Source: a virus (taxonomy: Duplodnaviria > Heunggongvirae > Uroviricota > Caudoviricetes). From it: DNA of 39,465 nucleotides. The notes under the pieces were generated by a model. The model was given only the letters and a program-made list of their open reading frames with translations. It did no database searches and had not been told where the DNA came from. The position numbers were made by a program, and so were the translations under genes. This document shows positions 1 through 39,465 of this stretch, piece by piece. How positions within the stretch are numbered: position 1 is the first letter of the stretch; every line of letters starts with the position of its first letter. The stretch lies in IMG/VR virus record IMGVR_UViG_2526164598_000015; one strand, written 5' to 3'.

Positions 1-1119
1 TCAAATAACCAACTTAACCCATTCCTGACCTCGAGTATCGTTATAGCGATCGGTGGTTGCCTGGACTTTATGTCCTAGTAATGTTTTTGTATCGATACCC
101 TGTGCACGGTACAACCGTTCTGATAGAGAGCGTTGTTCATGAAATGTTGGCGGAGTTTTTCCTGCTGGTGGAATTATCCCAGCCAGATCCCGTGCTTTGG
201 CAAAGTAGTCGCTCAGGTTGTCTTTACTCATCGGCTTCGGTTGTTTCTGGTGCCGACTATGGATTAGATATGGACTTAATATTCTGTCTCGGCACCCATC
301 AATAACTTCTTTTAACGTTATCCCAATGGCATCACAGCGTAGTGTAAGCGGTAACGCCAGACGCATTCCGGTTTTTCCCTGGGTGATATGCAAGTGTTCG
401 TTCCACACATCTGAAAAACGCATGTGGCAAATGTCATCACGGCGCTGACCAGTAACAATCGCAAGAAGCATTGCGTTACGGATAAAGTGTTTTTCAGGCG
501 TTGCATTGTAAATTTTTTGCCAGTCTTCCATGGTGAGCCTGGCTCTGGTTACTTTAGGGATCGGTTTACGGGTAGCCTCCGGAGGATTCCATCCAGGAGG
601 AACTTCCCCTGCATGCTGTGCTTCTTTATAAATATCAACCCATAATCCACGATTTACTCTCGCTGTGCTGACCATGTCTTTATCCAGCCACTCATCCAGT
701 ATTAATGCAAAGTCTCTTACTTCCAGTTCTTTCAATGGGTGGTTTCCCAGACGGGAAACCAGGTATGCAGCCATTCGAGTTTTTTCTTTGTGAGTTGTAG
801 CTGCAATATCTCCATTTTTCAGTCGCGCGTCCTGTATTTTCAGATATCGATCAACCCATGCCTTTAATCTGATGCCCCGACGTTTTGTTGCTGACGGACT
901 TTCATCAATTTTGCGCATGAAATATTCAGCTTCTGCTGCAGCTATTCGCTGATTGGCTGTGGAAGCGATTTTTTCTGCTTTGCCTTTGTCTGTTCCGAGA
1001 CCGTGAAATTTTCCAGTCACAGGGTTTTTATACTGGTAGTAAACCCTGCCAGTTCTGCGATCAAACTTTTCGTAAAGACCGGTTACGTCAGTGCTGTTTT
1101 TTCGTGGCCTCGGTGACAT
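1..1119 (-). CDS. int: Phage integrase, tyrosine recombinase family
   Basis: 372-aa ORF; C-terminal catalytic-type region (..HSRH.., ..LLGHKVQATTDRY..); AGGAG RBS upstream of ATG at 1119; overlaps xis 3' end as in lambdoid int-xis pairs. Confidence 0.9.
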   Translation of the reverse strand: MSPRPRKNSTDVTGLYEKFDRRTGRVYYQYKNPVTGKFHGLGTDKGKAEKIASTANQRIAAAEAEYFMRKIDESPSATKRRGIRLKAWVDRYLKIQDARLKNGDIAATTHKEKTRMAAYLVSRLGNHPLKELEVRDFALILDEWLDKDMVSTARVNRGLWVDIYKEAQHAGEVPPGWNPPEATRKPIPKVTRARLTMEDWQKIYNATPEKHFIRNAMLLAIVTGQRRDDICHMRFSDVWNEHLHITQGKTGMRLALPLTLRCDAIGITLKEVIDGCRDRILSPYLIHSRHQKQPKPMSKDNLSDYFAKARDLAGIIPPAGKTPPTFHEQRSLSERLYRAQGIDTKTLLGHKVQATTDRYNDTRGQEWVKLVI

Positions 1120-1357
1120 GAGTTAAAATCTCCTTCAGTGCATCATCATCGCCAGTATGAATTTCCGGCGCAATTCCCGTTTCACCAGGTCCAACAAATA
1201 CTGCCCGGCGATCTATCAGCCAACGCCCACGAATTTTTTGTGGTCTTGGAACGATGTATCCTAGTTTTCCGTATTTCACCAGGGTAGTGTTTGTTATTGG
1301 GAGACTGAACCGTTTTGGTTTCCACTCGTCAAGCGTTATCAGGTACTGTTCGCTCAT
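1088..1357 (-). CDS. xis: Excisionase (Xis-like small DNA-binding protein)
   Basis: 89-aa ORF directly upstream of and overlapping int; start taken at ATG 1357 (GGAGTG RBS) rather than the upstream GTG at 1366. Confidence 0.7.
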   Translation of the reverse strand: MSEQYLITLDEWKPKRFSLPITNTTLVKYGKLGYIVPRPQKIRGRWLIDRRAVFVGPGETGIAPEIHTGDDDALKEILTHVTEATKKQH

Positions 1358-1418
1358 GGCTATCACTCCGGAACACGCCAGTTGCAGAATACCAACGACA
1401 ACTGGCGACGGTTGAACA

Positions 1419-3890
1419 TTAAAAATCAGCCTGACTCGGGATCAGTTTTTGCCAGATAGCTGAAACGTATTTTGCCTGGTAACGAGCGTCATCAAGTGCA
1501 TTATGGCGCTCACCTTCGAATGGGATAGCAGTTCTGGCATCGAAGTCTATGGCTTTCCCCAGCTCAACGATTGTGCGTACATCGCGATCGTTGTAGTAAC
1601 GCCACGGGTAGGGGATCCCCTGCCGCTCGTATGAACGGCGCAAAATCGTGTTGTCGAAGTTGGCTCCATTTCCCCAGACCTGAACAAAAAATTCACCGGA
1701 GTTTTCGTCGATAAATTCCCGCAATTGTAACAGTGCATCATCTAACGGGATTTCATCGGTCATAATGGCAGATTGCGCCTCGCGTGATTGCTTAAGCCAC
1801 CATTTAATGGTGTCACGATCAATGACTCCGCCAGCAGTTTCCAGATCGATAGTCTTACTAAATTCCGGTCCCATATCTCCGGTTTGCGGATCGAAAAATA
1901 TTGCACCTATTGAGATAATCGGGGCATCAGGATTTTTTCCCATGGTTTCAAGGTCGATCATTAGATGGTCACACGTCCTGCTGGTGGATGTGATAACGCG
2001 ATGACCGTTCACCGTAATTAAGGGATCTGCCGTCTCGCCAGTTTCACTATCGCTGGCGTGATCCTGAGCGCTGCCAGCATTCTCCTTGTGTGGGTGTTCA
2101 GCGCCTTCCATTTTCTCCGAATCGTCTTCCTGAACTTCAACCTGGTTCTTGTCATCGAATGTTTCCTGGTATGTTGCGTCGCCCATCACCGCACCACAAT
2201 CAGGGCAGTTGCCACCACCGCTCTGACCGCAGGCGGTGCAGATTTTTTCCGGTTCCTGTTGCACTACTGGTTCAGGTTGTTTCGTTTCTGGCTCGTTTTG
2301 TTGCGTATTTGGGCTGTTTTGTTCCGCTTTCTGGTCGTTCTGTTCCGTTTCTTGCTGGTTCTGGTTCACAGTATCGCGGGTCTGGATCCCCTTAACCCAT
2401 TTCGGATCATTCGGGTCGCTAATCCCTTCAATAAATTCACCACGTGATGCAGCAAGCAACTTATCGGCGTCAGGCTGGCTGATATTGGCTGCCTGCATAA
2501 TTTTGTTTACTTCGTCAGCGGTAACTTTTACCGGTTCTGGCTGTGCGGTCGTGTCAGATGCACCAGTATTTTGTTGTGAACCTGAGTATGTACTGTTTTT
2601 GCGGGCGAAATATTCTTCTTTCGTGATTTCAGTAGCCCCGGCAGCCAGCGCCTTATCCAGACCAGAAAGTTTGTTTGCGCGACCGTATTTTTCGCCATCC
2701 TTGTCGGTGAAGAGGAAGTAGAACGGCCCCTCACGCTCTACAGATGGTTCGACTTCCACTTTGCATTCGGTTTTTTCGTTGTCCGGAATTGCCGTTTCCA
2801 CTGCATCAGTTTCTGGTACTGGCGACGAGAGAGTATCAGTTGCGCTCTGATTTGTTCCTTCATCTTCAAACACGCCCTTTGTAGTCAGGTATTCAGTAAT
2901 GTATTTGTTCAGTGCCACAGGGTCTTTGTGAATGTCGATCGGACGTTCACGGACAAGGCCAAAAATAGTCTGGCGGTCGTAGCGAAGGGCATCAGGCTGT
3001 TTGCGCATTGATGCCGAGATACGCTTCCAGTCTTCGCGGTCGTTGTCGATAACTTCATTTTTTGCCCAGCGATGAATGCTGCCGTCAATGTTTCCGGCAT
3101 CCACATCACCAGGCCAGAGAGCGTAGGCCAGTTCGTCATCCAGTGTTTTCCATGTCTGCTTGTATTCGCGATGAGTGGCAGCAATGACCGGGCTGATTTT
3201 TCCTGTTGAACTTTCAGTGTTCTGTTGATTGGCTCTGGCGCGGGCGAGATCAACAACAGACGTGTATTTTCCGGTTCCCTTGCGTTCACCTTCGCGACGT
3301 TTTTTCCAGATGCGCATCTCTGCCTGAATTTCGGGCCATTTAGCTCCAGGCTTACATTTATGCTTAACCCACCCGATGGCATGCAACTTAAGTTCCGGAT
3401 ACATGGCGTTAACTTCTGGCATTTTCATCAACGCTTCAACGATATGTCCGTCGAATGTTGCCATGTCTTCCTGCAACAGTTCCTGTGCACTAATCACCAT
3501 ATCAACGGTGATGTTTTCACATGTGTCGAACTTAACCATGACAGCGTTCTGTACTTCAGGGGCCAGCTTGTCAAAAGTGACGTTCATCGGATTTGATTCA
3601 GTCTCAACCGGGACAAAGGAAGCTGACTCCTCATCCCAGCGGTTTTCCCGCATATATTCAGCATCCCAGGAATCGAGGGCAGGGCGGGGTATACCGGGTT
3701 TATCCTCGCAGACAAGAAATTTATAAGCGCAGTCCTGAGCAGCCGGATATTGCTCCAGGAATTGCCAGGTAAATTTGGCACGGGCGCGGCGTTCGTCACC
3801 GGCTTCAATGGCAGTGGCTACAGCAACTGCACCTTCTTCCTTTATTGCCTGTTCGTCCGGAATGGCGGCGCAAATAAAGACTTTACTCAT
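1419..3890 (-). CDS. Large exonuclease: RecE-like (exodeoxyribonuclease VIII family) N-terminal/central region with Cys4 motif, fused to C-terminal DEDDh (DnaQ-like) 3'-5' exonuclease domain
   Basis: 823 aa; C-terminus has Exo I motif (MIDLETMG) and Exo III motif (HNALDDARYQAKY); central segment (LLAASRGEFIEGISDPNDPKWVKGIQTRD...CTACGQSGGGNCPDCGAVMGDATYQETFD) matches RecE as I recall it; Q/E/N/P-rich low-complexity linker. Confidence 0.75.
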   Translation of the reverse strand: MSKVFICAAIPDEQAIKEEGAVAVATAIEAGDERRARAKFTWQFLEQYPAAQDCAYKFLVCEDKPGIPRPALDSWDAEYMRENRWDEESASFVPVETESNPMNVTFDKLAPEVQNAVMVKFDTCENITVDMVISAQELLQEDMATFDGHIVEALMKMPEVNAMYPELKLHAIGWVKHKCKPGAKWPEIQAEMRIWKKRREGERKGTGKYTSVVDLARARANQQNTESSTGKISPVIAATHREYKQTWKTLDDELAYALWPGDVDAGNIDGSIHRWAKNEVIDNDREDWKRISASMRKQPDALRYDRQTIFGLVRERPIDIHKDPVALNKYITEYLTTKGVFEDEGTNQSATDTLSSPVPETDAVETAIPDNEKTECKVEVEPSVEREGPFYFLFTDKDGEKYGRANKLSGLDKALAAGATEITKEEYFARKNSTYSGSQQNTGASDTTAQPEPVKVTADEVNKIMQAANISQPDADKLLAASRGEFIEGISDPNDPKWVKGIQTRDTVNQNQQETEQNDQKAEQNSPNTQQNEPETKQPEPVVQQEPEKICTACGQSGGGNCPDCGAVMGDATYQETFDDKNQVEVQEDDSEKMEGAEHPHKENAGSAQDHASDSETGETADPLITVNGHRVITSTSRTCDHLMIDLETMGKNPDAPIISIGAIFFDPQTGDMGPEFSKTIDLETAGGVIDRDTIKWWLKQSREAQSAIMTDEIPLDDALLQLREFIDENSGEFFVQVWGNGANFDNTILRRSYERQGIPYPWRYYNDRDVRTIVELGKAIDFDARTAIPFEGERHNALDDARYQAKYVSAIWQKLIPSQADF

Positions 3891-4013
3891 TTTGTTTTAA
3901 CCTCATGACAGATTTAAGGATGAACAAATCCCTGCCATTGCTGGCATATAAGAATCAAATCTGATGTATTCATTAAGCTGAATGTCGTATTGTGGCAGTT
4001 ATTTTATTACTGC

Positions 4014-4247
4014 TCACCATGACTCTGCTTTTACAGGTAAACCATCACGACCAAGGAAGACTTTAATCATGGTTTCCTTAATACAGTGTTGTGTGGAAAA
4101 ATCACGAATATAGAGCCGTTGTTTTTTAATGTTGTTTACCGAAGCAATATATGTTCTTCCTTTATGAATAACATAATCACCGGGAGTCACGCACTGACGA
4201 GGAATCTCATCAGTTCCGAAGTGATGAGCAATCATAATTATCTCCAT
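4014..4247 (-). CDS. Hypothetical small protein (77 aa)
   Basis: ORF only; weak RBS; no recognisable motif. Confidence 0.35.
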
Positions 4248-4801
4248 TTTTACAAATGAACTTTGTTGATGCGGTGCCTGGTGCCTCCAGGTGACGTTAA
4301 CCAGTTAACAATTAACGCCGGATACAGAGAACCCACCCATAACACTGTTTTTGGTTTTAACTGTTCCGCGTGCGCTCAGCCGCATTCACCGCATCACAAA
4401 ACTCACTTTAAAAAGGGCGGCAGACCAGTCACGGAGTAAAACTGATACCGCCAAACGTCACCAGAAAATTGATAACAGAGGGCGTTGCAGCGGGGTTGTC
4501 ACTTAAGCGTATGGTCAACCTGACAACCCGGTGTCCTCAACGGGGAAGGAATAACCCCGCCATACTTACCGCCGCGCCATTTCGCGGAGTGCCACAACCG
4601 GAAGCGCACGGTCGACGAAAATTTAACGACAGGCTATCTATGAACCAGCTACCTCGCCGTGCGCTTTCGCGTTATGGTCTGACTTTTCAGGGAAATATCC
4701 TTTCAGTAAACTGTCAGTGCCGGATGCTCACCCGTGTCCGGCGCACGCACTCCACCTCACCCGTGGAGAACTCCTTAATCACCAACCCTCAGGAGGGTGA
4801 A

Positions 4802-5077
4802 ATGTCGACTGAAAATGATGAAATCATTAACTCCCTGATACGCCAGATTAATAATTTTGATAAAGCATTGCAGCATGCTGCGGCGCGTAGTGATATAACT
4901 CTTTTAGCAATTTCATTTCTTGCATCTGTAATGGATAAAAATGAAGTCGTACGACAGAGTCTTGTTGATTATATCGACTCGCTTCAACCAGGCACTTTCA
5001 ATCATGAGAGCTTCAATCATGAGAAAGAGCATGTTAAATCTGTAATTAATTCTCTTGTTTTGAATCAAAAGAATTAA
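4802..5077 (+). CDS. Hypothetical protein (91 aa), AT-rich, predicted helical
   Basis: ATG at 4802 preceded by AGGAGGG RBS; upstream in-frame extension of track ORF 4469..5077 judged non-coding; 3' end overlaps convergent gene by 32 bp. Confidence 0.5.
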   Translation: MSTENDEIINSLIRQINNFDKALQHAAARSDITLLAISFLASVMDKNEVVRQSLVDYIDSLQPGTFNHESFNHEKEHVKSVINSLVLNQKN

Positions 5078-5375
5078 TGCTTTTTGTTGCAAGGTAATTT
5101 TCAAGGGGTTCTATTCGAATCCCTTTCTTTTTCATTAACAAGCCAAACCCCTTATCAATGATGTCCATTAGATCCAGGAAGTATTTTTCATGTAAATCCA
5201 GGTTATCAGAGAGCTGCTTCTCTTCGTACAGACCGATAAAGGCACGACGCACGTTACCGGATATAGTATCGATGGTTTCTTTTTCTACGGTACTCAGGTC
5301 AAGAGTCGCCAGTTGGGAACGAACTATATTCGCTGCCATTTCCTGGAATTGCATTGGTAAATCTTTAAATTCCAT
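5046..5375 (-). CDS. Hypothetical protein (109 aa)
   Basis: ATG at 5375 with ACGAGG RBS; 22 bp downstream of the 72-aa gene, same strand (operon-like). Confidence 0.55.
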   Translation of the reverse strand: MEFKDLPMQFQEMAANIVRSQLATLDLSTVEKETIDTISGNVRRAFIGLYEEKQLSDNLDLHEKYFLDLMDIIDKGFGLLMKKKGIRIEPLENYLATKSINSFDSKQEN

Positions 5376-5397
5376 TATTAGCCTCGTTGGTTAGCTA

Positions 5398-5616
5398 TTA
5401 ACGCGGGCATGTAATCATTCTGGCAATGCTTAATGCCGCTGCTTTTTCCAGCCTGGTGATATCCTGCTCCAGAGCGGACAGATTTTCAGCCTGCTTAGCC
5501 TTGGCTTCATTGGCCCATTTCAGATCCTGCGCTGCATTAATTTTCTGGCGCATCCACTCATAAAGTTCATCATCGGTATAGTCTGGCGCGATGATGACGG
5601 GTTCTCGTTTCTGCAT
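5398..5616 (-). CDS. Hypothetical protein (72 aa), coiled-coil-like; first gene of early-left operon
   Basis: ORF downstream of the putative oL/pL region; no arginine-rich N-like motif. Confidence 0.5.
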   Translation of the reverse strand: MQKREPVIIAPDYTDDELYEWMRQKINAAQDLKWANEAKAKQAENLSALEQDITRLEKAAALSIARMITCPR

Positions 5617-5918
5617 ACTGATTCCTCGCGGTGCTGTTTCCCCTTAACGCCGGGGTAGCGGAACAAAAACCTGCTGCATAGTTATTAAAGTTGAACCCTG
5701 CCGTCATGTTCTTACGCCTCGGGCTGGCTACTTAACCCCTGACCACTGCCGGGTAACTCGAAGTATTGCCCTGCATTCTGTGGGGTGGAGTGAGGGAATG
5801 AATGAAGTTTAGAAAAATAAACTTTACAGGTCAATGTTTTTTTATCAAAACATTTTAAGCAGGCAGCTGTTAAGCCATCACCACGATGGCATACAGTTAA
5901 TCAAATAGATGAGGTTGG
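5617..5918 (-). promoter_or_regulatory. Candidate oL/pL region (leftward early promoter and operators) downstream of cI
   Basis: 300-bp AT-rich non-coding gap; contains ATCAAAAC and ATCAAATA motifs, the reverse complement of the GTTTTGAT repeats in the cI-cro intergenic region. Confidence 0.3.
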
Positions 5919-6557
5919 TTAAATATCTTGTTGAATTTTAAAGCATACGCCCAATATGCAAGATAGATCATCCAGCATAATTGAAGGGTAGCGAGGATTC
6001 GTGGGGACTAAAAGAATATCCGGCCCTTCTATCTCCAGTTTACGAATGACAGGTGTTGTGGTCCCTTTGGGTAAGGCAAGGACAATATTTCCTGGTTGTA
6101 CGGTTCGATCGGGATCAACAAAAACTGTTGAACCATTTGGGATGGAAACTCCCCCACCAGATGTTGACATACTGTCACTCTCTAGAACAACTGCAAAGGT
6201 ATTGGCCGGGATTTCTCCGACAAGCTGCACACAAGAGGTTATTGAGGAATTTTTCATATAATCACTCCAGCTTGCTGCCTGCTGAAGTGATAGTAGCGGA
6301 ACCGTTTTTATCGGCGGTAAAGATAGATCAAGCGAATCACCTGTATTTAACTCTCCTCCATTAAGAAGCCAATTTTCGTTTACTTTCAATATCTTTGCCA
6401 GTGAACTTATGTAACGCGAGGACGGCGCTCCTCCACCGTTCATCCATTGACTTACGGAGCCTTTTGATGCGCCAGTGGCATTGACAAGGTCTTTGCCTTT
6501 CAGGTTTAGCGCATGCATACGTTGGGTTATGCGTTCAGATATTGTTTGCTTGCTCAT
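5919..6557 (-). CDS. cI: CI-like prophage repressor (N-terminal HTH, C-terminal S24 LexA-like peptidase domain)
   Basis: 212 aa; N-terminal HTH-type region (..GASKGSVSQWMNGG..); C-terminal Ser/Lys dyad context (..VVLESDSMS.. and ..PVIRKLE..); divergent from cro-like gene. Confidence 0.85.
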   Translation of the reverse strand: MSKQTISERITQRMHALNLKGKDLVNATGASKGSVSQWMNGGGAPSSRYISSLAKILKVNENWLLNGGELNTGDSLDLSLPPIKTVPLLSLQQAASWSDYMKNSSITSCVQLVGEIPANTFAVVLESDSMSTSGGGVSIPNGSTVFVDPDRTVQPGNIVLALPKGTTTPVIRKLEIEGPDILLVPTNPRYPSIMLDDLSCILGVCFKIQQDI

Positions 6558-6648
6558 GTTTTGATTTTAAAACACAGATGGTTTTGTTTCTTGACTTTCT
6601 TTGGTTTTGATTATTAAACTTTTGGCGTTCAGTTTTATGGAGCGACTC
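6558..6648. promoter_or_regulatory. Divergent operator/promoter region (oR with pRM/pR-like promoters)
   Basis: Three GTTTTG(A/T)T repeats at 6558, 6581, 6604 (23-bp periodicity, like tripartite lambdoid operators); TTGACT -35-like hexamer at 6591-6596; GGAG RBS before cro ATG. Confidence 0.5.
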
Positions 6649-6879
6649 ATGAAAAAATCAGAAGTATTAGGCTATTTTGGCGGAGTTGTTAAAACAGCCG
6701 CAGCTCTAGGAACGTCAAAAACCACAGTCAGCATGTGGGGGGAAGAGGTTCCGTGGAAATGGGCGTTGCTAATTCAGGCAGTCACTGCCGGGGCGCTCAA
6801 ATATGAGTTACACATACCGACGGTTGTCATTCCCGGTTCTGATCATAATCCGCCTTCTAACCAAGGGGGGGATTCATGA
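6649..6879 (+). CDS. Cro-like small HTH regulator
   Basis: 76 aa starting MKKSEVLGYFGGVVKTAAALGTSKTTVSMWG (HTH-like); divergent from cI; GGAG RBS 6 nt upstream of ATG 6649. Confidence 0.7.
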   Translation: MKKSEVLGYFGGVVKTAAALGTSKTTVSMWGEEVPWKWALLIQAVTAGALKYELHIPTVVIPGSDHNPPSNQGGDS

Positions 6880-7301
6880 AAATCAAGCATGAACACATCC
6901 GCATGGCGATGAATGCCTGGGCGCGTCCTGATGGCGAAAAAGTTCCAGCAGCTGGAATAACCCAGGCTTATTTTGAGTTGGGTATGACGTTCCCAGAACT
7001 GTATGACGACAGCCATCCGGAAGCCCTGGCTCGCAATACCCAGAAAATTTTCCGCTGGATAGAGAAAGACACCCCTGATGCAGTTGAAAAAATTCAGGCG
7101 TTGTTACCAGCGATCGAAAAGGCAATGCCACCTTTGCTGGTGGCCAGAATGCGCAGCCACAGTTCAGCTTATTTTCGGGAGCTGGTGGAGACGCGGGAGC
7201 GACTGGTGAGAGACGCTGATGATTTTGTCGCAGTGGCAATCGCCGGTTTCAATCAGATGAACCGTGGTGGCCCGGCAGGAAATGCTGTGGCAGTGCATTG
7301 A
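6876..7301 (+). CDS. CII-position regulator (possibly YdaT-like), function uncertain
   Basis: 141 aa; start overlaps cro stop (ATGA); position immediately after cro matches CII-type regulators; no verified motif. Confidence 0.35.
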   Translation: MKIKHEHIRMAMNAWARPDGEKVPAAGITQAYFELGMTFPELYDDSHPEALARNTQKIFRWIEKDTPDAVEKIQALLPAIEKAMPPLLVARMRSHSSAYFRELVETRERLVRDADDFVAVAIAGFNQMNRGGPAGNAVAVH

Positions 7302-7372
7302 GTGATAATAGCCATATCGAATCACTTCCGGCAACTCGTGAGTAAAAAGATTCGGTATCAGAAGAGGTGAGT

Positions 7373-8443
7373 ATGGCTAACGCCTGGCTCAGATTATGGC
7401 ATGACATGCCAAATGACCCTAAGTGGCGAACAATTGCCAGGGTGTCAGGGCAGTCAATTGCAACAGTGATGGCAGTGTATATCCACCTCCTGGTGAGCGC
7501 GTCACGAAATGTCACGCGAGGTCACATTGATGTCACGACAGAAGATTTGGCAAGTGCGCTCGACGTGACAGAAGAGGTAATTGATTCAATTTTGCAGACG
7601 ATGCAGGGGCGGGTACTTGATGGTGATTTAATCACTGGATGGGAAAAACGCCAGGTGCTTAAAGAGGACAACGGCAATATTTCGCAAACCGCAAAATCTC
7701 CTGCAGAGCGCAAGAGGGCGCAGCGAGAGAGGGAAAGAAAGCGGGAACAAAATGGCGATTGTCACGGCGCGTCACGAAATGTCACGCACATGTCACGACG
7801 AGTCACGACAGATAAAGATACAGATAAAGATACAGATCAAGAAGATCAAAACACTATGGTCCATGGCGTAAAAAACGCCACGAACCAGGCAGGGGATGTT
7901 CAGACCGTCAATCTTGGTCAGCCAGCAGGCACGACACCGGAAGCCGATTCAGCGTATGCGCTGAAAGCCGATTCGGGCGCTGTGCAGCAGGTGATGACCG
8001 CAAGGCCGGAGCAATCACACCAACTGCAGCAGCCTGAAGCCGATTCCGCCATTCAGCGGGAAGCCGATCGGGTAGTCCCGGAAAACACCGGGCAGCCTGT
8101 GAGACGAGTGGATTATCCGGATGTGTTCGAACAGGTCTGGCGGGAATACCCGTTGCGTGCTGGGGCAAACCCGAAGAAATCCGCTTTCAGTGCCTGGAAG
8201 GCCAGATTACGCGAGGGGGTGTCACCAGAGGCCATGCTGGATGGCGTGAGGCGTTACGCAAGATACCTTGCGGCTACCGGGAAAACGGGAACGGAATTTG
8301 TTCAGCGAGCGACGACGTTTTTTGGACCGGACCGGAATTTTGAAAACCCCTGGCTGCTCCCGGTAAGCGGCACGAACAACCAGCGTTGTGTGAATCATAT
8401 TTCTGAACCGGATACCGAAATTCCACCGGGCTTCAGGGGGTAA
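7373..8443 (+). CDS. Replication initiation protein (O-like, replisome organizer) with origin iterons inside the coding sequence
   Basis: ATG 7373 with AGAGGTGAG RBS; protein repeats (SRNVTRGHIDVTT / SRNVTHMSRRVTT) mirror DNA iterons; position after the immunity genes. Confidence 0.7.
   Translation: MANAWLRLWHDMPNDPKWRTIARVSGQSIATVMAVYIHLLVSASRNVTRGHIDVTTEDLASALDVTEEVIDSILQTMQGRVLDGDLITGWEKRQVLKEDNGNISQTAKSPAERKRAQRERERKREQNGDCHGASRNVTHMSRRVTTDKDTDKDTDQEDQNTMVHGVKNATNQAGDVQTVNLGQPAGTTPEADSAYALKADSGAVQQVMTARPEQSHQLQQPEADSAIQREADRVVPENTGQPVRRVDYPDVFEQVWREYPLRAGANPKKSAFSAWKARLREGVSPEAMLDGVRRYARYLAATGKTGTEFVQRATTFFGPDRNFENPWLLPVSGTNNQRCVNHISEPDTEIPPGFRG
7499..7538. repeat. Iteron cluster 1 (four GTCAC(G/A) repeats at about 10-11 bp spacing)
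   Basis: GTCACG at 7501, 7511, 7532 and GTCACA at 7521; inverted copy CGTGAC at 7562. Confidence 0.6.
7759..7834. repeat. Iteron cluster 2 (five GTCACG repeats) followed by GATAAAGATACA tandem repeat; candidate replication origin
   Basis: GTCACG at 7761, 7771, 7781, 7792, 7802 at helical-turn spacing, then two tandem GATAAAGATACA copies at 7811-7834. Confidence 0.6.
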
Positions 8444-8483
8444 GTGTTGATTTCTGGTCATGAGGTAATTTTCAGGAGGACTT

Positions 8484-8906
8484 GTGGCAAAAGTTTTTAC
8501 ACAAGAAGAGCGGGAAAAAATTAAAGGGCAGGTTGTTGAACTCGTACGCCAGAGTGGGCGCGAGACGTTACGACAACTGGAAACTAAAACTGGGGCAACA
8601 AGATATCTGATGAGCGTTCTGGCCAGAGAGCTGGTTGCCAGTGGCGATGTATACAACTCTGGTTACGGGTTATTCCCGTCTGAACAGGCGCGTAAGGACT
8701 GGCAAAATGCCCGTAAAAAGCTCTCAAGGGCAAAGCTGAAGAAACCATCTGCGGTTGATCCGGACCTTATCTGGTCATTACCTGACGGAGAAATACGTCG
8801 CTACGACAGGCGTCAGAACATAATCTGTCGCGAGTGCCGGAAGAGTGAGGTTATGCAGCGAGTGCTGGCGTTTTATCAGGGTAATTTTCAGGAGGTGATG
8901 GCGTGA
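8484..8906 (+). CDS. Hypothetical protein (140 aa), possible DNA-binding
   Basis: GTG start at 8484 with AGGAGG RBS; translationally coupled to next gene (GTGA overlap). Confidence 0.55.
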   Translation: MAKVFTQEEREKIKGQVVELVRQSGRETLRQLETKTGATRYLMSVLARELVASGDVYNSGYGLFPSEQARKDWQNARKKLSRAKLKKPSAVDPDLIWSLPDGEIRRYDRRQNIICRECRKSEVMQRVLAFYQGNFQEVMA

Positions 8907-23893: not shown

Positions 23894-25865
23894 TTCCTGG
23901 TTCAGGATGCAGGCTGGTCACCAGAGTGACGCGGATATTTATATTTATGACGAGATTGGTTTCTGGGGTGTTACAGCGAAGCAGTTTATCAGTGATCTGA
24001 ATGCACTGGGCGATATCACCCACATTAATCTCCATATCAATTCACCGGGTGGCGATGTCTTTGAAGGCATCGCCATTTTTAATGCGCTGAAAACACATGG
24101 TGCGTCCATTACCGTTTATGTCGACGGTGTGGCGGCGTCAATGGCGTCGGTCATTGCGATGGTGGGAAACCCGGTCATTATGCCGGAAAACACCTTCATG
24201 ATGATTCATAAACCATTTGGCTTTACGGGCGGTGATGCGGAGGACATGCGCACCTATGCCGACCTGCTCGATAAGGTTGAGGCGGTTCTGTTACTCGCTT
24301 ATGCACAGAAAACCGGGAAAACCACCGATGAAATTGCTGCCATGCTGGCGGATGAGACCTGGATGTCCGGTGCCGAATGTCTGGCACATGGATTTGCTGA
24401 TCAGGTGACACCAGCCGTTAAGGCAATGGCATGTATTCAGTCAAAACGTACAGAGGAATTTAAAAAGATGCCGGAATCCATTCGAAACATGATTACTCCG
24501 CCACGCAACAGTGCTCCACGCGTACAGGATGATGAACCTGCAGCCTCCCGGACGCCAGTGCAGGCCGCAGCACCCGTGGTGGATGAAAACAGTATCCGTG
24601 CGCAGGTACTGGCAGAGCAAAAAGCGCGTGTAAACGGTATTAATGATCTGTTTGCCATGTTTGGCGGGCGTTATCAGACGCTGCAGGCTCAGTGTCTTGC
24701 CGATCCTGAATGTTCGCTGGAGCAGGCCCGCGAAAAGCTGTTGAACGAGATGGGGCGCGAGTCCACGCCATCCAATAAAAATACCCCGGCTCATATTTAT
24801 GCCGGTAACGGTAATTTTGTGGGGGACGGGATCCGCCAGGCGCTGATGGCGCGTGCCGGATTTGAAAAAACCGAACGTGATAATGTCTACAACGGGATGA
24901 CCCTGCGTGAATATGCCCGTATGTCACTGACTGAACGGGGTATTGGGGTTTCCGGTTATAACCCGATGCAGATGGTCGGTGCGGCGTTCACACACAGTAC
25001 GTCTGACTTCGGTAATATTCTGCTGGATGTTGCGAACAAAGCCATTCTGCAGGGCTGGGAAGATGCTCCTGAAACCTATGAACAGTGGACGCGGAAAGGT
25101 CAGTTGTCTGATTTTAAAATTGCCCATCGTGTGGGTATGGGGGGCTTCAGTGCTCTGCGTCAGGTGCGTGAAGGGGCGGAATATAAATACGTCACCACCG
25201 GAGATAAACAGGCCACTATTGCACTGGCGACCTATGGCGAGCTGTTCAGTATCACCCGTCAGGCCATTATCAATGATGATCTGAATATGCTGACCGATGT
25301 CCCGATGAAACTGGGCCGTGCGGCGAAATCCACTATTGCCGATCTGGTTTATGCCATTCTGACGTCTAACCCGAAAATCTCCACAGATAATGTAAGTCTG
25401 TTCGATAAAGCGAAACATGCAAACGTACTGGAGAGCGCTGCAATGGACGTGGCATCGCTGGATAAAGCCCGCCAGTTGATGCGCGTTCAGAAAGAGGGGG
25501 AGCGTCATCTGAATATTCGTCCTGCGTTCGTACTGGTACCGACGGCGATGGAGTCTGTTGCTAACCAGGTCATTCGCTCCTCAAGTGTCAAGGGGGCTGA
25601 CATTAACGCCGGTATTATTAACCCGGTGAAAGATTTTGCGACCGTTATTGCAGAGCCTCGTCTTGATGATAACAGCCAGACCACCTTCTACCTGGCTGCG
25701 TCCAAAGGCTCCGATACGATTGAAGTGGCTTATCTCAACGGTGTGGATACGCCATATATTGATCAGATGGAGGGCTTCAGTGTGGATGGCGTGACAACGA
25801 AAGTGCGTATTGACGCCGGTGTCGCGCCAGTTGATCACCGCGGTCTGGTGAAATGTACGGCGTAA
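23838..25865 (+). CDS. Prohead protease (ClpP/S49-like) fused to HK97-fold major capsid protein
   Basis: GTG 23838 with AAGGAGG RBS, overlapping portal 3' end by 56 nt; N-terminal serine-protease region (..HINLHINSPGGDV..ASMASVIAM..); long C-terminal capsid-like domain. Confidence 0.8.
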   Translation: MPQRNDRSRSTPTTSPKNNSWFRMQAGHQSDADIYIYDEIGFWGVTAKQFISDLNALGDITHINLHINSPGGDVFEGIAIFNALKTHGASITVYVDGVAASMASVIAMVGNPVIMPENTFMMIHKPFGFTGGDAEDMRTYADLLDKVEAVLLLAYAQKTGKTTDEIAAMLADETWMSGAECLAHGFADQVTPAVKAMACIQSKRTEEFKKMPESIRNMITPPRNSAPRVQDDEPAASRTPVQAAAPVVDENSIRAQVLAEQKARVNGINDLFAMFGGRYQTLQAQCLADPECSLEQAREKLLNEMGRESTPSNKNTPAHIYAGNGNFVGDGIRQALMARAGFEKTERDNVYNGMTLREYARMSLTERGIGVSGYNPMQMVGAAFTHSTSDFGNILLDVANKAILQGWEDAPETYEQWTRKGQLSDFKIAHRVGMGGFSALRQVREGAEYKYVTTGDKQATIALATYGELFSITRQAIINDDLNMLTDVPMKLGRAAKSTIADLVYAILTSNPKISTDNVSLFDKAKHANVLESAAMDVASLDKARQLMRVQKEGERHLNIRPAFVLVPTAMESVANQVIRSSSVKGADINAGIINPVKDFATVIAEPRLDDNSQTTFYLAASKGSDTIEVAYLNGVDTPYIDQMEGFSVDGVTTKVRIDAGVAPVDHRGLVKCTA

Positions 25866-25887
25866 ACGTCGCAGACAACAACTCTGA

Positions 25888-25908
25888 TGGCCCGTAAGGG
25901 CTTTTTTT
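25888..25908 (+). terminator. Weak intrinsic terminator after capsid gene
   Basis: GCCC-GTAA-GGGC hairpin followed by TTTTTTT. Confidence 0.45.
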
Positions 25909-25951
25909 GTACCTGAAATCAGCCTCTGAACGGGGCTGTGCGGAGACAGTT

Positions 25952-26275
25952 ATGGCAAAGAATTTTGTAGAAGAAGGAAAAACGGTGGCGATTGTTGCCA
26001 GTGCAGCCATCAGCAGCGGAGATCTGGTGCAGGTGGGTGATGTTTTTGCGGTGGCGCTGACCGATATTCCACAGGGTGAAACAGGCGACGGCATGACCGA
26101 AGGTGTGTTTATCCTGCCTAAACTGAAAACGGATGACATGAAAACGGGTAAGAAGGTTTATCTGAAGTCCGGAAAAGTTCAGCTGACTAACAGCGGCTCT
26201 GATCCGCTGGTCGGGGTTGTCTGGGCAGATGCCGGAACCAGTGCAGAAGAAGTGCCGGTAAAACTCAATGTCTGA
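25952..26275 (+). CDS. Head-associated small protein (decoration/completion, uncertain)
   Basis: 107 aa; GGAG RBS; position immediately after capsid gene. Confidence 0.5.
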   Translation: MAKNFVEEGKTVAIVASAAISSGDLVQVGDVFAVALTDIPQGETGDGMTEGVFILPKLKTDDMKTGKKVYLKSGKVQLTNSGSDPLVGVVWADAGTSAEEVPVKLNV

Positions 26276-26543
26276 TCCCTTTTCCCGGCTGGCAGCGCGT
26301 ATGGATGCGATCACGGTCAGAAAGATGGGAAAGACAGCCTCGATTAATGATGTCGATATGGCTGTGATCCCGGGCGAAACACTGGCAGAGCTGAATGCTC
26401 TGTCCGGACCTGCGGTCTCTCTGGTGGTGTTTTCTTCGGGATACCGCCCACGGCGCGGGGATCGCGTTGTTTATGACGGACAACAATGGACGGTCACACG
26501 GCATGAACGTTTTAACGGTAAGCCAATGATCTTTATTGAGTAA
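26268..26543 (+). CDS. Putative head-tail adaptor / head completion protein
   Basis: 91 aa; overlaps previous stop; position between head and tail modules. Confidence 0.5.
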   Translation: MSDPFSRLAARMDAITVRKMGKTASINDVDMAVIPGETLAELNALSGPAVSLVVFSSGYRPRRGDRVVYDGQQWTVTRHERFNGKPMIFIE

Positions 26544-26554
26544 AGAGGTGTGGG

Positions 26555-27133
26555 ATGAAGGGGCTTGAGAATGCCATCCGCAATCTGAACAGCCTTGATA
26601 CCCGTATGGTGCCACAGGCCAGCGCATGGGCGATAAACCGTGTGGCACAGAAAGCGGTCTCGGTTGCCACCCGGCAGGTTGCCGGGAATACCGTTGCGGG
26701 AGATAACCAGGTGAAAGGGATCCCCCTGAAACTGGTACGTCAGCGTGTCCGGGTGTTTAAAGCCAGTCCGTCAGGAAAAATGACGGCCAGGATCCGCGTT
26801 AACCGGGGCAATCTGCCCGCCATTAAGCTGGGGACAGCCCGGGTCAGACTGGCCCGGCGTGGTGGAAAACTGCAGTACCGTGGCAGTGTGCTGAAGGTGG
26901 GTAAATATCTTTTCCGGGATGCGTTTATTCAGCAACTGGCGAATGGTCGCTGGCATGTGATGCGGCGTATTGATGGCAAAAATCGTTACCCCATTGATGT
27001 GGTGAAAATCCCGCTTTCCGGACCGCTGACACAGGCATTTGAAGATGCCCGCGACCGCATCATTGCTGCGGAAATGCCGAAACAGCTGGGGTATGCACTG
27101 AAACAACAACTGAGGTTATGGCTGACCCGATGA
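26555..27133 (+). CDS. Z: Minor tail protein Z-like
   Basis: 192 aa (same length as lambda Z); position immediately upstream of U and V. Confidence 0.7.
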   Translation: MKGLENAIRNLNSLDTRMVPQASAWAINRVAQKAVSVATRQVAGNTVAGDNQVKGIPLKLVRQRVRVFKASPSGKMTARIRVNRGNLPAIKLGTARVRLARRGGKLQYRGSVLKVGKYLFRDAFIQQLANGRWHVMRRIDGKNRYPIDVVKIPLSGPLTQAFEDARDRIIAAEMPKQLGYALKQQLRLWLTR

Positions 27134-27531
27134 ACCGACATACACAAATCCGCCAGGCCGTACTGGCACGCCTTCGGGAACAGTGTGGAGACAGCGCCAC
27201 GTTTTTTGACGGGCTTCCGGCATTTATTGATGCGCAGGAACTGCCTGCCGTGGCGGTGTGGCTGAGTGATGCTCAGTACACCGGAAAAATGACGGATGAA
27301 GATGACTGGCAGGCTGTTCTGCATATTGCTGTCTTCATCCGGGCACAGGCACCGGATTCAGAGCTGGATATGTGGATGGAGAGCACCATTTTCCCGGCCC
27401 TGAATGATATACCGGCACTTTCCGGACTCATCGACACCCTGATCCCTCTCGGTTTTAACTATCAACGTGATAATGAGATGGCCACCTGGGCGATGGCGGA
27501 AATCACGTACCAGATCACGTACACGAATTAA
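27118..27531 (+). CDS. U: Tail terminator protein U
   Basis: Strong similarity to lambda U as recalled (..ATFFDG.PA..D...PAVAV.L..A.YTG...D.D.WQA.LHI.VF..AQ.PDSELD.WMES.I.P...DIPALS.LI..). Confidence 0.85.
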   Translation: MADPMNRHTQIRQAVLARLREQCGDSATFFDGLPAFIDAQELPAVAVWLSDAQYTGKMTDEDDWQAVLHIAVFIRAQAPDSELDMWMESTIFPALNDIPALSGLIDTLIPLGFNYQRDNEMATWAMAEITYQITYTN

Positions 27532-27542
27532 AGGAGGTGGCA

Positions 27543-28286
27543 ATGACCACACCAAATCCACTGGCAAAAACGAAAGGTGCGGGAACGACGTTCTGGATGT
27601 ACACCGGCAAGGGCGATGCGTTTGCGAACCCTTTATCGGACACTGACTGGCTGCGTCTTGCGATGGTGAAGGATCTGCAACCTGGCGAAATGACCGCTGA
27701 TGCAGAAGATGACTCTTATCTCGATGATGAAGATGCAGACTGGAAAACGACAACCCAGGGGCAGAAATCCGTCGGTGATACTTCGGCGACGCTGGCCTGG
27801 CGTCCGGGTGACAGCGGGCAGAAAAAACTGGTTCAGTTGTTCGACTCCGGTGAAGTCTGCGCGTTTCGTATCAAATATCCCAACGGCACTGTTGATGTTT
27901 TCCGTGGCTGGCTGAGCTCACTGGGTAAAACCATTGCCTCAAAAGACGTGATGACCCGCACAGTGAAAATCAGCGGTGTGGGGCGTCCGTATCTGGCAGA
28001 GGAAGGCACTGAAACAGTGAGCGTTACCGGGCTGACGGTGGCACCGGCATCTGCCAGTGTAAAAGTGGGAGCAACCACCACGCTGACCTTTACAGTAAAA
28101 CCTGACGGAGCCAGTGACAAAGCGATCAGTGTGCATTCGACAGATCCACAGACTGCCACGGTGACCCTGAACGGGCTTGTGGCCACGGTGAAAGGCGTGA
28201 AGCAGGGCAGTGTCAGCATTGTGGGCATGACTTCTGACGGCGATTTTGTGGCAGTGGCTGCGGTGGCTGTCAGCGCCGCAGGTTAA
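27543..28286 (+). CDS. V: Major tail protein V with C-terminal Ig-like domain
   Basis: ATG 27543 with AAGGAGG RBS; near-identity to lambda V core (..KGAGTT.W.Y.G.GD..ANPLSD.DW.RLA.VKDL.PGE.TA...DDSYLDDEDADW..T.QGQKS.GDTS.TLAW.PG..). Confidence 0.9.
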   Translation: MTTPNPLAKTKGAGTTFWMYTGKGDAFANPLSDTDWLRLAMVKDLQPGEMTADAEDDSYLDDEDADWKTTTQGQKSVGDTSATLAWRPGDSGQKKLVQLFDSGEVCAFRIKYPNGTVDVFRGWLSSLGKTIASKDVMTRTVKISGVGRPYLAEEGTETVSVTGLTVAPASASVKVGATTTLTFTVKPDGASDKAISVHSTDPQTATVTLNGLVATVKGVKQGSVSIVGMTSDGDFVAVAAVAVSAAG

Positions 28287-28306
28287 CAGGACGATACTCA
28301 TCATTT

Positions 28307-28330
28307 GCCCCGGTTATCCGGGGCTTTTTT
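28307..28330 (+). terminator. Intrinsic terminator/attenuator between V and G
   Basis: GCCCCGG-TTAT-CCGGGGC hairpin followed by TTTTTT. Confidence 0.5.
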
Positions 28331-28343
28331 GCAGGTGGAGAAC

Positions 28344-28733
28344 ATGATGTTTCTGAAACAGGGCACGTTTAATTATGAAAAGCAGTCCGTGGTGCTCAGT
28401 GAGCTGTCCGGGCTGCAGAGAATTGAATATCTGGCGTTTGTTCAGCAGCGAACGGCAAAGTTTGATGCCGAAGAGGGAGAACTGCCGGAGGCTGAACGAC
28501 AGATTGCTTTTCTGCGGATGGGGATGGATATCAATGCCTGGCTGGTTTCCCGCTCACTGTGGAATGCGGAACAGTCTCAGGATGTTGAGACGCTTTGCGC
28601 ATCCGTTATTACAACATGGTCGTATGATGCCCTGGGAGCGGGGGCGGAGATGGTTCTGTCGCTGAGCGGTATGGGAGCCATTGAGAATGCCGGGGATTTG
28701 GAGCATGAGGTGCTGACGCCGGAAAAGTCCTGA
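28344..28733 (+). CDS. G: Tail assembly chaperone G
   Basis: Starts MMFLKQGTF.. like lambda G (MFLKTESF..); GGTGGAG RBS; ends just after the slippery site. Confidence 0.8.
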   Translation: MMFLKQGTFNYEKQSVVLSELSGLQRIEYLAFVQQRTAKFDAEEGELPEAERQIAFLRMGMDINAWLVSRSLWNAEQSQDVETLCASVITTWSYDALGAGAEMVLSLSGMGAIENAGDLEHEVLTPEKS

Positions 28734-29071
28734 CGCGGGAAATGCAGTTTGTCATGCGGCTTGCCCGGGAGTTCCGGCGGGCAGACTGGCGGCGGATGCT
28801 GTCGGAAATGTCGGCCACTGAGCTTGGTGAGTGGGGCGATTATTTCCGGATGCAGAGCTTCAGTGATGTGTGGATGGATGCGCAGTTTGCCTCGCTGAAG
28901 GCATTGATCGTGAGAATGGTGTCCGGTAGCAGTGATGCTGCGGTGGCTGATTTCAGCCTTTTACCGGAAGAGAACGGGATACCGGAGCGAACGGACGAAG
29001 AACTGATGCATCTTGGGGAAGGTATTTCCGGAGGTGTGCGTTATGGACCAGATAGCCAACCTGGTCATTGA
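28722..29071 (+). CDS. T: T-frame portion of tail assembly chaperone, expressed as G-T fusion by -1 ribosomal frameshift
   Basis: Open -1 frame from 28709; slippery G GAA AAG at 28721-28727 in the last codons of G (lambda uses G GGA AAG at the equivalent place). Confidence 0.7.
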
Positions 29072-32000
29072 TTTGGGGATTGATGCGGCAGAGTTTAAAA
29101 ATGAAATTCCCCGTATCAAAAACCTTCTGAATGGTGCAGCCAGCGATGCAGAACGGTCTTCTGCCCGTATGCAGCGTTTTATGGAGCGTCAGACTCAGGC
29201 CGCCCGGCAGACAATGCAGGCGGCTTCTTCGGCTGCAACAGCCGCATCCGTCCATGCGCAGACGGTGGAGAAGAGCGCACAGGCTCATGAACGCATGGCC
29301 CGCGAGGTGGAGCAAACCCGCCAGCGTATGGAGGCACTGAGCCAGAAAATGCGCGAGGAACAGGCGCAGGCCATGGCTCTGGCGGAGGCTCAGGATAAAG
29401 CGGCTGCCGCGTTTTATCGTCAGATTGACAGTGTGAAACAGGCCAGTGCGGGGCTGCAGGAATTACAGCGTATTCAGCAGCAGATCCGACAGGCCAGAAA
29501 CAGTGGCGGGATTGGTCAGCAGGATTATCTGGCGCTGATTTCTGAGGTTACGGCGAAAACCCGTGTTCTTACGCAGGCTGAGGCAGAGGCTACCCGACAG
29601 AAAGTGGCGTTTATCCGTCAGCTTAAAGAGCAGGCAACCCGCCAGAATCTTTCCTCTTCTGAGTTGCTTCGTGCTAAGGCTGCCCAGCTGGGGGTAAGCA
29701 GTGCTGCAGAAGTGTATATCCGCAAAATGGAGCAGGCAGGAAAAGCCACGCATTCGCTGGGTCTGAAAAGTGCAGCGGCCCGCCAGGAGATAGGCGTTCT
29801 GATAGGTGAACTGGCTCGCGGCAATTTAGGTGCGCTGAGGGGATCCGGGATAACGCTGGCTAACCGTGCCGGATGGATAGACACACTGATGTCACCGAAA
29901 GGCATGATGCTGGGCGGGGTTATTGGCGGTATTGCCGCGGCCGTCTATGGTCTGGGTAAAGCCTGGTATGATGGTCAGAAGGAGGGGGAAGAATTTAACC
30001 GCCAGTTGTCGCTGACGGGGCATTATGCCGGAGTCACTGCCGGGCAGCTGTGGACGCTCAGTCGTGCTATTTCCGGGAATGGTATTACGCAACATGCTGC
30101 AGCCGGTGCGCTGGCTCAGGTGGTGGGGAGTGGTGCATTTCGTGGAAACGATATCGGTATGGTGGCGAGAGCTGCCGCACAGATGGAGCGATCGGTTGGC
30201 CAGTCGGTCGGCGATACCATAAATCAGTTTAAGCGGCTGAAGGATGATCCTGTAAATGCCGCGAAGGCTCTGGACAATGAGCTGCATTTTCTTACTGCCA
30301 CTCAGCTTGAGCAGATACGCGTCCTTGGGGAACAGGGGCGGTCCAGTGATGCGGCACGGATAGCCATGTCTGCACTGGCAGAGGAAACCGGTCGGCGTAC
30401 TGCGGATATTGATAATAACCTCAATGCGCTGGGCAGTACGCTGAAGTATCTGTCTGATTTATGGAGTCGTTTCTGGGATGCGGCCATGAATATTGGTCGT
30501 GAAGACTCGCTGGATGAACAGATTTCCGCTTTACAGGAGAAAGTGTCGCGGGCGAAAAGACTCCCCTGGACGGCATCATCTTCTCAGGTTGAGTACGATC
30601 AGCAGCGTCTTAACGAGCTTCAGGAGAAAAAACGCCAGAAGGATTTGCAGGATGCAAAAGAGCAGGCAGAGCGGAATTATCAGGAGCAACAGAAACGCCG
30701 TAATGCTGAAAATGCTGCACTGAACCGGATGAATGAAACGGAAGCAGCACGACATCAGCGTGAAATTGCGCGTATTAATGCCATGCAGTACGCCGATCAG
30801 GCTGTCAGGGATGCGGCGATACAACGTGAAAATGAACGTTACGAGAAAGCCCTGGCATCCGGTAAGAAAAAAACACGCGAATCCCGTAATGATGAGGCCA
30901 CCCGGTTATTGCTGCAGTACAGTCAGCAACAGGCACAGGTGGAAGGACAGATTGCTGCTGCCAGACAGTCAGCAGGCATTGCCACGGAAAGGATGACAGA
31001 AGCGCATAAACAGCTTCTGGCTCTGCAGCAGCGCATCAGCGACCTGGACGGGAAAAAACTGACGGCAGATGAAAAGAGTGTGCTGGCCCGTAAAGATGAA
31101 CTGATTCAGGCACTGACGCTGCTGGATGTAAAACAGCAGGAGCTTCAGAAACAGACGGCACTCAACGAGCTGAAGAAAAAAACAATTCAACTGACCAGTC
31201 AACTGGCTGAAGAAGAGCGCGCTCAGCGTCAGCAACATGACCTGGATATCGCCACGGTGGGTATGGGTGATCAGCAGCGGCAGCGATATCAGGTACAACT
31301 GAGTCTTCGCCAGAAATACCAGCAACAGCTGGAGCAGTTGAGGCGGGATAGTGAGCAGAAAGGAACATATAACACGGATGACTACAGAAAGGCCGAGCAG
31401 GCGCTGACGGAGAGCCTGAACCGACAACTGAATGAGAATCGCCGTTACTGGCAACAGCTTGAAGTTGTGCAGGGTAACTGGAAAAACGGAGTCCTGCGTG
31501 CATTTCAGGATTTTACCGTGGATGCAGATAATACGGCAGGAACAGCAGAACAGGTGTTCTCGTCAGCCTTCAGCAACATGGGAAATGGCCTGGCAACTTT
31601 TGTCACTACCGGCAAACTCAATTTCAAATCCTTCACCTCTTCTGTGCTGTCAGATATGGCGAAAATCCTGGCGCAGGCAACCATGATGAAATCGATAAAA
31701 GGGATTGGCAGTGTACTGGGATTTGATCTCAGCAGCCTTTCCCTGAATGCCAATGGGGGGATTTATCAGTCTGCTGATTTGAGTCGTTACAGTGGCACGG
31801 TGGTTAACCGTCCGACGTTTTTTGCTTTTGCAAAAGGCGCGGGTGTGATGGGGGAAGCGGGACCTGAAGCCATTCTGCCACTGCGTCGTGGTGCTGACGG
31901 TAAGCTGGGGGTTGTGGCGGATATTGGTGGTTCAGGTATGGCGATGTTTGCCCCGCAGTACAACATCGAGATCAATAACGATGGCACGAACGGGCAGATA

Positions 32001-32108
32001 GGTCCGGCTGCCCTGAAGGTGGTTTATGACCTTGGGAAAAAAGCGGCAGCGGACTTTATGCAACAGCAGGCCCGTGATGGTGGTCGGTTAAGTGGAGCAT
32101 ATCGGTAA
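29043..32108 (+). CDS. H: Tail tape measure protein H
   Basis: About 1020 aa, coiled-coil rich; C-terminus ..NNDGTNGQIGPAALKVVYDLGKKAAADFMQQQARDGGRLSGAYR matches lambda H end as recalled. Confidence 0.9.
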   Translation: MDQIANLVIDLGIDAAEFKNEIPRIKNLLNGAASDAERSSARMQRFMERQTQAARQTMQAASSAATAASVHAQTVEKSAQAHERMAREVEQTRQRMEALSQKMREEQAQAMALAEAQDKAAAAFYRQIDSVKQASAGLQELQRIQQQIRQARNSGGIGQQDYLALISEVTAKTRVLTQAEAEATRQKVAFIRQLKEQATRQNLSSSELLRAKAAQLGVSSAAEVYIRKMEQAGKATHSLGLKSAAARQEIGVLIGELARGNLGALRGSGITLANRAGWIDTLMSPKGMMLGGVIGGIAAAVYGLGKAWYDGQKEGEEFNRQLSLTGHYAGVTAGQLWTLSRAISGNGITQHAAAGALAQVVGSGAFRGNDIGMVARAAAQMERSVGQSVGDTINQFKRLKDDPVNAAKALDNELHFLTATQLEQIRVLGEQGRSSDAARIAMSALAEETGRRTADIDNNLNALGSTLKYLSDLWSRFWDAAMNIGREDSLDEQISALQEKVSRAKRLPWTASSSQVEYDQQRLNELQEKKRQKDLQDAKEQAERNYQEQQKRRNAENAALNRMNETEAARHQREIARINAMQYADQAVRDAAIQRENERYEKALASGKKKTRESRNDEATRLLLQYSQQQAQVEGQIAAARQSAGIATERMTEAHKQLLALQQRISDLDGKKLTADEKSVLARKDELIQALTLLDVKQQELQKQTALNELKKKTIQLTSQLAEEERAQRQQHDLDIATVGMGDQQRQRYQVQLSLRQKYQQQLEQLRRDSEQKGTYNTDDYRKAEQALTESLNRQLNENRRYWQQLEVVQGNWKNGVLRAFQDFTVDADNTAGTAEQVFSSAFSNMGNGLATFVTTGKLNFKSFTSSVLSDMAKILAQATMMKSIKGIGSVLGFDLSSLSLNANGGIYQSADLSRYSGTVVNRPTFFAFAKGAGVMGEAGPEAILPLRRGADGKLGVVADIGGSGMAMFAPQYNIEINNDGTNGQIGPAALKVVYDLGKKAAADFMQQQARDGGRLSGAYR

Positions 32109-32437
32109 TGGAGACGTTTCACTGGAAAGTGCGCCCGGATATGAATGTGGTATCAGAGCCGAAAGTGGTGACAGTGAAGCTGGGCGATGGTTATGAACAG
32201 CGTCGTGCGGCGGGACTGAATAACCAGTTGTCGATTTACAGCGTGACGATACGTGTTCGTAAATGTGAACACCCATCTTTAAAAGCCTTTCTGGAACGGC
32301 ACGGTGGCGTCCGCGCATTTCAGTGGACGCCACCTTATGACTGGAAGCCGATCAGGGTGGTTTGTCGTAAATGGTCGGCAAGCGTGGGGGCGTTGTGGGT
32401 AACCATAACGGCAGATTTTGAACAGGTCGTGGCATAG
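32108..32437 (+). CDS. M: Minor tail protein M
   Basis: 109 aa, METFHWKVRPDMNVVS... close to lambda M (MKTFRWKVKPGMDVAS...). Confidence 0.9.
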   Translation: METFHWKVRPDMNVVSEPKVVTVKLGDGYEQRRAAGLNNQLSIYSVTIRVRKCEHPSLKAFLERHGGVRAFQWTPPYDWKPIRVVCRKWSASVGALWVTITADFEQVVA

Positions 32438-32446
32438 GAGTCTCTG

Positions 32447-33145
32447 ATGCAGGATATTCCACAGGAAACACATCATGAGACGACACGCCTCACTCAGTCA
32501 GCTCAGGTGGTGCTCTGGGAAATCGATCTGACAGTGGTCGGTGGAGAACGTTATTTTTTCTGTAATGAGCAGAACGATAAAGGTGAGCCGGTCACCTGGC
32601 AGGGGCGACAGTATCAGGCGTATCCCATTCAGGGGACGGGATTTGAACTGAACGGCAAAGGCAGTGCTGCCCGTCCGACACTGACGGTTTCTAACCTGCA
32701 CGGCATGGTCACCGGGATGGCGGAAGACCTGCAGAGTCTGGTCGGAGGAACGGTGGTCCGGCGTAAGGTTTACGCCCGTTTTCTGGATGCGGTGAACTTC
32801 GTCAACGGAAATAGCGATGCCGATCCGGAGCAGGAGGTGATCAGCCGCTGGCGCATCGAGCAGTGCAGCGAACTGAGCGCGGTGAGCGCCTCTTTTGTAC
32901 TGTCCACGCCGACGGAAACGGATGGCGCTGTTTTTCCGGGGCGCATCATGCTGGCCAACACCTGTACCTGGACCTATCGCGGTGATGAGTGCGGTTATAG
33001 CGGTCCGGCTGTCGCGGATGAATATGACCAGCCGACGTCCGATATCACGAAAGATAAATGCAGTAAATGCCTGAGTGGCTGTAAGTTTCGCAATAATGTC
33101 GGCAACTTTGGCGGCTTCCTTTCCATTAACAAACTTTCGCAGTAA
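32447..33145 (+). CDS. L: Minor tail protein L
   Basis: 232 aa; near-identical to lambda L over most of its length as recalled. Confidence 0.9.
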   Translation: MQDIPQETHHETTRLTQSAQVVLWEIDLTVVGGERYFFCNEQNDKGEPVTWQGRQYQAYPIQGTGFELNGKGSAARPTLTVSNLHGMVTGMAEDLQSLVGGTVVRRKVYARFLDAVNFVNGNSDADPEQEVISRWRIEQCSELSAVSASFVLSTPTETDGAVFPGRIMLANTCTWTYRGDECGYSGPAVADEYDQPTSDITKDKCSKCLSGCKFRNNVGNFGGFLSINKLSQ

Positions 33146-33149
33146 TCCC

Positions 33150-33893
33150 ATGACAGAGACAGAATCAGCGATTCTGGCGCACGCCCGGCGATGTGCGCCA
33201 GCGGAGTCGTGCGGCTTCGTGGTGAGAACGCCGGAGGGGGAAAGATATTTTCCCTGCGTGAATATCTCCGGTGAGCCGGAGGCGTATTTCCGGATGTCGC
33301 CGGAGGACTGGCTGCAGGCAGAAATGCAGGGTGAGATTGTGGCGCTGGTCCACAGTCACCCCGGTGGTCTGCCCTGGCTGAGTGAGGCCGATCGGCGGCT
33401 GCAGGTGCAGAGTGATTTGCCGTGGTGGCTGGTCTGCCGGGGGACGATTTACAAGTTCCGCTGTGTGCCACATCTTACCGGGCGGCGCTTTGAGCACGGG
33501 GTGACGGACTGTTACACGCTGTTCCGGGATGCTTACCATCTGGCGGGGATTGAGATGCCGGATTTTCATCGCGGGGATGACTGGTGGCATCACGGTCAGA
33601 ATCTCTATCTGGATAATCTGGAGGCCACAGGGCTGTATCAGGTGCCGTTGTCAGCGGCGCAGCCGGGCGATGTGCTGCTGTGCTGTTTTGGTTCATCGGT
33701 GCCGAATCATGCCGCCATTTACTGCGGTGACGGCGAGCTGTTGCACCATATTCCTGAACAACTGAGCAAACGAGAGAGGTACACAGACAAATGGCAGCGA
33801 CGCACACACTCCCTCTGGCGTCACCAGGCATGGCACGCATCTGCCTTTACGGGGATTTGCAACGATTTGGCCGCCGCATCGACCTTCGTGTGA
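33150..33893 (+). CDS. K: Tail assembly protein K (JAB/MPN plus NlpC/P60-like domains)
   Basis: Starts MTETESAILAHARRCAPAESCGFVV... as lambda K; HSHP metal-site motif. Confidence 0.9.
   Translation: MTETESAILAHARRCAPAESCGFVVRTPEGERYFPCVNISGEPEAYFRMSPEDWLQAEMQGEIVALVHSHPGGLPWLSEADRRLQVQSDLPWWLVCRGTIYKFRCVPHLTGRRFEHGVTDCYTLFRDAYHLAGIEMPDFHRGDDWWHHGQNLYLDNLEATGLYQVPLSAAQPGDVLLCCFGSSVPNHAAIYCGDGELLHHIPEQLSKRERYTDKWQRRTHSLWRHQAWHASAFTGICNDLAAASTFV

Positions 33894-39465: not shown

Follow-up and report, generated by a model that had tools for sequence, protein, structure and literature searches.

Among 257 loci, an annealase gene goes with the 5'-3' form of the nuclease and never with the 3'-5' form carried on the same RecE- and YdfE-type scaffolds. 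This association is new here, and it provides a context for an exonuclease gene located near the left end of the window (the whole stretch of DNA analysed, 39,465 nucleotides of a Caudoviricetes virus, IMG/VR record IMGVR_UViG_2526164598_000015). Domain and alignment searches identify the product of this gene as a modular protein that Rac/Qin-like lambdoid prophages encode in their early-left operon; the catalytic residues of its DEDDh nuclease domain are intact. The overall reading that we favour, with some confidence, is that of an early-left-operon 3'-5' exonuclease encoded by a phage that recombines via the RecBCD, Chi and RecA of its host.

The 823-aa protein is composed of a YdfE-type N-terminus, a RecE-like centre and a DEDDh C-terminus, which are laid out as follows:

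1419..3890, minus strand: exonuclease gene (YdfE family), an ORF with an ATG start encoding 823 aa
3276..3890, minus strand: aa 1-205, N-terminal YdfE_N-type domain, alpha/beta and then helical
2013..3107, minus strand: aa 262-626, homologous to RecE 278-592 (BLASTP E=4e-63)
2247..2405, minus strand: aa 496-548, low-complexity Q/E/P/N-rich linker (Q 23%, E 15%, P 11%, N 11%)
2196..2240, minus strand: aa 551-565, Cys4 motif CxxC-x7-CxxC (C551, C554, C562, C565), a putative zinc ribbon
1452..1967, minus strand: aa 642-813, DEDDh 3'-5' exonuclease domain (PF16473, T4 DexA family; Pfam E=2.6e-67)

We regard this identity and architecture as practically certain. The match to phrog_2082 ('exonuclease') covers residues 1-823 of 823, and the identical protein sequence stands in NCBI as 'MULTISPECIES: exonuclease [Enterobacteriaceae]'. 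The domains YdfE_N (PF27430) and YdfE_C (PF27432) are annotated in relatives whose identity over a 345-aa N-terminal query reaches 100% (P0002), and they are assigned to the window protein through these relatives. Within aa 262-626, identity to K-12 RecE is clearly higher in approximately the last 150 residues, as judged by eye from the alignment, and in the AF2 model small domains are confidently predicted at aa 245-340 and aa 390-435, connected by disordered linkers. The Cys4 motif aligns with RecE C518-C532 in BLASTP, and its region has a weak Pfam match to DZR (E=0.12). The first-pass annotation had called the protein a RecE-like exonuclease with a RecE-like central region. The likeness holds for the centre, including the Cys4 motif and the linker, and does not extend to the N-terminal 260 residues, which are of the YdfE type; against the NCBIfam RecE equivalog NF007259, the protein scores 285.5 bits (cut-off 1269) over model positions 261-603 of 877.

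The C-terminal domain matches PF16473 (Rv2179c-like 3'-5' exonuclease) with 226.4 bits against a cut-off of 27, over profile positions 2-177 of 177. All five DEDDh residues (D646, E648, D746, H796 and D801) are present and invariant in the alignment, D801 nearly so, and 87-89 of the 90 distinct homologues with a fused domain retain them. The same annotation had placed a DnaQ-type DEDDh domain where RecE has its PD-(D/E)XK nuclease, and it was right to do so, as the Pfam search yields no match to a PD-(D/E)XK family anywhere in the 823 residues and the domain search and the alignment to RecE reveal no canonical RecE nuclease domain. The 3'-5' polarity of the fused protein and its substrate, whether DNA or RNA, are predictions from membership of a family to which the RNase Rv2179c belongs as well as the DNase DexA.

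How general is such a combination of a RecE-like centre with a different nuclease? An exhaustive homologue search clustered at 50% revealed the architectures, and a word-indexed search with the 345-aa N-terminal query gave close, mostly partial copies. The RecE N-terminal domain PF06630 (Exonuc_VIII), which Pfam does not find in the window protein, is present in other DEDDh fusions, being joined to PF16473 in P0133, P0137, P0158 and P0122 and found again in L005; the RecE-type nuclease domain DUF3799 occurs in P0142 and also in the combination YdfE_N+YdfE_C+DUF3799; and one scaffold variant is devoid of any nuclease domain. The mosaic boundaries could be mapped. In this family, the nuclease end is interchangeable on shared scaffolds and may be PD-(D/E)XK, DEDDh or none, and the scaffold-only variants suggest that the scaffold also does something for which no nuclease is required.

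The choice of nuclease is mirrored by the neighbouring gene. A RecT-family gene is adjacent in 125 of the 127 PD-(D/E)XK-type loci, its start lying -64 to +14 bp from the nuclease stop with one exception, whereas no annealase, Gam or Abc2 occurs in any of the 120 DEDDh-type loci, be it with a YdfE (82) or a RecE N-terminus (38). Because the surveyed loci are kin to one another, these raw counts and the p-value of the comparison overstate independence; after clustering at 70% identity, an annealase accompanies 0/14 DEDDh and 12/12 PD-(D/E)XK clusters. The recurrent unassigned ORFs in the DEDDh loci are not annealases. The rule offers a testable handle on the role of the large RecE region that has no assigned function, as well as on how lambdoid phages lacking a recombination system of their own exploit the RecBCD-Chi system of their host.

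The surroundings of the gene in the window conform to this rule:

1..1119, minus strand: leftward ORF (ORF list; annotation of relative L001)
1088..1366, minus strand: xis, directly downstream of the exonuclease gene (Pfam Exc; 'excisionase' by PGAP in a 98.9%-identical relative)
4014..4247, minus strand: kil, directly upstream and in the same leftward operon (phrog_294 Kil, E=2.6e-34)
5806..5848, minus strand: leftward promoter-like sites at the expected pL position, just left of the repressor gene (hit count equal to the shuffle expectation; weak evidence, from position)
13628..13993, plus strand: RusA-like Holliday-junction resolvase (phrog_34, E=1.5e-56)

Only 52 bp separate the exonuclease stop (1419) from the xis start (1366), too little for an annealase gene to fit in between. 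PHROG scans covered 30 other ORFs of the window and turned up neither an annealase nor SSB, Gam or Abc2, and the RusA-like resolvase is the only other recombination-related protein recognised within the window. Likewise, phmmer searches of all window ORFs of at least 60 aa with two RecT seeds, Bet, Erf, Sak4, Gam and Abc2 found no annealase, Gam or Abc2, these annealase seeds spanning four families such that a novel annealase fold could escape them. Five annealase seeds and PHROG checks were used because a RecT-family gene can be missed by BLAST with a single seed, as is the case for the gene downstream of P0142 (E=0.17 in BLASTP against K-12 RecT, yet 2e-36 for Pfam RecT). Moreover, an annealase is absent beside the gene in the inspected regions of three related phages, and the complete genome of one relative, phage Tritos, has been published as lacking one. 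Thus both descriptive claims made initially for this gene, one of them being that no annealase is encoded between it and xis or elsewhere in the window, are supported. As for expression, a promoter/terminator scan detected no promoter-like site directly upstream of the exonuclease gene (its counts equal the shuffle expectation, which makes this weak evidence), and together with the position in a leftward early operon this implies that the gene should be silent in a lysogen.

A second line of evidence comes from Chi. The Chi sequence (GCTGGTGG) occurs 17 times in the window against 1.65 expected, a number reached in 0 of 100 shuffles. The sites span 164..23730, and one of them lies inside the exonuclease gene:

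plus strand (n=13): Chi sites at 164, 1980, 7136, 7181, 12613, 12797, 14685, 15001, 16814, 16923, 20211, 20679 and 23723
minus strand (n=4): Chi sites at 13203, 13255, 15816 and 17271

Across the surveyed loci, which are related, Chi on the late strand has a density of 3.24 per 10 kb in DEDDh loci versus 0.82 in PD-(D/E)XK loci. The study of Zheng et al. (2025; PMC12315714) describes Tritos as the prototype of phages with a nuclease-only Rec module, high Chi and no anti-RecBCD function, gives Chi numbers on the top and bottom strands ranging from 21/6 to 7/2 for phages of this type, and makes the case that RecBCD serves phages that have no recombination genes. The window shows the same features, namely a nuclease without strand-annealing protein, SSB or anti-RecBCD function in the early-left operon, and abundant Chi biased towards the top (late-gene) strand (13 vs 4).

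It is quite probable, in our view, that the phage relies on host recombination. It would have no resection-and-annealing pathway of its own and would use host RecBCD, Chi and RecA in addition to its own RusA, and the protein itself would be a metal-dependent 3'-5' exonuclease, produced from pL during infection or induction and not in the lysogen. What, then, might a 3'-5' exonuclease contribute? RecBCD needs flush ends. The exonuclease might remove the 3' single-stranded tails from the ends of phage DNA and thereby allow RecBCD to load and reach Chi, with the scaffold bringing the nuclease to the phage ends or to a host partner; such end-blunting is the most likely of the specific roles, but we put it forward only tentatively. 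The host enzymes ExoI, ExoX and SbcCD already trim 3' tails, which leaves the need for a phage copy unexplained. In favour of end-blunting, 3' tails at double-strand ends are reported to block helicase reloading and to be removed by 3'-5' single-strand exonucleases (PMC5592934). The scaffold-only variants count against it, and so does the observation that DnaQ-like 3'-5' nucleases can destroy the 3' tail needed by RecA, which is why they usually inhibit homologous recombination (stated for these nucleases in the main text of PMC12315714). It is also conceivable, albeit rather unlikely, that the RecE/YdfE scaffold serves generally as a delivery platform for DNA-end processing and that its two alternative cargoes embody mutually exclusive phage recombination strategies, the 5'-3' nuclease with RecT making up a self-contained annealing pathway and the 3'-5' DEDDh nuclease alone actively preparing phage ends for RecBCD, Chi and RecA. 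If true, the DEDDh form would be the first factor encoded by a phage to assist RecBCD rather than block it. Neither a functional study of ydfE, the K-12 counterpart of the gene, nor one of an Rv2179c-type exonuclease in a phage was found in the literature, and the initial description of the role as unclear still stands.

Other roles have to be weighed against T4 DexA, since the nearest solved relative of the DEDDh domain is 8KEL, identified as DexA by the alignment text. The two domains are approximately 25% identical, and D7/E9/D119/H186/D191 of DexA (8KEL/8KEN) correspond to D646/E648/D746/H796/D801 of the window protein. DexA has been described as scavenging host DNA, and by analogy the window protein could be a counter-defence or host-takeover nuclease that degrades host or defence nucleic acids with free 3' ends, or scavenges nucleotides. 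Early lytic expression would fit such a function, and the lack of an annealase is consistent with a function other than recombination. On the other hand, evidence for a specific target was not found, the strong link with Chi-rich genomes is not predicted, and the DEDDh domain fills the exact slot of the RecE nuclease and RecT cassette on scaffolds shared with RecE, which suggests that it acts in the metabolism of DNA ends rather than on signalling molecules. We therefore consider a takeover function improbable.

The same family also contains EcD ('HREX'), a standalone E. coli DexA homologue that is reported to degrade 5hmC DNA, to be active on T4 DNA and to protect against T4 (PMC12153337), and there are many other standalone homologues of approximately 180-200 aa and 45-50% identity, which raises the question of whether the window protein could act in defence or superinfection exclusion by destroying the modified DNA of incoming phages. 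The residues that would matter give divergent answers. W152 of DexA corresponds to Y766, which is still aromatic, whereas the acidic D169, reported as key to 5-hydroxymethyl recognition, corresponds to Ala780, and just one of 90 fused homologues has an acidic residue there (this loop is aligned with less certainty than the catalytic motifs); moreover, the tetramer-forming D90 of DexA is kept as D718, whereas EcD has Ala in its place, a loss that defines the EcD-like dimer form. The protein is also differently built, as DexA (227 aa) and EcD are short single-domain proteins and the window domain is the C-terminus of 823 residues. The gene should be silent in a lysogen, PADLOC shows no defence-system membership beyond a generic Cas-associated DEDDh match (E=1.6e-4), and the HREX claim comes from one paper on a different, single-domain protein. 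A defence role is thus hard to credit.

An RNA 3'-5' exonuclease acting on host or phage transcripts, as implied by the Pfam name (Rv2179c-like exoribonuclease), by some NCBI names and by a weak match of the protein to the RNase_T family, appears to be a poor prospect as well. Among solved structures, the sequence search recovered only the DNA exonuclease DexA and, at E<=0.01, not a single chain of Rv2179c, and the fusion partner is a DNA-recombination scaffold; the family name cannot settle the substrate, given that PF16473 matches DexA itself with 79.9 bits. Finally, it is very improbable that the gene is what remains of a RecET module in decay and lacks a current function: although the Rac and Qin prophages are defective, a few fused homologues bear catalytic substitutions and copies disrupted by IS2 (K-12 ydfE) or by an IS4-like element (one copy) exist, the DEDDh domain is a gain and not a truncation, its catalytic residues stay conserved in homologues as distant as 50% identity, full-length 'exonuclease' genes are annotated by PGAP among the matches listed, and phage genome records (mEp460, Tritos, HannyBb, Evi and PhiR42_1) carry the gene.

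The preferred reading, in which the phage makes an early 3'-5' exonuclease and recombines through its host, can be set against three known systems. The first is ydfE itself. Alignment shows the window gene to be an intact version of ydfE (b1577), a pseudogene of the Qin prophage in E. coli K-12. The K-12 copy is 95% identical over residues 1-256 of the window protein and is cut off by IS2 after approximately 256 residues, so that the RecE-like centre and the DEDDh domain were never visible in the reference strain; the ydfE neighbourhood, with ydfD, dicB or kil and then the repressor, is common to the relatives. The gene is already catalogued and is among the commonest E. coli prophage genes, neither rare nor new: at least 80% of it is found in 3,533 of 5,426 complete E. 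coli genomes, with a median of 2 matching places per genome (partial matches counted). In other words, most complete E. coli genomes carry it, often in more than one place, and the reference copy of K-12 happens to be a truncated pseudogene. Many records mislabel it 'exodeoxyribonuclease VIII' or 'dsDNA exonuclease', thereby implying the wrong fold and polarity.

The second system is RecE (exonuclease VIII) of the Rac prophage, with 866 aa versus 823 aa in the window protein. Both have the Cys4 motif and the centre corresponding to RecE 278-592, which is the part of RecE that has no assigned function, and both genes occupy the operon slot between kil and xis. The nuclease domain of RecE (3H4R, RecE 605-866, Pfam DUF3799) lies beyond this common part, the homology to the window protein ending 13 residues earlier. 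In contrast to RecE, which recT adjoins, the window gene has no annealase neighbour, and the predicted polarity of its nuclease is opposite to that of RecE.

The third system is that of Tritos. Its nuclease gene (TRITO_27) shares 92.5% DNA identity over the whole window gene, and the order int-xis-exo is the same as in the window; the module also occurs in mEp460, HannyBb, Evi and PPompW. The main text of PMC12315714 treats DnaQ-like nucleases in general and leaves the typing of the Tritos nuclease to its supplements. Between Tritos and the window there is no difference of substance, and the window gene is another allele.

The window gene is a minus-strand ORF with an ATG start (1419..3890, 823 aa), whose residues 642-813 match PF16473, the Rv2179c-like DEDDh 3'-5' exonuclease family, at E=2.6e-67 and 226 bits (Pfam cut-off 27 bits); no PD-(D/E)XK family was returned for the protein by the Pfam scan. 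The NCBIfam RecE equivalog scores 285 bits, below its cut-off of 1269 bits, and covers aa 238-626 only (model positions 261-603 of 877). By BLASTP, aa 262-626 align with residues 278-592 of K-12 RecE at 39% identity overall, the last ~150 residues being, as judged by eye, clearly more identical. Since the solved RecE nuclease domain (3H4R) spans RecE 605-866 and the alignment reaches residue 592, homology to RecE ends at the domain boundary. The Cys4 motif lies at C551, C554, C562 and C565, preceded by a Q/E/P/N-rich stretch (aa 496-548), and an AlphaFold2 model of aa 1-460 (mean pLDDT 76.8) resolves three separate confident domains (1-200, 245-340 and 390-435) with disordered linkers between them. 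The first-pass annotation, which had placed the ORF at these coordinates and described a RecE-like centre with a Cys4 motif and a low-complexity linker, followed by a C-terminal DEDDh domain in place of PD-(D/E)XK, was accurate and its finding is real: the domain search and RecE alignment that it proposed agree that a canonical RecE nuclease domain is absent.

The active site is intact, with all five catalytic residues present (D646, E648, D746, H796 and D801); of 90 distinct fused homologues ranging down to 50% identity, 87-89 retain them. They map one-to-one onto D7, E9, D119, H186 and D191 of T4 DexA, which, according to the alignment text, is the protein in 8KEL/8KEN, the sole solved relative that sequence searching found. 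As DexA also belongs to PF16473 (79.9 bits), an ‘exoribonuclease’ label does not settle the substrate; judging from what is known of the family, the domain would be expected to degrade DNA with 3'-5' polarity. Kang et al. 2025 (PMC12153337) described EcD, an E. coli homologue that stands alone, as degrading 5hmC DNA and conferring protection from T4. The residues highlighted in that paper carry over imperfectly to the window protein (W152 to Y766, D169 to A780); DexA D90 is kept as D718. PADLOC gave a weak generic DEDDh match only.

An exhaustive homologue search of 1.84 billion representative proteins (E<=0.001) returned 11,806 matches, among which Pfam scans and genomic look-ups found all combinations of nuclease domain and scaffold, i.e. 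the RecE/YdfE-type remainder of the protein; the boundaries of the shared segments could be mapped across this mosaic family.

Table. Combinations of scaffold and nuclease domain, with example homologues (P numbers)
YdfE-type scaffold with DEDDh: the window
RecE N-terminal domain (PF06630) with DEDDh: P0133, P0137, P0158, P0122, phage vB_EcoS-689R5
YdfE-type scaffold with PD-(D/E)XK (DUF3799): P0142
YdfE-type scaffold without nuclease domain: P0129
DEDDh standalone, no scaffold, about 180-200 aa, 45-50% identity: many

Scaffold-only relatives (loci L011-L014, gene L011:5001-7109, and L258) are ~700-790 aa long, carry YdfE_N and YdfE_C with no recognisable nuclease domain, and occupy the slot between kil and xis-int with no annealase. 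They are probably the ‘RecE-2’ proteins of Zheng et al. (PMC12315714).

The gene is not rare. At least 80% of it is present in 3,533 of 5,426 complete E. coli genomes, with a median of two matching places (partial matches included) and a maximum of ten per genome with any; the identical protein is listed by NCBI as ‘MULTISPECIES: exonuclease [Enterobacteriaceae]’ and falls, at 90% identity, into a cluster of 23,183 members, and phrog_2082 (‘exonuclease’) covers it end to end. Phage records of mEp460, Tritos, HannyBb, Evi, PhiR42_1 and the PPompW group match at 91-96% DNA identity. Over residues 1-256 the protein has 95% identity with K-12 ydfE, a Qin prophage pseudogene truncated by IS2 (at L006:7079-8549 in the K-12 locus), and the newer Pfam families YdfE_N and YdfE_C span the N-terminal part in relatives. 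Another copy, in strain 2014EL-1345-2 (genome match H31, NZ_CP024223.1), is interrupted by the IS4-like ISVsa5. Thousands of ‘exonuclease, partial’ entries in public databases end at contig edges, likely because short-read assemblies break where a genome has several near-identical copies. Phage-record labels vary (‘exodeoxyribonuclease VIII’, ‘exonuclease VIII, ds DNA exonuclease’, ‘exonuclease’, ‘3'-5' exonuclease’, ‘3'-5' exoribonuclease’), and those of RecE type suggest a fold and a polarity for which the sequence gives no support.

The order int, xis, exonuclease, kil or ydfD-dicB, repressor does not vary among the relatives examined; in the Rac prophage the corresponding slot holds recE, then recT, ralR and rcbA. 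That no annealase lies between the gene and xis, or elsewhere in the window, as the first-pass annotation had held, was upheld: xis starts 52 bp past the stop codon, PHROG scans of 30 other window ORFs detected neither an annealase nor an SSB, Gam or Abc2, and phmmer with RecT (two seeds), lambda Bet, P22 Erf, HK620 Sak4, Gam and Abc2 gave zero matches over all window ORFs of at least 60 aa, a scan that stops with the window after lom, short of the prophage tail-fibre end. Nor did an annealase adjoin the gene in the fetched regions of related phages. PHROG did assign Kil, the repressor, Cro-like and CII-like regulators, a replication initiator, RusA, Q-like antiterminators, a methyltransferase, and lysis and structural proteins. 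Further features of the window are as follows.

4469-5077 (+): ORF flanked by kil and the phrog_6937 gene, within the leftward early operon; Pfam, PHROGs and PADLOC gave no match; a relative's counterpart is a 145-aa hypothetical protein (PGAP), and Rac has sieB there
9753-10109 (+) and 13990-14544 (+): two Q-like antiterminator genes (phrog_79 and phrog_753), separated by ~4 kb that hold the low-GC island, a DUF968 gene and the RusA gene
10115-11524 (-): two adjacent genes in a 35-37% GC island (window mean ~50%), encoding 304 aa (DUF6731, phrog_7651) and 159 aa (phrog_8552; weak PADLOC RexB match, E=0.0015); the pair is possibly a moron encoding a two-gene, RexAB-like exclusion module
16223-16472 (+): three tRNA genes closely following the DNA methyltransferase gene, ahead of the lysis genes, with anticodons CAT (Met here; Ile by PGAP in a relative), TCG (Arg) and TCT (Arg)

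Does the lack of an annealase follow the nuclease domain? Among 244 IMG/VR loci from four queries, plus additional loci, the scaffold gene was present in 257 in total; its nuclease domain was typed in each, and all ORFs were scanned for annealases and RecBCD inhibitors.

Table. Annealases and RecBCD inhibitors by nuclease type
DEDDh, 120 loci (82 YdfE N-terminus, 38 RecE N-terminus): annealase 0; Gam or Abc2 0
PD-(D/E)XK, 127 loci: annealase 125; Gam or Abc2 0
No recognised nuclease domain, 10 loci (several cut by contig ends or split): annealase 0; Gam or Abc2 0

Among these loci, which are kin to each other and were searched with four annealase families, the annealase pairs strictly with nuclease type and RecBCD inhibitors are absent. 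The two annealase-less PD-(D/E)XK loci are uninformative because their contigs end 1-2 bp past the nuclease gene; in all but one of the PD-(D/E)XK loci the RecT-family gene starts -64 to +14 bp from the nuclease stop. With scaffolds clustered at 70% identity, 14 DEDDh clusters lack an annealase and 12 PD-(D/E)XK clusters contain one. At least 1 kb of downstream sequence was available in 115/120 DEDDh loci, where an integrase gene mostly follows, and ten recurrent unassigned same-strand ORFs comprised regulators, a stray head protein and small families, with no annealase.

What might such a nuclease do? A weak promoter scan, with hits no more numerous than shuffle expectation, placed no promoter-like site just upstream of the gene and leftward ones solely immediately left of the repressor, the expected pL position, an arrangement that fits expression from the early left operon and silence in the lysogen. 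Chi is enriched in the window (17 sites against 1.65 expected; 0/100 shuffles reached 17), 13 of the sites lying on the late-gene strand. Over the early regions of the fetched loci, Chi on the late strand occurs at 3.24 per 10 kb with DEDDh versus 0.82 with PD-(D/E)XK, a comparison whose significance is overstated, the loci being related; opposite-strand values are similar (0.42 and 0.34). The genomic context and Zheng et al. (PMC12315714) together suggest that the phage would rely on host RecBCD, Chi and RecA, its own RusA (13628-13993) presumably resolving junctions. RecBCD binds flush ends, and reloading of the helicase is blocked by 3' tails unless 3'-5' single-strand exonucleases clear them (PMC5592934). 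A proposed role, rather less likely than not, is that the exonuclease strips 3' single-stranded tails off phage DNA ends, letting RecBCD load. Against this role, host enzymes already do such trimming; 3'-5' exonucleases can, according to Zheng et al. (PMC12315714), also destroy the recombinogenic 3' tail; and the existence of nuclease-less variants implies a scaffold function independent of the nuclease.

According to Zheng et al. 2025 (PMC12315714), lambdoid Rec modules include DnaQ-like 3'-5' nucleases as well as ‘RecE-2’ proteins without a nuclease domain, and phages without their own recombination system are argued to use RecBCD via Chi. Tritos is the prototype of a nuclease-only Rec module without annealase, SSB or anti-RecBCD function, no annealase being listed there for its genome, and Tritos-type phages have Chi counts of 21/6 to 7/2, with which the enrichment in the window agrees. 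The gene and its module are already catalogued and published; the present analysis describes no new kind of system, and adds to this known one a clear-cut rule of co-occurrence and a mechanism that can be tested.

Follow-up and report, generated by a model that had tools for sequence, protein, structure and literature searches.

Results

Gene content and homology of the locus

The stretch of DNA analyzed here, referred to below as the window, comprises the whole 39,465 nucleotides of IMG/VR virus record IMGVR_UViG_2526164598_000015. In its early-left region, a leftward operon runs in the order ydfC, a 109-aa gene, a non-coding block, kil, and an exonuclease gene. The following features frame the block:

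4014..4235, minus strand: kil, 73 aa, a Rac-type FtsZ inhibitor, with ribosome-binding site (RBS) GGAG at 4242-4245
4255..4787, minus strand: conserved non-coding block, assigned by homology to Qin as the "long untranslated region containing dicF" known from early-left operons of the dicBF type
4802..5077, plus strand: 91-aa gene of low GC adjoining the block, with an AGGAGG RBS
5103-5125, plus strand: terminator-like site beyond the 4802 gene
5398..5616, minus strand: ydfC, upstream in the leftward operon; homologues are annotated ydfC (PHROG 1744)

The original prediction, made from the letters of the window, singled out a non-coding gap of approximately 550 bp at this place, and the distance from the kil start at 4235 to the plus-strand start at 4802 is indeed 566 bp, without a conserved open reading frame (ORF). 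The kil product matched PHROG 294 (7.9e-33) and NCBIfam NF008465 (140 bits, cut-off 92), and its homologue is annotated kil. While the mechanical ORF begins at ATG 4247 and is 77 aa long, we placed the start at ATG 4235 on the basis of the GGAG RBS at 4242-4245, the 73-aa length of the family, and the annotation of the homologue. The gap had also been called GC-rich, which holds relative to its AT-rich neighbors (39% in kil and 35% in the 4802 gene) but not relative to the window as a whole (52% versus 51%); positions 4467-4801 reach 55%.

No convincing protein had been seen in the gap, and the homologues bear this out. For each of the five ORFs of at least 30 aa, several of 10 divergent homologues have a stop or frameshift instead of an intact protein-coding gene, and the Arg-rich in-frame extension of the 4802 gene, judged not protein-like, is interrupted in 7 of the 10. 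ORFs of 31–58 aa are nonetheless present in the stretch, and the PGAP annotation of a near-identical genome lengthens the 4802 gene at its N terminus to 145 aa (L001:3441-3878, approximately window 4640-5077) and places a "DicB, partial" pseudogene (L001:3063-3146, equal to window 4262-4345) over the kil leader. Still, it is very improbable that any unannotated small protein is encoded here. In every frame, stops or frameshifting indels occur in several of the 10 homologues (75–98% identity), variation falls mostly in hairpin apices, and as compensatory pairs, and not in third codon positions, and the ORFs of the stretch have no Pfam match. Both PGAP frames are broken in other homologues, and consequently these calls are probably annotation artefacts.

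When the reverse complement of 4240-4810 was aligned to the ydfC–dicB intergenic DNA of Qin, a cryptic prophage of E. coli K-12, window positions 4255-4787 were 97.4% identical over 533 nt, and dicF (b1574) is annotated at the equivalent place in Qin. We conclude with high confidence that the non-coding stretch constitutes the untranslated dicF segment within the leftward early operon (minus strand) of this lambdoid prophage, from which DicF would be released by stepwise processing. The region had been taken as unexplained, but an untranslated dicF region of the dicBF operon has already been described in the literature (PMC5069750, PMC10448788). As a long-known dicF locus, the stretch is in itself an ordinary finding that is already known.

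The resemblance to the Qin dicBF operon extends to ydfC upstream, to the location of the block, with the immunity region on one side and the exonuclease gene on the other, and to the helices that accompany the cleavage sites published for RNase III and RNase E. There are also differences. Qin has dicB–ydfD downstream of the block, whereas the prophage studied here has the Rac-type kil; the 109-aa (minus strand) and 91-aa (plus strand) genes between ydfC and the block are extra; and the repressor is a LexA/CI-type protein of 212 aa instead of DicA. Since the gene downstream of the block is kil and not dicB, the locus is a mosaic and no copy of Qin. In annotated homologues, the operon reads repressor, ydfA, ydfB, ydfC, (variable genes), non-coding block, dicB or kil, ydfD, and exonuclease.

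The block is widespread in E. coli, with matches in 4,730 of 5,426 complete genomes, a span of at least 80% of the query in 3,509 of those, and a median of 2 and a maximum of 10 places per genome. In the RefSeq records of near-identical homologues, dicF itself carries no annotation. A DicF-pattern scan of genome contigs returned 8 loci, all of them in Escherichia, Shigella, or Salmonella or on probably mis-binned MAG contigs. Near-identical E. coli-type dicF blocks were seen on MAG contigs labeled Veillonella parvula, Collinsella sp., and soil "Proteobacteria bacterium" (L008, L009, and L010), and another in "Actinobacillus phage vB_Apl-pPE4" (H43). Such labels probably reflect binning or host-assignment errors, not true host range.

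The DicF small RNA

DicF is a small RNA that blocks cell division and is among the oldest known sRNAs. An Rfam scan, which the original prediction had proposed as a check, identified it at once in the stretch, together with its terminator:

4415..4467, minus strand: DicF sRNA, 53 nt (Rfam RF00039), with an RNase E-generated 5' end expected at 4467
4410..4452, minus strand: DicF terminator hairpin, read from the sequence, with arms 4442-4452 and 4416-4428 and U tract 4410-4414

The RF00039 match scored 74.2 bits (gathering cut-off 48; E 1e-14) and covered model positions 1–52 of 52 at window 4415-4466 on the minus strand. Compared with K-12 dicF (b1574), 52 of the 53 nucleotides are identical, including all of nucleotides 1–42 and with them the single-stranded targeting segment at the 5' end. 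The sole difference, C to G at position 43, falls in an unpaired bulge of the Rfam consensus and is absent from 60 other downstream variants among the matches listed. The terminator, GGCGGUAUCAG...CUGGUCUGCCGCC followed by CUUUUU, was missed by a simple terminator scan because its stem is bulged. The context is as expected for DicF, with ydfC (5398-5616) upstream and the division-inhibitor gene kil (4014-4235) downstream on the same strand. The identity and strand of DicF, the homology to Qin, and the helix conservation described below are direct observations of this analysis. A non-coding RNA had been among the original guesses, and one is present, although the functional RNA lies on the minus strand and not on the strand of the 4802 gene.

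Among the other Rfam families screened at E ≤ 10 over 3900-5200, only DicF and a weak STnc100 match were credible. Matches to snoRNA and CRISPR-DR families were set aside as chance; they lie outside the stretch or across coding sequence. Elsewhere in the window, a sok antitoxin RNA match (RF01794; 11806-11980, plus strand; 108.2 bits versus a cut-off of 59) implies a hok/sok-type toxin–antitoxin locus in the prophage. Three tandem tRNA genes were also seen on the plus strand at 16223-16295, 16306-16379, and 16396-16469 (Rfam tRNA 72.5, 56, and 70.1 bits, respectively). Such tRNA clusters occur upstream of late genes in lambdoid and Stx-type phages.

The stretch holds several GC-rich hairpins, and GCCGGATGC resembles what we take to be the first bases of the REP consensus, which fits the earlier proposal of REP-like units. 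The chance that the stretch consists of REP/BIME-like palindromic units or other repeated extragenic elements is nonetheless negligible. The REP consensus has no match within 3 mismatches in the whole window, nowhere else in the window is any part of the stretch repeated, and the block is bound to one position in prophage early operons. REP/BIME elements were excluded on the lack of a consensus match and of dispersed copies in the window.

Much of how DicF is made is known from K-12. There it lacks its own promoter and is cut from the polycistronic dicBF transcript, with RNase III making the 5' end of a 190-nt species and RNase E being required for the 53-nt form (PMC10448788, PMC5069750). Its 3' end arises by Rho-independent termination or, in read-through RNA, by RNase III, which yields a 72-nt form (PMC5069750, PMC10448788). 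Two K-12 transcripts have been reported, ydfABC-dicF of 1,146 nt and ydfABC-dicFB-ydfD of 1,608 nt, and DicF represses ftsZ in an Hfq-dependent manner (PMC10448788, PMC5069750). Most K-12 transcripts terminate at dicF (PMC10448788).

A conserved four-way junction upstream of DicF

The stretch had been described as highly structured, and its folding is far better than that of shuffled sequences on both strands. The minus-strand RNA of 553 nt folds at −217.3 kcal/mol (dinucleotide shuffles, −184.9 ± 6.7; z −4.85; 0 of 100 shuffles as good), compared with −188.6 kcal/mol (z −4.69) for the same 553 nt on the plus strand, so that the minus-strand fold is better by 29 kcal/mol. Upstream of DicF, the following structures were delineated:

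4688..4787, minus strand: upstream sub-module, in some homologues only, with hairpin GCCGGA/UCCGGC (4719-4742) and direct repeat CACGGGUGAG (4727-4736 and 4756-4765)
4679..4717, minus strand: hairpin CUGAC...GUCAG
4593..4676, minus strand: long imperfect helix with arms 4654-4676 and 4593-4615 and a variable apex (inverted repeat I3); putative RNase III substrate
4604, minus strand: equivalent of the 5' end of the 190-nt pre-DicF (RNase III cut), mapped by homology
4484..4598, minus strand: module B, a four-way junction of about 115 nt, from the MFE fold and covariation
4591-4598/4484-4491, minus strand: P0, the closing helix of module B (GUUGUGGC/GCUGCAAC)
4572-4587, 4541-4559, and 4521-4529/4493-4501, minus strand: hairpins H1, H2, and H3 of module B
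4560-4570 with 4505-4514, minus strand: module B pseudoknot, by complementarity of linker GGUAAGUAUGG with H3 loop CCAUACGCUU

All of the stem-loops that had been picked out by eye are present: GGGGTTGTCA (4492-4501) with TGACAACCCG (4521-4530), complementary at 9 of 10 positions; CGGGG (4541-4545) with CCCCG (4555-4559); CCGCG (4572-4576) with CGCGG (4583-4587); and GCCGGA (4719-4724) with TCCGGC (4737-4742). The repeated motif CTCACCCGTG likewise occurs in two copies, at 4727-4736 and 4756-4765. Three of these stem-loops correspond to H1, H2, and H3.

Homology at the upstream end breaks off at different points in different prophages (window 4787, 4747, and 4687). The stem of the long helix is retained in nearly all homologues, while its apex is replaced. 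To obtain position 4604, a span of 190 nt was measured off from the DicF 3' end in K-12 and its start carried over to the window by means of the alignment. This position would lie inside the 3' arm of the long helix, which fits a double-strand-specific nuclease. The 5' strand of P0 also contributes to this 3' arm, and P0 may thus form only after the helix has been cut or melted. Directly after P0 comes an AU-rich single strand, CUCUGUUAUCAA and then UUUCUGG, which contains the DicF 5' end at 4467.

P0, H1, H2, and H3 make up both the MFE and the centroid fold of the 190-nt RNA, and the pseudoknot helix was found independently by RNAalifold. Covariation across homologues, which had been suggested together with folding as a check, revealed conserved paired structure in 74 distinct module B sequences drawn from public phage contigs and genomes. 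In this set, 95.2% of cells pair, versus 33–57% when the 3' partners are slid by 1–3 columns; 8 of 33 pairs are changed on both sides; and the covariation score was reached by 0 of 500 column shuffles. These values are to be read knowing that the sequences are related and that the reference itself supplied the structure, and the invariance of the H3 loop is by construction, as this loop was the search pattern. H2 persists through unlike stems (CGGGG/CCCCG, CUGGGG/CUCCAG, CCAGGUG/CACCUG, and CUGGG/CCCAG), and one-sided substitutions retain pairing as G–U on the minus strand only.

A covariance model of module B scored 151.8 bits at 4484-4598, its single copy in the window. Module B matched no Rfam family, either in the window (E ≤ 10) or in 13 homologous loci (E ≤ 0.01). 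A tRNA or tRNA-like gene was rejected, with ARAGORN negative over 4200-4850, and the cloverleaf shape of module B is a resemblance only.

The adjoining plus-strand gene

The product of the 4802 gene had no family match in Pfam, PHROG, and NCBIfam searches. At the same position in another prophage lies a homologue of 28% identity, which argues that the gene is real and fast-evolving. Its 3' end overlaps the 109-aa gene (5046-5375, minus strand) by 32 nt. In other prophages, different small opposite-strand genes occupy the same slot, one of them 28% identical and others unrelated, and the slot looks like a moron or accessory-gene insertion hotspot.

A long regulated leader for this gene had been one of the proposals for the gap as a whole, but Qin has the block at 97% identity without such a gene. 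In a narrower form, approximately 4680-4801 would supply the 4802 gene, on the plus strand, with a promoter and a regulated 5' leader, possibly in addition to the DicF function. The homology block stops about 15 nt from the 4802 ATG, just past the RBS, which suggests that the gene brings no promoter of its own, and most variant prophages have some small opposite-strand gene at exactly this boundary. The Shine–Dalgarno sequence lies within a short self-complementary stretch (CCCTCAGGAGGG), and a weak promoter-like site, TTTTCA-17-TAAACT, occurs on the plus strand at 4684-4712. However, that site matches at 8 of 12 positions and was the best found with relaxed rules, a standard sigma-70 scan giving no plus-strand promoter in 4260-4800. 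Where other prophages bear an opposite-strand gene, the sequence at that end is unrelated, K-12 Qin retains the sequence at 97% identity without any such gene, and the one-sided changes that keep G–U pairs favor the minus strand. Internal promoters were not detected in the K-12 region, in a study whose scope did not include the opposite strand (PMC10448788). Taken with these points, a plus-strand leader is rather unlikely.

A structured leader ahead of kil

Between the DicF terminator and kil lies a further structured element:

4249..4414, minus strand: structured kil leader, 166 nt (inverted repeat I1), a distant STnc100 relative

Its 28-nt outer helix (4387-4414/4249-4276) encloses hairpins at 4295-4317 and 4277-4291, and the leader ends a few bases short of the kil RBS (GGAG 4242-4245). 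STnc100 (RF02076) aligned here with 37.7 bits, below the gathering cut-off of 47 (E 2.6e-6), and scores of 31–44 bits were obtained at every one of 13 homologous loci. The leader aligns to model positions 26–154 and has in common with STnc100 its closing helix (..GGUGAAU...CACC..) as well as the ACCNGGAGGCACCNGGCACC hairpin. In the helix arms, it shows compensatory differences from the canonical copies, which were available for comparison in two of the homologous loci. Canonical copies end in GCCCCTCTCCGGAGGGGCTTTT, whereas the kil/dicB leader has no such hairpin and runs into the RBS. Lacking its own terminator, the leader is a distant relative of STnc100 and not a member of the family. The two also differ in position: STnc100/PasD lies in the late region downstream of Q/stx, and the kil leader in the early-left operon. 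Published accounts to date place STnc100 and PasD in the late region, close to Q, stx, and esterase genes (10.64898/2026.05.13.724894, PMC12370729).

In different prophages, dicB, kil, or a third gene (MLNVAIENQ...) follows this leader, as do kilR in Rac-SA53 and terB/tciA in P7 (L014:1534-1723 and L017:1501-1616). Ahead of this leader and kilR, Rac-SA53 carries a degenerate DicF (L014:1490-1544; 41.1 bits, below the cut-off).

Module B with other downstream segments

A scan of IMG/VR with the H3-loop pattern returned at least 120 loci, and the matches listed contained 61 distinct 110-mers downstream of module B. These fall into at least 10 unrelated types of single-stranded segment plus terminator, including canonical DicF, a short DicF with another terminator, a Stx2c-phage type, and a P1/P7 type, with further types in other enterobacterial prophages. 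Module B is better conserved than the sRNAs downstream among the matches listed. A simple RNAduplex comparison with shuffled seeds, made for ftsZ targeting by the alternative seeds, did not recover even the known DicF–ftsZ interaction and was given no weight.

The covariance model scored 92–97 bits in P1 and P7, where the segment just past promoter Pban is annotated "dicF-like region". Outside the window, the copies of module B in the P1/P7 ban leader and in Stx2c phages lie at L016:1486-1606, L017:77-200, and L015:1497-1619. As in the locus studied here, the P1/P7 ban leader belongs to an early operon under repressor control, and its module B is directly followed by a single-stranded segment and then by an intrinsic terminator. 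It differs in that the seed and terminator are unrelated to DicF and that tRNA genes and ban lie downstream. Module B begins about 35 nt after Pban, which leaves no upstream RNase III helix there. At E ≤ 1, the model had no match in the HK022 early region (24000-36000), Rac-SA53, Shigella phage 75/02, or phiSTEC1589. In phiSTEC1589-Stx1c, about 27 nt stand in place of module B and the DicF seed, with a terminator-like remnant (L012:1710-1737; DicF 35.6 bits).

The position of module B, always just before an intrinsic terminator beyond which transcription must continue for kil/dicB, exo, or the P1 tRNA–ban operon to be expressed, brings to mind the HK022 put RNA, which is likewise a structured nascent RNA of a lambdoid early operon upstream of terminators. 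Module B could then be a cis-acting RNA for read-through past the DicF terminator instead of a processing scaffold. Its stronger conservation than that of the sRNA downstream would fit this, as would the lack of any annotated N-type antiterminator gene from the repressor gene to ydfA in the homologous loci that were inspected. We consider this improbable, and the likeness to put a functional analogy only. Nothing indicates a modified RNA polymerase, some phages that bear the block also encode N (e.g., phiSTEC1589), most K-12 transcripts do end at dicF, and the module B model found nothing in the HK022 early region itself. The put RNA is also built differently, its two stems forming a V of about 70 nt that has neither a pseudoknot nor a four-way junction (PMC9378689), whereas module B is a 115-nt junction.

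Discussion

The RNase III, RNase E, and terminator pathway established for K-12 Qin may be expected to operate at this prophage as well, given the 97% identity of the two blocks. The operon transcript would pass through the region, and RNase III would cut the long helix (approximately 23–27 nt per arm; 4654-4676/4593-4615) to give a 190-nt pre-DicF starting at about 4604. The freed 5' segment GUUGUGGC could then pair with GCUGCAAC and close the pseudoknotted four-way junction of module B (4484-4598). RNase E would cut the AU-rich single strand just 3' of the junction and so produce the 53-nt DicF (4467-4415), the 3' end of which would be set by its own intrinsic terminator. In read-through RNA, RNase III would cut the 28-nt outer helix of the next module, the kil leader (4249-4414). 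DicF would act in trans, with Hfq, on ftsZ and other mRNAs.

Within this scheme, we infer three elements ourselves: the helix switch that closes P0, the guidance of RNase E by module B, and the use of the kil leader as a second RNase III site. For the last of these, the 3' end of the 72-nt DicF species (PMC5069750) would map to approximately 4396 when transferred to the window. This position falls inside the outer helix of the leader, which makes the helix a likely second RNase III site, and cleavage there would also trim the leader of the kil mRNA.

Since conservation is stronger in the scaffold than in the sRNAs downstream of it, module B may have a role beyond DicF. A tentative possibility is that it is an autonomous pseudoknotted four-way-junction domain, absent from Rfam, that serves temperate phages as a portable biogenesis platform for sRNAs with interchangeable seeds. 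Such a platform would position RNase E or tune terminator passage, and new seeds acquired by recombination would still be processed correctly. Both the idea of a scaffold whose seeds can be exchanged and that of an STnc100-like leader common to different division-inhibitor genes are leads and not established results. To our knowledge, the long flanks of dicF have received little attention so far. Faubladier and Bouche (1994) reportedly may already describe conservation of the flanks, in which case part of the module B picture may be known, while the sharing of module B with the P1/P7 ban leader and with Stx2c phages may be new.

What had looked like an empty gap of 566 bp is a known regulatory RNA locus, and the apparent annotation anomaly is thereby removed. 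Automated annotation of the homologues leaves the dicF locus blank or overlays it with a spurious CDS. The prophage carries two division inhibitors, the DicF RNA and Kil. Beyond this, the comparative data suggest that the flanks of dicF are two separately mobile structured modules, one being a scaffold common to the P1/P7 ban leader that occurs with many alternative seeds, and the other a leader resembling STnc100. If this two-module picture is confirmed, the exchange of seeds among phage sRNAs would become directly testable.

Follow-up and report, generated by a model that had tools for sequence, protein, structure and literature searches.

The question raised by this locus is why a lambdoid prophage would carry a small gene on the strand opposite to its early-left operon, and what this gene and its convergent neighbor might do. 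The window (the whole stretch of viral DNA that was analyzed, 39,465 nucleotides; IMG/VR record IMGVR_UViG_2526164598_000015, Caudoviricetes) had initially been annotated at 4802-5616 as an AT-rich cluster of three small genes downstream of a putative pL, two of them forming an operon and the third converging on it.

Organization of the gene cluster

All coordinates proposed for these genes were verified. Two minus-strand genes encoding proteins of 72 aa (5398-5616; SD sequence GAGGA) and 109 aa (5046-5375; SD sequence GAGG) are separated by 22 nt (5376-5397), and a plus-strand gene encoding a 91-aa protein (4802-5077; SD sequence AGGAGG at 4791-4796), antisense to the pL operon, shares a 3' overlap of 32 nt (5046-5077) with the 109-aa gene. 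The region was also found to be AT-rich as claimed, with a GC content of 40.7% compared with 50.9% for the window, which places it within the lowest 5.6% of 815-bp windows. However, this property is unevenly spread (34.8% GC in the 91-aa gene, 38.2% in the 109-aa gene and 48.9% in the 72-aa gene), and the regional AT-richness is due to the 91-aa and 109-aa genes.

The proposed pL was likewise borne out, as the minus-strand pair lies directly downstream of a repressor-controlled leftward promoter. Two pairs of minus-strand promoter-like hexamers, TTGACC-17-TAAACT and TTGATA-16-TAAAGT (5806-5848), overlap two operator palindromes (OL), GTTTAGAAAAATAAACTTT at 5807-5825 and ATGTTTTTTTATCAAAACA at 5834-5852, and promoter and operators together occupy 5806-5852 (minus strand). 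Both palindromes are found again between cI and cro, at 6556-6574 and 6604-6622. The cI-type repressor gene itself (5919-6557, minus strand) encodes an HTH domain and an S24 peptidase domain (Pfam Peptidase_S24, E = 2e-13, and HTH_3; phrog_4).

Identity of the early-left operon

The region belongs to a dicBF-type early-left operon from a lambdoid E. coli prophage and makes up its promoter-proximal part. The elements follow one another as cI, OL/pL, ydfC, the 109-aa gene, a structured untranslated spacer, the DicF sRNA and a Kil homolog. The 72-aa protein matched phrog_1744 (E = 1.4e-38), and a 98%-identical syntenic gene carries the PGAP label 'protein YdfC'. Since ydfA and ydfB are missing (approximately 300 nt are absent relative to locus L001), ydfC is the earliest gene of the operon in the window. 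The DicF gene (4415-4466, minus strand) matched Rfam family RF00039 over its full length with 74.2 bits (gathering score, 48). It is followed by a gene for a Kil-like septation inhibitor of 77 aa (4014-4247, minus strand), which matched phrog_294 ('Kil protein for bacterial septation inhibition', E = 2.6e-34) and not DicB, whereas relatives have a PF05358 DicB protein in that position. The spacer (4467-4787, minus strand; GC 54.8%) is the 5' precursor region of dicF; it is conserved, with 97-100% identity among loci with and without the cassette described below, and structured (folding z-score -2.8). In total, approximately 580 nt of untranslated RNA separate the 109-aa gene from DicF.

The dicBF operon of the Qin cryptic prophage of E. 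coli K-12 was reportedly described by Faubladier in 1990. Its canonical ydfABC-dicF-dicB layout (ydfA-ydfB-ydfC-dicF-dicB-ydfD; Balasubramanian 2016, PMC5069750) shares with the window a repressor-controlled leftward promoter, ydfC, a long structured spacer and a full-length DicF, next to which come a division inhibitor and a large exonuclease, and the spacer and dicF of canonical dicBF loci are 95-98% identical to those found here. On the other hand, the window lacks ydfA and ydfB, has a Kil-like protein in place of DicB and contains a low-GC, two-gene convergent cassette of approximately 590 nt between ydfC and the dicF spacer.

The initial annotation had placed the cluster in the zone where lambdoid phages carry kil and sieB, which agrees with the Kil homolog at 4014-4247 and with the presence of sieB in the equivalent antisense slot of Rac-like phages. 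Within this early-left context it did not recognize the start of a dicBF-type operon, whose DicF (74 bits in Rfam) and Kil genes lie just beyond the three-gene cluster. Its remark that the genes match nothing recognizable holds for the 109-aa and 91-aa genes but not for the 72-aa gene, which is ydfC.

A polymorphic cassette at the junction upstream of dicF

In comparison with phage Tritos, which has no cassette, positions ~4788-5375 represent extra DNA of approximately 590 nt, and the flanks are 95-98% identical. The GC content of this segment is 38.7% versus 54.8% in the adjoining spacer. Judged from sequence comparison, the 109-aa/91-aa pair is one allele of a polymorphic cassette, in which a sense gene of the MEFKDLP family converges on an antisense gene of 61-92 aa and of which there are at least eight allele pairs. 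The junction itself is even more diverse: among 120 IMG/VR dicF loci, at least 11 different small genes lie antisense to pL in the same place, including GhoS-like, multi-TM and zinc-ribbon genes, and approximately 45 of the 120 loci (loci with ydfC) have no insertion.

The 109-aa protein matched phrog_6937 over its full length (E = 1.4e-67), and its residues 1-55 also matched phrog_1363, phrog_2151, phrog_9419 and phrog_33007. The family is defined by an N-terminal domain of approximately 50 aa with the pattern M1 E2 F3 K4 D5 L6 ... Q11 ... A14 ... L22 ... A45 F46 ... L49, and every invariant column of it is present in the 109-aa protein. Even MEFKDLP alleles with an overall identity of just 26-34% have this domain (residues 1-50) in common, whereas the C-termini are unrelated; after comparison of the 133-aa and 109-aa forms, homology of their C-terminal halves was rejected. 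A profile search with the N-terminal domain retrieved fragments from Escherichia and Shigella only.

The C-terminal allele of the sense gene and its antisense partner correspond strictly one-to-one (seven alleles, 131 genes). Sense proteins of 106/109 aa are paired with the 91-aa protein, 124-aa type B with 73 aa, 133 aa with 92 aa, 121 aa with 66 aa, 112 aa with 64 aa, 212 aa with 69 aa and 135 aa with 77 aa. An eighth pair was seen in the ORF map, in which a 129-aa form adjoins a 61-aa gene. This strict linkage, which speaks against an independent accessory gene, could mean that the sense and antisense proteins cooperate. Both kinds of gene also occur singly: the 124-aa type A form was found 28 times without a partner, and antisense genes without any MEFKDLP gene are present at three loci (L114, L181 and L095). 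Alignment of the 106/109-aa with the 124-aa forms gave 83-96% identity across the aligned region, but their partners (91 and 73 aa) are unrelated, and homology of the 73-aa partner with the 91-aa and 92-aa partners was rejected after comparison. As for conservation in related prophages, on which the initial annotation had made its interpretation depend, the two genes stay together in hundreds of genomes, yet most related dicF loci lack them or carry something else instead.

Matches to this region were present in 4741 of 5426 E. coli genomes. Loci of the dicBF type, which encode toxic division inhibitors and a regulatory sRNA, are thus carried by most E. coli genomes, and interchangeable small antisense genes, often paired with a polymorphic early protein, occur at one hot spot, the junction immediately upstream of the dicF precursor. 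The genes at this junction are candidates for prophage exclusion, immunity or counter-defense, as well as for a transcription-collision switch that could silence DicF and Kil in lysogens.

The 91-aa gene and its product

Several lines of evidence suggest that the 91-aa gene is a coding gene. It has a strong SD sequence, and a comparison of two 80%-identical subtypes gave a dN/dS of 0.31 in the annotated frame, below the values of the other five frames; intact ORFs with an identical ATG start are found in four alleles. The gene is present in 198 of the 5426 complete E. coli genomes, strain CFSAN018748 (NZ_CP028192.1) carries a copy with 100% identity, and both it and the 109-aa gene are annotated by NCBI PGAP in RefSeq genomes. 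When the segment 4788-5397 was shuffled 5000 times, a plus-strand ORF of at least 91 aa was obtained 62 times, a minus-strand ORF of at least 109 aa six times and both together never, which implies that the two ORFs exceed what is expected by chance.

The gene contains a 15-nt tandem repeat (4997-5026, plus strand), whose two copies encode FNHES and FNHEK; the copy number varies from 1 to 3 among relatives, giving proteins of 86, 91 or 96 aa. A recurring annotation artifact, in which gene callers give the protein a length of 117-159 aa, arises because the frame stays open upstream of the ATG. A frame of 202 codons (4469-5077) was considered as the real gene and rejected: its upstream ATG is not conserved (locus L007), it runs antisense to the dicF precursor, which is conserved, and nothing but the downstream SD sequence and ATG is common to three alleles.

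AlphaFold predicted, with moderate confidence, that the 91-aa protein is an acidic, soluble four-helix protein of an orphan family, and that the 109-aa protein is all-helical (pLDDT 67; 67-70 for the two models). Both products are hydrophilic and acidic (GRAVY -0.31 and -0.38, pI 5.4 and 4.9). The 91-aa protein has no TM segment and a maximum KD19 hydropathy of 1.43, and a role in the membrane or as a secreted protein was rejected.

The 91-aa protein matched no Pfam or PHROG family and does not belong to the SieB family. An exhaustive phmmer search against 1.84 billion representatives recovered only its own family and one spurious repeat protein, and a scan of species-representative genomes returned E. 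albertii only. The 92-aa allelic partner, however, is a distant homolog (hhalign E = 6e-4, 31% identity over the full length), a relation also recovered via phrog_18692 (E = 0.018). At the level of sequence similarity, the 91-aa protein has no detectable relatives beyond its own family except this one partner. Scans of the 91-aa and 109-aa proteins and six other alleles against Pfam, PHROGs, NCBIfam and PADLOC yielded no characterized family; the PADLOC-DB 2.0 profiles gave noise-level matches only (BrxA, E = 0.014, 12.8 bits; HerA, E = 0.025). PDB sequence profiles gave nothing below E = 0.1, and Foldseek comparison of the AlphaFold models with PDB and BFVD gave no match below E = 0.3. No papers were found when the literature was queried by protein accession, the cassette is not mentioned in the dicBF papers, and a preprint on phage hyper-variability hotspots does not mention lambda, sieB, kil or dicB.

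Transcription signals around the overlap

An inverted repeat extends across both stop codons (5045-5089, plus strand): ATTAATTCT at 5045-5053 pairs with AGAATTAAT at 5070-5078 and is followed by GCTTTTTGTTG. The resulting hairpin (5045-5078), detected by ViennaRNA folding, is terminator-like on the plus strand and lacks a U-run on the minus strand. A second terminator-like hairpin with a 9-bp stem (5103-5135, plus strand; stem-loop at 5103-5125, followed by TCTTTTTCAT / TCTTTTTC) lies inside the 109-aa coding sequence and is kept in the 124-aa/73-aa allele. At the level of consensus-based prediction, the 91-aa gene has its own terminators, that is, two hairpins with T-runs past its stop codon. 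A minus-strand terminator that would halt pL transcription before dicF was also sought and none was found between the 109-aa gene and dicF, which implies that pL can read through.

Upstream of position 4802, no sigma-70 promoter matching at least 9 of 12 consensus positions was present. A weak candidate with 8 of 12 matches, TTTTCA-17-TAAACT, is located at ~4684-4712 (plus strand) within the conserved spacer, and two other alleles (L114 and L149) carry a perfect TATAAT. In view of this promoter search, independent expression of the 91-aa gene in a lysogen and simultaneous transcription of both strands can only be proposed. Mutual antisense interference at the overlap, as had initially been suggested, can reasonably be inferred from the geometry of the two genes.

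Possible roles of the 91-aa gene

The position of the 91-aa gene resembles that of sieB. SieB, whose length is roughly 190-200 aa, is a prophage-expressed membrane protein. In the Rac-like phage 666R9, sieB is an antisense gene flanked by kil and the small pL genes, and its convergent overlap amounts to 4 nt. In lambda, an ORF at 34482-35036 (plus strand) occupies the map position of sieB; it runs antisense within the pL operon and adjoins N at the 3' end of the latter. The 91-aa gene shares with these genes an orientation opposed to pL, a location between the immunity region and kil, and a 3' end that converges on a pL gene. In contrast to SieB, its product lacks a TM segment, and it resembles SieB neither in sequence nor in fold; as PADLOC similarity is also absent, an exclusion or defense role is suggested by position only.

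A second parallel is with morons, a concept said to go back to Juhala and Hendrix. Antisense placement relative to lytic genes is characteristic of prophage accessory loci (PMC7067206), and the 91-aa gene has in common with morons and such loci its deviant GC content, terminator and antisense orientation (Owen et al., 2020; PMC7067206), as well as presence or absence among otherwise near-identical phages. Unlike classical morons, it has no identified promoter of its own, and it is tightly paired and overlapping with a polymorphic sense-strand gene.

The reading that we favor, and to which we would give about an even chance, is that the 91-aa gene is a self-contained accessory gene (moron) in the sieB-like slot of a dicBF-type operon, whose expression alternates with that of pL. 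The gene is probably expressed from the prophage. In a lysogen, cI would repress pL and the 91-aa gene would be the sole expressible unit of the region; its transcription would stop within the 3'-terminal part of the 109-aa gene and would counter leaky pL read-through to the toxic DicF and Kil. Upon induction, strong pL transcription would cross the entire 91-aa gene in antisense, and collision together with RNA duplexes would silence it, resulting in alternate expression of the two units. It is most likely that the acidic helical bundle would bind and neutralize another protein in a phage-phage or phage-host conflict, with a function of the exclusion or immunity type.

An alternative that we regard as rather unlikely is an effector-immunity (toxin-antitoxin-like) system, in which the MEFKDLP protein would be a polymorphic effector with an active, variable C-terminus and the product of the convergent gene its cognate neutralizer, made constitutively by the lysogen against leaky pL expression or against the effector of superinfecting relatives. 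In pore-forming colicin operons, the immunity gene is on the opposite strand, and the cassette shares with these operons and with polymorphic toxin-immunity cassettes a conserved N-terminal module, a variable C-terminus and a small allele-specific convergent gene. The assignment of one antisense partner to each of seven C-terminal alleles (131 genes), with the eighth pair in addition, would be expected of such a system, although physical linkage of overlapping genes might suffice to produce it. Conservation of the N-terminal domain at the protein level next to unrelated C-termini, the small, acidic and helical nature of both partners, which is of the binding-protein kind, and the GhoS-like (antitoxin-fold) gene in the same slot elsewhere also point in this direction. 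Against it are the 28 occurrences of the 124-aa type A form without a partner, the unrelated partners of the 106/109-aa and 124-aa forms (83-96% identity), and the slot genes at L114, L181 and L095 without a MEFKDLP gene. Moreover, no toxin or immunity domain was detected in the cassette and no toxin or antitoxin family was matched, and the genes belong to a phage early operon, not to an SOS-induced plasmid operon as in colicins. With regard to type II toxin-antitoxin systems, neither protein reached the Pfam/NCBIfam threshold and the genes are convergent rather than co-directional; with regard to type I, no small hydrophobic toxin was present (both products being hydrophilic and acidic) and the antisense unit is protein-coding.

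Quite unlikely, in our estimation, is that the antisense gene encodes a defense or abortive-infection factor of the lysogen and the MEFKDLP protein an allele-matched inhibitor, which would let the phage replicate after induction or in lysogens with the same defense. This logic of defense and self-antidote has a precedent in sieB/esc of P22. The same allele pairing as for effector and immunity would fit it, the 91-aa gene sits in a sieB-like slot, and partner-less MEFKDLP genes would make sense as counter-defense. However, a soluble helical protein this small (61-92 aa), lacking enzymatic and membrane domains, is not likely to act as a defense effector by itself, and PADLOC gave no match. It is a tentative and not very probable proposal that, by either logic, the MEFKDLP gene and its convergent partner constitute a previously unrecognized polymorphic two-gene conflict module of dicBF-type prophages, in which the head-on arrangement of pL and the partner's promoter would act as a switch, with the partner on in the lysogenic and the effector on in the lytic state, and would also gate read-through into DicF and Kil.

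The antisense unit might instead act as RNA, which we consider very unlikely: the plus transcript would serve as an antisense RNA or roadblock on pL transcription into dicF and kil, or would bring about exclusion. Any plus transcript would be complementary over its full length to the pL transcript, the overlap is spanned by a hairpin on either strand, and exclusion by a prophage antisense RNA has a precedent in STnc6030 of the Salmonella prophage BTP1, which is antisense to lytic genes and can exclude related phages (PMC7067206). However, STnc6030 is non-coding and targets late genes, whereas the unit studied here is a conserved ORF with a strong SD sequence, which four alleles retain intact from the same ATG and whose dN/dS of 0.31 is lowest in the annotated frame; in addition, unrelated alleles would have no common antisense target outside their own cassette. 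Finally, it is highly improbable that these are decaying or non-functional filler ORFs of a degraded prophage, in spite of the absence of the cassette from many dicF loci and the deletion of ydfA and ydfB, because the ORFs are intact in hundreds of genomes, bear a signature of purifying selection and have lengths improbable by chance, and because the rest of the window contains a repressor, an exonuclease and further long ORFs on its right-hand arm.

Genomic context of the small-gene cluster

The cluster comprises three ORFs, each preceded by a Shine-Dalgarno (SD) sequence: a 72-aa ORF (5398-5616, minus strand), a 109-aa ORF located 22 nt downstream of it (5046-5375, minus strand), and a 91-aa ORF on the opposite strand (4802-5077, plus strand) which converges on the 109-aa gene with a 32-nt overlap (5046-5077). 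The SD of the 91-aa gene, AGGAGG, ends 5 nt 5' of the ATG. Coordinates, strands, gap and overlap all agreed with the initial annotation, as did the reported AT-richness: the GC content of the cluster is 40.7% versus 50.9% for the window (lowest 5.6% of equal-sized windows), which is due to the 91-aa (34.8%) and 109-aa (38.2%) genes, the value for the 72-aa gene being 48.9%. ORFs of such lengths are improbable in shuffled sequence, since a plus-strand ORF this long was found in 62 of 5000 shuffles, a minus-strand one in six and both together in none.

The initial annotation recognized no match for this cluster; however, it is the beginning of a dicBF-type (Qin-like) early-left operon. This operon type was identified by the presence of the DicF sRNA gene (4415-4466, minus strand; Rfam RF00039, full length, 74.2 bits versus a gathering score of 48), 336 nt from the start of the 91-aa gene. 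The 72-aa gene is ydfC, based on a match to phrog_1744 and a 98%-identical syntenic gene named 'protein YdfC' by PGAP. Other genes of the region encode a 77-aa Kil homolog, that is, a Kil-like septation inhibitor (4014-4247, minus strand; phrog_294, E=2.6e-34), an 823-aa 3'-5' exonuclease downstream of it (1419-3890, minus strand) and, to the right of the cluster, a cI-type repressor containing HTH and S24 peptidase domains (5919-6557, minus strand). The pL promoter previously proposed here gained support from two operator palindromes (5807-5825 and 5834-5852), which overlap promoter-like hexamers at 5806-5848 (minus strand) and are repeated between cI and cro (6556-6574 and 6604-6622).

The canonical gene order is ydfA-ydfB-ydfC, a long UTR with dicF inside, and dicB (PMC5069750). 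Close relatives carry ydfA (DUF1391) and ydfB (3886-4186 in the related locus L001), whereas this stretch of about 300 nt is missing from the window, with a deletion junction at ~5637-5640; thus, ydfC heads the pL genes in this window. The close relatives also differ in having DicB and a DUF1482 (YdfD-like) gene at the position held by Kil. In addition, the dicF-kil intergenic leader (4262-4399, minus strand) showed a sub-threshold match to the STnc100 sRNA family (E=4e-6; 37.7 bits, the gathering score being 47), and a 372-aa ORF (1-1119, minus strand), outermost in the early-left arm, reaches the left edge of the window.

An inserted cassette between ydfC and dicF

In phage Tritos, the dicF spacer directly follows ydfC and no cassette is present. 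Alignment with this phage revealed extra DNA in the window from ~4788 to 5375 between flanks that are 95-98% identical, which identifies the 109/91 gene pair as an inserted cassette. The insertion begins at the SD of the plus-strand gene (CTCAGGAGGGTGAAATG) and ends around the start of the 109-aa gene; its GC content is 38.7%, versus 54.8% for the adjoining spacer. On the minus strand, this spacer (4467-4787) is the structured 5' DicF precursor (folding z-score -2.8), and it is conserved in loci with and without the cassette. A short imperfect inverted repeat was noticed at both cassette flanks (4777-4787 and 5382-5395; ACCAACC ... GTTGGTTAG), and in the cassette-less Tritos its two halves pair into a hairpin of 6 bp just behind the stop codon of ydfC.

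The available evidence supports the 91-aa ORF as a gene. Its SD is strong, it is annotated by PGAP, and all alleles contain intact ORFs. Two 80%-identical subtypes of this gene have 41 nucleotide differences with a dN/dS of 0.31, the lowest of six frames, and divergence per 60 nt peaks at 12-30% within the gene versus 0-5% in the flanks. A 15-nt tandem repeat (TTCAATCATGAGAGC / TTCAATCATGAGAAA; 4997-5026, plus strand) occurs in 1, 2 or 3 copies in relatives, resulting in 86-, 91- or 96-aa products. An open frame upstream of and in frame with the 91-aa ATG (4469-4801, plus strand) was rejected as coding sequence because of its non-conserved ATG and its location on the strand antisense to the DicF precursor. 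As this frame contains no stop codon, gene callers produce over-long database entries (117-159 aa; for example, the 145-aa database protein P0002).

Two terminator-like elements were found on the plus strand downstream of the 91-aa stop codon, including an inverted repeat spanning both stop codons (5045-5078, followed by GCTTTTTGTTG) and a hairpin inside the 109-aa coding sequence (5103-5125, followed by TCTTTTTC). Read on the minus strand, both hairpins lack a trailing U-run, and no terminator was found on this strand between the 109-aa gene and dicF; therefore, pL can read through. The promoter is the weak point of the case for the 91-aa gene: no match of at least 9/12 was detected upstream of its ATG, and the best candidate (TTTTCA-17-TAAACT, ~4684-4712, in the conserved spacer) is weak. 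Some other alleles carry their own perfect TATAAT.

Polymorphism at the junction

Comparison of two sets of loci, 80 that encode residues 1-55 of the 109-aa protein and 120 independent dicF loci, revealed that the 109/91 cassette represents a single allele of a polymorphic module. Of the 120 dicF loci, about 45 had no insertion; in these, ydfC lies ~312-342 nt from dicF. Convergent sense/antisense pairs encode proteins of 106/109 and 91 aa (33 genes), 124 and 73 aa (26 genes), 133 and 92 aa (21 genes), 121 and 66 aa (seven genes), 112 and 64 aa (five genes), 212 and 69 aa (three genes) and 135 and 77 aa (one gene); a 129-aa sense gene lies beside a 61-aa gene, and the 124-aa sense gene also occurs partner-less (28 genes). 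The sense proteins have in common a genuine N-terminal domain at the protein level (MEFKDLP domain): alleles that are only 26-34% identical overall retain M1, E2, F3, K4, D5, L6, Q11, A14, L22, A45, F46 and L49. Their C-termini are unrelated to one another.

The antisense 91-, 92-, 73- and 77-aa alleles share their start point, which is the SD/ATG junction with the spacer. The 91- and 92-aa partners are probably distant homologs (hhalign E=6e-4, 31% identity over the full length; phrog_18692 at E=0.018), and the 73-aa partner proved unrelated to them. Where the antisense gene lacks a sense partner, its product is a zinc-ribbon protein of 143 aa, a GhoS-like protein of 94 aa or a multi-TM protein of 106 aa. 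The GhoS-like protein (377-673 of the IMG/VR contig L181, antisense orientation as extracted) matched Pfam GhoS, a type V antitoxin endoribonuclease, at 21.2 bits versus a cut-off of 21, and no GhoT-like toxin ORF was found nearby. The multi-TM protein (L095 330-650 and 12 similar loci) has several hydrophobic segments (MSQPPINPLKNMKIDYWYKALTVVGAALFV...) and no match in Pfam or PHROG; it is a candidate membrane exclusion factor. The 91-aa gene was carried by 198 of 5426 complete E. coli genomes, the 92-aa gene by 127 and the 73-aa gene by 88. Apart from occasional Salmonella records, the family appears to be restricted to Escherichia and Shigella.

Possible function of the cassette

Both cassette proteins are acidic and hydrophilic (pI 5.4 and 4.9) and are predicted to be all-helical, with four helices in the 91-aa protein (pLDDT 70) and a helical hairpin N-domain followed by further helices in the 109-aa protein (pLDDT 67). 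No characterized relative was found in Pfam, PHROGs, NCBIfam, PADLOC or PDB sequence profiles, by exhaustive phmmer search of 1.84 billion representatives, or by Foldseek against PDB and BFVD.

Based on position and anatomy, the best-supported reading makes the 91-aa gene a moron, an accessory unit encoded antisense within the pL operon at the place held by sieB in Rac-like prophages. In phage 666R9, sieB is antisense between kil and the small pL genes, and the convergent overlap amounts to 4 nt; the lambda ORF at the map position of sieB also runs antisense to pL and directly adjoins the end of N. Accessory loci are characteristically antisense to lytic genes, and a prophage antisense transcript has been shown to exclude related phages (Owen et al., PMC7067206). 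From the sieB-like slot, the antisense anatomy and this precedent, we infer alternating expression, in which the 91-aa gene is expressed in the lysogen and pL interferes with it. With cI bound at OL, the plus-strand 91-aa gene alone would be expressible, and its transcription would end within the 3'-terminal part of the 109-aa gene, opposing leaky read-through to DicF and Kil. Upon induction, pL transcription would run head-on across the entire 91-aa gene, and the pL transcript, fully complementary to the 91-aa RNA, would silence it. It is most likely that the product is a small binding or neutralizing protein acting in phage-phage or phage-host conflict.

On the other hand, the 109/91 genes might form a functional pair, either effector and immunity or defense and self-antidote, a hypothesis kept alive by the strict allele pairing of sense and antisense genes. 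However, three observations speak against an obligate pair: some 124-aa sense genes have no partner, the near-identical 106/109-aa and 124-aa proteins have unrelated partners, and antisense genes may occupy the slot where no MEFKDLP gene is present. The probability that the two genes represent a new type of convergent conflict module is modest. An RNA-only role of the antisense unit is disfavored by the SD and dN/dS of the 91-aa ORF, and non-functionality of the cassette ORFs by their conservation.

The operon type, DicF, Kil and YdfC are already known, and both cassette genes are widespread 'hypothetical proteins' without literature; no papers citing the accessions of the cassette proteins were found. 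Neither the hot spot nor the polymorphic module of MEFKDLP genes and antisense partners was found in the literature searchable here.

Elsewhere in the window, a Sok antitoxin RNA (11806-11980, plus strand; Rfam RF01794, 108 bits) implies a hok/sok-type type I toxin-antitoxin locus and lies within a markedly AT-rich stretch (~9500-12000, 33-38% GC). Three clustered tRNA genes were also detected at 16223-16469 (plus strand; Rfam 56-72 bits).

Follow-up and report, generated by a model that had tools for sequence, protein, structure and literature searches.

The segment from position 7497 to 7887 is, with a probability that we put at roughly 70%, the replication origin of the prophage that carries it, a bipartite origin located within the gene of its own initiator. 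The analysed DNA (hereafter the window) comprises 39,465 nucleotides, and the segment is situated in a lambdoid (Rac/Qin-like) prophage, within the early right operon. The putative origin combines two rows of a 6-bp word, an A-rich tract and a palindrome, all of which lie within the open reading frame 7373–8443 on the plus strand. The first-pass annotation had placed the repeats inside the initiator coding sequence and had read them as origin-like; the comparative evidence presented below supports both statements, the second as that of a candidate origin.

The initiator gene (7373–8443, plus strand) encodes 356 amino acids and starts with an ATG at 7373 after a GAGGTG ribosome-binding site. 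Row 1 (7501–7537, plus strand) begins 128 nt into the gene and consists of three exact copies of GTCACG (7501, 7511 and 7532) and one GTCACA variant (7521), spaced by 10, 10 and 11 bp. This cluster had initially been described as four GTCACG at 7501–7538, which holds for its existence but not for the exactness of all four copies. Row 2 (7761–7807, plus strand) contains five GTCACG (7761, 7771, 7781, 7792 and 7802; spacing 10/10/11/10 bp), all exact and on the same strand, as had been proposed. In both rows, the hexamers have a single orientation and recur about once per helical turn, and the distance from row 1 to row 2 is 260–270 bp. A single inverted hexamer on the minus strand (7564–7569, top strand CGTGAC within GACGTGACAGA) is found 27 bp past the end of row 1 and 32 bp past the start of its last hexamer; this copy is absent from the first-pass annotation. 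Within 307 bp, the segment holds 9 of the 25 GTCACG copies of the 39.5-kb window (0.19 expected, Poisson P = 9e-13), and rows 1 and 2 are the only chains of at least three hexamers at 9–12 bp spacing on the plus strand of the whole window. The two clusters share 21 identical nucleotides (7497–7517 = 7767–7787).

At the protein level, row 1 encodes aa 44–55 of a winged-helix domain, where helix 1 ends and a loop leads to helix 2. Row 2 encodes aa 130–145, just past a conserved basic helix, and together with the A-rich tract described below it specifies the beginning of a disordered linker. The repeat-bearing peptides had been recognized correctly (SRNVTRGHIDVTT, aa 44–56; SRNVTHMSRRVTT, aa 134–146). 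A spacing of 10–11 bp shifts the reading frame from one copy to the next, such that the hexamer is translated in all three frames (S-R, V-T and G-H); it is the DNA that is repeated, and the repetition in the peptide follows from it.

That the gene encodes a replication initiator, as had been assumed, is borne out by homology and synteny. The protein matches PHROG 3729 over its entire length (E = 2.8e-256, residues 1–356 on positions 1–356 of 356), the name of which, “replication initiation protein”, is an annotation; aa 122–356 also match PHROG 1701 “DnaD-like helicase loader” (E = 1e-62), and the NCBI cluster, with 5786 member sequences, is named “phage replisome organizer”. In the AlphaFold2 model, the N-domain (aa 1–97) has a winged-helix layout with pLDDT values of 80–90 and is followed by the basic helix (aa 110–126), the disordered linker (about aa 128–245) and a helical C-domain (aa 248–305). 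A Pfam search of the protein at E ≤ 0.01 matched no family, including Phage_rep_O, PF06970 (RepA_N), PF07261 (DnaB_2) and PF17948. PF09681 (Phage_rep_org_N) scored below its cut-off (16.8 versus 23.3 bits, E = 0.007) in an alignment spanning the whole model (protein 5–123 on model 1–119 of 121) and is matched by four of 14 members of the initiator family; TIGR01714 likewise stayed below its cut-off (16.2 versus 49.8 bits). On these alignments, the initiator is likely a remote relative of the Phage_rep_org_N (PF09681/TIGR01714) proteins, and it has the replisome-organizer trait of direct repeats and an A-rich element within the protein's own gene. Comparing the N-domain alignment with SPP1 gp38 and TP901-1 ORF13 by hhalign yielded probabilities of 0.1–0.2%, that is, no detectable similarity, and a Foldseek search of the PDB returned nothing significant. 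Resemblance to the DnaT C-terminus is confined to the final 24 residues (NCBIfam E = 1.4e-3; PDB 6aep E = 0.4). The label “DnaT-like” was rejected for this initiator, the PF17948 DnaT domain being present only in alternative C-halves that are found on the same N-domain (P0059, P0103, P0055 and pAEv1818). Some GenBank records label the gene “DNA replication protein O”, from its position only.

Our comparison covers about 46 homologues of the gene, which come from Gamma- and Betaproteobacteria and from cultured phages, and draws on three metagenomic genes (47–55% identity), 44 species-level genome loci and phages of Aeromonas, Pseudomonas, Ralstonia and cyanobacteria. Two gene-relative sites were scored, at about nt 117–180 and nt 360–480. 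The same hexamer is present at least twice at both sites in 38 of the 46 genes, versus 27 of 707 control segments (3.8%) from the same loci, and the rows of the homologues have three to six copies at 10–11 bp spacing. Two-row genes are found in Enterobacterales, Pseudomonas, Bordetella, Acidovorax, Aquitalea, Chromobacterium and other hosts, and phages with such genes include Ralstonia phage Firinga and Aeromonas phage pAEv1818. Clear rows are missing in eight of the 46 homologues; none of the 46 has row 1 only, and cyanophage Cy-LDV1 has GCAACG at site 2 only. Judged by this distribution, the two-row layout is ancient. The initial suggestion of either a bipartite origin or a duplication proved partly right on each count, as the two-cluster layout is stable from Escherichia to Bordetella, Ralstonia and Pseudomonas, and stretches of 17–39 nt are shared between the rows.

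The word itself has changed repeatedly. Four hexamer types occur, namely GTCACG (at least 25 genes), GTAACG (seven genes), CGAACG (five genes) and GCAACG (Ralstonia phage Firinga), and in every two-row gene the type is identical at both rows, which thus switch together. The inverted copy tracks the type: GACGTGACAG becomes GACGTTACAG in the GTAACG-type locus L108, with a synonymous change of the Val codon from GTG to GTT. Type switches are polyphyletic, with the GTCACG-type Erwinia locus L109 nested in a GTAACG subfamily (L002, L104 and L108) and the GTAACG-type Marinobacter locus L114 placed among GTCACG-like proteins. A profile search of viral contigs with the protein alignment retrieved only loci of 98–100% identity, which are informative for copy-number variation only. 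Of 82 near-identical genes, 81 have 4 + 5 hexamers and the remaining one has 4 + 4. In a pattern scan, GTCACG rows were also found in about 27 viral contigs in which no N-domain was detected, about half of them in open reading frames of the same layout and about half in non-coding DNA, and the motif may serve a wider superfamily. As for helical phasing between the rows, the Rayleigh statistic stays high whatever pitch is assumed, one offset being common to most genes, and the mean phase is reversed on going from 10.3 to 10.5 bp per turn.

Selection on the DNA is apparent at synonymous sites. Among 22 GTCACG-type species-level genes, the median conservation of third codon positions is 1.0 within hexamers (n = 9) versus 0.48 outside (n = 33; Mann–Whitney p = 7e-6). 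Third positions within hexamers are conserved to 0.9–1.0, whereas those in the spacers are free; invariant residues elsewhere in the domain are encoded by many codons, with the majority third base at 0.33–0.6, and the Val65 codon of the inverted copy is GTG in 95% of the GTCACG-type genes. The observations proper are the anatomy and how it is conserved, the purifying selection that acts on the words, and the switching of both rows in concert. Frozen synonymous sites, the three-frame reading and the concerted switches mark the repeats as elements selected at the DNA level rather than as a repeat of the protein. The identical stretches common to both rows range from 8 nt (the hexamer only) to 29–39 nt including spacers (L001 and L003). 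Such stretches suggest that sequence has repeatedly been transferred from one row to the other, which would keep the clusters alike and is a plausible route for the concerted type switches.

Row 2 is directly followed by an A-rich tract of short repeats (7808–7850), in which 2.9 copies of the 12-nt unit ACAGATAAAGAT (7808–7842), the tandem repeat already noted in the first reading, precede GATCAAGAAGATCAAAAC; GATC occurs in the tract at 7835 and 7844. Of all 40-bp duplexes in the gene, the one starting at 7811, four bases past the last hexamer, is the least stable: its dG is -44.7, the window mean being -57.2 (99.4th percentile of the window). The tract is a candidate DNA-unwinding element. 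In nearly all homologues, (GATAAA)n or GATACA follows row 2 in two to about 10 units; it persists even where the hexamers degenerate, and past row 2 no other DNA feature is conserved as widely. Among the 82 near-identical genes, the GATA[AC]A tract varies from four to six units. Partial matches in E. coli genomes end within the tract, at nt 464 and 482 of the gene, and in most of the distant loci similarity is lost right past it, which identifies the tract as the joint between the N- and C-modules. The N-domain with both rows is joined to at least three C-modules, those of the window type, the PF17948 DnaT type and others. Conversely, in Stx phage 75/02 the shared C-half is combined with an unrelated N-domain, and hexamer rows are absent, so that the rows go with the N-domain and not with the C-module.

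Directly past the A-rich tract lies an imperfect palindrome of 31 bp (7857–7887, TGGTCCATGGCG-TAAAAAA-CGCCACGAACCA), which belongs to the start of the window-type C-module. As a hairpin of single-stranded DNA, it has a dG of -8.7 (z = -3.9); L001, L003 and Stx phage 75/02 have counterparts with z = -3.9 to -6.1, among which one compensatory change (C-G to T-A) is seen. The palindrome is possibly a hairpin or cruciform element of the origin. The hairpin was rejected as a universal feature: scoring of 21 loci did not show it to be significant throughout, although it reaches significance in the window-type C-module and in a few others (L100, L094, L086, L092 and L097). Two DnaA-related candidates were discarded as well: the DnaA-box-like TATATCCAC at 7478–7486 is conserved no further than the amino acids require, and a DnaA-trio reading of the GAT repeats was dismissed by reasoning, given a misfit of strand and polarity.

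Upstream of the initiator, the early operon region contains an S24/HTH CI-like repressor gene on the minus strand (5919–6557), a P22_Cro-type gene (6649–6879) and a YdaT/cII-like gene (6876–7301); downstream, it continues with a DUF977/Ren-like gene (8484–8906), a DUF4406 gene (8903–9199) and a Q-like gene. The window contains no helicase loader or helicase gene. In relatives, such genes lie directly downstream of the initiator: L001–L003 and pAEv1818 have an IstB/DnaC-like gene there, Firinga and Cy-LDV1 a DnaB-like one, and Pseudomonas phi1 a gene called “P”. Rfam, promoter and terminator scans of 6500–9000 revealed nothing convincing. The initiator gene was found in 2535 of 5426 complete E. 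coli genomes (about 47%), mostly labelled “hypothetical protein”, and at 98–99.7% identity in cultured phages (Tritos, Evi, 204576, vB_EcoS-689R5 and others). The E. coli annotations, “hypothetical protein” or “phage replisome organizer”, have no origin marked. Phages of Pseudomonas, Aeromonas and Ralstonia carry the module, too.

From this architecture, we infer the identity of the binder, looping, melting and helicase recruitment. Upon induction, rightward early transcription would lead to synthesis of the initiator, the N-terminal winged-helix domain of which would bind the GTCACG hexamers of both rows. With one hexamer per turn in the same orientation, the bound proteins would be aligned on one face of the DNA, and those on row 1 (together with the inverted copy) and on row 2 would associate such that the intervening DNA is looped or wrapped. 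The resulting strain would open the adjacent A-rich tract (7808–7850), where the C-terminal module would recruit the replicative helicase, presumably host DnaB/DnaC, as the window is without a loader gene; the palindrome (7857–7887) might form a hairpin on the opened strand. Helicase recruitment in the window is not explained by the operon, which has no loader or helicase gene. Because row 1 overlaps the coding sequence of the N-domain, their co-inheritance is unavoidable and provides no independent evidence for the protein as the binder.

A cooperative looped or wrapped complex over about 260–270 bp is the simplest role for row 1. The main alternative, conceivable if rather unlikely, is that the origin consists of row 2 and the A-rich tract alone and that row 1 is a control element. 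It might restrict firing by titration or handcuffing of the initiator, or form a roadblock that reduces transcription of the gene itself as the protein builds up. Row 2 with its tract matches lambda, SPP1 and pSK41, each of which has one mid-gene cluster (PMC7466680; PMC5703833). Such a division of roles would also agree with the cyanophage that has GCAACG only at site 2, with the lack of a row-1-only gene among the 46 and with the position of row 1 only 128 nt into the gene. However, row 1 is conserved at least as strongly as row 2, has the additional inverted copy and resembles row 2 in orientation, spacing and copy number, as would be expected for one joint complex. Computation does not separate a positive from a negative role of row 1.

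We consider it very unlikely that the rows are bound by another factor, a host protein or phage regulator, in transcription control, antitermination, packaging or partition. Binding of the initiator to the rows is a prediction, and GTCACG rows exist in non-coding DNA of contigs without a detected N-domain. Helically spaced rows of short repeats are also known from plasmid centromeres such as parC of R1. Against this, the flanking genes vary among homologues (YdaT-like, none or others), leaving the N-domain as the only constant partner of the rows, and neither partition nor packaging genes, an Rfam match nor a convincing promoter were found nearby. Moreover, a conserved host factor would hardly account for a word that switches between close relatives in hosts as similar as Erwinia (L109) and Pantoea (L104) or Enterobacter (L108). 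Hardly credible at all is the notion that a repeated peptide or replication slippage gave rise to the repeats as a side effect and that they are without function as DNA: the encoded peptides do look repeated (SRNVT...VTT twice) and the neighbouring GATA[AC]A tract does vary in copy number (four to six units), but the three-frame reading of the hexamer leaves no true peptide repeat, its synonymous sites are frozen while the spacers drift, the 4 + 5 arrangement is kept in 81 of 82 near-identical genes and the concerted type switch extends to synonymous Val codons (GTC versus GTA).

Within the reading of the segment as a bipartite origin, a more far-reaching idea, to which we give very little credence, is that the binding site encodes its own reading head, so that site and specificity determinant would be the same DNA. 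Every hexamer switch necessarily alters residues of the protein because the rows encode the loop before helix 2 and the segment past the basic helix. The hexamer-encoded residues are Gly-His (GGT-CAC) for GTCACG versus Gly-Asn (GGT-AAC/GGC-AAC) for GTAACG/GCAACG. His prefers G:C pairs, Asn A:T pairs, and the base pair that distinguishes GTCACG from GTAACG/GCAACG is exactly the one of this preference. Between L109 and L002/L104/L108, three of the approximately five L109-specific differences in the N-domain are hexamer-encoded (two His/Asn and one Ser/Leu). If these residues contact the variable base, gene conversion would copy the determinant between the rows (17–39 nt identical), and new origin specificities, and hence incompatibility or immunity to origin-based exclusion, could evolve in a self-contained manner.

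The principle of an origin inside the initiator gene is textbook knowledge. In lambda, iterons and an AT-rich tract lie in the middle of gene O, in the linker-coding part between the origin-specific N-domain and the helicase-recruiting C-domain (PMC7466680). The prophage origin proposed here resembles that of lambda and its Stx-phage variants in having repeats and an adjoining A-rich tract in the linker-coding part and in its position in the early right operon. In lambda, too, a palindrome adjoins the AT-rich tract, as is the case for the A-rich tract here. The parallel to lambda drawn in the first-pass annotation is therefore apt as a functional analogy but not as homology, since the protein, which has no Pfam match, is not a homologue of O. 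Further differences are the 6-bp words per helical turn as opposed to iterons of about 19 bp, the second row 260–270 bp upstream, inside the sequence coding for the DNA-binding domain, and the absence of a P-like loader gene from the window.

A similar organization is seen with replisome organizers of phages of Gram-positive hosts. SPP1 gp38 binds direct repeats in its own gene (oriL) beside an AT-rich unwinding element (PMC6316719), and TP901-1 ORF13 and Tuc2009 Rep2009 have own-gene direct repeats beside an AT-rich element (PMC8965321). Loader or helicase genes lie downstream in these phages, as in relatives of the window gene. In contrast to the two rows here, SPP1 (gene nt ~362–449) and TP901-1 (~354–408) have a single mid-gene cluster, and the second gp38 site of SPP1 (oriR) is about 13 kb away and not in the same gene. 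In pSK41, the Rep boxes are central in rep and encode a dispensable linker, and the NTD and CTD of RepA are modular (PMC5703833). What is distinctive about the present arrangement is the extra row in the sequence coding for the DNA-binding domain. Two separate sets of short repeats served by one initiator are known from P4 (ori and crr) and from the SaPI ori, and P4 replication needs both sets. The P4 and SaPI initiators are primase-helicases of unrelated families; crr of P4 is kilobases away from ori, and the SaPI repeats flank an AT-rich region in non-coding DNA, whereas here both sets are in the initiator coding sequence and the A-rich tract comes after the second set. In none of the comparators examined did we find 6-bp words repeated at every helical turn, a second row kept by conservation in DNA-binding-domain coding sequence, or concerted switches of the word, of which there are at least five here. 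A search of an accessible body of literature returned no description of this origin, and an earlier one may exist among older subscription papers; the paper on the replication regions of Stx “Eru” phages (PMC8044961) makes no mention of iterons, DnaT or replisome organizers.

If the rows and the tract are the origin, this would provide a defined and easily testable origin for one of the commonest enterobacterial prophage replication modules, and would explain why the module recombines as a unit with its joint in the A-rich tract. The four hexamer types with their matched rows would offer a ready system for studying the evolution of initiator–origin specificity in which the site is locked in the reading frame of the binding domain. 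Origins of this kind could be used to type prophages, to predict whether prophages residing in the same cell cross-replicate or exclude one another, and to build small orthogonal replicons.

Rows of the GTCACG hexamer are not confined to this prophage: scanning viral contigs for the pattern GTCACG-N4-GTCACG-N4-GTCACG (loci L143-L255) revealed such rows on at least 120 contigs. Of the 182 rows, 139 lie within or next to a detectable gene for the winged-helix N-domain of the initiator, and for the other 43 (about 27 loci) the scan detected no N-domain gene in or beside the row. Some of these 43 rows are found in open reading frames with a matching layout, in which a basic R..RER helix is followed by SRDVT/SHATSR peptides and then by short purine-rich repeats (e.g. 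L152, L176 and L224), and others are located in non-coding DNA (e.g. L168, L207 and L219). The spacing can also be tighter. In the Erwinia phyllosphaerae homologue (locus L109), a 5-bp spacing makes the hexamers overlap (GTCACGTCACGTCACG), with six copies in each of two rows at gene nucleotides 141-181 and 411-451; apart from the hexamers, its protein is nearest to the genes of the GTAACG type.

Upstream of the initiator gene, the cII position is taken by a YdaT_toxin-family gene (6876-7301; Pfam E = 6e-10; PHROG 163, "CII-like transcriptional activator"), which is kept in the metagenomic relatives L001-L003 and in Aeromonas phage pAEv1818, and not in Ralstonia phage Firinga or cyanophage Cy-LDV1. 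Downstream, a DUF977 or "Ren-like exclusion protein" gene (8484-8906) occupies the place of the DnaC-like loader or DnaB helicase gene of relatives. The early right operon (8400-16200) yielded no gene for a loader, helicase or primase; it contains genes for a Q-like antiterminator, DUF6731, DUF968/HNH, RusA, DUF1133 and a DNA methylase. The prophage carries two Q-type antiterminator-like genes (9753-10109 and 13990-14544), one a Phage_antitermQ and one a DUF1133 with a weak Q match. Rfam matches to the DicF sRNA (4415-4466, minus strand), the sok antitoxin RNA of a hok/sok module (11806-11980, plus strand) and three tRNA genes (16223-16469, plus strand) represent cargo typical of Rac/Qin-like prophages.

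Within the A-rich tract, the candidate unwinding element, two GATC sites (7835-7838 and 7844-7847) are spaced 9 bp apart, the nearest further site downstream being at 8066. Because GATC also closes the GATAAA tract in the enterobacterial homologues (L001, L003, L089, L096, L103 and L109) but not in the homologous genes of Bordetella and Acidovorax, the pair suggests a possible Dam/SeqA connection of the tract (compare oriC).

The PEADSA-type peptides of the disordered linker are the product of a 36-nt direct repeat (7937-7972 and 8033-8068; 75% identical, 96 nt apart), and two 324-aa homologues (P0005 and P0016) lack exactly the 32-aa segment of this repeat. In a 302-aa E. coli homologue (P0020), present on four contigs, a deletion removes the A-rich tract, the palindrome (7857-7887) and most of the second hexamer row (7761-7807), and the N- and C-domains are both retained despite it; this variant probably represents an origin-less prophage that is defective in replication.
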